Below are positions 1 to 64,000 of a DNA stretch of 64,000 bases, piece after piece (the stretch's first letter is position 1; each line of letters opens with the position of its first letter). A program made the translations under genes and the position numbers. The DNA comes from Phyllosticta citribraziliensis (lineage: Eukaryota), in contig NW_027117347.1 of assembly GCF_038025025.1 (NCBI RefSeq), positions 1,488,001 to 1,552,000 on the forward strand, given 5' to 3'. Below the pieces are notes generated by a model, which did no database searches, was not told the origin of the DNA, and saw nothing but the letters and a program-made list of their open reading frames with translations.

Positions 1-606
1 ACGAATCGATTTCGGCCATGGAGACGAGGCGACAGAGGTGAGCAATGTGCCTAGGCTCAGATTGCAGCAGAAACAAGAGATTTCCGTACTTCTGAGTCTG
101 GTCATCATTAGGAAAGAAGCCTTCCTGAATTTCTGCAGACTCATCAAGGTGGCTAGCAACTTCGTTTTGCTGCGGCTTTGTTAGCATGGCTCAGGGTCCG
201 CAGGGGCAGAGGCGCTCACCTCCTCCAAAGCCATCCGGTTCTGAATCAGAAGTGCTATCCGCGAGTCCAAATATCTGACGTCCTTTTCCAAAACAAAGTT
301 CTTTTTTGATTGTGCTGAGATGCGCGACTTGAGTTCGCGCAGGTTTTTCTGAGCTGCGCCGCGTCAGTGCCGAACAATGATGGAGGATGCGAGTCAAATA
401 CCTCTGGCCAAGTCGTCTTCGATTTCCAGGTCCTTCTCCTTGGCGGACATGGAAAGATACAGGGCCGTGACCGAGTATCGCTTGGATTGGCGCATGGAGC
501 GCGAGCCATCGTGTGAGGACATGGTGTTTTGCCTGGAAACGGGAATGTACGAAGAGGATGAGGAGGTGGAGGCCCGCGATGGAGCATGCAGCATGGCTAT
601 GGACAT
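1..606 (-). CDS. gapA: Ras GTPase-activating protein (S. pombe Gap1/Sar1, A. nidulans GapA type); 5' part only, runs off the window start
   Basis: Exons 606-402, 353-220 and 169-<1 (GT-AG introns 401-354 and 219-170). Spliced product [14 protein letters not shown]...[63 protein letters not shown]...[31 protein letters not shown] matches the recalled N-terminus of fungal RasGAPs. The start could instead be the second Met at 594. Confidence 0.85.
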
Positions 607-1144
607 TTCTCGGCCAGAGGACGCAACTGGCAAGAATGTTCTGCGCCGGCACGCTGCAATCGAGCGGCGACTCTGATCGATGCCGCAGAGGATGCTTTTG
701 GCCGGGACAGTCAGGTACAGTTGCACGACGCTACTGCAGAAGCGATGATGGCGCTGATTTGTGCGTAGGGCGGCGGACAAAGAAAGCGTCGGGACGGCGG
801 TACACCCTTGGAGCCAGTGCAACGGGCGCTATCGCGGTGTGGTCGATTCCACAGCTTTGTTCTTGACCAAGTTCCGGCGCAGATCAGATCAGGTATCTGA
901 GAGGCTCTTTGTCGGGGTCGGGCGGGCAGGGATGGGTGGATGGATAGCGGTCGAGAGGCGAGGGGTAGGAGATTGGACGAGAGGCGACGAATGACAGCAG
1001 AGGATGGTGAGGCTGTCTGTCTGTCTTGTATGGTGTGGTGTGTGTGGGCGGACGGTGGGAGGGAAACGAATGTGGTTTGCTTTGGGGATCTGCAACGGCC
1101 AAGGGCGAAGTTGGAAGGATGGGTGGCCGGCTGGTTGGCGACGA

Positions 1145-1183
1145 GCAGAGCGGAGCAGAGCAGAGCAGAGCAGAGCAGAGCAG
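1145..1183. repeat. (GCAGA)n pentanucleotide microsatellite
   Basis: gcagagcggagcagagcagagcagagcagagcagagcag. Confidence 0.85.
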
Positions 1184-1441
1184 CGTCGGTGTAGAGTGAC
1201 GAGGTGCGAGAGGGAGGGATTCGTCGCGGCAAGGAGGAGGAGGAGGTGGAGTGGAGTGGAGTGGGATGTGTGGAGGGGGGAGGAGAGATGGTAGGTGGTA
1301 GGGAGCGATAGGTGGTAGGTGGTGGAGGGGACGTTTCAGGAGGAGCTCGTCCTCGCACACGCAGATCGCTGCATACGAGGCCCAAAATTGAATCCGGCAA
1401 GCCCCCGCCCTCCGGCTCAGGCGCAGGCGTGGGCGTGGGTG

Positions 1442-1508
1442 GGCTCAGGCTCAGGCTCCGGCTCAGGCTCAGGCGCAGGCGCAGGCTCAGGCTCAGGCTC
1501 AGGCTCAG
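1442..1508. repeat. (GGCTCA/GGCGCA)n hexanucleotide microsatellite, about 11 units
   Basis: Directly visible tandem repeat; it generates the spurious RLRLRL and GSGSGS ORFs. Confidence 0.9.
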
Positions 1509-2065
1509 GGGCAAGGAATGCTCCAGCGCCGCCGACTACATACATGTTCGGAATACATGTACGTTGTCTACACCATCGTCCACAGCTTCGCCATGTTGGC
1601 GTGCCTCACTTCAGCTCTACTGTAGTCGTCGGTCGAACGCAGAGTCCCTCAGTGGCGGATCCCAGCCTGAGGCACCACTACTGCACACCACTGTAGCTGC
1701 TACACTTTCTGCCCCTGTCAAGTCTCCATTCTTCCTCATCTCCCTTTGCTTCTCTCGCGCATCCGCCGTGCACCGCCTGCTGCACCTCGTGCTGCATCTT
1801 GCATCTTCCTTCCGTTCTTCCCACTATTGACTGACCATCGATGAGACACGCTTCGTCGCGCCGACAAGCTTACCTCGCGCCGACGTCTCGACTCGCCAAC
1901 CATCCCGCTGCACTTGGTTGAAACGTCGCCCTCGTCGGCCCAGCCCGCACTGCTTAGGTTGTCTGCACCAAACACGCGGCTAATGCGGCGCAACCAAAAT
2001 ACCCTCCCTCCACCTTACCCTTCCCAAAACTCAATCGTGCATGCAAAGGGGCACGCGAAGCTGCT

Positions 2066-5026
2066 TCACCCTTTCTCAAACAGAATCGCAATCGCCGCCA
2101 TTAGCGCAAAATATCTGTCCCAGGATCAACCTCTCTCTCATTCCTGTTCCTGTTCCTGTTCCGAAGACTTACGTGCACCCACACGCTACCAATTCTCTCC
2201 AAGACAGCAACCCTCGAACCCGCCCCGACGACGAGGCCACAACCGCCGCCGCTGCAAACGCCGCTACGACAACCACCGCCCTCGTCTGGGAAAATGTCAC
2301 AAGCGGCAGCAGCAGTAGCACCAAGATGCCCCACAAGGCCGAGTATTGGATCCCCTCATCACCACCACCAACACCGCCAGCCCTCATGTTGGCAGCATGC
2401 CGCCGCTGGGCGCCTGACGAGGAATGGGAGCCGCCATGACGTTGGTGAACCCCAAGCGAGACTCTGCCCAGGTCCCTGTGCCGCGCTAGGAACCGCGTCT
2501 CAGCGTCGTCGACGGGAGCGTTTTCTACCATCCACGACTCGTAGGCTGCAATGTCGCTCTTCGCAGCGGGCACCAGCGTCGCACCCAAGTTGGCGTACGC
2601 CGTCACGGCGCTGTCTGTACAAGTTACGGACCAGCCGTTAGCACCCGCCTCGTTGCTTCACCATGGCTCCGGCAACGTCACTCACTATACTGCCCAAGTT
2701 TAACATATACATCGCCAAGCAGCAGCGTCCGTCGCGCGTGCACATCATTGCCGTAGCGGGCCTCGAGTCTGCGCGATGCGGGCGCCGCCATGCCTTGTTG
2801 GTCTCGTAGCGTGCTTTGTTCGGCGATCCATTTGTCCATCTCGCCCAGCTTCTCCTCCATCTCGCTCAGCTCGTCCTGGATGTGCAGCAGAATGCGGTGC
2901 TGAAGGTATTCGAATCTCCGGTACAGCGGCCTCACGTGCCGCTCCGGCGCCCTACCCTTCTCCGCATCATGCTCGTCATCATCACCTGGATGGCCATCTG
3001 GCCCTTCCGCGAGCTTCAGGGCTATCTTTCCATACCCGGCTATCGTCGTCCTGCCAAAATCCGCTAAATCCGCTTGATAGTGCTGCTGCTGGCCAGCGCC
3101 TCCAGAAAAGGCAAAATGCTCGGCCAGGGGTTGGTATTGGCTGTGAGCAGGAGCCCTGCCCGCATAATAGCTCGGTTCTGATGCAGGTACGAGAGCCGGC
3201 CGACCAGGTGGATCCTCATAGCAGCCACCGCGCGCCCCCTGCTGTGTTCTCGAGGAGCTACAATTATAGGGGAACGGGCCAAAGGCACCCTCACCACCGT
3301 CTGTCCTTCGGAAATGCGGTTCGTCCCGCGGCATGGGATGCTCTGGGCTGGTTTGCTTAATGTGTAAACGCAACTGCTCTTCCTGTTCCATCATCTTGTG
3401 CAATCTGGCGTCAGCGCCCGCCATGAGCTGCGGGCTCTGCGCAATCTCGCGAACGAGCCTCTGGATGGCAAGCTCTCGCTCTCTGTCTTCGTCGTCCTGC
3501 ATCTCTTGGGGTGTTTCCAATTCGCCAGACGTTGTCGCTATCTTGTTTCTATCCCCTGTGTTTGGACCGCTCCCTCGCAAAGGAATATCCGAATCCGGAG
3601 AGACACTGTGACGAACCACGGACACCGGTCTCGGAGTCGCCGTCTTTTCGACGGACACGGTGTTGGTAGTTGCAGTCCCTGCCATCAACGCGTGCTTCGA
3701 GGCCGCACGAGCAAACGGCGGGCTTGGCTCCACGACGCCGCGAGCAAGTGGATTACTGGATCGCCCTTGTCGCTTAAGCTGGTCGGCTCCGCCCTCGCCT
3801 GCGAGCTTTGATGACGATGCTTCACGGAGTACCGAGTGCTTGGGACGGCAGCTATCGCTTCCGTCGCCGTCTTTCCTGCTGGGAAGCTGTCGCTTGGTGA
3901 CGGGAGAGCACTCGTACGACTGCTGCGTGACTGTGGAGTTGCTGCCGCTTGAAGTGCTGGTGCTCTCGGACGATTGTGTGAGCTCCGAGAAGACGGACAG
4001 GAGCGACGCGTTCGACTTGGACAAGGCCGGCAACGTGTAAGCTCTGCGGAGCGAAGAGCTGTGTTTGTGGCGGATTCGTGAGGAATCGTCACTAGAACCC
4101 GTCTGCTTCTTCCTCTTGCTGCTGCTCTTGTCCGCAGTGTTCCCAGCAGCGGCGCCAGGTCCGTCGCGGCGGCGTGGAGCTTCTGCAAGGTCACTTCTGC
4201 GCCGGCCTTTGCTTGCGCGCGGTGACGCACCCGCAGACCCGTGGCCGTAGGTGCGCACGTCGGGGAGGCTACTGCTCCTCCCGCTGGCCGAAGCGCCCGC
4301 GCTCAACTGAGCAGCTAACCCTTCCAAGCGGAGCAACAGGCCTCCGTCTGCAAAAGTGCCGGCGTCAGGGTCCGTCGACCCAGATGGTAGCGAGGAGGGC
4401 TTCTGCGTGCGGGGCGCGACGAGGACAGGCGCGGGCACGGGCTCAGATGGTGCTCTCGCTCTCGGGGATCGCGACGAGGATGGCAAAGGCGCTGTGGCTG
4501 CTGCAATTACGGATGCTGCAGACGACGTCGTCCCCGGCCGGGTGTAGTAGCTGACTCGCCGCCGTGTCGATTGTGGTGGTGATCCCGGGTTGGTTTGGTG
4601 GAGGTCGTCGACGTCGTCGTCTCCGCGCTGTGGCGCTACGGCTACCGGCTGCTGATCTTCATTCGGCTTCGTCGTCGATAAACGTCGTCGTTCGCTGCCG
4701 TCAAACCGCCGCGGCGAGCTCGAATTGGAACCACTTCTTCCGCTGCGGCGTGCGTCTACTGGTAAGTCGCCCGAAGCGGCATTGCCATTGTTGTCGTTTG
4801 GGCTGGTTTTGCTTCTACAGACAACATCTTTGCCTGCGTCCAGACCGTTGTCCACGGCTTTAGTACTCGAGAGACTACCATGCCTTTTTTCTGTTGACAC
4901 GTCTCTGCCTCGAGGTTGTTCTCGTCCTACTCCTCTTTCTGCTCTGTCGCGCTGTTCGGCAGTGATGGCTTCACGGCCAGCCTCACTCCCCTCGACACGT
5001 CGCCCGCTCGCACCCGAAGCGTCCAT
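2066..5026 (-). CDS. Fungal DUF6594-like protein: long Ser/Arg-rich disordered N-terminus, C-terminal transmembrane helices
   Basis: Exons 5026-2686, 2614-2173 and 2114-2066 (introns 2685-2615 GTGAGT..GCTAAC..CAG and 2172-2115 GTAAG..CAG). Motif GYGKIALKL...RPLYRRFEYLQHRILLHIQDELSEMEEKL is typical of DUF6594. Hydrophobic C-terminus ending TYFALMAAIAILFEKG*. Confidence 0.75.
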
Positions 5027-7513
5027 TGCGGCAGCGGCAGCATCCTGTCTCGCTAATCAGCAGCCATTCGCCGTGTTGCAAACACACCAACCAGGCGACT
5101 CGCCCAACGCCCTCTTCCAAAAGCGTCATACCAACACCCAATCTCGACCACATCACTAACGCCACGAACACCACGCTTCGCAACTAACCAGCGTCCGTCC
5201 TTACAGGCTAGTCCACATATCTGTCCTGACGACACACGCGCGCGCGCAGTTTCCCCTATCGTCGTTTTCTTTTCTTGTCGTTCCCGCTCAAAGCAGAACG
5301 GAGCCTCGCCGTCCCCTCCCTCCCTCCTTGTCTCGCCTCTCCAATTAGCTCGCTCCCTCTTCATATCTATCCCTCCATGTCCCTTGCCTGCGCATGCCCC
5401 GTCAGCGGGCCGGGCGGGCGGCAGATACCGAGACGCCCGAACCCACGCGTCTACATGCACCCCTCCCCCACCACCGTGCCGAGCAAGCCACGTGGAGCAT
5501 GCCTGTGGGAACGTACTTACGTACATCTGTGGCTCGACGCCTCTATGTACATTGCCTCTGGAATAAGAAGCAGCGGGTGTCCCCAGACGCACGCAGGTAA
5601 GCGGACAAGCGGGTAAGAGAGCAAGGAAGCCACGCGCGTGGACTGAATGAGAGACTTCCCCGAAGAACTGAATGAATGATTGGAGCGTTGCAAAATGCCG
5701 ATGGCAATGCACGACTGACGAGCGCTGACTGCTTGATTGCCTCGCCTTGCCTCGCCGTCCCTCACGCCGCCTTACCCTGCCCATGCCGCTCTCCCCATGG
5801 CGCCGTCATATAGGTAGGTAGGTAGGTAGGTACAAAGTGTAGCACTTACCACTCTCTCTGTTGCTGTCACTGCCGCAAGCGGTTGCCGCGGCCGCGGCTC
5901 GCGCGTGTAGTTGTGCGTTTGCTGTCCGTCTGCGCCTGCGCCTGCGACGTCTGGGGTCCGTGGCGCGGGCATGTTGCGCTTGCGCTGCTGGTTGGTTGGA
6001 TGGATGGATGGTTGGTTGGATGATGCGTGGTGTGGGTTGTTGTGTCGCTCTCTTCCTCTCACTCTTTTTTGTTGTCACTCGTCTCTTTTCTCTCTGTCCT
6101 TTTCTTGTCGTTCCCGGCAGACTCTTCTCGTTGCACCCGATTCGATCCAATCCAATCCAACCCAATCCAAAATAAGCCAGTCCAATTGAATCCCCCGTCG
6201 GCGCAATCAGCCGTGGCAGACGAATCACTTCGCGCCAGCTCTATCCAGGTCGTCCAGTCCAATTTTGCGGGCAACGAGAGCGAGCGAGCGAGCGGCGTGC
6301 AGTGCAGTAACGACGGGAAGCAAAATGGCTGCTTGGCCGTGTGCAAACGGACGGGACGTGCCGTCGGTACGGAGCTTGCTGACTCGGTGGCTGGTTGGCT
6401 GGGCGGGGGAGGCGGCGCGATGGGCGGCGGGCGGCGAGGCTGGACGGTGGTGTATGAGAAGAGCGCGAGAAGAGGAAGAGGCAGATCAGCCGCAGTAGAC
6501 ATGTATGTATTTGTGTATGTACTGTACCTATATCTGTTCAAACTGCCCTGCCCCTCTCTTGTCCTCCCTCCGGGCCTCCTCCGCGGCAGCGAAAGCAGCG
6601 TGGGCTTGGGCGTAGCTGTCTGTGTCACCTACCTTTCGCTATCGGCCTGTTTGGCCAAACATACATATGTATGTAACTGTGGAGCGTGCGCACATACGGC
6701 TACATGTGTGGTACGATGCATTACACGACACATTTACATGCCGAAGTGGTACACCATGTGGTCGATGGTGGTGGCACTGGCTTTGCGTCAGACGTCTGAT
6801 GTGCGTTGAGGCGGCGTGAGCGCTGGGGAAGCATGAGTGAGGTGGGGTTGTTGTGTTGTAGATGAGGGTAGGTTCATTTTTTGTTTTCCATTCTCAACAG
6901 TAGAAGAGGGACATGGAAATCACAGAGCTGCTCTGCTGGCACTTCTCTGTCTAAATACCAAGCGATGCAAGAGGTAGACGGCGCAAGAACATTTGCAGGT
7001 AAGAGTATAAAAAGTTACCCCTCTCACCTCCAGTACCTCGCCCCCTCACCAACGTCGACGCAAGACTTCACGACTTAGGCATTTCAAAGCAAAACACCTC
7101 AATTTCCATTCAAAGAGCCATCCATCGACGACTCACATGCTTTTCTCAAACCCGCTGCCAGAGTCCCTCAATGTCCCACCACCCACCGGATCAAAAACAC
7201 TAAATTACTCTCATTCCCAAGGGCAGCGCTCGCCCGCCCACCCGTCTCAGACATGTTTCTTTTGTTGTCAATGTGGAAAGCAAGGGGTTTGTTTGTCTTG
7301 ATATTGTACAATGTGTGTTCCTCGCTCACGGTCAAGCTACTCCTTACTCTCACTGTTCGACTTAAGTCTATGCTTTTTATTTTTGATCCGCCCGTTTGGC
7401 AGAGCAAGCCACCCTCCGTCCCTCCGTCCCAATTTTCCCTTTCCGATCCCACGTCACCTGGCAACTGCAATTGTATGATGCCCCATGTATCTCCGGCACG
7501 CCTGCCTTCGTCC

Positions 7514-10500
7514 TCAAGAGCTTTCAACGCCGCCCCGCGCCTCAGGCACATCCGCCGCCGCAAAGTCGCCTGTATCCTGCACCTCGCCCATCATCTCCTT
7601 GGCGCCGTGCTCCTCGCACTCGTGCAGCACGCGCTTCCAGCGCAGCTCCTCGCTCTCGTCCTTGACGAACTCGATCGTCGGGAAGTAGTGCTCGTTCTTC
7701 TTCATCGTCGCCACCCACGGCACGTTGTCGAACGTCATGACCTTGAGCCGGAAGTACGTGTTGTCCGGGATCTTCTTGACCTCGTGCAGGAAGGATGCGA
7801 GGTCCGGCGTCGCCACGCCGTTGACGTGGGTTAGGAAGTTGGTCGGCGCGAGCCCGTACGCGTAGGCTGGCGAGCCGCGCATGCGGCCCGAGACGTAGAT
7901 GTCCGAGTGCACTTTGCTGATTTGTTGGCGTACCGCGTGGTGCGGGCGGTGCAGGATGGCGCCGCAGAAGAGGATGGCGCGGTCAGTCTCAAGGTCGGCG
8001 GTGGGAACCGTGGGCACCTTGATGCTGATTTGCTCTTGCTTGCGGATAATAACGGCGTTGAGCAGCTCGTTGTCGTACATGACGTCAAAGTCGGACACAC
8101 GCGTCATGAGCTTACCATTGAAGGACAGCACAATGTCGCCTTCCAGGAGTCCACCTGCGTGATCAGAGTCGACCTTGCGCACCATGAACAGTTGGTGGCG
8201 CTCGGGATCCTCGTGCTCGACGCGCTGGATCCACTCCTCCGAGACTCCCATGATGCGGGCCTTGTCCATTTGCACCGTGTGCATCTCGACGTTGAGGATA
8301 CGCAGCTTTGGCTGAATTCCGGCGCGCAGCTGGCCCAAGATGGGCTCAACCATTGGCGTCGAGAGGCCCAAGTGGTATTCCATGTCTTTTCCGCTGTGAG
8401 CGCTGCGCTCTCCGAGATACGTTAACCAGATCGCCTGAACGGTGCCGTCTTCTGCGATCAGCACGCCACTACCGCACTGTCCGGCCAGGTTGGTGTCTAC
8501 CGTGACAGCATCCAGGTTGATAGCACGGTACCGGGGAGTTGCGGCGCTTGCGGGGATTGCAACCGTAGTAATGTCTGTGACAACCGTCTCAGCTACAACG
8601 GGGCGGAGATTTTGGTTGAAGCCGAAGAAGATGGTCTTGTCGCCCTGCTTGATGAATTTGTTTGACAGTTTTGCCGACTTGACCGGCGCAAGAACCAGCG
8701 AGGGGTCGTACTGGACAATGGCATAGTTTTGAAGCGGATGGAGGAAGACAGGCTTGCCCTCTACCACAATGGAGTCGGCAATCGTGACTTGAATGTCACA
8801 GATGTCATAAGGGACAATGGCGCGGGAGACCAAGACAAGACCCTTCTCGGCATCCACGACCAGTCCATATCCAACCTTTCGGGATCGCGGAAATCCATCG
8901 AGCTTCAACGGCATCGCAGTCGACACGCGTACAAAGCTCCGTACGATGTCCATGGCCTCGGGGTGTTGGGCATGATCCATGCGGATGAAGTTTGCGCGTT
9001 GAGGCTCGCGTGGCTTCGGGGGGATTCTGTCTGCAATTTCGGAGATGTCCCAGAGACCCTTTTCGTCGTCCCGAACCGCGAGGCGCATCTTGTCATGCCA
9101 GTGGCGGTCAATGGTCAAGACGCTCGTGTTGAGGGTGTGGAGGTCGCGGATGTGCTTGTACGTCACAACGACACGACTCCGGTCCGGGATGCTCTTCATG
9201 ACCTCGACAAAGGTGTCGAGATCAGGCGTTTCCTTGTGGTCGATGGATTGGACAAGCCAGCCATAGTCGCTACCCTCGAACCTGAAAGAGCCGGATGCTT
9301 CACAAATGAAGACACCCATGCCCTTGGTTGCAATAGCGTAGAGTCGTGCCTGTTGGTAAGAAAGGTCGTGGAACGAAGCTCCTGCAGCCGTGACAAACCT
9401 GTCTGGAGTGATGGCATGGAGATCTCCCACACCAATCTCGACTTCCATGTCAGCGCCTTGGCGCTGGATCAACAGCTGGACCTTGCCGCCGACATTTTCG
9501 TCCATGATTCCATCTAGTCGGACAAACTGAGAAATGAGTGAGCCGTTGATCTTGATCAGGATGTCACCCTCCTGAAGAAGACCGTCTCCAGGACCCTTTG
9601 GCAGAACAACTTCCGCAACCAACAAGCAAGTCTCCTTGGGGAACTGCTTTCGCATGGCGTCCTCCCAGTTGGCGGTCAAGCCCAACCTCCTACACTCGTC
9701 AAACGGCTTGAGTACCCACTGGGTCTGGATGGTTCCTCGCGTCACGGGCTCGCCTTTTTGAATGCACTGCAGGGCGCGGAGTGGACGGTCAAGGGGAAGG
9801 AAGTAATCTGTTGCCGCTCCGTCGGCACGGCCGCCGGCCTGGAGAGCGACGGCAGAGCCGTCACGGTTGACTACAGGACTGCCAGAACTTCCACCACTAG
9901 CCGATGCTGCAGCCTGGATATAGTTGGTATTGAAGTCGCTGTAGCCCTCGCCATACTCCGGCGCATTGCGATCCAAACGACTGATGACACCAGACAGAAT
10001 GCTGAGCTTTTCTCCGGCATCGTTGCCAACAACCCTGATCTCCTCTCCAACCCGGGCTAGATCCGGCCTCAAATCCAACGCCGAGAGGTCCATGTACTTG
10101 ACAGCCTTGGGGTCATACTGCAAGATGCCGAAATCGTGGACAGGGTCGCGGTAGACTGGGCGAACGTCAACCTCTTCGTGGTTGTCAAAGATGACGTAGC
10201 CCCAGAACGGCCCTGCTCCAACTACGTGTCGGTTCGTAAGAATGTAGCCTTTTGCCGCGTCCACAACGAAGCCAGTCGCTTCACTGGCCAAAGCCGAGTC
10301 CGTGTCAAAAGCGGCGGTTTGACAAAAGTGAATGGAGACGACATTCTTGACCACCTTTTCTATTGTTCGCTGCCATTCGTAGGTTTCGGCGGAAATTCCA
10401 GCAAATGCGACAGAGCGCACGTCGTCCGAGTCGTAGTCAATCTCCATGCCGTTGGGTACGCTCCCGTTGCCGTCGAAGCCGTTCAATGGCGCACCTTCTG

Positions 10501-10624
10501 GCTCAGAGAGTGAGGATTGCTCGTTTTCGGGTTTCCTCTGCTTCATGGGACGGTCGGCGGAGGGGGTGTTGGTAGGTGGCTGCTTGCGTTTGCTGCGGAC
10601 AGCGTCGGGGTTCGTGTGATCCAT
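7514..10624 (-). CDS. NMA111: Pro-apoptotic HtrA-family serine protease Nma111/Ynm3 (tandem protease and PDZ domains)
   Basis: Intronless ORF with catalytic triad motifs TNRHVV, VHDFG and GGSSGSPV and a duplicated protease-PDZ unit. A basic NLS-like segment RSKRK...KQRK follows the strong-context ATG at 10624 (cccaccATGg). An in-frame upstream ATG lies at 10843 (see findings). Confidence 0.93.
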
Positions 10625-12088
10625 GGTGGGCTTTTGATTCGACAGCCGGTGCGAAACGTGCGCAAAGGGTCGCTGCGAAGTGATTGAGAGCCGTGAATAA
10701 AGATCCGTGAGAGCTGGAAGTGACGACGAGCAGGCTGAAGGGTATCGTGCAAAACGGATTGGGTGGTGTCGCAACGGAGGGCGCGCAAGAGTAGCGGCGG
10801 AGAAGCAACAAATTTGGCGGCTGAGCCAGGGGCCAGCGCGCATCCAGATGAGAGGGGTGTCGGCCGGGGCACCGCGAGGAGAAGGGTAAGGCTGGTGGCA
10901 AGTCGCAGTGGAAAAGGTGTTGTTTGAGAGAGGGTCGCTGAATTTCGAAGGCGCCTCCCGAAGCTGATGCAAGCAGAATATTGGCCCGTGCACATTGTGG
11001 AGCCAAAACTTCAAAAGTATCCATCTTTGTTATACAGCATCAACTCAATTCCTAAGCCTCCCTCGGCGCTATCCATTGCAATATTTCTTCCATATCATTG
11101 ATTACTTCGGCACGTTCAAGCCAGACAAAGAAGTCCCAAGCCCTCGTAATCCTCCAAATCGCCGAGTTGAACAGGATCTTCCCAACTATGACATCAAGGT
11201 ATTCACGCGCGTCCAGTTTCCTCCACAACACAGAAGGGCGCGGAAATCCAAAAGGCGATACACATCTCAGCTACATTTTTGGTGATCCGAGTTGGTTGCT
11301 ACTCCTTGATCATCTATGTGTCGTTTGTCCCAAGTCATTTCAACTTGCTCACAGGAATCGCGAGCACGATCAAATGAATAGCCATGATATTGAATAAAAG
11401 CTCAACCGCCTGTGTATGAAAACTAGGTTTTCCTTGCTATGTTATTTTGCTAGTTGACTCCAAGACCGGCCACTTGGACAGGTGCGCTGAGCGCTGTATC
11501 GTGACCGCGGTTTTCCAGTCTACGAATCCAATCAGTAATTACAAACAAGGGCGTCGAAGCATTGTAGATTGAGGGAAGTGAGACTAGAGAGAAAGTAATT
11601 GTGAAGCTGGAGATGGGCTGTTCTAGACCCGTAGCTTGTATTGGCCTGCATTAGATTTCTCCACGACAAATCTGTTCACCACTGAGCTCGAGTGCAAAGT
11701 GGCAGCCAAGGTAATGGTCGACCATTCCCGATTCATCCCACCAAGACTAAATCGTCGTGGGTGGCTCCGATGAATATTCCCTCCAACCACTTCTGAGCGC
11801 CCTGCGTGGCTTCCTTCTCAATCTCCTCCATGGGCCGTCTATACCGACAACTTATTCACCATGCAGTAATGTCCTTGAATCTGTCGGGTGGTGAGTGAAA
11901 AGGTTCCGTGTCGCTCATTGCTTATTTCCGCCAGATTTTTGAGCCAGAGCGTGTCATTCCCACTGTCGGAAGGAATTGTACCCGAGAGGCTTCAAGGATG
12001 GTGGCCAGTTGGAAATGCATCTGTCGTCAGACAACCCGGACGAGAAGTCGGCGATGAAGTTTGAAGAGTCTTTGGAGGATTGGGGGCT

Positions 12089-12703
12089 TCAAGTGGCATC
12101 GTGCTGCTTCTTTTCTCCGTTCGAGTCGAAACCCAGATTGTCCAACTGTCGAATCAACTCGTTGATCTTGATGACCTTCTCAAACTGCTCCGGGAGGAGG
12201 GCATCGCCTTTCTCTTTCTTGTCTTTGAGCTCGCGGGCCTGGCGCAGCTTCTTAGTGAGCTTCTTGGCCTCCTTCTCATCCTCGGCCTCGGGGTCTTTGG
12301 GGGCCCCAGCTTCAGTAGACTTGGAAGCAGCCTTCTCCGTAGTCTCGTCCTTCTGCTCGGTAGCTTCCTTGCCATTGGCTTCGTCCGCAGGAGTTCCAGT
12401 GGCTGCGGCCTTCTTCCGAGCCTCCCTTCTCTTTGCATTCTTGTTGGCGCTAGAACTCGAAGTCTGGGGCTTTGGCACAATGGACTCGGCCCCTGGCACA
12501 CCACCCTTGCCTCTGTTTTTCCATGCTTCGGCAGTCCTGCTCTTGTAAAGCTCTACGTCTTCAGGAGGGCGGTAGCCTGGGCGGATGCGTATTTCTTTGC
12601 GAACCGAGCCGTCGGCGCGCGTGGAAGATGGAATGTGTCGCTCGCCGTCTGGCGAGATGACTGCGCCAGAATTGGCGGCTTTAGGGTTTGGCTCCGTTGG
12701 CAT
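12089..12703 (-). CDS. PYM1: PYM/WIBG, partner of Y14-Mago (exon junction complex recycling factor)
   Basis: Mago-binding motif RHIPSSTRADGSVRKEIRIRPGYRPPEDVELY and C-terminal KKLRQARELK...LLPEQFEKV. Confidence 0.88.
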   Translation of the reverse strand: MPTEPNPKAANSGAVISPDGERHIPSSTRADGSVRKEIRIRPGYRPPEDVELYKSRTAEAWKNRGKGGVPGAESIVPKPQTSSSSANKNAKRREARKKAAATGTPADEANGKEATEQKDETTEKAASKSTEAGAPKDPEAEDEKEAKKLTKKLRQARELKDKKEKGDALLPEQFEKVIKINELIRQLDNLGFDSNGEKKQHDAT

Positions 12704-13184
12704 GGTGTGAGGGAGTGGAAAGATCGGACTCGGTCGGAAGAGAGGTGAGTAGTTGTAGGTGAGGAGATGGCAGTTGATGAACCCAAGAGGTGATATATAT
12801 TGTTGAGCTGGCAGCGGATGCCGAGACCAGCGCGGCCAAGGTTATGCAAAAAGTTGCGGGAGGGCCCGTCGTTTATGAGACGGCGACCTGTGAGAGCGAC
12901 AAATGGCGCGTTGGAGGGGGGCAGTTTGACAGCCCGCCGACTCACCGGAGCTTCCTGGACCAATGGCTCGCGACGCGAGAAAAGTGATGTCCCGTGTTGC
13001 ACCCCAGCTTTGCCTACAGAGCTGGCCACGATATTCGATCAAGCAAATCGCTTCCTCCCGATTCGCTCCCGGGGCCAGGACAACTCCCGGCGCGCCGACA
13101 TCCTCGACCTTCGACTTCACCCCCAGCAGCACACCAACCCACGGATCTTGTTCAACCTCGGCGTCCTTCGCTCCCGCAGTCAAA

Positions 13185-13616
13185 ATGGCAGGCGTGAGTT
13201 TACACTTAGCTTCTCCTTGCCAACGAGACGCGCTAACAGTCTGCGTGCAGATCGCTCACAGCATCTACAAGCAAGTTTTCTCCGGGCCGCTGGAAACGAA
13301 ACCACCACTAACGACTGGGCCAGCACCCTCATCAAGCGCAACTACATCTTCGTGTCGACCGTCTTCGTGGGTGCCTTTGGCTTGCAGCTGTGCGTCCCCC
13401 CCGCCACCACTCCTTGGGCCAGGTAAAGCAGGAGGCTTACATGCACCGCAACAGGGCATTCGACACCGCATCGGACAGCCTCTGGAACAACATCAACAAG
13501 GGAGTGAGTTTGGTCCCGACCATGTGTGCTTGTGACGCGGCTGACTGTATTTCCAGCGCCAATGGAAGGACATTAAGCACCAGTACCTCGAGAAGGAGGA
13601 CGAGGACGAAGAGTAG
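13185..13616 (+). CDS. QCR9: Cytochrome b-c1 complex subunit 9
   Basis: Five exons 13185-13193, 13251-13270, 13324-13389, 13455-13503 and 13557-13616 give MAGIAHSIYNTLIKRNYIFVSTVFVGAFGLQLAFDTASDSLWNNINKGRQWKDIKHQYLEKEDEDEE, which has the hallmark NKGRQWKDI. Intron 2 is GC-AG. Confidence 0.92.
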
Positions 13617-14528
13617 GGCGCTCATGTAGCCTTCAATTGAGGTTGAAAAAGATCGCAAAGACATAACTTGGGTTGCCACTGGTCAACTTAGCATACCGGA
13701 TTCAGACGCATAGACTGGCGGGACGTTAATCAATTTCTTTCTTGAGAGCTGACGCTGCCCCCAGCCATGTCGGGTTCATTTCTTGCCCAGAAACACGCCC
13801 TCTTACAGCTGACCAGCAGTACGCGACGGGGCTATTCCTGAGAGGAACATGATGCGCTTGAGAATACCTGACTATTCACCAGAATGCCTGGCCTTTTTGA
13901 GTGTCGCAAATGAGAAAGTTGATCAATGGGTTCCAGTGCACCGCGTTGGGCACGACAGGCCTTGAGATGTGTCGTGAGGACCATGTGATTGGGACACCCG
14001 CCCATGCACTCAAAGAGGTACATGTTGGCGTTTGGGTTCGTTTGGTCCAAGGTGCATGCAAAGCAAGCGATTGCGCAGAAACTTGTGTAGCGCTTGGTTT
14101 GCAGTTCCACAGCAATGCTAGAAATAGGTGCACATGCGAAGAATCAACTTCACGCCATGCAAATGAGACAACTTTAATCTAAGGTGCTTTTCGATCCATT
14201 GAATGAGTCTCGATTGATGACTAAGGGCACTGGCGCGCTCTGACGTATCGAGACGACTTGGAGCTTCCGCATCCTTGCCCGCCTTTGGTCGATCCAGTCG
14301 TCAAACTCCACCTGCCGCTCGTCGACCACCACTCGACGCCACCAAAACATCTTCACTGCTTTCCGACCCAAGGCTAGCTTCTTTGAACACCCGTCATGAG
14401 GGCCGCCCACAGCCCGTAAATCCCACTTGCACAATCTTCGTGGAATCTCGGTTTCTCTCGGTGCTACCCCACACTGCATCCTCGAGCTCTGGACCTAGAC
14501 CAGCTTCCCTCACTCGCCTAGAGCAGTC

Positions 14529-17500
14529 ATGCTCATTTCTGCCCTGGAGGAGGCGCTCTGCTTGCGCCTCCGAGGCCTCCCTACCGACTTTAACAAGCGC
14601 TACACCGAAGAAGCCCGATGCGCCCTCCTCGAAACCCTATTCCGCTCGTTGGCCGGCGAGCGCGACGACTACCTTCACCTCCTCTTTCCTCAGGGCCCGC
14701 CGCGATCAGGAACACCCTGGAGTCTACGTGACGCTCAAGGCGCCGTCGAGGGCGCCGAATACACTGCATCTGCTCGGGGTCACCCGTGTGGCCATATATT
14801 CAAAGCTGGCGAAGCGACGTATAGATGCAAGACTTGCTCGGTGGACGAAACATGCGTCTTGTGCGCGAAATGTTTCGACTCTTCTGACCATGAGGGCCAC
14901 ACCGTATACGTCAGCATCTCCCCGGGAAACTCTGGATGCTGTGACTGCGGAGACCAAGAGGCCTGGATCCGCCCCTTACACTGCAACATTCATACCGCTT
15001 TGCCGGGGGAGGAGAAATCGGCCGGCAAGGCCAAAGAGCCGCCAGCACTTCCCGAAGACTTGGTGGCGAGCATGAGGGCTACCGTTGCCCGCGCTCTGGA
15101 TTACATCTGCGACGTCTTCTCGTGTTCTCCCGAACAGCTTCGGTTTCCCAAAACCGAAGAGTCTATACGCGAAGACGAACGCCTGTCTCGGCTAATTTCT
15201 AAGAGATATGGTGGGATCGATGCCACAGAGGCTGACGATGAGTTCGCGTTGGTCCTCTGGAACGATGAAAAGCACACGGCAGCAGATGTGGAAAACCAAG
15301 TCGCCAGAGCTTGCAGCAAGTCCAAGAAATTCGGTTCGAACGTGGCATACGAGACTGATGATGTTGGCCGGAGCATCGTCTACTACTCGACAGACGTGGC
15401 GGCGCTACTCAAAATGGCCAAGATCATCGAGGAAATCAAGCTCACTGTCACAATCCGCTCCGCAAGGGATACGTTTCGAGAGCAAATGTGCGGTACAATC
15501 GTAGAGTGGATATCCGACATTTGCGGATGTACAGTCGGGCCCGATGGTTCCATCATGCGCACCGTCATTTGCGAAGAAATGTTGAAACCGTGGCGTATGG
15601 GCAGCGAAGCACACCACGCAAAGATTGGCACTGACGGCATTGACGACCATGAGGCCTCAGAGGTTGAAGACGAGCTTCGGATGCTGTGGGGAATCATTCC
15701 TCAAAACAGGTTGACCAGGCGTGTGGTTCCCGACGAGCCAGAAAACGACTGGGACGACGACGAAGATTTGGACGAGGACGATCTGAACATGGACATCGAT
15801 GATATCGTCACTGGAGTAGGCGAGGAGGGTGACGGCGATGTCGATATGGAGGGCTCTGATGGTGTCGACAGCCTGGAAAACTCAGAAGCGACGTTCGCGG
15901 GTTATCCACCACCTCCGCCTCCACCAGCTCCGAGAAGACGCGAACAGATCCATACTCCGGCAGACTCGGACGGCGAATCGCTTGCATTCGACCACATGTT
16001 CTCAGAAGATCCACCGCCCACCATGGAAGTACCAAAGACACCGAAAATCAAGACCAAAACTCTGCGCCCTCCGCGGCCAGCTAGGTACTGGCTCGAAAAG
16101 CCTGAAGGCTATCACATGAGGGCGAATCTGCCCGTGCATGAGGACCTCTGGCAGCGTGTTCGGCTTGATTTCATGGTTCTTTATGATCTTCGCATGTGGA
16201 AGAAAGTCCGCATCGACATTCGAGACGTGTTTATTAGCACCGTCGTCACCATTCCCAACTTCAAACGGATTCTTGGTTTGCGATTTGCGGCGCTTTACAC
16301 CACCCTGGCCCAATTATACCTGGTAGCTGACAGGGAACCCGATTATTCCATTATCAATCTCTCCTTGCAAATGTTGACGACCCCGTCGATCACCGCAGAG
16401 GTGGTCGAGAGGGGAAACTTCCTTACCAACTTGATGGCTATCCTTTACACATTCCTGACGACTCGCCAAGTGGGCTATCCTTCGGACGTCAACCCAATGG
16501 CTACCCTTGCCTTTGACGCCGGCGCTGTCACGAATCGACGAATGTACCACTTTTTCCTCGACATGAAGTATCTCCTGGCTTCTGAGCACGTCCAAGAGAG
16601 AATCTGCCTCGAAAACAGATACCTTTTGCAATTTCTGGATCTCGTCAAGCTACACCAGGGGATTTGCCCAAACGTCCGCGCCGTTGGAGAGCATGTCGAG
16701 TACGAGACCGACGCGTGGATCAGTGCTTCTCTCATTACTCGCGAGATGAACAAGCTCTGCCGCCAGTTTGCCGAGGCTTTTGTCCCCGAGAGAGATCCTG
16801 ATCTGAACAGCGTGTGCCGAGCTATTCGAACAACTGCCAAGGTGGTCATAATACATTCCATGGGCTCTGAGAGAAAGCGCTTCAGCCAGTCCGAGTTGAA
16901 ATCAGAGACCAAATTCAAGTTGCTTGACACATTCGAAGTGGACCAAGCCGGTCCCGTCTACAACTGGCCCAGATACAAAGTCGTTGACTTTGTCGTGGAG
17001 AAGGAGCCCATGAGTTTTCACCATGCCTTGCACTATGCTTTATCCTGGCTGATTGATCGCGGCAAGGCCATGACACGCGAGTCACTTCGTGACTTGTTGA
17101 TGTTTACCATGCAAGAGCTGAGGGATTACCCAACCCCTCCGAGGGCACAAATTCCAGACTGTCAGCCCGAAGAATACCTTTTGGCTACGTTCGACTTTCC
17201 CCTGCGAGTTTGCGCCTGGCTCGCTCAGATGAGGGCCGGCATGTGGGTGAGGAACGGCATAACTCTGCGCCACCAAATGACCACCTACCGCGGCGTCGCT
17301 CAGAGAGACAACTCCCACCAGCGCGACATATTCCTCTTGCAGGCCGGTCTGGTAATCTGTCCACTTCCTGATTTCCTTGCGCAGATTATCGACCGATTTG
17401 GCATGACGAACTGGGCCAGAGGGGACTACACGGTTCGACCGGGGTATGATGACCTGCAAACCGTGGATGTTGCTGAAGACTTTGTCCACCTCCTCATCAT

Positions 17501-20500
17501 TCTCCTCAGTGATCGATCATCCCTTTTGCCCTCTGAGAACAACATTACTCCGCTGGCTGCGGCTGCAAGACGTGACATCGCGCACACTCTCTGCTTCAAG
17601 CCCATGGCATACTCAGACCTCACTTCGCGCTTCTCGGAGCGGCTTCAAGACTCGGACGAGTTTGGCGACATTCTCAAGGAAATGACGATTTTCCGTGCTC
17701 CAGAGGGTCTGTCTGACACCGGCACTTTTGCATTGAAGGAACAATACATTGAGGAGATCGATCCATACATTGCACACTACAATCGCAACAGCCGAGAAGA
17801 GGCAGAAAACATTTACAAGGCCTACATGGCAAAGAAGACTGGCAGGGATGCTGCGAGCATTGTGTTTGAACCCAAGTTACCACGCATCCATTCTGGTGTC
17901 TTTCAAGACTTGGCGAAATTCACCAAACTCCCTCTGTTTGCGCAGCTCGTCTACTACTTCCTTGCGTACGGCATCGCTGCAACATCCTTCACGCCAGAGG
18001 TCCCGGTGACCAGGACGGAAGGCTTCCTACAATTTGTCCTTCAATTGATCGTGGTCGTGGTAAACGAAGAACTCCATGATGCCGAGTCCAAAGGGACCGG
18101 AGCAGAAACAGAGTCCTTTACATTCTTTGCATTGTCAAAAAGCTTCACCTCAAGCCGGCTCGGGGATGGTCAACAACCAAGCACAATCGTCTCCCTGCTT
18201 CGGTCGCTTCTGGACAGGGAAGATTTCAAGGCATGCGAGCCCAAAATTCGTCTTGTGCTATCTCGCATCCAACAAAGGCATCCCATTGGGTTCGAAGGCG
18301 CTGTTCCGGGAGTTGATAGGATGGACACTGAATCTCCCGCCTCATCGTCGGCCCAAGACAAGGAGCTCAAGAAGAAACAAGCCTTGGAAAGACAGGCCCG
18401 TGTCATGGCACAATTCAAAGAGCAGCAGACCAACTTCATGGCCAATCAGGACATCGACTGGGGCGAAGGCGATTTCAGCGACTCAGAAGATTACGATGCC
18501 GCACCAGCTCAGGAGGACAAGACTTGGAAGTACCCCTCTGGTACTTGCATCTTGTGTCAGGAGCAGACCAACGACAATCGTTTATATGGCACATTTGCCT
18601 ACATCAACGAAAGTAGCATCTTGCGACAGACAGACGTTGGCGATCAAGACTGGATCGAAGAGGTTGTGAGCACTCCAGCAAATCTAGATCGATCCGCCGA
18701 ACACCTGAGACCTTTCGGCGTTGCCAGCAAAAACCGACGCGTCGTGCAAAAGACCACATTTGAGGGTAAGACAATTGTGACGGAACGACAGGACCTTGGC
18801 AAAGGCTTTCCCAAATCACACATCAAGAGAGGGCCAGTCAGTACGGGCTGCGGTCATATCATGCATTACTCTTGTTTTGAAGTCTATAACAAGGCAACCG
18901 AGAGAAGGCACCACAACCAAATCGCTAGGCACCACCCAGAGCGGCCGTCATACAAAGAATTCATGTGCCCTCTTTGCAAGGCCCTTGGCAATGCCTTCTT
19001 GCCAATCATCTGGGAAAGCAAGACAATCACGTACCCAGGTGCCCTGGAAACGGACACTAGCTTTGAAACCTGGCTTGAATCGCAAGTTTGCAGCCAATTG
19101 ACAGGTTTTCTTGAACAAACCTCCGATTCTTCTTCCTCTCGAGAAACACCCTCGGTCTATGTTCTGGCAAAGAAAATGTTTTTCGACTATGGGACCACGA
19201 ACATGGTTTCTTCGCTGGCAGAGAGACTCTCCGACTTGTCTGGATTGGGCCCCGTGGTCACTGCCGTCACAGTCCCTGCACCTCGCCCTTCATTCCCACT
19301 TCCCGGTGCAGGCATCGTGTTTACAGAGCCAGAGGTTAGGGATCCTTTTCTGCCTGGCCCTGAAACTTCAGCCCCAGTCTTGCAAGCGACGCCGCCTATC
19401 GAGTTGCTCAAGGTTTACCACAGACTCCGGGACACTATGAGGGCGAACATGCTGCAGACCAGGTTTACCTATCCCAACCATACCAGAGATCCAGACGACC
19501 TGACCTATACCGATACACTGATGAAGTCACTTGGATTCTCCATCTCAGCGGTAGAGATTTCCCAGCGCGGCATCGAGTCCGAAGTCGGCTGCACGTTGCT
19601 CGACAAAATCTCGGAGCATTCATTGACTCACCTTCGGGTTCTGTCTGAGACTGTGTCCTCCTACCTTGCCGTCGGTGGTGTCCGTCACGGTGGTGAAAAT
19701 CGCACCAACAAGGAGTTTATGGAAAACCAGTCGAGACAATTCCACCAGCTGATGTTCGGTCACCCTCTCATTGAAGAGTACTCCGCCATTGGTACAAAGC
19801 CTTGTCCTCCAATACTGCTCCAGGATCCCTTCATCTTCTTCACTGAATGCTCCGTCTGCCTCGTGCCAGTGCTGGGCCTCGACATTCATCACGTCCTGCG
19901 GCTTTGCTACCTGGCTGAAATCATCAAGGTAATCACGACGTTCGTTCTGGCTGAGCCCCAGGCTCTGGCCAAGGCCTCCGTTGATGACGCGAGTATCTAC
20001 CACGACCACAGCAGCAGTATGAGTCCGGAGCAACTGGAAGTCTTCTCATCTTTCGTCAAGCGAATCGTGCTAGAAATGGAACCCAAGGGAGCAAGCAGCA
20101 CGGAAAACATTCTGGCCTTGTTCGAGCCGCAAAACGCAGACTTTTTGCGCTACCTCCACGTTCTCGTCAACACATACGCGCTGCCATTCCTCAGAAAGGC
20201 CGTCATTTTGATGCACGTAAGCTATGGTATCGAATTTCCCGACGCGGGCTATGATTCGGCCAAGGAACCGGAGCTGCAACGCCTCACCAAGGCGCTGCGC
20301 TTGCCCTCACTCGAGGAAATCTTCGGAACGTTTGTGGGCGATGGGCCCCCAAGCGTCATCACGCGCTCGATAGCCATGACTTGGATCAAGCGCTGGGCGT
20401 CGTACAATGAGAACAAACCAGGAGGACAGAGAATCCCGATCAAGTTGAGCCATCCAGCAATTTTCGAGCTTGTTGGATTACCAAAACTCTACGACGCTCT

Positions 20501-20992
20501 GACCGACGAGGCCACAAAACGAAGGTGCCCGTCGAATCCATCGAGAGAGGTGACAGATCCCTGTGTATGCCTCCTTTGCGGCGAAATCTTCTGCAGCCAG
20601 GCCGTTTGCTGCATGAAGAGGCACGACAGCAGGAAGCAGGGTGGGTGCATGCAACATCAGGCAAAGTAAGTCAACTCTTCCCTTACAGCAAAGCCAAACT
20701 GCGGCTAACTTGCAATGTTTTTAGCTGTGGAGGACACATAGGAATGTTCATCAACATTCGCAAATGCATGCTCCTCTTCACCCATTATCAGAGTGGAAGC
20801 TGGTTTGCAGCACCGTACCTCGACAAGCACGGCGAGACCGACATGAGCCTACGACGCCACCACCAGCTCTACCTGCATCAAAAGCGCTACGATGCCCTGG
20901 TCCGCAATGTTTGGCTGCACCATCAGATCCCCTCGACGATTGCAAGGAAGTTGGAGGGAGACATTAACAATGGAGGATGGGAGACTCTTTGA
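14529..20992 (+). CDS. UBR1: N-end-rule E3 ubiquitin ligase (N-recognin)
   Basis: UBR box (CGHIFKAGEATYRCKTC...CCDCGD), ClpS-like domain (LWNDEKH), RING-H2 (CILCQE...CGHIMH..C...CPLCK) and C-terminal APYLDKHGETD. Exons 14529-20665 and 20725-20992. Confidence 0.95.
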
Positions 20993-21859
20993 GCAGGGTT
21001 TGATTGATACGAAACACTGGGCCGGACTGGAATATAGTCATGAAGAAGACATTCCTTTGGGTGGATAGATGTGTGTCGGGGAGTTCTGGACAGTTGTTCT
21101 GTTGTTCTGCCGGTTAGGGTGGTTTTGGCGACTATGGCGACTATGTCGCTTTGACAACTTGAAGCTGCTTTCGTCCTTTCGAGGCACTAGGGAGGCGTGA
21201 GTATGATTCTGCAACAGCTCTTCGTTTTCATGGACTGGCTTCGCTGGTGAACATGAGGTGGCATTCCAGATGTTCAACCGGGGCAGAACGGTTGCGTGGC
21301 TGAGCCCGTTGCTAGACCACGTCGTCCAAATTTGGAAATCAATGCACGGGATCTGCATGCGATACCACTGGGTGAGTATGACCAGGAGCAACTGTACCAG
21401 TTCGGCCAGGTCTTGATCGAAAAGAGTCTTTTGGTTGTGATAGGCGGGCGCCCCAACTAAATTCTTGCAGGCCAAAAGGCTAGAATTGTATCCTCCTCGT
21501 TGTGCCACGTGCTGATCCAAAGACGGATTCGGGTGGCGTTGAGGCCATATCCATGACGCGCACTGACCATCCCCGACGCTCCGCAATCACCCATTCATAA
21601 GGTAACCGGACTCACCTCGCCCGACCGTCTTCACCTCTCTGCCTCCACCATTCAGTCATTCAGATCTCTTTCGCTCTCGGAATGGACCTTGCTTGATGCT
21701 CTTTGAGCCTCCACCTTCCTTTCCCCCAAATATGACAATCCGCCCCAAGGCCCACCTCTCCGATATCTACGGTACGCCCAATCCCGCCACCGACCTCCGG
21801 CATGATCAAGTCACCAGCTAACGCACTTCAACACAGTCCTACTTTGACACGCTTTCTAA

Positions 21860-23791
21860 ATGACGACGACATACACACAACAAGACTGCGCTCGGTCGCA
21901 TATGCCCACTACGCCTGATCAAAAGCCATGGGACTTCTCCCATGCCTTCAACCTCATCAACTCGTTCTCGCTGGCCCACGGCACCAATGGACCAGCTCCG
22001 GAAACTACACCTCCTCTAAAGCCCCCAACATACGAGGAGGCAGGCAACGACAAGTATGATGAGGCCTCGGGGTTGGGCGATTTCAACAGGGTCTGGGAGT
22101 TCCTTGGAACCCCCAACCAAGCGCCCCCGCCGGCCGCCACCATCACACCCCCGGGCTCAGATCACACGGGCTCGGAAACATTGGTCGAGAAAGAAAGGCA
22201 TGAATATGTCTCCGACGGTGCGACTTATCAAACATCCACCAAGCGGACCAAGTGGGGCCATCAAGACCCTATTAACGACTTTGCCGACGAGTCCGACACG
22301 TACCAAGAGACAGGGTCAGCCGCAAACACGGCCACTCAGCTCGACGCCAGCCTCACCAAGACTCAGCGCAAAAGAGAAAACCGCAAAGCACGCAAGCGCG
22401 CTGAAGCCGAGCAGCGTTTGGACAAGACAAAGGCCACCAGCGAGGTTGAATCCGACGATGACGCACGCACCAAAAACACCCTGGCACGGAAGGCTAGCGT
22501 CCATACCATTGAGCAATCAGACCTATTTTCCAAGGGAACGGCGCCTCGATACAACCTTCGCTCCTATGGAGCTCCCAAGACTCCACAACCAAAGAAGACG
22601 GTCCAGGATGTTGCGTATTCCGCGGCCGCTCCGTACTCGGCCCCCAAGATGCTGCCCACGTCTCTCTGCCCTCAAAGCTTTCAAACTAAGCCGAATAATA
22701 ATTCGGCGAAAATCTCCAAGAGACTAGATGAATCGGCGATTCCATTCAGTCTGGAAGCCAACCATACGTCCAAAAAGACCAAGTCGAAAACGACAAAGCG
22801 GGAGTTTTCGACCAGTCCTACGAAGCACGCGGATGTCAACCGCCAGCCTTCCACACCTGCGAGACTCGACTCTGGATATTACAAGGCCCTTCTCAACAAC
22901 ACACCACTTCTCCTTAGCCATTCTGCTTCTCCTGGTCCGGCAACCTCGCCGCAACAATTCATCGTCCGAGACAAGGACGACCGCAATTTGCATTTCTTCT
23001 TCACGCTTGTCGAAAAATTTCCAGAAGACAAGCACTGGCTGGCGAAGCCCGCTCAGCTCGTCAACCACACCGAATCTCCTACCGGCATCCATGTTTTCAT
23101 TGACTTTTCAAACATTCACATTGGATTTCAAAACCGCGTCAAGAGCATGAGAGGTCTCCCTGTCAATGCTCGTATCCGTCGGGAAGACATCGATTTTGAT
23201 GCTTTTGTCTTGCTCATGGAGCGCCGTCGGCCTGTCGCAAAGCGCGTTCTGGTCGGCTCACTGCCTGCGATTCCGGCGTTTGAAAAGGCCAAAGCCATCG
23301 GCTATGAGACCAACATTCTCGACAAAGTCTACAAGGCGCGCGAGCTCACCGATCGCCAAAAATATTTCCGCCAGCGCGACGCTGAGCAGGTGCAGCGCCG
23401 TCGAAACGGCGGCACCACGACATCTGGCGAGGGCAGCGGCAGCGGCTCTGAAACGGGCAACGCTGTCAGCAGCGCGACGCACGCCAAGACAGCGTGGGTC
23501 GAGCAGGGTGTGGACGAGATTCTGCACCTGAAGATGCTCGAGTCGGTCGTCGATGTGGACGAGCCGTCCACGATTGTGCTTGCCACAGGCGACGCCGCGG
23601 CCGCCGAGTACAGCCAGGGCTTCATGCGCATGGTGGAGCGCGCGCTCAAGCGCGGATGGCGCGTTGAGCTTGTCAGTTGGAAGGCCGGCATTTCGAGCCA
23701 GTACATGAAGAAGGATTTCCGCCAGAAATGGAGAGATCGGTTCCGCATTGTGGAGTTGGACGACTGGGTCGAGGACTTGTTGGACACTTGA
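21860..23791 (+). CDS. PIN/NYN (LabA-like) domain protein with a long disordered N-terminus; putative ribonuclease
   Basis: 643-aa ORF. C-terminal motifs HVFIDFSNI, EQGVDEILH, IVLATGD and ERALKRGWRVELVSW follow the PIN_LabA-like/NYN pattern. Confidence 0.75.
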   Translation: MTTTYTQQDCARSHMPTTPDQKPWDFSHAFNLINSFSLAHGTNGPAPETTPPLKPPTYEEAGNDKYDEASGLGDFNRVWEFLGTPNQAPPPAATITPPGSDHTGSETLVEKERHEYVSDGATYQTSTKRTKWGHQDPINDFADESDTYQETGSAANTATQLDASLTKTQRKRENRKARKRAEAEQRLDKTKATSEVESDDDARTKNTLARKASVHTIEQSDLFSKGTAPRYNLRSYGAPKTPQPKKTVQDVAYSAAAPYSAPKMLPTSLCPQSFQTKPNNNSAKISKRLDESAIPFSLEANHTSKKTKSKTTKREFSTSPTKHADVNRQPSTPARLDSGYYKALLNNTPLLLSHSASPGPATSPQQFIVRDKDDRNLHFFFTLVEKFPEDKHWLAKPAQLVNHTESPTGIHVFIDFSNIHIGFQNRVKSMRGLPVNARIRREDIDFDAFVLLMERRRPVAKRVLVGSLPAIPAFEKAKAIGYETNILDKVYKARELTDRQKYFRQRDAEQVQRRRNGGTTTSGEGSGSGSETGNAVSSATHAKTAWVEQGVDEILHLKMLESVVDVDEPSTIVLATGDAAAAEYSQGFMRMVERALKRGWRVELVSWKAGISSQYMKKDFRQKWRDRFRIVELDDWVEDLLDT

Positions 23792-25310
23792 GAGAGTGTG
23801 CAATACGGGTCTTGTCGACGCCAGATCTGTCACTTGGGCTCGATTGTTGCTGCATCCACTGACTTTTCCTGCCTTGCTGGCGCACCACCTCTCACTCATG
23901 CCATGCTGCCTTAGTCTCTTTTTCTTTCCTTCCTCACTTTTCTTTGCCCCGACATTTCCTCTCCTGAAATTATTTCAAAAGCTTACAGATGGAGTATTCA
24001 CTCCGGCTTGCGATTCGATTCTACACGCGTCTATGCTGCAGAATGCCCTGAAGCATACGAAGCGACCGGGCGATGACTTGAACGAGATTCTTCTGCTTCT
24101 TTTCTGTTCCTCGTCCATCTACAGCTGAAGGGGCTTCGTTTTCGGTGCTGGGCTTTCGTGGCACTTTGGCGGGTTTCTCTCTCCTCTTAACTCTTTGTCT
24201 TTGCGGCGGGCTCGGATTTGCCCTGGCTAGTTCATGGATTGGTGGATGGATGATGGATGGACGGACGAACGGACGGACGCATGGCACCTGGGTATCACAG
24301 TTCAACGGGATTTCGGTTTTATGGTTCTTTATTGCATTTCTCTCTTCTTCCACTTTGCCTTACTTGATTGCTTGCTTGTTCCTTGGTGTGTGGGGGCCAC
24401 TCTCACGGTTTGCAGATTCTTTTTCTGCTGCTGAGTACAGGTGTTTTCATTTTTGGCCTCTGGAGTTATCGTGAGGCGTGTGAGTGGGGCTTAGATTTTG
24501 AATCTGTTCATCTTTCTAGAGTGTGCGGGCGTGTGGCGAACCAAACTACCTGAGATACGTGCTTGTCGTTGGCTTCGACTTTGACCCCTTGGGCGGCGCT
24601 TTACAGATCCATAGCCTTGGGCCACTTCAATTTTTCCATCCATAGACAAATCACCCCCCTAACAACAGCTAGTTTCTCTCTGGACGGATGGTCGTAGACT
24701 CAATTGTTCATTCTTCAAGTGTCTGTCAATTGACTGCGCTCTACAAAATCTCAACGACTTTGAAAAACGCTGACATGCTCTCCTGCTCCATTGGTTATCA
24801 TTATGGCCTGGAAACTCTTCGATGCTCCCACTGCTCCCACCACTGTATTTGCTCCGCGGATCCTCTCTTCCTGAGTGTGACGGATCATGGGCTGACTTCC
24901 GATCCGGGGAGAGACGACGCTCTGAACCGCCGTCGAATGCGACGACATAACTACGGGAAGGATAAATCTTGTCGAGGTACTTGCCGCCCCGGACGTGAAG
25001 ATGGATGCCGCCCTTTAGATCTTCGGGTTTGAGTGGCTTCAGACAATGTCCCACGCCTGTGACGATCTGGATTCGACCGAAGAATGGGTGGCTCTGACGT
25101 CGCGTCCAAGACAGTGGGGGAAGAGAGTGGCGCAGGATGCTGCAGAGAAAATCGGCGGAGGCACAAGGGATGTGGCTCAACGTAGAGCACAACTCCGCAA
25201 GGCCGCCAACAGGGAGGCGAGCGTACCAAAGACTGTTGCGCAAAGCAAACAATGAGGCGAACATAGTGCGGACGGTGTGAGGGTGTCAGTTCTGTAACCA
25301 ATTGGCTCCT

Positions 25311-26221
25311 TCATTTCATTGCGCGCCGCACGCCCGAGAGGTCCCTCCCCATGGAATTGACGCGGTCTTCCAAGCCGCGCTTTTTCCTCTCCAACTCTCT
25401 GATCTCTTCTTCCTCTCTTCGAAGGTCCTCGACAGTTAGCGGCTCCTCCATTGGCTCCTCTGGTTCCGGTTCTGGCTCCGGGGCCTGCTCTTCCTCGTCG
25501 TCGTAGTCTCGGTGACGGTTTTGGCGGGCTAGTTGGACCTGCTGTTCTGCGACGCGCATCTCGTAGTGGTCAATGTTTGATTGCAATCGTGCGTGTCGCT
25601 GCCTCAGCTGCGCAATCTTCTCGTCCACGCCGGGGATGTGGCTGTGGCATGTCGTCAGCGCAGTCTCCACTGGAAAATGAAGCACTTACTAGACTCCGCA
25701 AAGCTTCTCGGCGCCCTCAAGAAGCGTTTCCACGTCAATATCTCCCCTCTCTCTGCCGCCATATGCGCGGTACCCCAACCCGCTTCCCGCGCCTCCTCCG
25801 CCTCCCTCTCTGATCCGTTCGACCAGTTCGCTCCCCAGAATCGCTGATACTGCCGTGTTCCGCCTAGGCGCACGCACTGCATTGGCACCTCCACCCAGCA
25901 CGCTGCTGCCACCGGCATTGTTGGGCTCGAAGACGGTCTTCCGGCGGCTGGACGAGTCTTGCGCTTTTGGCGGGGGAGGAGGCGGCGGTACGGAGAAGAG
26001 GGCACGCTCGTGGGATTCCGTGTCTCGGATGAGGGCTGTAATGTCGTGAGGGTGTAAGAGCGCATTGGTAAAGATTTTGGGTGGAGGAAAGCTGGTGCCG
26101 CTGTTAGCTGCTGTCTATCTGATGTTGTGAGATATGGCGATTGGGGCCGCGCATACGGTAGTTCGGCGATGGAAGCAGAGCAGAGAGATATCTGCTCCAG
26201 GTGCGTTTCTAAAAGGGACAT
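25311..26221 (-). CDS. SPC34: DASH/Dam1 kinetochore complex subunit Spc34
   Basis: Exons 26221-26157, 26091-25690 and 25641-25311. Product MSLLETHLEQISLCSASIAELPFPPPKIFTNALLHPHDITALIRDTESHERALF...DVETLLEGAEKLCGVYHIPGVDEKIAQLR, with a coiled-coil C-terminus. Confidence 0.88.
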
Positions 26222-26278
26222 GGTTGCGTAGGACGGTACCCTGTTAAAGCTTGCGCGACGAAGACGTCGACGTGACGC

Positions 26279-26343
26279 GGAGCTCACTGTAAACAAGCCG
26301 GCCACCATTTATTTCTGCCACCGCCTTTGCCTCTCGGAGCTCC
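26279..26343. promoter_or_regulatory. Candidate Rpn4/PACE-type elements in the SPC34-RPN3 bidirectional promoter
   Basis: GGTGGC cores on the minus strand at about 26301-26306 and 26317-26322 (GGTGGCAGA versus yeast PACE GGTGGCAAA). GGAGCT occurs at 26279 and 26336. Confidence 0.5.
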
Positions 26344-26500
26344 AAGCTGCACCTCCATCACCGTCATCAACCTACCTACCCATCCTCCCATCGCGAACCG
26401 CTCTATACTCCCCTCTTCGTCTGCCCGTGTCTCTTCGATCCCGACTCGCGCTTCCACTTCATCACCTTACGTACGCGAAAACACCCGGTCAACGAGCAGC

Positions 26501-28192
26501 ATGGCGGACAGCATGGAAGGCGTTGTGGCTACTGGGGAGGAGACGCCCACGGTCAACATCAAGGAGAAGACTATCAGCGGTTAGTTGCAATTTACCTGCA
26601 TCTTCAACTCTCAGGAAGCAGCGTGTCTGTTTGACGTGTCGAACCATGACTTGGTGCTACCCGCCGAAGCTGAACTGAGAGCCACCCATGTACCTCGGCC
26701 ACACAGTACTGACGCGTATCAAGACATTGCCAGCAATTTCGCTCTCCTCGAAAGAGCCGTCACGCAGTTTGACTCCCGCTTCACCTTGCGCGCCTTGAGG
26801 TCGATATCATCTCTGCGAAAGCGCCTGAATCCCGAAGTCCTGACCGAAGCAATCGTTTCTTATTACCCGGCAAACAACCAGTCGGGCAAACAGCTCATTG
26901 CTGCGGTGGAAGGCTCAGTGCCGACGAGCAAGGGATACCAGGAGTCGAATGCAAAGAAGGAAATCGTTCCGGAGGTCGATGTCTACCTCGCGATTCTGGT
27001 CCAGGTGGGTTTGGATGATGACAGCCAGCTGGGCATGTCCCGCTGACACTTGTGCCAATAGGTCTACCTCTATGACAAGCAGGAGCATAAGAAGGGTGCG
27101 GAATGGTCGGAGCGCCTCGTGTGGAGCATCCGCGAGTTGAACCGCCGGACTCTTGATTCGCTGGCTGCTCGTGCCTACTTTTACTTTGCTCTGTTCCACG
27201 AGCAACTGGACCCCAAGCCGCCTTCGAAGCAGTCGCCCGTCATCGATATCCGCAGGCAGCTTCTGGGAGCGCTGCGAAGTGCGGTCCTCAGGAAGGACCA
27301 AGACACCCAGGCCTCCGTCATGGTGCTTTTGCTCCGGAACTACATCTCCACCGCGGACATTACGCAGGCCGATTTGCTGGTAGCGCAGACCCAATTCCCC
27401 CAGACCGCACCCAACAACCAAGTTGCGAGGTTCCTCTACTACCTGGGACGGATCCGTGCGATTCAGCTGAACTACACTGAAGCACACGACCACCTGACCA
27501 GCGCGACTCGCAAATCGCCCACGAGTGCCACGGCCTCCGGTTTTTACCAGGCCTCCATGAAGCTGCTCGTTGTCGTCGAGCTCTTGATGGGTGACATTCC
27601 CGAGCGCGCCATCTTCAGTCAACCCAAGCTTGAGAGGGCTCTGGAGCCGTACTTCCGCCTCGTGCAGGCCGTACGCGCAGGAGACCTCCAGGGCTTCATC
27701 CGTGCTGTCCAGCAAAATGGCCCCGTGTTCCAGCGCGACGGCACCTACACTCTGATTCTGCGTTTGCGCCAGAACGTCATCAGGACCGGCATTCGCATGC
27801 TTTCTCTCTCCTACAGCCGCATTTCTCTGCGCGACATTTGTATCCGCCTGGGCCTGGAGAGCGAGGAGTCTGCCGAGTACATTGTGGCCAAGGCCATCCG
27901 CGACGGCGTCATCGAGGCCAACATCAACCACGAAAAGGGCTACATGCAGACCAAGCGGCCCGGCGACGTGTACGCCACACGCGAGCCGGCTGAGGCGTTC
28001 CATGACCGCATCTCGGCCTGCTTGGTCCTGCACGACGAGTGCGTCAAGGCCATGCGTTATCCCATGAACCAGCACCGCTTGGAGCTGAAGAACGCGCAGG
28101 AGGCGCGAGAGCGCGAGAGGGAGTTGGTCAAGGAGATTCAGGACGGCGACATCGATGACGATGATGCGGCCGGTGACTTTGAGGGCTTGTAA
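26501..28192 (+). CDS. RPN3: 26S proteasome lid subunit Rpn3
   Basis: Exons 26501-26579, 26724-27004 and 27062-28192. Motifs LNRRTLD, ARFLYYLGRIRAIQLNY, PCI domain LRQNVIRTGIRMLSLSYSRISL and C-terminal KAMRYP. Confidence 0.95.
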
Positions 28193-31100
28193 GGGGGGTG
28201 GTTGGGATCGTCGTCGTGGGGAGAGGAGCGGCTCGGTCCAGGAGTAATGATAGAAATGGTTTGCAAATGCGACGTCTGGAGTGACGTGATAGATATTATA
28301 GTCTCTGGTTTTGGTGGCTGCCTTTTCATGACTTGCTCTGCGTTTTATCCGGGCTTCCCGACATTGATCGAAAGGCAGTTCTGCAAGCGCCTTGTCGTTT
28401 TATGGCTGGGCTCGGCGTGAAAGTGTCGACTGACATTCTCGGTAGTCCAGATACGCAGGCTCCGAGATCAAGATCAATGTAGGAGGAAGGCGTTGAAGTG
28501 GTGACGGTTTACTATCAGTCAGAATCGTGATGGCACTTGTACAGTGCCGCTAACTGCTCGCCGGAATTGTCCTGTCAACTACTTCTATAGACAAGGTAGC
28601 CCAAACTTCTCGCTGGAAACAAGCTGTGGGCTTCTAATTTTGTATATCTGAAAAGCCTTGTCTCTCCTGTAGCTGATTTGGGTTATCTCAAGGGCAGTAT
28701 CTTTTCAATATCATGTCTAGACGATTTGACGAGTTGCAGCTTCGGTGCTGAATGATTGACTGTAGAGTTGGTGAGGTACCAACTGACGAGGTGTTTCCGC
28801 AGCTTAAAACAACCATTTATTTCATGTTCTGTTCTACCTGCACAATTTCCAATGCAAGTTGCTCAACATAGGATGAAAGACAATGATGTTGGAAATGAAG
28901 GTCCCGAGGGAAGGGGACTGGTGCTCTATGATCACATTTTTTGAACTGTCTAGGTGAATACTCGCTATGTACTTTTGAGAGTCGTTGTTCACAAACTTGA
29001 GGAGAATGAACTTGGGATAATGGCATTAATTTCTCAAGAATACAATGAAGGCTCTCCTTCAAGGATGTTGCTTTTTCTTTTTCACGCTGTGTGAAGTGAT
29101 ACTCAGTTGCACTCCTGGAACCATCATACTCCCCGCCTTGAGAAGCAATAATTCCACGGCAGTCGCAACTCCGCTAGCATTCTCGGGCGACTCCTCAAAT
29201 GCGGCAAATCCGCATTTTCAAAAGCAACAATCGACTGAACTAGTTTGCCGCAAAGTCTCATCCAAGACGAGGTGGAGTTGATTTTCCCAATGGTTCGTTC
29301 ACTGAATCGGAGATGCGGGATAAATGACCTCACCTTGTTTCAATGAACCATATATTCTGTTAGAACGAGAAGTCTGCATATTGGAGACATGATTTTGCAA
29401 AGAAGCATGCGGACTTGACGGGAATATGCACCTCGAAGCCAAGTGTGAGTAAACTGTCGTCCGGACAACGCATCCAGACAGCTCTGCTACGTCACATCAA
29501 GCTCACGAAGCCTTTGACAGTGCATGCAGCGAGCCGGTTAAGCTTTTGGTCAAGCTCATGGTAGCTCGCGCAGAGGGCATTGAAACAATTTCTTCCACGT
29601 GGACAAGCGTGAAACAAGGAGCTGGGCCGGCGGCGCCTTCCAGAATCCTTACCCTCAGAAAGGGACCAGACCAGCAAAGTCATCATCCAACGGCGCATCC
29701 TCAGCGAGAGCCATTCCAACCTTTGCGGCCAAGCCGTTCAATCAGCTTGCCACGGCTGGTCGTCTTTCCCCGCAATATCAGGCCACAAAGACTTCTGCCA
29801 TTCCTTCCCGCACACCGTTGGACCTCTTGTTCGTCCTTTGATCCATCCATCCTCCACCACTTTCTCTCTCCCTCTCCCCACGCGACAGAAACAAACAAAA
29901 AATAAAAAAATAGAAAAGAAGAGAAATACAGCAGCTACCCAGAAAGGTCGACACTAACCCCACAGCCGACGAACCCTGTCCTCGGCGGGATCCTCCACAA
30001 AACCCATCACGACAACCTTCACTTACCCTTCTCCCCGCACTGCAGCCCCAAAGTGAATCCATCCTCTCGACAGCCAAACACCATCCGTCCGACGATTCCA
30101 CGACTGGCAGGACTGATCGACAGCAACAGCCAGCATCGCTCGCTGGCTGGCGGGTCGACCATGATCCTTCCCGCATCGAGCTCCCTTTCTTACTGCAGCA
30201 CAGGCCCAGGCGACAAGAAACTACGGCAAACAAGACTTGTCCAGTGATATCCTTCCCAAATGCTTGACACAAAGGAGCCACACTACCATTTCCGAATAAA
30301 TCCGATGTCGGGTCGACAACCGGTGTGGTCTCCCACGCAGCGACGACCCCTTCCTCACTACCTACCTGGCTAAAACAGCCACACCCGCATTTTGCGGCCG
30401 CGGGCGCCACAGCCTTCACTTGTTCCCCACGCGCCGCGCGCGCCTGGCGTAGCGCCTGCCTGCATCATCCCTTTCCCAGGCGTGTGTGTGCCTGTGTACC
30501 TTAATTCCCCGCCTGGCCTATCCCTCCCTTCGCTGTTGTCTTTTCCCTGTTCGGCCACGCGAAGAGGGAGCGTTCCGCCGCCGCCGCCGCTTCCAGCCGT
30601 CAGTCAGTCAGTCGGTCCCTGACTGTGATGTGCCCATGTCCCTTGTCTCCTGCGAACACGTCACTAAATGTCGTGGATGGATAGCTTGTCTTGGGGGGGC
30701 TCGGCTTGAAAGACAGACAGACGTTACGCCACCATCACGCGCTTCTCCTTCTTTGTATTCCTCGGTTTTTCTGTCTTTCTCTAGTTAGCCTGAGCACAGC
30801 TGCTGTCTCTGCCTCCCTACTTCTCTGCCAACCTTGCCTCACTCACGCATTCGGCCACAGCATACCTCTGCATGCATGCATAGGGAGAGAAAAGCATCAT
30901 GCACCTCAGCATCCTTCCTGTCTGTCCCGTCCGCCCGCCCGCCCGCGGAGCCGCTGTCTGCAGGCCAGACATACATACGCACGCATGAAACGACAGACAT
31001 CAAAACGCCTCTCCCGTCGTTTGGCCTGCCTGCCCGTTACGCGCGTGCATGCATGCGGACGGCAACACCGCACGCCGCATGCCATGGGATCATGCAATCG

Positions 31101-34100
31101 CCAGCAAGCCAGCAAGCCGCCAAACCAAACCGACAAGCTCATCGAGAGGCAAGGTTGGTAGGTTGGTTGGTTGGTTGGTTGAGTAGCCAGCCAGCTGGTG
31201 GGCTACACGCCATCTGTTTCTGATCCGTCTTGCGGCCGAAGTGGACGACGATGCTAAGGGAGATGCTGGTGGTAGTGGTGGTGGCAACGGAAACAGCAGC
31301 AGCGGCAGGCAGGCAGGCAGAGCGTGTCTGATTTGGCCCAATCAGACCACGACGGTCAGACATTTGTCTCGTGCCGTTGTCGTGTAGAGCGCGGAGGCGA
31401 GCCAGCCAGGAACGGGAGGAAGCAAGCAAGCAATCAAGCGGGAAAAAAGGCCATGCGTGCGTGCGTGCCATGTGCACATTCGCCCTCTTTCTATGCTTCT
31501 TTGCTTCTTTGCGGTGCAGCAGCAGCCATCACTGAACGCATACGGCAGGAGTGAGGTGTGGCGTGGCGCGTGGTGGCGGTCGAGAACCAAACGCCTCAAA
31601 GCCAAACAGGGAGAAGACATGTTACGCCGGGTGCTGTGTTAGCGAATCCGAGAGGTCTCCTCCCCCTCATTCCGTCCACCTTTGCTTTTTTCGCTGTTGC
31701 AGTGTTGTGGCTGGCGGTCGGCGCAGTGGAAAGAAAGTAGAGAGAGAAGTGGGCTGAAATGAGACCGCTGGGAGCCGCCACTGGCGGAAAACAAAAACAG
31801 AAATAGAGAGAGTTGGAGGAAAGATGGTTTTTCTTTTTTCAATTTGCTGCTCGTTGCCTGCTGCCCGCGCTGCGCCCAAGTGACGTGCAGGTCCGCGGCT
31901 TGCTTGTATGCTTGCTGCTTGCTATACAAAGCGACTACAGAAGCGGGAATAGACAGTGGCATGTCACAGCGGCCATCATGACATTAGAAACACCCTCTAC
32001 CGATTGCATAGGCGGGCTTTTTAGGACGGTTGATAGAGCAAAACGGGGAAGTGGAAAGGAGAAAAAAGGAATAATATAGCTGCTAGGTTGGTTTGAAATA
32101 TTCAGGACGAAGGCAATGGACGCGCGAGGGGAATAAAGATAACTGTACCCATTAAAAGCTAGGAAAGGGGGTGGGCGCATTGTTCTCAAGAAGACTTAAA
32201 CATGCGTCAAAGATAGCACAGATGAAGTAGAAAATAGAACAAGATCAGGAACTCTGTATTGTCGTGAATCTCCATTGCTGATTATTGTGCACTCAGCCCT
32301 ATCTACCCATTCTCCTTGCCGCAGTGCGGCACTGCAGCCTGCAGCATTGTGTATGTGCAGCCATAGTATGTGGGTGCATGTAGCTGCTCTACTACTTTGG
32401 GGGCTGCCTGCCTGGTGCATCAGACACACATATACACACATTATACATTTACATTTACATCTACATACACATACTGCTCCGCTCCCCACACAAGCATGCC
32501 TCCGTCTGTGCCTGTGCCTGAGCCAAAAGTAGGGGAACCTAGCAAGGGCCCGACCTAGCCCAGCCAAGTAAAGCGCTAACTAGTCCCTAACCTACCTGAC
32601 GCCACGCCTTGCGCACCCTCTCTTCCTCTCTCTCTCTCTCTTTATTTGAGCTGAACAAACCACGCGAACAGCGACACCCTTGATCCACATCACATCAAAG
32701 CCGTCTCGCCAGCGAGCAGCGGTGGTGGTGGTGGTGGTGGTGGCGGTGGCGAACGAAACTGCTCTAAAACGGCAACGGTCTGACTGACTGCCTGTTTGAT
32801 TGACTGACTGACTGGCTGGCTGAGAGCTGAGCTGAGCTGAGCTGAACAGGCTACCGGTCAAACGACAAGCAGGCAAGCAGCGGGTGTGGCTGGCTGGCTG
32901 CGTACCGGTCAAGCCAGCGCAGTACGGTGCGGTAGACGGACAGGAAGGAGGGAAGGAAAAGTCGCGAGTGGAGGAGGAGGGACATGAATGGACGAGGAGA
33001 GGGCGAGACAACCGGCCGGTCAGTCAGTCAGTCAGTCAGAGCCATTACCTATGACTGGCTAGCCATCTGGCTGCCAGTCTAGCCGTGAAGAAAGCGGGAT
33101 GAGACGAGTCGAGGCGGACTGCTGCATTGGGACAGGACAGGACAGGACAGGACAAGATAGGACGGCCAGTTCGCACGCTGACAACGGGCGAGTGGGCGGG
33201 CGGGGCAAGCAGTTAGTGGCTTTGCTCTCAAAGAGGAGGGCGGAGAGGGGAGAGGGTGTGTGCCTGCGTGTCGTGCATGTCGTGGACAGCCTTGTATGGA
33301 CAACAGACAACGGACAGCGAAAACAACAAGGAGGAGCAGGAGCCGACGCCTGTCGATCAAGCAAGCAAACGAACGAACCGACAAGCAATAGAACGAGCGA
33401 GAAACCGCAACGAAATCACAGGGGCATCATTCATGCGTCGCAGATCGCAGCGAAGCGATTCAATCCATTCGATGGCAGTGCAGCGGTTGGTACAGTGCGA
33501 GTGCGTAGCCGAGTACTCCATATGTAGCAGGACGGGACACTCGCTCGAGTGTCTGGCATAGGTAGGCAGGTAGGTACAGTCCTCGGTACCAGATAGTAGG
33601 AGTAAGCGCGCGCAACCAACGGGATGCAAAAAAGTTGGAGACGACCTAGAGAACAGCCAGGCAGGCAAAGTGACGTGACCGGAGCGGACACGGAGGAGCG
33701 CCGGGAGCGTGGATGGGTGGTTGTGGGCGAGGGACGACGACAACAGCGCCACCCACACCCGGGCGAATCAGCCAACCAGCCCGCCAGCCCACCAGCCAGC
33801 GAGCCCGGTCTGAGAGGGGGCCGCCCGCCTGGGCTTGGGGGCGCCATCGTATTCCTACGGGATACATGGGGCTGCGCTGCTCGAAAGATAGGCAGGCAGG
33901 CAGTCAGTCATCAGTCAATCGGAGACCAAACATCCGGTTCCCCATCAGCAACGTGTGGAGTAAGAAGTGTGGAGCCAAAGGTGGTGAGGTGGTGGTTCTC
34001 TCGTCTAAATGCTTGCTCTCTCTTGCCCCAATGCCCCCGCCATGGGACAATTATTGCCTATGTACATACCTTGTCTTGCCTGCCTGGTCTGCGCCGCAGC

Positions 34101-36382
34101 CAGCCAGCCAGCCAGGCCCCGTTTGACAAGGTATGTGGAAAGATGAAGCGTGTCTGGGGGCGAGAGAGCGCCAGCGCCGGCGCCCGGTTCGCACATGGCC
34201 GTGGCGCCGCACAGTGGGGGGGGGCGAAAGAAACGATGCCATCTGCGTCTCACTGCCGTGGTAAATGTCAGCTCCCTGGATTCAGTGGCAGCAGAGAACG
34301 ATTGCTCCTGTGTCGCAGTCGCAGTCCAGTAGTTGCCATCTCTTCTGATACCGACCATGGCTGTAGTCGAGGTAATGGTGGTAGCCCGCCAGACAGCGAG
34401 ACAGGTGGCCAGCCAGCGGGTCCGCTTCCACTGGCGATAATTGCGAATGGGAAAAGCAAAACGCGAGGCGGAAGCGAGATGGTGAGACGGCACAGGGTCC
34501 CCGTTTGGCTTGACGAGTGGCCAGGAGGAGCCTAGAGCCTGACCTAGGCCAGCTCACTGAACAGGCGCTAGTGCTGAAGCCATAACGGTCAACAGGTAAA
34601 CAAAACGACGACATTGAGAACCTCATGGCTGAAGGTATGAGTGGAAACGGGAGCGACGACGTTGATTTAGACTTTTTGCATCGGCCATGCTGCGTCGCGT
34701 TGCCGCGCTGTGCGTCCGACCCCGTTTGGCGTGGTGTGTGTGCGGTGCGCTTACCCACTTGCACCGTACCTTGCCTACCTTCAGGTCGCCGTCTGTGATG
34801 CGTATCATCCGTACCGTACGCACGTCTTAGGCCGACCCGGATTGAGCCAAGCGGCCGTCTCGCAGGCCCGTAAGCACAGCAGCATCGCAGCGGGCAGGCT
34901 CGAAGCAAAGAACAGTCGTGGCACGAACAGACTAGGACGAACACAGGCGAGTCCAGTACTGTTGGTAAAGTATGACAGATGAAGAATCGTCTACTCCAAA
35001 CGGGAGCAGGTAGGATGCGTAAAGATTGACCGATTTTTTTCGTTTCACGACTTCACTGTCTGTCTGTCTGTCGACCAGGCAGTACTCACGCAGGGTAAAC
35101 GACATGAGGAACGGCCGACCTCACAGCTTCCTGCAAAACCGGGGAAAAAACATGGGCAAGCGAGCGCGAGGAGTACGGACACGCGGAGACTTTTCTTGGG
35201 CCTCGGGCGAGCCCAATGCAGCAGCTCGCGGGCTTGATGCGGCGCGGGGCCGATGGGGCAGCAGAAGGGCTACAGCCAACTAACCAAAACGTGCGTTTGT
35301 CCGTCACGTTGCTTGTCACGTGTGGTGACTGTCGGCTAGTACAGGCAAGGCCGTCGCGAGCAGCGTGCCGCCGCATCATCATCAGCAGGTTGGAGTTAGC
35401 TTGCAGCTGCACGACCGATGAGCCGGGGAGGTCCTTTTTTTGCGGGGAGTGAACCAAACAAACAGCATTGAGCGAGTTTGCATTGCTCGAGCTGACACGG
35501 CGGGATGCGTCGTGTCTCTGATTGCAGAGGTTCGCAGTGTCGCACGCAGACGAGACGGTGAGCAAAAAGAAATCGAGCAAGGCCTGACAAGTAGTGACAT
35601 GAGGAGGCTCCCGATGCAAGACGATCTTCCGGACGCGCGTGCCAGGCGGTACGACGCAGCTCTCAGGGCGTTCCTGGCCACCCTGCGACGGGAGACCAAG
35701 GCATGTGGCCTCGCCACGCCACCGACACGACCTGACTCTTTTGTCGCGCGCTGGCCGCGCGAGTGGAGGCGTCAGGCAAGCAACCATGATCTGCGCTGAG
35801 ATTCAGAGAGCCGTTCCGTTGCGCGCTTGGAGGGTCGCCACCGCTCATCCATCGCATCGTGCTGCTGGCTGGGGTGGCGGGATGGACGGGCGATCCATGC
35901 AGGGACACTGTTGCTTTTTTGTCGGCGAGGCTTTCCTGACAAAGCGCGCGCCGAGCGGACTCGAGATTAGAAGCGGACCCTCGACTGGCGAGCGACGAGA
36001 CGAGACGAGGAGTTGTCGAGGACGGCAGGCGAACCACAGCACAGCAGGTCCGTCCCAAAAGCGGCAGGTAGCGGAAAGTGAAAAAGATGGCACAGCACCA
36101 CCACACACGGTGAACCGCTCTGGCGGGTCGAGAGGCCTTGGCCCATTTTTTCCGTCGCCCGACGGCGATTCCCATGCCATGTATCGACGTCGATGGTCTG
36201 CGTATAGAGTGGCGGTAGCGCTGCTGCCGCCCGGCCAGTGCACATATGCAAGTAGCGATGTCGTGCCGCGCTCCAGTGTCCACTGACTTCTGTGTCGTTG
36301 GCCGAGGGGTGCCGGGCGTGGGATGGATCATGCCTGGGATGCGGTCATGGCTCGATAATCAGCGAGCACAGCGCAGCGCCAG

Positions 36383-36384
<2 letters not shown>

Positions 36385-36420
<36 letters not shown>

Positions 36421-36514
36421 CGGGACCGGACGTGAGCAGGGGGAGGGGGGGTGGAAGACGGATCCCGGTTGTTGTGGGGTTCAAAATGGCGGTGAAGAGG
36501 GGCCCCTGGTCGCA

Positions 36515-36565
<51 letters not shown>

Positions 36566-36570
36566 TCGTC
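36385..36570. repeat. Two hexanucleotide microsatellites: (GACGAG)5 and (TCGCCG)8
   Basis: Directly visible at about 36385-36420 and 36515-36562. Confidence 0.9.
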
Positions 36571-39299
36571 GGCCTGGTGGTCCTCTCAACGGTACATACA
36601 CATACATACATACAGCGCGCGCAGGCAGGCGAGCCGAGCGGAGGGCGGAAGAGACGGCCGTCGAAGAAGAGCGGAGGACTGACTGGAGAAGCAAGAACGG
36701 AAAGCCAAACAAAGGCACGCTAGAAAATGGATGCCCTGTTCGACAGCGTCGGGTTGCACGAGGGTGAGATGACAAGCAGTCACGGTCGCGGTCACGCTCC
36801 TTCGCACTCTCCGCTGCCACCCATATGGAAGTACCCGCCCAATCACCAATCACCCGCACCGCCCATCCCTGCGACGGCCTGCAAGGACTGCACTCCCTGG
36901 AGCGACCGACTCTTCTGGCCGATAGCGGCGCCCGCCCTCTGATCTGCCCTCTGCCCTCTGCCCTCGACGTGGCCCACAATGATTGGAAGACTGCCATGGC
37001 TGAAAGATTAATCACCACACCCAGGCCAAGACGATGCCGCCACCGCTCCAGCAGCCCTGCCCTCGAGACAAACACCATGCCAAGCCCTTCCCGTGACGCT
37101 CCTCCCTTTCTCTTCGCAAGCGACTGACATTCTTCTGCCTCAGGTCTGCCTCTACTGTACCTCGCGCTCAACAAGACGGCGGCCAAGCTCTGCAACGTCC
37201 GTCCCATGGGGATCGTGCAGCCAAATCACACGCATATGCATGGCGGGTGTGTGCAGCCAAAACTTGGCCAATGGCCTCGCAGGCAACATGGCGGCTGCAG
37301 GAACCATGGCCTGGCCTTGGGGATCAGCAGTCGGACATGAGGAAAAGCCCCCAAAAAGGACCACTTGTCCATGTCTTACGCCTGGAACACCTCGTATTGT
37401 TGTGGGAGCCCGCAAGGGTTGTTGGGAGATTGTCGTCGTCAGTGCCATGGACATGAAAACATGGCTATTTCCGGCCGGTGGAGAGAGCCAGCCAGCCAGC
37501 CAGCCAGCCTGATGCCGCGGGACCGGCAACGCGGTTGCGAGATGCGCACGTACAAGGGGATGGGGGACCAAATCCAGCGCGGGGCCAGGCCACAGCACAG
37601 CATAGCAGCCAGGCCAGGGAAGAAGGGAGGCTGCTCGCATGGTTGGATGGACGTTGCAGCAGGTTCAACCCAAAGCCTCGGGGCCACCACTGCTCTCGCC
37701 GCGTGTGCAGAGCAGAGGAAAACAAAAAAGGGCCCCTCGTGGGTGCCCGTGGTGTAATCCTCGCATCAGTCTTCGCAGTGGTTTCTGTTGCGGTGAGGGC
37801 GGAGCGGACTCACAAACAGCGCGAAAAGGACCACGCGAAAGCGGTGCGACCAGGCCCTTGCATGGCGACGAAATCCGTTGGCCGTGGACTTGTTTTGTCG
37901 ACGCCACTTGCTGGCTGAGACGGTCTCGCTGGTACGACGGAGAAGCCTTGGAGCCATTACGTGCCGGCGTCATGTTGGTTCAAAAGACGGTCATGGGTGT
38001 CACTGCTGCCAGAGGGCCAAGTGTCGAGCGCCATTGGCGGGTGGCTGGCAAGCCACGCCGGCACCAATGGCTTGACGACCGGCAGCGGCGCTTACCATGT
38101 GAAGCTTTGGACGCTTGCATGGTTCGGGAAAGGCTCCAAGGAAAAAGGCAGATGAGGAGGCGGAGGAGGAGGAGGAGGAGGAGGACGGAGCGTTGGGAGC
38201 TGGAAAGGCATCGCATCGGCCGACGCATGGCATGGCATGGCATGGCATGGCATTGGAGCCATTTCAAGCCAGCGCCCGCGGAGCCGGGTCGACGGGCGGC
38301 GCAGCAATCGTGATCTGCTCTGCTGGTGTGGAGCGGTGGGCGGGAACGAACGAACGGTGAATGATGAGAGACGAGGGAGGCGGAGACCAGAGGCGAGCGG
38401 TGGCTTGGAGGATGGTGGGGGGGGGGGGGGGGGTCCCACCTTGTCGACAGCGCACACGACGCACACCGCAACTAGAGGGCCTATGAAATATGGCGGCAAA
38501 GTGCTACACAATCGATCCTCAGGCCATGGCAGTCGCACCCGTTGTCCTCGTCCACGTTGCACGGGCGGTCCAGTCAGCGCCATCCCCGTCGCCGCCGTTG
38601 CGTTGCGTCCGGACGTCGTTGACCTTTTGGTCTGGGCTGGACGAGTTGAAATTGTTGTGGACCGCTGGGACCGCTGGGCCCATTGCACATCACCCGTTGA
38701 GCCAGTGCGTTAGTCAGCGGCTGCGGCCGCACATCACACGTCCGTCTCCCGCCAGCTCTGACCACGAAACGGCCTGGCTTAGGGACAAGGAATTGAAGAG
38801 AGAGACTGATGCATTCAATCATTCTCTCGGCTATTGCCTACTACTACAGTCTATACAGTCTACAGCAGTGTCGTCTGTCGTCTGTCGTCCCCATGGCCCG
38901 CGGACCCTTGGCCACGCCTCACGCCTTGACCCTGGCGCTGCTGGCTGGATGGATGTACTCAGGTCGCTGTACCCTGGGGCCTGCCCCATGCCCCATGCCC
39001 ATGCCCATGTCCATGCCCATGGCCACCCACATGCACCCATGCAAATGCCTACCGACAGTGCCTCTCCCCGGGCGCCTTTTTAGATTGAGAAGAGCGTGCG
39101 GCGTGCGTGACATCTCCACCCTGTGCTCTCGATTCCAGTCGTGTCCTCGTTCTCCAGATTATTCCTGTCTCTGGTCGGCGTATCGCTGCTGCTCGACTAT
39201 ATGCAGCGCCCTTGCGAGTCCGCAGACGCACTCGCGCCGTCCCGCTCTTGCTCACGCAGCCCAGTTCATCTTGACGTCTGCTGAGTTATCTCTCGACAG

Positions 39300-41412
39300 C
39301 GTCCACCGCAGTCTCTCTTCAACTCGAACGTCGCACCGTGCGGCGTGTGCTTTTGGTCCACCTCTCGACTCCTCCATTCTCCCTCTCCCTCTTTCTCTGT
39401 CTCTCTCTCTCTCTCTCGCGCGCGCGCCCTCTCAGCCTCTCCAATCCTCGCCTGGCTCGCTGTCCGTCTGCCTGGCCGCCCGCCGCGCTGCCCGTGCACC
39501 ACCACCACCACCACCACCACCACTACACCCCCAGCTCCAGCAGCCGCCGTCGCCGCCGCCCGCCCGCTCCCCTCCCTCCCTCTCGCTCCGTCTCGTGTCC
39601 GTCCTTCGGCTAGCCTTGAAGGAACAACATCGCTCGTCCTCAAAACATCCTCCGACCTCCATCCCGAAGCTTCGCCTTGCCGTCTAGGCCTCTGTACGTT
39701 AAACCTCCCGCCTGTCGTTCCCGCGTTCTTTTTCGCTTCTTCCTTCCTCCTTCCCGCCCTCATTGCCCCACGACTTGGCTGCCCTCGCCAGCCCGCCATC
39801 GAAAAAAAAAAAAAAAAAGAAAAAACAAAAAAGAAAAAAACCCCCGGACTGCCCTGCCACCCCCCCGCCAGTGTCAAAAGCTGGTTCGCTCGCGCCAGCC
39901 AGCAGCGTTTGCGCTAGTTCTACTCTCGCATCAATCCCAACCTCCTCCGCCGCCGCCTTCTTCTAAACCTCCGCCCACCCTCCCCCACCGCTGCTCTTCT
40001 TCTTGTGCTGCACGCCCGTTGTTGCCCAAAAAACCTCGTCCAAGGCTCGAGGGTCCGTTGTCTTGCGCTCCCTGCCTTGCCTGCCTCTTTTGCTGACTAC
40101 TGGTCCGCGCTGCAGGTGTCATCGGCCAAAAGCGAGCAATCCTCCACCCAGATCCTGCACGGCCCATTAACGCAGACGACACGAGACGACTTAACGACCG
40201 GACACGATCTCCTAGACCGTCATCAGGCTCCGGCGCTCTAGTTCTTTCGTTGCTGCCCATCTTCACTTGAGTTACTATTACTTGTTGCGCTGCCCTCGAT
40301 CCACCTGCGCACCTACACAAACGCCTACGCCTCTCGACCACCACCACCACCACCACCATTAAGCACCGCTGTTTGCCGTTGCTACGATTACTGCTGCCGC
40401 CGCCGCTGCATGCCTTGAAACGACTCATTGAGCATTCTCTTTCACGACCGGCACGACTTCACGACGGCTTTCTGGCTTCAGCATTGCTAGCGTTCTTGTC
40501 GTCCTGAGCTGCATCAGCACCAGCAGCCTCTTGTCTGTCTGCGCAGCATTCCTCAACCCCGAATTCCTCGGTACGACATCGTGTCACGCAACTTGGTGCG
40601 ACTGCGGAACCAAATCTCAAAGTCGACTCACGAATCGACCCAACACAATCTGCTCAGGGACTGTCGTTTTTGCGCCGTCTCGCTACTCAGTCGAAGGTGA
40701 GTGCGCGCGTGCTAGCTGTTTGCCCCGCCACGTGCTGCGACACTGGTTTTTCCCATTCTCAATCTTTGCTGCATGTCTTTTTTTGCCCCATTGCACAGCT
40801 CGAGGCCCGAACGTTACGCTACTCGCTTATCACTGCTGCCAATTGCAACAACGTCCACCCCGCGGCGGCTACGTGCGCCCTGAGATCCTGCGCAAAGCCA
40901 CCTCCACCCGCCCCGTCCTGCGCGCGTTCCGCACCCCGCATAGAGACCTCGCTGACTCGCGCCTCTCCAGGCTTTGACCTTCTCGTACCGTTCTCGAGCA
41001 AAATCCCGACAATACCGAAAAGCTGGAGCTGCCATCGATTTCGCAGGTCCACTCCAGAGGCCCCGTCGACTCCTCGTGGTACAGCACCCAATTCCAGCCA
41101 CGACCCACTGTCTCGAGTGAGCGCCTTCCAGCTTTGCCTCAGATTCAGTCGGGTGCCAACACGTCGTCAAACTCTTCCTCGCCTCGGGGTGGATCCATTA
41201 GCTCTGCGTCTGCTCTCCACAGCAGCGCCAGCTCCCATACCTCTTATTCTTCGTCAATCAACGGCAGTCATTCGGGATTCAAGACGCCCTCTCCAGAGCA
41301 GACTCCGCAAACCCTCGGACGCGACCCCCATTCATTGAATGGGCACGCGCAAGAATCGCCCTACACTCACCATCATTCAGGCTACAGCTACGGAACTGAT
41401 ACCTACGGCAGC
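39300..41412 (+). promoter_or_regulatory. Long spliced 5' leader of stuA with two putative introns (39694-40115 and 40697-40970) and uORFs
   Basis: Donors GTACGT (39694) and GTGAGT (40697); GCTGAC branch sites followed by CAG acceptors (40115 and 40970). Pyrimidine-rich and nearly AUG-free. The transcription start is not determined. Confidence 0.6.
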
Positions 41413-43425
41413 ATGAACCAAATGCAATCCTATCCTGATGTGAACCAACAGCACATGTCGGCAACGCCCGCACACGCTACCTCGACCGGCCCACCGTCGA
41501 CAATGGGCTACACGTATGCCGCGCAACCTCCATACTTGCAGCCGGGACCGAGCACTTCGCTCGTTCAAGGTTCTTACTACCCCAGTTCCTACGGCAATGG
41601 ACTCCCGACGCCGTCGTCGAGTGCTATGAACAGCGCGCTTATTCCTGCCCCCCTTCCCTTGCCAGGTAAGCTTCACATCCAATCGAAATGCCAACTTGTA
41701 CTGACAGCAACCAGCAATGTCTTCTGGTGGACCTGGTGGTTCGGTCCCTGGATCCCAGGGCCACTCCGCTCCCTACACATTCGACACCACCGGCCAGATT
41801 GCTCCTCCAGGCATGAAACCGAGGGTCACAGCGACTTTGTGGGAAGATGAAGGCAGTCTTTGCTTTCAGGTGGAAGCCAGGGGCGTGTGTGTCGCTCGCC
41901 GGGAGGACGATCACTTCATCAACGGCACCAAGCTGCTGAATGTGGCTGGCATGACAAGAGGCCGACGTGATGGCATTCTCAAGAGCGAAAAGACTAGGCG
42001 CGTGGTCAAAATCGGACCCATGCATCTCAAGGGCGTGTGGTAAGTTGCACATGGAATCCAAGCATTCCCCTTCTAACGCGAAAAAGGATCCCTTACGAGC
42101 GCGCCCTGGACTTTGCGAACAAGGAAAAAATCACAGAATCGCTTTATCCTCTGTTTGTTCACGACATTGGTGCCTTGCTCTATCATCCCTCCAACGCGCG
42201 CAACCCTGGAGGCACAGTGGCAGCCGCCCTCGACCGTCGCCGTCCTGATAGCCAGCAACGCTACATTGGTGCCCCTGCCGGATCGCAACCACCATCATTA
42301 CATCACCACCACTCCCTCAGCAATCCTTCGATTGGAGCGCAGCTTCAACAGTCCCCCCACTCAATTGCTCCCCACCCTTCTGCTGGTCGCCCGGGGATGG
42401 ACAGGGCGCATACGTTTCCGACCCCTCCTACGAGTGCTTCGAGTCTCATAGGCATGGGTAGCTCGGGAAGCTCCTACGAGTGGGGCAGCAGCGGTGTTTC
42501 GAATATGCAGGGCAACCAGCCACTGTCGATTGACACGGGTCTAAGTAATGCGCGGTCCGTCCCGACTACACCTGCCACGACGCCCCCGGGAAACATGCCA
42601 AACATGTCACAATATCCAACATCGCAGGGCTACGACAGTGCTCGGCCCATGTACAGCGCGCCGCCCAACCAACCTGGCCAGTACGGTGCGCCGCAAAGTG
42701 TTCCCCGCTATGCGCAGCCCGTGCAGTCTGCACCTTACCCCAAGACTGAGATGGCGCCCTTTGGTAAAAGCGAAATGGCGCCTCCTGTAAGGGCTGGTGG
42801 CGACCCTGTCCAGCAAGCTGATGTGAAGCCGGTCGAGGGTCTATTGAACCAAGGAGAGCACGTCGGCCCGGTGGCTGGCGAAGAAGAGGCAGACCACGAA
42901 CATGACAACGAGTACACCCACACGAGCGGCCCGTACTCCAATCGCGGGGCCTATAGCTATGCCTCCTCCACTGGAGCGATGTCGGGCGAGCACGTATCCC
43001 CGAAGATGACTGGATCTCCTCGTCAGAACGGATCCGGACGAGCAACGCCTCGTAGTGCCCAAACCGGTTGGGCGCGTGGATATGGTCCACCCGGAACTTC
43101 TCAACTGCCATCCAGCAACCTTTTCAATGTCATGAGCGACACGCGCGGCAGCGCCAATGGAAACGCAGGTCCCGACGGATACCCGGCGCCCGCGCCTCTG
43201 CACTCGGGATATGCCAGCCAGTACAGTCCGGTCAACGGTTCCAAGAGAATTCGGGAATTGGATGACGACGAGACTGACTACGGCCGTCCGGCGAGTCGAG
43301 ACGCCAACGCCAACGACATCGATGGCCTGAAGCGCAGGAAGACCATTACCGAGAGCACCATGGGCGGTGCGGTCGGCGGTGACATCCAAAGAGCAAAGTC
43401 CACCATTGCTCAGCGCCGTCGGTAA
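41413..43425 (+). CDS. stuA: APSES developmental transcription factor StuA/Asm-1
   Basis: Exons 41413-41665, 41715-42039 and 42087-43425. APSES domain [59 protein letters not shown]...[32 protein letters not shown]-terminal LKRRKT. First in-frame ATG gives [11 protein letters not shown] possible non-AUG extension starts at 41023. Confidence 0.95.
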
Positions 43426-43899
43426 AAAGACTGTCACCACTTAATCTCTGTGCTGCATGACAGATTGCGTCTCTAGACCACATAGACGGCTTCCTGCGAT
43501 CTGGCGCACAATGGACCGACTAATTACGCGGATTCGAGCGGCCTCGGGAGTAAGGATTCGGAAAACGAGAGCTTTGCTGGATCTTTCGACGGCCATTGGG
43601 ATCTCTTTGGACATTTTCGGAACCACCTTTTGGGGCTTTGTGCAGGGCAACGAACGACCTTGCGGACTTGGCCAACATTCCTTCATTTTGAGAGTTTTTC
43701 CTTGTTTCCTTTATCAGTGAAAGGTTTTCTGGCATATGACGACATTGACGACTCTCATGCCGTTTTGTTTTCTCTTGTTTTCTCGAAAAACCAGCCTTCA
43801 TGAACCATGGCTGGAATATTCCGACGAGGGCGAAACTTTTCACGAATCCTGGTCCTGGCAGGGTGTAGAGAACCACCTTCGGGAGTTTTTGTACTTTTC

Positions 43900-44683
43900 A
43901 ACATATCCCCTACTACCACTACTACTACTACTACTACTATTTGGCATTGCGCAACGTTGTTCTCTCTCTCAAACGCCTCCGCGGAACAAAATGAAAAGCA
44001 TTCTGGCAATTTTCACAATACATTGGCAGCAGTGTGGGGCCTCCCTCCTTCTCTCTCTCTCTCTTTAGTACAATCCCCGCGGGCCAGCAGCAGCAAGCAG
44101 CACAAAGAAACCTAGCATCGGCTAATACTTGACAATTCAATCTTTTTTGGGTTTTTTCTCTACCTGCGTCATCGTCCCATTCACGCTTGGAGAGAAAAGG
44201 ACATGGATCGATCGCTTGCGGAAGGAAAAACGTTGCGTCCTGACAACAACAACAACCTAAGGTGTGCGCGACCGACCGGCCTCCTGCGTTCGTTTGTGAT
44301 GTCTGTTCCTTTTGCGGCCACATGCGCGCGAGCCGAGGGAGTCACCACCCACCACCGATTGGAAAGGAAGAAGAAGAGAAAAAAAAAAAAAAAAAGCGAA
44401 CGCGGTCTCATCCCCTCCTCTCCGTCCTTTGCTCCTGTTGACACAAGCCCATGGCAAGAGACGACTATACAAACAACGTCATCACCAAAGACTCAGCACG
44501 CGCAGCCCCAGCAACGAAAAAAAAAAAAAAAAGAAACACATCAACTACTACATACACGTGTTGAGAGGAAAGAAAAAAAAGAAAAAAAAAGACGTCTTCC
44601 CACGCGCAGTCGGGACCAACAACAACAAAAAAAAGGAGAGGTTCTTGTCGCGCGCCCGCGCGCACCGTTATACACACCTGGGA

Positions 44684-44716
<33 letters not shown>

Positions 44717-45000
44717 CCGCGAGGAGACGAAACGAAACGACACGACACTGCTACACACGACTTGGACCATGGAAACGGACGAACGAACGGACGCGCGATA
44801 ATGGCTATTGGCTCTTTGTTGTACTTTTGCGCGAAACGACAACGATGACGACGACGACGACGACGGCGACGACAACGGCGACTACAACTCTCCCCCTCTC
44901 TCTCTTTCTACTACACGGCCTCCAAAAGAGACAAATAAACGAACGAACGAACGAACGACAGAACGACGCAACGACGACGACAAAAGAATGGGTGGATGCA
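43900..45000. repeat. Dense cluster of simple repeats and A-tracts downstream of stuA
   Basis: (CTA)n at about 43911-43939; poly-A tracts at about 44380, 44517 and 44573; (CTG)n at about 44686-44714; (GAC)n at about 44847-44865; (GAAC)n at about 44941-44956. Confidence 0.85.
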
Positions 45001-46563
45001 AAGGCGAGGTGAGGCAAGGGTACGCACACCTGCCCATCTCGTCTCAGCTCAGGACAGGACAGGGCGCGCTCTACGCTACATGTACCTATGTGTACCTATG
45101 CCACGCACCTACCCACCTACCCACCCACGCACCTAATACGAGAAACGAAACGAAACAAACGGTCGATATACATGATGCACGTACCACGAAAGAAAGCTGC
45201 CTGCGTTTGACGGGGCCTGCTGCCTGCGCGCTGCAAGGTCCTCACAGTTTTGATTTTCCGTTTGTGGTTTATCTTTGGGAGTTTTTTCCTTTTCTGCCGG
45301 GTTGAGTTTAGTTTAGTTGATCTGATTTGATTTGGCACGGCTTGGCTTGGCCTTATTTTTTTTTTTTTGTCCCTTTCTGTCTCTGTGGTTGTTGCGTTTG
45401 CTGATGCGTTGCGCTGCGCTGCGCGGGATTGGATTAGGTCGGTTGGATTGACCAGGGGCCAGCCTGGCCAGGCTGGCAGGTCGATTGGACGCGTGTCGTC
45501 CTGGGCCTGCGAGGAAAGCAAAAGGGAAAAGGGGAAGGGGATCGGCGGGCTGAGGGACGCGAGTGAGTGGTGAAAGAATCACAACAACCTATGTATGCGT
45601 GTGGTGGGTGTGTGGCTGGCGGGAAGGAGCGACATAACAGACAGCACAGCACAGCACACGCACTACCATCACTCGATCAGTCTTTTTTTGTTTAATCCAA
45701 GTCTATACGATTTCCAACTTTTTGACTCTCTGCTCTGATTGATAGTTGTCTTGTCTTGTCGTTGTGTCATCGTCGTCGTCGTCGTCATTGATAGTCGTCG
45801 TCGTTGATGTGTTATGTGCTGTGTTGTCTTCGTTGAGGGCAAGCTCTGCTGGTTACTTGCGCTGACCGACTGACTGCTTTGACTCAGTGGTGTTTTCATC
45901 ATGTCTATAGATGATTGATGACGGGTAATGAGACAGTGGGTGGTGGGTATGTGGACAGTATCATAGGAGCCGCTGCACAAAATGGAATTTTATCTCGTGG
46001 TTTGTGTTGTAGCTGCATCTGGGGAATTTCTCTCTGTTTGCTATGCCTACCTGTATACATCTGCCTATCTGTCCACCCTTTACAACGTGTAGCGAAGTCT
46101 CACACCATATGACTTCGTCTCTCTCGTTGGTCCGTTCGTGGCCTCCTATCATCCCGCGGTCAACTGGCTATCCACAGAGTCGATGTTTCTGTTCAAGGAG
46201 CTGGCAGCGTGCGATCAATGACCAGACCTTGAATGTGATGGTAGGTTGTAGGATAGACGTCGCGATTACTACTACTACTACTACTGATACTAGGGCTATG
46301 TGCTAAAACTACATCTCGCGCTCTCAACACAATGACCAACACACTGCGTGCTGGACGACCAACTATTGACCGAGCGGGGCAGTAAAGAGTGCTGAGGTAA
46401 GAAAGGGTGAGGATGTCTGTCCGGCCTACACGCAATGGCAAGCAAACAAGTACCACGATCCAACTCTTCTGCTCTCTACCCCTCGCCAAACCAGCCACGC
46501 CCTGAGGTATGGCAGTAAAGATATTCACATCGTTTTCGTCGTTCTTCGTACCACTCCGCTCAC

Positions 46564-47992
46564 TTACTCCCGCGACCTCACAGGCCCAAAGCCGCCGCCA
46601 ATCCAATCAGCCCGCCCGGTCGTCGTCGTCGGCGTGCCCCCTCCGCCACCGCCGCCCTTGGGCGTCATGGGCCTGCCAGACGCGCCGGCGCTGCTGCTCA
46701 CCGTGGTGGTGGGACTCCAGCCGGAGCCGGCAGAGCGCTGCTCGGCGCTGACGCCGCCGGGCGGCGGGAGCGGTTTGTCGAGGGCGGGAGGGGGCGGGGG
46801 CGGCATCTGCTTGTTGATGCTCGGCGCGGCGGCCGCCGTGTTGGCGTTGTTGTTGGTGGCGAGGAGGGAGGAGGAGGAGAAGGACGACGTCGACGCGGCC
46901 ATGTTGTTGAACTCGCGTGCTTGGTCGACTGAGGTGCGGAGAGGGGGCAGCGCGTCCATCAGGCGCCGGTGCTCCTCGCGCGGACTGCTCCGCACGGGGA
47001 GAGGTGTCCCAGTGATGTTGATTCCTCCTCCTCCTCCTCCTCCACCACCACCAGCGCCTGAGCTGGGAGATGTGCCGCCGCCGTTGCCCGCGACGCCGCT
47101 GGGACTGCCCTCGCTGTCCGCCTGCGTCACTAACCGCACGCCGCCCGCCATGCCCGCCTTCGCACGCAAGACGCGCTGCTGGGCGGCCACCTCCTCGCGG
47201 CGCGAGTCGTCCTTGCGGCGCTCGAGCTCCGCGACCAGCTCCTCAAAGTAAATCTTGGCGTCTTTTGTGCGCGAGTAGGAGATGGGGGTCCAGGCGTAGG
47301 CGTTGACGGCGTGCGGACTGGCGCCGGCCTGCAGCAGCAGCCGCAGGCACTTGAGCTCGCCTGCCGCCGACGCGTGGTGCAGCGCCGTGTTGCCGTCGTT
47401 GTCGTGCGCATGCGGCGAGCAGGGGTATGGCGCGCTGAAGAGCGTGGGCAGCAGCGCCGACGCGCCGTGGAGCGAGGCCTGCATGAGCTGTGTTGCGTCG
47501 TCTGGTTAGCGGGCCAATTCTGGAGCTGTAGGTGCAATTGGGTGTCTGCGAAGGGGGCAATGTGCGTACTGCGTCCATGCCATTGTTATTGGTATACGGT
47601 ACGCATTGCGGGAAGCGCGCAATGAGCAGCTTGCCCACTTCGACTTGCTCGTGAGCGGCCGCCAGCATCAGCGGCGTGTCATGGTCCGTATTTCGTGAAA
47701 TGCCATCATTCTCGTGTCCAATGTCGATGAGAAAGGCCTACATCTGGCGTCAACTTGGACTCGGATTGCATGTTGCGGAGATGGTCGCTCCGAAGCTTTT
47801 CGAATTGCCGGCAGGTCTACATACCGCTATGTCGAGAAATCCGTGCTTCGCGGCCAGGTGCAACGACGTGTTGCTCTTGTTCGCAAAGTCGGGGTTCTGC
47901 AGGGCCCGTGGATTGTTGCGCACGATGCGGCGCACAAGCAGCAGGTCGTTGCGGTGTATGGCGCGCCGCAGCCGTATTGCGACGTCTATCAT
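46564..47992 (-). CDS. AVO2: Ankyrin-repeat protein, TORC2 subunit Avo2 homologue
   Basis: Exons 47992-47825, 47737-47570 and 47487-46564. RLRRAI...NPDFANKSNTSLHLAA, DTPLMLAA and DNDGNTALHHASAAGELKCLRLLLQAGA..NAYAWTPISYS, with a low-complexity tail. Exact start is uncertain (see findings), and a GTAAGT at the stop may mark another intron. Confidence 0.8.
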
Positions 47993-48261
47993 CGTCTGGG
48001 TCGATCGGGACGTCGGCTACATTGTGAGAGTGTTTGGTTTCAGGGGAGGCGTGTTGTGTTGTATCGAATCCAAATCCCCGCCGGCGGCGCGGAGGAGTAC
48101 CATGGATGCCGTCAGTGCGGACAGCCAGCAGGCCGCGTTCTGGGACCGACGCGCCAAGATATGTCGGCGTCTGGCGCGCAAATGGCCGACGTCTGAGCTC
48201 GATTTTTTGAACCCAGCTCTACTTTTTTCGATTCTACTTCACCGCTTTCATAACACCCCCA

Positions 48262-50242
48262 ATGGCGCCCGTCGCCGTAGCAGAGCGCTCGCAAGAGCAG
48301 GACAAGGTCCAGATTCCCGACTTCAATTATGGCGACTCCGACGACGACCGCTCCGAAGACCCAGACACCGACATGGAGAAGGATGCTACCGAGGAAGAGC
48401 TGGAGAAGTTGGTCTTTGGTGACCGGACCGGCTTTCTGGAGGGCTTGAGGCGATTCGGAAAAGGAGGAGAGCTGGTTGGGACAGCTCAGGACGACGAGTC
48501 GGAAGATGGCGAGGGCAGTGAGCTGGATAACATGGCCGACGCCGATGTATGTTGAGCCTCCCGGCGCAAAGTCAAGCCCACGTGCTAACTCTGTGCAGTT
48601 GTTTTTCATGGACTCTGGCCCAACTGCAAGCAATGCTGTGGTTCCAGCTGCTACCTCAGACGACGAAGACGACTACGCCGAAGCAGGTCAAGATGCGCCG
48701 GCCTGGCAAGACAGTGACGACGAGCGCATGGTTGTGTCTCTAGCGTCTGTTCCGCGACTGAGAAAGCTGAGGAAGAATGAAGGTGAAGACTTGATCAATG
48801 GCAAGGAATACTCACGGAGACTGCGGAGGCAATTCGAACGGTTACATCCAACCCCGGAGTGGGCGCAAAAGGGAGCAACGCGGAAGCCATCGAAGAAGAG
48901 GAGGCGCATTTCCCAAGCTGGAGAGTCCTCCGCCGAGGAGACATCGTCAGACGAAGACATGGATGTTGACGACGACGACGTGTCCGCGCAACCCCTTGCT
49001 CAACTTCTCAAGGACGCGGATGGCCTCACGCGCGGACATGAAAAGGGCGTCGCCAAAAAGCGAAAACTGCGTCCCGAAGTGCTGGATATCCAGCGCACCA
49101 AAGACATTAGCGGCACCCAGCCAGTACGTCCGCTGCACTCTCGATTATATCAAAAGCTAACCTACTCACAGTCCGCCATCACGTCTCTCTCCTTCCACCC
49201 ATCGTACCCGCTCCTCCTCTCCTCCGGTCCTAGTTCGACGCTCTACCTCCATCACATTCAACCTGTTCCTCCCAACCCCAACCCGCTCCTCACCTCGCTC
49301 CACATCAAAAAGACGCCTCTCACCACCACCGCCTTTCACCCGTCGCCCTCGGACGCACGCATCTTCCTCAGCGCTCGCCGCCGCTATTTCCACATCTGGA
49401 ATCTCACGACCGGCACCATCGAGAAGATTTCGCGCGTCTACGGCCATGCACACGAGCAACGTAGCATGGAGCGCTTCGCACTGTCGCCCAACGGCAAGTA
49501 CATGGCGCTGCTGGGGTCAGCGCGCAAAGGCGGCGGCGTCATCAACATCCTCGACGCGCACACGCTGCAGTGGCGCGGCCAGGTGCGCGTCGAGTCGCGA
49601 GGCGGCATCGCCGACTTTGCATGGTGGGCCAACGGCGCGGGTCTGGTCATTGCAGGCAAGAACGGCGAGGTGTCCGAGTGGGACGTCGAGCGGCAGCGCC
49701 TGGTAGGCCGCTGGACGGACGAGGGCGCCGTCGGCACATCCATCATTTCGCTCGGTGGGCGCAGCGGCCGCGACGACTGGCTGGGCGGCGACCGCTGGGT
49801 CGCCGTCGGCAGCTCCAGCGGCATCGTCAACATCTACGACCGGCGGGCGTGGATATCCTCCTCGTCGACATCCACCTCTTCCACCACCACCGCTACCAAC
49901 GGCGGCGTCCCTCCAGCCCCCAAACCCACCCGCGTCCTCGACCACCTGACGACGCCCGTCTCGCATCTGCGCTTCTCGCCCGACGGGCAGCTGCTGGCCA
50001 TGGCCAGCCGCTGGAAGCGCGACGCCCTGCGCCTGGTACATCTGCCGTCGTGCACCGTGTACCGCAACTGGCCGACGAGCGGCACGCCGCTGGGCCGCAT
50101 CACGGCCGTCGCGTGGGGCGACGCCGCCGTCGTAAACGAGGCCGCCGAGCAGGCGGGCAGGGGCGGCGCTGCTGACGCTGAGGTGCTGCTTGCTGTTGCC
50201 AATGAGCAGGGCAAGATTCGCCTTTGGGAGGTTCGCGCGTGA
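48262..50242 (+). CDS. UTP18: U3 snoRNA-associated WD40 protein Utp18
   Basis: Exons 48262-48546, 48599-49123 and 49172-50242. EEELEKLVFGD, AWQDSDDE, RLRKLR...YSRRLRRQFERLHPTPEWA and RLVHLPSCTVYRNWPTSGTPLG. Confidence 0.92.
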
Positions 50243-50941
50243 TGAGAGGGGGCATGTAGTGGGATCGTTGTTATCTACATAGAAAGGCTTGTGGGCATGT
50301 ATAGGGGGTGGAGTTATTGAAATGTCAGTGGCCAGTTGTTCACGCCGACTTCCTTTGGCTTCATGAAGCGACGTGACTACATGCAGTAAGTCGTTCTATG
50401 TTACCATGAACAAACCACCATGTCGACCTGCCAAGCAAATCAAGAAGTCAAGATGCCCAGCAACGACGGCGGACACCCTGAACGAGGCGAGCAGGAAGCA
50501 GATGGACGATTGAATGGATGAGTGAAGTACTTTTCTTTCATGCTTTTTCTCTATAGACAGACAGGCCCATGGTATAGTTCGCCTGCAGCTCGGTCCACCT
50601 CCTCCGCCAACTTCGCTGGTCGACATCCATCACCACCTCGTCTTTCATCTGAATCGTGCCAGGCAGAGTGTGAGCGATACCAATGACATATGGGACATTG
50701 CAAGTCGCCCCAATGCCAAAGATTTTTTATCCGCCGGCAGCAGCGCTTCGCCCAAGACAGTCCAACGTCCATGCCGGCTTGAGTCGTAGGGGGCTTGACT
50801 TGCGTTCGGATGCCCAAAACCCCGACTGAAATGTGTCGCACACGTCACTGTTCTCTCCACGTCCTTGGGATAGAGGCCTCCAACCAGGCGATCGAACACA
50901 TTCTCCCCTTCTGGCTCGTCACAATAGGACTGACGAATTCC

Positions 50942-52936
50942 TCATGCCTCCCTTTGGTCGCGGGGCTCCTCTTGACTATCCTTGGGAGCTGAGGATTCCA
51001 GGGATAGCTCTGCAGCCTCTTGATGTTGGTCTTGACTCTCGCTTGCATTGCTCTCGGCTGCAGAAGACTCCTCCTTCGCTGCCGCGGTGGTCGTCGGCTC
51101 GAGATTCTCGTCTGCGCTGCTCTCAGCAGCATTAGGAGCCTGTACCGGCTCCGCGGCTGTCTGGGCCTGACTTGCGTCTCCATCGCTCTTTACTACGCCA
51201 CGGAGGTTGGGCCGGTACGGCGCAGGCCCTCTATCCGCGTGGATTGGCCTTATTCTCAGTCCCTGTCGGTCCGTTCTCTTCTCGATTTTGAGTCCAGCAT
51301 CGAATCCTGCCATTCCAGATGAGAACACCTTGTGGTATTTCAGGAGGGCTTCCCTCTTTGCTATCACGTCCTCGAAGAAGCGCCCCACAAACGGCACCAG
51401 GAGCAGACGGGTGTCGCGCGTCTTCAATCTCAGCGAGAGTTCCTTTCGCAGAACCGCAAATGTGGCTTTGACGTGCCTCCAGGCGAAGGACTGTCGCGGA
51501 AGATCGTTAGTCGGGTCAGCTGGGTCTTTGATCGATAGCAGATATGGCCGTTCTGGCCAGACGGTTCCGACCTGGAAAATCAAGTGTCAGCCAAGCCGGT
51601 TAGAGTATTTGTGGCTTCGGTACTCACAGGAATCCGAGATTCTGTAGATTCTGCTGGGGGCTGCATCTTTTCGGAGACTTGTGGAGGGTCGATTGTCATC
51701 CATTTCTTGTCGGAATCGAAAACGGTGTAGAACGAAAGCACATGAAGCAACATCTCGGCCGGGGTGTTTGGCATTGGTTGCGGACCATTCTTCAGGGCTG
51801 CTACGATCATGTAGAATAATGTGTAAGATCCAATGCCCCCATTGAAGACATCCGTGAGACCTCTGGCAGAGAGTGTGCGCCTTAGTAGCACGTAGACGGT
51901 CAGGATGTGGGGTATCTCCTCCATGTACTTGCTCGTGGTGATGAGAGAGTGGCTGGGGTCATTCGAGCAAACAATTTGCACATCGATGTTGGTTGGGCGA
52001 TGCGACGTTTCAATAAGTGGGTAGCGCGCATGGAGTAGTACCGGCGTTTGGAAAAGACGATGATCTTGGGCGCCTTTCCCCAGCCGGTTAGGGACGTGAA
52101 GATATCTGAGAGCGCGCTGGAATTGATTGAGAGCGTTAATCAAACGCTTGCGATTGTTGTAACGGGGGGCTTGTTTGGCGTCGATGTCCGATGCCTCATA
52201 GATGGTCTTGTCATAGAGGCGGAAATCCAGGTCCGAAGTGATGGTTGCCAGTGAATTGACCTCTGATCCAAAAGGCTCAAGACCAAAGCCTTTCAAAATT
52301 GTCTCTTGATGCATAGAAAAGATCTTCATCAAGTCTTCGGTGACACAATTCCGAGCAACGCGTTCTTTTTCGGTGGGAAGGAGAAATTCGGCAAAAGAGG
52401 AGAGCTCCTCATTGAGTCTGAAAAGGTGAGGAGAGTGCGGAGAAAGGGCGGCGAGAGTCTTACCTGACCAATGGCAGCTTGGAAATGGTGCCTTCATCAT
52501 ACCATGGCAGCTTGTGATCCTCGACGTATTTATCGTGCAGCAGATGTATATATTGACCAGTGTAGTCTGGGGGCGGCAGTGTTGGTCTCTTTTGCCGTCG
52601 AAGCGACGAAGTATCTTGGTCGTTTCTGACTTTGCGGTTTCGAGGAGTGTCGAAAGATTTGGCCGTGTAATGTATGCGGACTGGTTGTTTATCCCGGTTC
52701 ACATGTCTAGAATCTTGGAGCGCGGCTTGAACGTCATCATTCAAAGCTTGCGCATTGTCTGGTCTTGATTCCGTCTCAGGCTCGGGTTCTGGCTGCAGGT
52801 TGCGTGAAGAGGTGGAAAAGGACGCAGGAAGTCGGGGCGTGGAGGTGCGGCGAGGAGGATTGCGCAGCGAAATGCGCAGGCGTTGGGAGAGGCAATTGAG
52901 GTTGGGCGAAGGGCGAAGGACCCAGTTCGCGTGCAT
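50942..52936 (-). CDS. Non-canonical poly(A) polymerase / Trf4-Cid14-like nucleotidyltransferase with a predicted mitochondrial presequence
   Basis: Exons 52936-52464, 52417-51628 and 51571-50942. Pol-beta NTase motif PFGSEVNSLATITSDLDF, HARYPLI, DVQI, RGLTDVFNGGIGSYTL and PAP-associated LSIKDPADPTNDL. Confidence 0.82.
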
Positions 52937-53949
52937 GACTGCGCGCTCAATGGGCCAAAGGATGGACGGAGAAGGCAGCGCTCGAAAGAGTGGTCGAATA
53001 GAGAAGTGGATTATCCAAGCGGACGACGCATCACACGCGTGGTGGAGGTCCGCCGGCCGTCGCCCGTGGTCGACGCATTTGTGGTCCGTGCTGACCAGGC
53101 TCACCGCCTTCGGAGCGGGACGAAGTGGACGCCGACCGACCAGCGACCCGGACCTGAGTCAGAAGCGGAAGCGCACGAGCATGACACGAATCAAGACACC
53201 ACCAAGTGGGCGACGATTGAAGAGACAGGACTGGCCGGAGACTGGACAGCAGAGATGACGCGCCTGGCCTGGCTCGAGCTCGACATGAGCACGGCGGCGG
53301 CGGCATCCCTCGCACAGCCCGGAATCGATGCACATGCCCAGAGCAGAATCAGAATCCTGGTCTGGAAAAGGGGCCGACAAACGTGCCTTGATGTCGACGG
53401 ACACCCAGCACAGCAAGTGACTACCGTACAAGCTACAGTACCTATCTCTCGCGGGCGGGCTGGGTCCAGACTTTGTTGGAAGAGCAGAGATGGCTCCAGA
53501 AGACCAGCCCCTGCCTGCCATGGCTTCTCATAAATGAGTGAAATTACCTGGTTTTGCTGTCCTGCTGCCCGCATCTGCCCACTGGCACCCTTCACCAGAA
53601 ATCCACCCCGCTAAGAGAGGTCAAGTGCCTGTGTTGTGCTGCATCCCCCCCCAGTCCCGTCCGCCTGGCTTCCTTGGCACCGACCAATTACGTCAGGCTT
53701 CGCGAAGAATTCCAGGTCCAGTCCTCGAGCTGCACTCCTCTCCACAGCACTCCCACTCCCTCACCCCGCGCTGCCACACCTCCTTCTTCTCCTGCAGCAC
53801 TGCTGGAGGCCACTCTGTACGTCTTTCACTCCTCACCTCCTCTCCGCCAGCCCATCTCGACAGACAACCCATCCCCCCTCCCTCTTCACCCCACCTGCAT
53901 TCATTTCGTACCACCTGCTCACCCCGCGACAACGCAGCACAACACCAAC

Positions 53950-56882
53950 ATGCCCTCCCTGCCTTCGAGACCCCAGGCCGACCGTACCGAATCTGTCCAT
54001 CCTGCTCTCAATCCCGCCCTCACCTCCATACCCGTCACCCCCGGCGTCCTCGCCAACGGAAACTCGAGTTACTTTCAGCATGGCCGCTCAACCTCGCCCT
54101 CCGACGTAGCTGCCGGTGCCAAGACCGCCGAAGAGCTCCTACAGAGGCTTGCCAGGCCCGCCGGCGACTCGACGCAAAATGCCCATCTGGCCGACGTAGA
54201 CCCCAAGGCCGCGCACCCCAACCTCAATCTGAGCGGAGGTGTCATTAGCGCAACCACGGCCGTCCCGTACACGGTTGCCTACTCACCCGGCAGCGATTGG
54301 GTGAGTGCCATGTCAACGCAGAAATTGGACATGAGCTGATCAGGAAGTAGCAATTGCGGTCCCGACGGGGTACCTCCGCTCTTTTTGACTCCTTCACTCA
54401 CCTGTCCTCGTCCGCGTCTCCCTGGAACCACACCCTGGTTGGCTGGACTGGTGAAATCAAGGTTGCTCCCGATGCACAGATTCACCATGGCAGCGCCAAC
54501 AGCGTCGCCAACACAGCTCCCTTGAACAAGGCTTCGGCGCCGATTCCTGTCGACGTCAACTCCAAGCCCCCGCAGCCGACTCACATCGACGGCATCAGCA
54601 TCGACCGCGAACACCGGCAGCGCCTTGAGCGGCAGCTGGAGCGCGACCACGGCGGCAGAATCGTTCCCGTATGGCTGTACGACGACATGGACGAGGACAA
54701 TGACGCCCTGGTTCTCAAGAACCAATCTAGGTGGCGCCAGTTTGCTGAGAATGAATTGTACAATCTCTTCCATTACAAGCAAAACGAGCCCGCTGATGGA
54801 CGTGCGGCACGCAAGGCATGGGCCGATTACTACCGAATGAACAAGATGTTTGCCGACAAAATCTTGGAGATCTACAAGCCTGGAGACATCATCATGGTTC
54901 ACGACTACTACCTTCTCCTGCTCCCTAGCCTGTTGCGCCAGAGGCTCCCCAACGTTTACATTGGCTTTTTCCTCCACATTCCATTCCCCAGCAGCGAATT
55001 CTACCGCTGTTTGAGCCGACGCAAGGAGATACTTGAGGGTGTCCTGGGCGCCAACATGGTTGGCTTCCAGTCCTACAGCTACTCACGTCACTTTTCTTCC
55101 TGCTGTACCCGAATCCTTGGCTTCGACTCGTCTTCGGCTGGTGTGGATGCATACGGGGCCCACGTCGCAGTGGATGTGTTCCCGATTGGCATCAACGCTG
55201 CGGAAACGCAGAAAGTCTGCTTTGAGGATTCCAAGGTCGCCGAAAAGGTGCAGGCCATCCGCGAGCTCTATGCCGGCAAAAAGGTCATTGTGGGCCGAGA
55301 CAGGCTCGATGCCGTGAGGGGAGTTGCGCAAAAGCTGCAAGCCTTTGAAATGTTTCTGGAGAGGTACCCAGAGTGGCGGGATCAGGTAGTCCTGATCCAG
55401 GTCACCAGCCCCAGCAGCAACCAACTCAACCAGCATGATCCGGACAATAAATTCATGAACAAAATTTCCGACCTCGTGGCCAAAATCAACGGCAACTATG
55501 GGTCCCTCAGCTTCACGCCTGTGCAGCATTACCCGCAGTACCTTTCCAAGGAGGAGTACTTTGCACTGTTGCGCGTGGCCGACGTTGGCCTCATCACCAG
55601 TGTTCGTGATGGCATGAACACGACCAGCATGGAGTACATCATCGCTCAAAAGGACGATCATGGCCCTCTGATCCTCTCCGAATTTTCTGGTACCGCCGGC
55701 AGCCTGGGCAGCGCGATTCACATCAACCCCTGGGATCTTGGCGGAGTTGCGGATGCCATTGACCGGGCGCTGACCATGTCCGAAGAAGAAAGGACAGCCC
55801 AGCACGAGAAGCTTTACAAGCATGTCATCACCAACAACGTTCAGGCGTGGAGCTCGAATTACTTCAGGCGGTTGTTGACCAACCTTTCTTCGTTTGATCA
55901 GTCGTTTGCCACGCCGGCTCTGGACAGGGCCAAGCTTCTGGCACAGTACCGTCAAGCGAAGAAGAGGCTCTTCATGTTTGACTATGACGGCACGTTGACA
56001 CCCATCGTGAAGGACCCCCAATCGGCCATCCCTTCGGACAGGGTCATTCGCACCATCAAGACCTTGGCATCGGACCCTTCCAACGCTGTCTGGATCATCA
56101 GCGGACGTGATCAGGCTTTCCTTGATGAGTGGATGGGACACATTACTGAGCTAGGCCTCAGCGCCGAGCATGGCAGCTTCATGCGCCATCCTCGCTCGGA
56201 AGAGTGGGAGAATTTGACCGACAAGACGGACATGAGCTGGCAGTCGGAGGTGATGCAGGTGTTCCAGCACTACACGGAGCGAACCCAGGGTGCGTGCGCA
56301 CGTCGAAACGAGACAATGGTGGAAGCTGACTGTTGGCAGGCTCATTCATCGAACGCAAAAAGATAGCGCTGACATGGCACTATCGGCGTGCTGATCCCGA
56401 GTACGGCGCCTACCAGGCACGAGAATGCCAAAGGCACCTTGAAAACACCGTGGCCAAGAAGTACGATGTCGAGGTCATGACGGGCAAGGCCAACCTGGAG
56501 GTGCGGCCTCGGTTTGTGAACAAGGGCGAGATTGCCAAGCGCCTGGTTGCGGAGTATGGCGCGTCGCCTCCCGAGTTCATTTTGTGCCTGGGCGACGACT
56601 TTACAGACGAAGGTAAGCACTGACTGCGCTGTGAAGATGGATGCGACAGATGCTGATGGTTGGATAGACATGTTCCGAGCTTTGCGTCGCTCGAACTTAC
56701 CTCAAGACCACGTCTTTTCCGTGACAGTTGGAGCTAGCTCCAAGCAGACGCTGGCGAGCTGGCACCTACTGGAGCCATCCGACGTCATTTCGGTGGTTGC
56801 TCTCCTCAACGGCTCGGCTGACGCTGGCAACATTGGCGCCGTCGCAGTTGTGGACGGCACGGTGCCCGAATCACGACTGTAA
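53950..56882 (+). CDS. TPS2: Trehalose-6-phosphate phosphatase (GT20-like plus HAD phosphatase domains; OrlA/Tps2)
   Basis: Exons 53950-54300, 54351-56289, 56340-56612 and 56668-56882. HDYYLLLLP, GFFLHIPFPSSE, RDGMN, HAD motif FDYDGTLTP, SAEHG and LGDDFTDEDMF. Confidence 0.95.
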
Positions 56883-57974
56883 TGGGAGGGTGGAGAGTGG
56901 ACATTTGCTTTTCAACATGGGATGCGACAATGAGAAGACCCGGGGCGTAGTAGGGAGGCATTGACGAGTGGAGGACAATCATGATGGCGTAGGCTCAATA
57001 AAAGCCAGGATGGGTCAGGCAACGCCTCGGCAAAAGCATAGACAAGGCCAAGATAGAGCACAAATGAAGCATTTTCTTCACTGCAACGCGACGAGTGTTT
57101 TGGAGGCCGAATCTGACAGAGAAGGCGGAAGCGGAGCTGCCGTGAGCGTTTCGTGGCACGTCACGCGTTTCGACGAGAGAACAATGCGACTCGGGAGGAA
57201 AAGAAAGGCCAGCTGGACGGGAGATCGTGCACATCAACGTGGCTGCAGGGAGCGTCTGCTGGTCTTTTATTGTTTGGTTGGATGATTGATACTAAGCTTT
57301 GCGGGATGCTGACAGACTTCTCGGGCGGGCAACGGGAGGGACGATTTCAATTTCGGACCATGGAGATGGATTGACGACCTGACGACGCGCGGGGGTTGCT
57401 CAGGTCGAGCACAAGATGAGGGCGGCCCCTGACTGCCGTATCTCTGCTTCATCAGGCGTGGCCTCGCCTCGCTTGTCAACGCTTGACCCACCTGCTGAGC
57501 GCCGCCGTTGTTCTTCATCCTCGATCCCTCCCTCCCGCACCACAACGCCTCTCCAACTCCCTCCCGTCCACTCCCTCTGGCTACCGCCTCACCGCTCGTT
57601 CCGTCTGCGCCGCTAGCAATCCCACGCTGACCCAGCAAACCGCCTATCCTTCTATCCCAAAGTCAAACAGAGCCATATATTGCTCGACGATCCGCTCCGC
57701 ACAATCCCCGGCCCAACCATCTTTACCTTCCCCTTCGCGTCACCTGCTCCGAGCTGCAGATCCATTCGTAGCCCCATCTCCGGGCCAAGTCAAATCCAGA
57801 GCCAGACAGACCGTCGTATTATTGTTGCCAGCGTCCCGTTCCTCGTCGCCTCTCGTTGTCAACAACTCAACGTCTCTTTTCGCTGGAATTCTCCTGCTGC
57901 AAAAGAAACCTGCTGCTGTTTGACTTTCGCCCCCTCTGCCCGGCCGACTCCTATCCAATCTCGCTCTCGCCGTC

Positions 57975-58289
57975 ATGGGTCTTCTCGACAAGCTGCAAGC
58001 AAGTACGTCCTCTCGGCTCCCCTATCTCCCATTTCGAAGCCCCGCGTGTTGACATGCCATGCACCCAGAACTCGAGCTCTACCGCTTGGAGAAGCGCTAC
58101 ACCCGCCGCGACAAGCGCACCACGTTCATCAGCGACGCCCGTTACGTCGACGGCGAGTACGTCTACGGCAGCACGTCACCGACGTCGAGCACGTCAACTT
58201 CGTCCTCTTCCAACTCGGCTTCTCGGCGCTGGTCCAAGATCCCGACAGCGGCCGTCCGCGACCTTTCTGGACGCCTGAATCGGCCTTAG
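57975..58289 (+). CDS. Small (82 aa) fungal protein of unknown function
   Basis: ATG in good context (cgtcATGg). Intron 58003-58068 (GTACGT..TTGAC..CAG). Product MGLLDKLQAKLELYRLEKRYTRRDKRTTFISDARYVDGEYVYGSTSPTSSTSTSSSSNSASRRWSKIPTAAVRDLSGRLNRP. C-biased third codon positions. Confidence 0.75.
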
Positions 58290-59933
58290 AGCAAGAGAAA
58301 AAACAGAGCTCCGCAACGGAAAGCTGCCTCGAGCTGCGCGGAAACTTGCGTCGCGGCTACGGCGGCATGATTCACTGCTTGCTTGTTGTTTTGGCCTGCT
58401 CGCCTGTCTCGGAGCCAAACAGCGGCGGCCGTGACACGGCGGTCGTGACAGAAGAGAGATACGGGGACCGACACACACGACACGACACGCGCGAAGCTCG
58501 ACCGAGCTAGGTACCTACCTAAGGAGAGACAGGGCCCTCCTCCCATCCGGATCCCTCGTGGGGAGGACCCGGAGAAACGCCACTAGCGCACCGCCTGCCG
58601 CCGCCTTATTCCCTTACCTTGCCTAGGCGTGCCGTGCCTGCCAATCGCCTGCTGTGGCCGTCGTGAAACGTGCCGCCGGGTCGACTGCGAAGAAGGCCGG
58701 ACGCGTGCGAGACCCCGGGAGAGCACGTCCTTAGCGCCGCCCTCCCTCTGAACGCGACATGCACAACCTGGCGCCAATTTGCTGTACTACTCTACGCCGT
58801 CGTCGTTGCTACCGCAGCCGCTCGACCTGGAAATGTAAACGGGGCTACTCTCAGGCGTTTGGCGCGGCGGCTGGGGCGACACGACGCAGCTTGCACACGA
58901 CATGACGACCTACCACCATCATCATTATCACACAACCTTTTCGACCACTGCATACATACATTGTACATAATCATCACGGCTCGCACAGCGCGGGCCTGTT
59001 TTGGTTCTTGCACGCACGCTACCGCTGCCGCTTCGCTGCCTGCCTGCCTGCCTGCCTGCCTGGCGCATCCGGCTCTGCGCAGTGCAGCGTGGCCGCTTAC
59101 ACCCACCCACCTCTCGACATTCGTTGCGTTTCCTTTTCTCTGTTTCTTTCCTTTATGACATACCCCGCACCACACCGTCTGCATTGGCGTCAGCACTATC
59201 GTCATTAGGCATGAGCATCGTGGCTTTTTACAGCCAGCGAAAAGTCTTCCTTCAACCATCTTTCCATCCTCCCTCTTCTCTTTGCTTCTCCTTTGTTCAT
59301 CGTCGTCGTCTTGTTAGACTTGGGTCGGATAGAACGCATCTAGATATACTGGAGCATATCGCATTGTTAGCGGGCATACAAAAGAAATCTACCATCTTCT
59401 TTGCAAATGCACTTCGGTCAATGAACCAATCTGTCTTTGTAGCCCGACCATCGCCCGTTGCATCTTTGTATGCATGTATCACCCAGTACCGCCTTACCTT
59501 ACCTTACCTCGCCTTGTGGCACAACAACCAGCCGCCACGCCGCCCTTGCTTCGCCATGCCACGCCGCGCTGGCACGGCCCGTGGTACAGTGTATGTATGG
59601 CAAGCAGGTGGGAGCGGTAGAAAACGGTAGATTAGGGTGTGACAGACACACTGCAAGTGCCGTGGGCGCGTTACTACGCGCGCGTGGAAGACGTGGCAGA
59701 GATGGACGCGCAGCTTACGGCGTCGCAGGAAATCAGGGGTATGGTATGTACAGGTAGCAGGGTAGGTAATCATTATGTAGGTATTTACAGCAAGACGTCA
59801 TATCAACAAGGCGGTGGCGGGGGGGGTGGGGGCGCATGTACATTCACTCTTCCATTTCTCTCCTCTCTCCTTCTCTCTCCCTCTTTCTTTCTCTCTCTAA
59901 TTCTTTATTTCTCTCTCTGTCATTCGACAAAAT

Positions 59934-60934
59934 TTAAGCCTTGAGGTACTCGTCGAACCAGGCGACGGCCTGGTAAAAGGCCTGCTCCTTGGCGAACTTG
60001 ACGTGCTTCTTGGACACGTCGCCGCGGACGGCGAAGCCGTGCTCGACGCCCGAGAAGAGGTTCAGCTGGTACGTCGCCTTGATGCCGACGAGGATGTCTT
60101 CGGATTCGCGGCGCTTGGGCGCGGGGAAGATGTCGTCGGTTTCTGTGGGTGACGTCAGTTGCGTGGCTAGGTGGTGACGGCATGCAGGGGTTGCGTTGCG
60201 CGGGAGTCAGGGGGCGAAAAGGGATTCTAGGGGTATGGGGGTGGGGTGCTAGAAGGAGGGAGAATGGGAGTCGGCGTACCAGCAGCGGCGATGCTCAGGG
60301 GGCCCTGGATGGCCTTGAGCTCGTCGGCGTCGACGAACGAGGGGTGGGCGACGAAGCCGACGTCGATGTTGCCGGGCTGGAGAGCGCGCACGACGTACTT
60401 TGCGCCGAAGCAGTAGCCGACGCCGCCGACGCGCTTGGTGCCCTTGTCGGCGCGCAGGGCCTTGACGACGCTCTGCACAATCGGCTCGACGTGCTGCACC
60501 AGGTGGTTTTGCAGCCACGCCATCAGGTCGAAGCCCTCGGGCATCTGCGCCGGCACGGGGTTCTTGTTGAACAGGTCGGGGACGACCGTGTAGTAGCCGT
60601 TGGCGGCGTATTCGTCGGCGATGCTAGAGGAGGCGAGGCGCGTTAGAGGGTTGGTCTGGCATGTCTGTCGTGCGGTTGGTGGTGGTGGTGGTGGCTCACA
60701 GCTGCGAGTTGTTGAACTCGTGGCCGAAGATGTCGGTCAGGATCAGGACGGCATTCTCGGTGCTCTTGTCGGCCGGGTAGGCAACGTAGGACTCGACTGC
60801 GAGGTGGTTAGACGGGATGGATGCTGAGGGGTGGTAATTGACGTACTGCCGCCGACCTTCTCAATCGAGCCGGTGGGCTTGCCCTCGTGCTTGACAGCAA
60901 CGGTGCAGCACTTGGCGGGGGGGTTGGAGGCCAT
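59934..60934 (-). CDS. Dienelactone hydrolase family protein (yeast Aim2-like)
   Basis: Exons 60934-60847, 60796-60700, 60623-60280 and 60142-59934. MASNPPAKCC, TDIFG, nucleophile GYCFG, AHPS, ETDDIFP and HGFAVRGD. Confidence 0.9.
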
Positions 60935-62121
60935 TGTTTCTGAGGAGGGATTCGGCGAGAGTGACGAGAGCGACGAGAGGGCGAGGAGGGCGATTGAGGG
61001 GCGAGGGATACAGGTGAGGTGTTGGAGGGGCCCTCGCCGTGGGGTAGTTGTCCGTCTTTTTATCCCATGGCGGGCAGTGTTCGGAAATGTCCATGCGGTG
61101 GGCATGGTGGGGACCGTCGCTGACGCATTGCGACTGAGACGGGCAGGTTGCCGTTATCCAGCCCGAGAAGGGCAGTGAGTAGCGCGACGGCGCTCCCTTT
61201 TGCTGTCGAGTGGGTGTCGTCGTCCAGGTCGACGTCCAAAAAGAGCCTTTGCAAGCTTTCGCAGCGGCTGCCAGGATAACCCCGACAAGGCTGTTATTTC
61301 CGCCACGGCGCCTGCGGAGCCTCCGTTGCCGCTCTGCCTTCACCTCCAGGGAGTCAACACCCTCTGCTCGTCATCATCCATATGTTTTCAGGCCCTCCCG
61401 TCGTCCATTGCCGCCACCGCCGCCACCACCTTCTCTGCCCGGACATAAGCCGCCATGGCAACGTCTCCGTCGCTGGGCCTGGCCAGCCTGTGAGCGCGGC
61501 CTTCATGCGTGCCTGCTCAGGGGACGAGAGCACGATCCCACGTCATGGAGCCCCTATACAGCCTCGACGTCGCTCCCAGGCCGCCATGATCCCCGCACAT
61601 CCACGTGGTGCGCGTTCGCCAAAGCTTGTCCGAAGGATCTGCTGCCCTGCATGCTCGAATCTTTGCTCAATCTCTCGCGGCCCCGGCCATTTCTCCCAAC
61701 ACGGCCCGTCGGTCTCGACTGTGAACGTTGCATAAACCCTCTGTGCTCCTGCTGGCACCGCTTGTGGCTGGAGCGCGTAACCGGTGAGCTTATGGGTCCT
61801 GTCCTGTCCTGTCCTGTCCTGTCCTGAGCCCGTCCCGTCAGATCATCGACCAAGAAAGGCGACGCCATCACCCTGGTCATCGGGATGCCGGCTCGGAAAG
61901 ACGGAGCGTCGGCGAAAGATCTGACCCGTTGCACGTCAACACCATGGCACGCTTCTGCAACCATCGTATCACATTTGGGACTCACGAGGCTATTGATTTG
62001 CAATGCTCACTGCATGAGCTTTCTGACCTTGACCAGCTTGCTGCTCGGACGCCCAACGCTGCTCACGGGCATGCCGTGCTCTTTCACAGTTTACGCAGCC
62101 TCGAAATTGGTAACCCATTGG

Positions 62122-62148
62122 TTTTTTTTTTTTTTTTTTTTTTTTTTT
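62122..62148. repeat. Poly(T)27 homopolymer
   Basis: Directly visible; reads as A27 about 110 nt downstream of the SSADH stop on the coding strand. Confidence 0.9.
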
Positions 62149-62257
62149 GTTGTACAGAGTACACAATGCTGTCCCTGTGTCGATCTCGTCGGCTTCTCCA
62201 ATCTTCTCCGCCACAACCCGTCAGCAGGCGTTCGCAATTCTTGCGTCACCATTACAC

Positions 62258-64000
62258 TCAATATTGGCCCTCCAGGGTGAAGGTGCCCGTCTTGGTTACA
62301 AGGTACTCATTGACTGCGACATCTTTACCCGACTCCTTGCCGTAGCCCGATTCCTTGATGCCGCCGAAAGGCGACTCGGCCGCAGATGAATTGCCTGGCA
62401 CAAGGTTAGCAGCATTCACGTACAGTGCGATCCCACTTACCAGTGTTCATCCCGATCATACCGGCCTCCAGGTTCTCCAGCATACGCCACATTCGATCAA
62501 CATTCTTCGTAAAGCAGTAGCTGGCAAGACCCATGCTCGTCTCATTTGCAGCCTTGACACCCTCTTCCTCGGTCTTGAATTTGAGAATCGACGCAATGGG
62601 CGAAAAGTTTTCCTCGCAAGACGCCTGCATGTCAGGCTGAACGCCTGTGATGATGGTAGGTTCGAAGAAATAGCCTCCTTTTCCATCGACACGCTTCCCT
62701 CCGATTACGATTTCGGCACCTTTCTCGCGAGCATCTTTTACAATCGACTCTGCCTTTTCAAGGCCTCGCGGCGTCGTTACGGGCCCCATAGTCGTACCAT
62801 CTGCCGCGCCGTGGCCAACCCTGAGCTTCGCCGTTTCGGCGGCAAATCGCTTGACAAACGCGTCGAAGATGCCGTCTTGGACGTAGATTCGGTTTGCGGT
62901 AATACACGCTTGTCCGGCATGGCGCCACTTGAGTGGAACGAGTTGCGCCATTACCTGATCAAGAGACGCGTCGTCAAAGACCAGAACAGGACAGTTTCCA
63001 CCAAGCTCCAGCGTCACTTTTTTGAGGCCTTCGGCGGCATTCTTGGCGACTATTTTCCCGACGCGCGTGCTGCCCGTAAACGTTATCTTCTTGACAAGCT
63101 CGTGGCGTGTCAAGGCCTCGCTGAGCTCCGGTGTCTTTTCCATGTCGGTGGTCAAGACGTTGAAAGCGCCGGGGGGGAATCCCGCCTCGGTTGCCAGATG
63201 CGCAAGAGCTAGACAAGTGATGGGAGTCTCCGGGCTGGGCTTGACAATCATGGTACATCCAGCTGCGAGCGCCGCGCCCACTTTACGCAGAACCATCGCT
63301 ATAGACGATTGTCAGGCTTGCACTCGAAAATTTCAGAGTCCCCCGGTCAGTGGAAAGGCTTACCGATGGGAAAGTTCCAGGGCACAAGAGCCGCGGCCAC
63401 GCCAATTGGCTGCTTGACGGTAAAGACGCGCCTGTTTGGCGCCGACGGCACGAAGACGGTGCCTTGGATGCGCTCCGCCTCGCCGGCAAACCACCACGTA
63501 AAGCCAGTGCTGTAGTCAAGCTCGCCATACGCCTCGGCAAGCGGCTTCCCCGTCTCGTACGTCAGCAACGTAGCCAAGTCGTCGTAATTGTCATGGATCA
63601 AAGCGTCCCATTTGAACAGCATTTTGGCGCGGGCACGCGGCGTAAGCTTCCGGTAGGACTGGAAGCAGTCGTACGCTGACTGGACGGCGGCGTCGACGTC
63701 TGAGGCATCGTTGATTGGACACGATGCCCACGGCTTGCCAGTGCCAGGATCTTTGCGCCCAAGGGGCCGACGCGTCAGTTGCAACTAATCTTGTTTTGGG
63801 AAGAGTCTGGAGACAAGGAAAAGCGTCCGCTCATGCGCGAATGTGATAGCTTCTCAGCACGCTGTGGCTACGACAAACCATGAAGAGGCGTTCGAAAAGG
63901 CCTTGGGAAAAGTAATCTTGCAGACGGTGTGGGGTTGCGGACGGGGAAAAGCGACACTGACCTATGACTTCAAATGTCTTGCCCGACGCGGCGTCTTTCC
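62258..64000 (-). CDS. UGA2: Succinate-semialdehyde dehydrogenase (NAD(P)+), ALDH family; 5' end lies beyond the window
   Basis: Exons >64000-63962, 63750-63364, 63298-62441 and 62394-62258. PWNFP, FTGSTRVG, LELGGN, GQACITANR, EENFSP and ESPFGGIKESGYGKE. Confidence 0.9.

Follow-up and report, generated by a model that had tools for sequence, protein, structure and literature searches.

The window analysed here, a 64,000-nucleotide stretch of contig NW_027117347.1 from Phyllosticta citribraziliensis, contains a gene for StuA, a transcription factor of the APSES family. Among named proteins the nearest is a Phyllosticta citricarpa gene model (P0002), and the named matches across the whole length, from Phyllosticta, Aspergillus, and Curvularia, are annotated as StuA or cell pattern formation-associated protein, on which basis we treat the gene as their ortholog. 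The APSES (KilA-N type) domain is recognized by Pfam family PF04383 at positions 41717–42037 with a score of 26.9 bits (cut-off 23.8), and the same family scores 37.9 bits in P0002. The features of the transcript and of its coding region are as follows.

39617..39693, + strand: upstream 5' leader exon, a lower bound for the 5' end; spliced to 40116
39870..40051, + strand: alternative leader exon, located within leader intron 1 and joined to 40115/40116
40116..40696, + strand: leader exon 2 (X1 contig 40116-40697; X6-8 contigs 40368-40694)
40697..40970, + strand: leader intron, GT..AG, 274 nt (RNA contigs of X1, X6, X7, and X8)
40975..40977, + strand: in-frame TGA in exon 3, 15 codons 5' of the CTG, closing the StuA frame upstream
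41014..41026, + strand: candidate initiation site, ACCGAAAAG followed by CTG (41023-41025) and G at +4, compared in 27 distinct sequences
41023..41412, + strand: putative 130-codon N-terminal extension in the StuA frame, with no in-frame ATG
41023..41148, + strand: most conserved block of the extension, LELPSISQVHSRGPVDSSWYSTQFQPRPTVSSERLPALPQIQ (alignment A3), predicted to be disordered
41281..41295, + strand: conserved K-T-P-S-P site within the second conserved patch (P89 and P91 invariant in A3)
41339..41416, + strand: out-of-frame uORF of 25 codons, its ATG with T at -3 and its TGA overlapping ATG 41413
41413..41415, + strand: first ATG in frame (A at -3), where the conventional 638-residue StuA (MNQMQSY...) begins
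41413..43425, + strand: remaining StuA coding sequence, exons 41413-41665, 41715-42039, and 42087-43425, stop at 43423-43425

The transcript structure rests on assembled RNA contigs from four runs (X1, X6, X7, and X8) of two studies, a form of data from which rare variants are dropped. A GT..AG joint removing 40697–40970 is present in one contig from each of these runs. Since the contigs join 40696 to 40971 and then continue uninterrupted across 40971–41665, the TGA at 40975–40977 is part of the mature mRNA, whose first in-frame AUG is the one at 41413. Single contigs extend across all four of the blocks 40368–40694, 40969–41661, 41711–42038, and 42086–43800, and the joints for the two introns of the conventional coding sequence (41666–41714 and 42040–42086) occur in four of four runs. 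Translated after splicing, the frame gives a 768-residue product if read from the CTG and a 638-residue one if read from the ATG. One X1 contig (40668–40998) retains the leader intron at a depth of 138, compared with 14259 for the spliced form, depth being no measure of isoform abundance. None of the 5 joints listed enters 41046 or any other position within 40971–41665, and no AUG-bearing exon is spliced into the extension region in these contigs, where rare forms may have been dropped. The original prediction, made from the letters of the window, had held that the StuA frame stays open 5' of AUG 41413 back to a TGA at 40975, just inside an exon beginning at 40971; the sequence confirms the first point, the contigs from the two studies prove the exon start, and the downstream acceptor at 41046 that it had singled out as a possible way around the stop is unused among the 5 joints.

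The leader of this mRNA is at least about 700 nt long and nearly free of AUGs. The upstream exon 39617–39693 is joined to 40116 by a GT..AG joint skipping 422 nt in X1 and X6 contigs, and the exon 39870–40051 is joined to 40115, skipping 63 nt, in X1 and X7 contigs; neither contains an ATG, and the alternative exon suggests a second promoter. Leader exon 2 has a single ATG, at 40410, which opens a uORF of two codons (M-P-stop, 40410–40418). A reconstructed 1100-nt leader holds 2 ATGs where 2000 shuffles gave 10.9 +/- 3.3, and no shuffle contained 2 or fewer. Downstream of the TGA, the StuA frame is open from 40978 to its first ATG at 41413, a stretch of 145 codons with 0 stops, compared with a mean of 4.3 stops in 5000 shuffles, of which 1.3% were stop-free. 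Twelve near-cognate codons lie in frame between the stop and the ATG, and only the CTG at 41023 combines both favourable positions (gaaaagCTGg, with A at -3 and G at +4). This is the codon and context picked out by the original prediction, and the protein-like peptide that it quoted is indeed the translation from that point.

Relatives were retrieved from metagenomes with peptide patterns built on the motif of a 5-sequence alignment, and because the patterns derive from the motif, the set is biased toward conserved copies. A CTG occupies the start site in all 43 metagenome loci that cover it. No in-frame ATG lies between this codon and the nearest upstream in-frame stop in any of the 43; that stop is 6–92 codons 5' of the CTG in 40 loci, and 3 loci reach the locus edge. 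Reduced to 26 distinct loci plus the window, the comparison set has 27 sequences, which cluster into 17 groups at a nucleotide identity of 80%. All 27 carry CTG as the aligned codon, flanked by A at -3 and G at +4; because the sequences are related, this does not amount to 27 independent events. Three other leucine columns that are invariant or nearly so draw on 3, 6, and 6 different codons. Five distinct loci (L008, L034, L037, L041, and L043) were found through a downstream pattern only, as they did not match the pattern covering the start, and they likewise have CTG with A at -3 and G at +4.

Conservation of the nucleotide sequence begins at the start context. Counted over the 27 sequences, there is A at -9 in 27, C at -8 in 24, C at -7 in 27, G at -6 in 27, A at -5 in 20, and A at each of -4, -3, and -2 in 27, while -1 is G in 20 and A in 7. 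Conservation thus starts at -9 (ACCGAAAAG), is kept at all three codon positions from -9 to -1, and is lost beyond -12 across the 27 distinct sequences. In the 111 nt from -120 to -10, frame-breaking indels occur in 9 of 12 assessable pairs.

A hairpin 20–35 nt upstream of the CUG is visible by eye in about 10 loci. As a candidate element it was rejected, its folding energies being ordinary (z -1.7 to +1.4) and the hairpin being absent from the window. The idea of an RNA structure aiding CUG initiation was likewise discarded for lack of support from RNAalifold, which for the region 3' of the CUG in 21 sequences returned a consensus of -3.6 kcal/mol with 6 pairs and 0 compensatory changes.

Downstream of the CTG the pattern is that of coding sequence. 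The frame is open for 111–139 codons in all 26 sequences extending as far as the ATG, and because it stays open despite these differing lengths, all indels must be multiples of three. Median dN/dS over the extension is 0.24 (61 pairs with 0.05<dS<1.5, of 351 pairs), and in 14 close pairs the differences at codon positions 1/2/3 number 133/104/411, so that 411 of 648 (63%) fall at the third position. Between the window and the X6-8 relative, 8 of 10 listed differences in the extension are synonymous, as are 10 of 13 listed after ATG 41413. By these substitution measures the extension is under purifying selection in the StuA frame, and it is conserved to the same degree as the beginning of the AUG-initiated protein. 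The original prediction had proposed a long StuA isoform made by near-cognate initiation, expecting an intact orthologous frame, dN/dS below 1 across 41023–41412, and a conserved near-cognate codon at its beginning. The frame is open and in register in every locus covering the segment, the ratio is as given above, and the invariant CTG with its A at -3 and G at +4 sits at the border of the coding signature; together with the RNA contigs, these comparisons support the proposed isoform.

The encoded peptide is also widespread in databases, where its conserved block occurs in 122 of 128 proteins examined. Residues L1, L3, P4, S5, I6, S7, V9, R12, D16, R27, L35, and P36 are invariant in alignment A3, the P0002 model is 97% identical to the window across the extension, and named Aspergillus models share the same TEK-LELPSISQVHTRGPVD motif. 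The original prediction had mentioned ELPSISQVH-RGP and LPAL motifs ahead of the annotated start in other Pezizomycotina; these motifs are present in relatives, and the breadth shown here is that of three classes (Dothideomycetes, Eurotiomycetes including Aspergillus, and Lecanoromycetes) rather than of all Pezizomycotina. Among the database protein matches, Sordariomycetes and Leotiomycetes (asm-1 type) were not represented by any named model, and no yeast protein there showed the motif. The residue aligned to the CUG is L in 119 of the 122 models with the motif; in a Venturia model it is M, and the model starts there.

AlphaFold2, run with a 14-sequence alignment, gave a pLDDT of 52 and no secondary structure for the extension, and a Pfam search of it matched no family; the extension is accordingly predicted to be a disordered region. 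Its K-T-P-S-P sequence is a putative proline-directed phosphorylation site. The N-terminal motif, 45 residues long, also turns up within two further ORFs, including one with a GATA zinc finger, and this recurrence argues for a function as protein. That function is probably partner docking or phospho-regulation of the transcription factor.

Two explanations would dispense with a non-AUG start altogether. The extension might be translated from an ordinary AUG in an upstream exon spliced in frame into 40978–41022, as many database models imply: 103 of the 122 with the motif begin with M (19 begin with another residue), and P0002 uses an exon about 1.3 kb upstream, in a far frame corresponding to ORF 38797–39687, joined to ...NPDNTEKLE. 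AG dinucleotides are available at 40996–97 and 41021–22, and rare splice forms can escape contigs. However, 0 of 5 joints enter 40978–41022, the dominant contigs of all four runs include the TGA, and the model N-termini preceding (T/N)xK-LE are unrelated between genera, with several models flagged partial. The A at -1 in 7 of the 27 distinct sequences means that these have no AG immediately 5' of the CTG, and the conserved -9 to -1 stretch is purine-rich, unlike a fungal 3' splice site. In L039/L040 the in-frame stop lies just 6 codons before the CTG. Loci L041–L043 resemble spliced transcripts because a single unbroken frame of 770–776 codons runs from the CTG, and two of them (L042 and L043) have an upstream in-frame stop and no ATG. 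We regard an upstream AUG exon as highly improbable.

The stretch might instead be an untranslated leader in which an RNA or DNA regulatory element is conserved and the open frame is a by-product. The leader of stuA is reportedly long and controls translation. The same is described for the leader of EFG1 in passages of PMC6034079, and in the window by itself the open frame has a P of only about 0.013. Against this stand the open frame in 26 of 26 sequences with indels only in multiples of three, the excess of third-position differences and the low dN/dS, the lack of a consensus RNA structure in the RNAalifold comparison, and the 45-residue motif in two other ORFs, and this explanation is the least probable of those considered.

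If translation begins at the CUG, the remaining question is what becomes of AUG 41413. The methionine of M-N-(Q/H) is kept at the equivalent position in the 26 distinct sequences reaching the ATG, and is the first in-frame ATG in 24 of 26; L041 and L043 have an earlier ATG 8 codons upstream. From the CTG to the first in-frame ATG, the sequences contain 11 out-of-frame ATGs where about 50 are expected from codon-order shuffles, a depletion of about 4.5-fold, and 16 of 27 have none in this interval. This depletion fits leaky scanning that produces long and short StuA. It is nonetheless conceivable that the CUG form is the sole or main product and that AUG 41413 encodes an internal methionine, with no isoform pair. 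The CUG has an optimal context that does not vary, the extension matches the start of the AUG-initiated protein in conservation, and an out-of-frame AUG lies between CUG and AUG in the window (41339) and its closest relatives, with L001 and L002 sharing the offset seen in the window and L003–L005 having a corresponding one. However, near-cognate codons generally initiate far less well than AUG, the depletion of out-of-frame AUGs is what selection for scan-through would be expected to leave, and the downstream AUG has A at -3 and a conserved methionine. A CUG-only product is therefore unlikely in our judgment.

The reading that we prefer, with a probability of roughly 0.85, is a CUG-initiated long form of StuA made alongside the AUG-initiated form through leaky scanning. 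In this mechanism, 43S complexes would scan to the CUG at 41023 in its conserved near-optimal context (ACCGAAAAG-CUG-G), where some would initiate with Met-tRNAi and give a 768-residue StuA. Its first 130 residues would be disordered, with the short motifs (M)ELPSISQVH-RGPVD-WY...ERLPAL followed by an S-rich patch and KTPSP. Ribosomes passing the CUG would start at AUG 41413 and make the conventional 638-residue protein, and the weak out-of-frame AUG at 41339 would divert few of those scanning between the two. From the evidence above we infer ribosomal initiation at the CUG and the production of both isoforms.

Arrangements of this kind have precedents. The animal factor c-Myc is said to have a CUG-initiated long isoform (Hann et al. 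1994, as cited in PMC6034079); there too one mRNA with an upstream CUG and a downstream AUG gives two transcription factor isoforms that differ at the N-terminus, but c-Myc is an animal gene and its extension is short and unrelated in sequence. For stuA itself, Wu and Miller reportedly found in 1997 that a micro-ORF in the Aspergillus nidulans stuA-alpha leader controls translation and that there are two promoters; they are said to have treated StuA as a single 622-residue AUG-initiated protein made from both mRNAs, and to have described no extended StuA. PMC3563288 confirms two start sites for A. nidulans stuA. The locus studied here belongs to the same family and is similar in its long leader, with two alternative leader exons and very short uORFs. 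For EFG1, the StuA homolog of Candida albicans, translation is promoted by a leader of about 1.1 kb (PMC6034079); the likeness lies in this long translation-promoting leader, but the authors of that paper exclude an extended Efg1, as all upstream frames end in the leader. No description of an extended StuA turned up in the open-access papers searched.

The closest parallel is CPC1 (cpc-1) of the Pezizomycotina, with a near-cognate-initiated N-terminal extension (Ivanov et al. 2017, PMC5487733). According to the relevant passages of that paper, cpc-1, like stuA, encodes a fungal transcription factor with a long leader and a selected in-frame extension (dN/dS 0.285, compared with 0.24 for StuA), shows conservation of near-cognate codons that have A at -3 and G at +4, and is sometimes annotated automatically with its extension but without a settled start. 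It differs in offering several candidate codons (CUG, AUU, and ACG), as against a single invariant CUG in StuA, and in having an inhibitory uORF that its extension overlaps and bypasses (PMC5487733), whereas the StuA frame is closed shortly upstream and there is no long uORF to bypass. CPC1 is a bZIP protein and StuA an APSES protein. Initiation in cpc-1 was demonstrated in vitro and supported in vivo, as the same passages report (PMC5487733), while the StuA start is a predicted one. Another bZIP factor of a filamentous ascomycete, Podospora anserina IDI-4, has a proposed CUG start that is conserved in a relative (cited in PMC5487733); as far as that mention goes, the CUG is the sole start proposed, unlike StuA, which likely also has a shorter AUG form.

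A bolder reading, which we consider speculative and on balance doubtful, is that the CUG form is the ancestral and functionally dominant StuA of the three classes, that the CUG/AUG ratio acts as a developmental switch, and that the N-terminal motif is a portable docking module, the last because it also occurs in a GATA-type zinc-finger protein and another ORF. Under such a switch, start-codon stringency and the choice of leader would set the ratio, and the translational control that has long been known for stuA would really stem from this ratio.

Work on the regulation of fungal development has used StuA as a model since the early 1990s, and the factor is linked to virulence in many plant and human pathogens. 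Here and in relatives from three fungal classes, it very probably has a conserved 130-residue N-terminus read from a CUG, and the textbook protein very probably lacks its true N-terminus. If the true start does lie 110–139 residues before the accepted AUG, AUG-started constructs (for complementation, over-expression, N-terminal tagging, or recombinant protein) miss a conserved region, past "leader" deletions took out coding sequence, and published leader effects on stuA translation need reinterpretation. The CUG start would account for inconsistent or "partial" stuA predictions across hundreds of genomes and give a simple rule for correcting them. With cpc-1 as the first, it would be the second well-supported example of an old near-cognate start conserved in a filamentous-fungal transcription factor and, because it depends on a single invariant CUG, StuA may offer an unusually clean system for start-codon stringency.

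The StuA gene of this stretch most probably yields a long protein whose synthesis begins at a CUG codon (probability about 0.85), as the original prediction had proposed in describing a 130-residue N-terminal extension missed by AUG-only annotation. The gene is identified by its translated exon 41717-42037, which matches Pfam KilA-N/APSES, and the nearest named protein among the matches listed is the "apses transcription factor-like protein StuA" of Phyllosticta citricarpa (Dothideomycetes, Botryosphaeriales), 97% identical across the 130-residue extension. The open frame, upstream stop, first ATG and CTG context were all confirmed in the sequence.

Features of the StuA gene (window positions; basis in parentheses)
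~39600-43800, + strand: StuA/APSES transcription-factor gene (Pfam match, named homologues)
39617-39693, + strand: leader exon spliced to 40116 (RNA contigs)
39694-40115, + strand: leader intron 1; alternative short form begins at 40053 (RNA contig joint)
39870-40051, + strand: alternative leader exon inside the 39694-40115 intron, spliced to 40115/40116 (RNA contigs)
40410-40418, + strand: two-codon uORF, M-P-stop (ATG scan of leader)
40697-40970, + strand: leader intron 2 (RNA contig joint, one contig in each of four runs)
40975-40977, + strand: in-frame TGA (sequence)
40978 to exon end, + strand: StuA frame without stops (sequence)
41023, + strand: candidate start CTG, context gaaaagCTGg (sequence)
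41339-41416, + strand: out-of-frame 25-codon uORF, ATG with T at -3, TGA overlapping ATG 41413 as ATGA (ATG scan of leader)
41413, + strand: first in-frame ATG (sequence)
41666-41714 and 42040-42086, + strand: coding introns (RNA contig joints)

The mRNA structure comes from assembled contigs of four runs mapped to 38500-43800: X1, whose sequence is identical to the window, and X6-X8, RNA-seq runs of one other study from a relative with a few per cent of its positions changed. The listed joints number five, all GT..AG, and single contigs in each of X6, X7 and X8 span 40368 to 43800 across every junction. Because contigs join across 40697-40970, the exon carrying the CTG starts at 40971, four bases ahead of the in-frame TGA, just as had been deduced from the sequence. 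None of the five listed joints ends within 40971-41665, so the acceptor at 41046, suggested earlier as a route by which an AUG-bearing exon might enter, is unused in the assembled forms; rare variants are lost from contigs, and a minor splice form is possible. One X1 contig (40668-40998) retains the leader intron at a depth of 138 versus 14259 for the spliced form (~1%).

Zero stops in 145 codons were seen in 1.3% of 5000 shuffles; the open frame by itself is only moderately unlikely. The stretch has 12 in-frame near-cognate codons, and CTG 41023 alone combines A at -3 with G at +4. Related loci came from metagenome contigs, scanned with two peptide patterns drawn from the motif at the start of the extension (ELPSIS-VH-R-PVD-WY...LP-L), which gave 44 loci, 43 of them covering the start. 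The aligned codon is CTG in 43/43; the nearest in-frame stop lies 6-92 codons upstream in 40 loci, while three loci end before any stop, and an in-frame ATG between upstream stop and CTG occurs in 0/43. A conserved M-N-(Q/H) methionine follows 111-139 codons 3' of the CTG. Three loci (L041-L043) look like spliced transcripts, since a single frame runs 770-776 codons from the CTG; in L042 and L043 a stop, and no ATG, lies upstream of it.

Removal of duplicates left 27 distinct sequences, the window included, which fall into 17 groups at 80% nucleotide identity. All 27 have CTG as the start codon, and the next invariant leucine uses CTG (11), CTC (11) and CTA (5), with all six codons present at two further conserved leucine columns. 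The flanks are nearly fixed, from -9 to -1 as A27 C24 C27 G27 A20 A27 A27 A27 G20/A7 and from +4 to +6 as G27 A27 G26; all three codon positions are conserved over -9 to -1, and conservation is gone past -12. One search pattern spans the start (T/N-E/A-K-L-E-L-P-S-I) and leaves codon choice unconstrained; five distinct loci (L008, L034, L037, L041, L043) mismatch it and were therefore found by the downstream pattern alone, yet they carry the same CTG and context. The conserved purine run before the CTG was rejected as an AG acceptor, 7/27 sequences having A at -1.

A small hairpin at about -35 to -21 (for example GGTC-AYTCAA-GRCC) was observed in 11 loci (L003, L004, L007, L008, L010, L012, L020, L022, L028, L032, L034), and its stems vary in a compensating manner (GCGCC..GGCGC, GGAC..GTCC, GTCCTC..GAGGAC). 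Its folding energies are ordinary, with z between -1.7 and +1.4. Neither in the window nor in the Aspergillus/Penicillium-like loci is the hairpin evident.

Downstream of the CTG the conservation profile of the 27 sequences becomes three-periodic. In 14 close pairs, differences in the extension fall on codon positions 1/2/3 as 133/104/411, and between -120 and -10 there are indels of 1, 2, 4 and other numbers of bases in 9 of 12 assessable pairs. Of 351 pairs, 61 have 0.05<dS<1.5; among these, extension dN/dS (Nei-Gojobori) has a median of 0.24, a mean of 0.30 and a maximum of 0.71, with close pairs at 0.13-0.20. For the X6-8 relative, with 23 of the 25 differences of the contig piece listed, synonymous third-position changes make up 8/10 listed differences within 41023-41412 and 10/13 past the ATG. 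The comparative pattern anticipated by the original prediction, an open frame under dN/dS<1 that begins at a conserved near-cognate codon, is what these loci display. CUG initiation is the simplest reading because the coding signature starts at one invariant CUG in a strong and likewise invariant context, with the frame closed just upstream.

Database gene models treat this start inconsistently. The translated first exon matched 25 longer proteins, and a profile of the extension matched 143, of which 120 are listed. Those listed include Dothideomycetes (Phyllosticta, Aplosporella, Pyrenophora, Venturia, Curvularia, Plenodomus, Didymella and others), Eurotiomycetes (many Aspergillus and Penicillium, Paracoccidioides, one Onygenales species), Lecanoromycetes (Squamulea, Variospora, Caloplaca) and Sarcosagium, placed no finer than leotiomyceta. 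No named Sordariomycete or Leotiomycete is among them, which is weak evidence of absence because AUG-starting models escape such a search. The motif occurs in 122/128 database proteins examined, and the residue aligned with the CTG is leucine in 119 of these 122; a Venturia model has methionine there and starts at it. Ahead of the common (T/N)-x-K-L-E the models are unrelated from genus to genus, 19/122 have a first residue other than M, and several carry the source label "partial"; these are the marks of predictors seeking a nonexistent AUG. In the NCBI model of P. citricarpa StuA, roughly the first 50 residues derive from a frame lying ~1.3 kb 5' of the CTG (ORF 38797-39687 in the window), and this N-terminus is probably a prediction artefact, as no RNA contig of the four runs joins that ORF to the CTG exon. 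The same model lacks a piece of exon 1, reading GYT-NSLVQ in place of a 21-residue stretch.

Initiation at CUG 41023 would give a StuA of 768 residues, alongside or in place of the 638-residue form from AUG 41413. Between CUG and AUG, 11 out-of-frame ATGs were observed versus about 50 expected from codon-order shuffles (~4.5-fold depletion), 16/27 sequences having none, and AUG 41413 has A at -3. This is the trace expected from selection for scanning through, and two isoforms, the shorter made by leaky scanning past the CUG, are therefore favoured, if less certain than the CUG-initiated form itself. It is unlikely that the CUG form is the sole or main product. The weak out-of-frame AUG 41339, which lies between the two starts in the window and the loci closest to it and ends on AUG 41413, may reduce the short form. 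A matching out-of-frame ATG is seen at the same offset in loci L001 and L002 and at a corresponding offset in L003-L005.

The reconstructed leader (39617-39693 + 40116-40696 + 40971-41412; 1100 nt) contains two ATGs, versus 10.9 +/- 3.3 in shuffles (<=2 in 0/2000). Translational control of stuA was reportedly found by Wu and Miller in 1997 to depend on a micro-ORF. The two alternative leader exons suggest two promoters, an arrangement resembling the stuA-alpha and stuA-beta promoters said to drive the Aspergillus nidulans gene. Simple repeats surround the gene: a long A-rich run (39800-39842), (CCA)n in the leader exon (40338-40360) and (ACT)n on the 3' side (43910-43940). Reviews give two transcription start sites for stuA (PMC3563288).

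Structure prediction makes the extension disordered (pLDDT 52), and it has no Pfam family match. Conserved within it are the first 42 residues, an S-rich patch (SSSPRGGS) and K-T-P-S-P; it may be a region for docking or phospho-regulation. Among 1.84 billion representatives, a profile search picked out 49 proteins, two of which carry the 45-residue ELPSIS-VH-R-PVD-WY...LP-L block of the StuA extension inside otherwise unrelated ORFs: P0146 (residues 179-222), with a GATA zinc finger (PF00320) at its end, and P0151 (residues 340-391), a 584-residue ORF on 15 contigs. Its presence there argues that the block functions as protein, and it may be a portable motif common to transcription factors.

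The nearest known case is CPC1 in Pezizomycotina, whose near-cognate-initiated extension is supported by the same kind of evidence: the frame is open, dN/dS is 0.285, its near-cognate codons have A-3/G+4, and annotations are inconsistent (PMC5487733). CPC1 also has in vitro proof, whereas the StuA extension is predicted here from sequence and RNA contigs. The same source cites a CUG start proposed for Podospora IDI-4 (PMC5487733). For EFG1, the yeast homologue, a 1.1-kb leader promotes translation, and the authors explicitly rule out an extended protein (PMC6034079). Open-access papers and bioRxiv yielded no report of an extended StuA.
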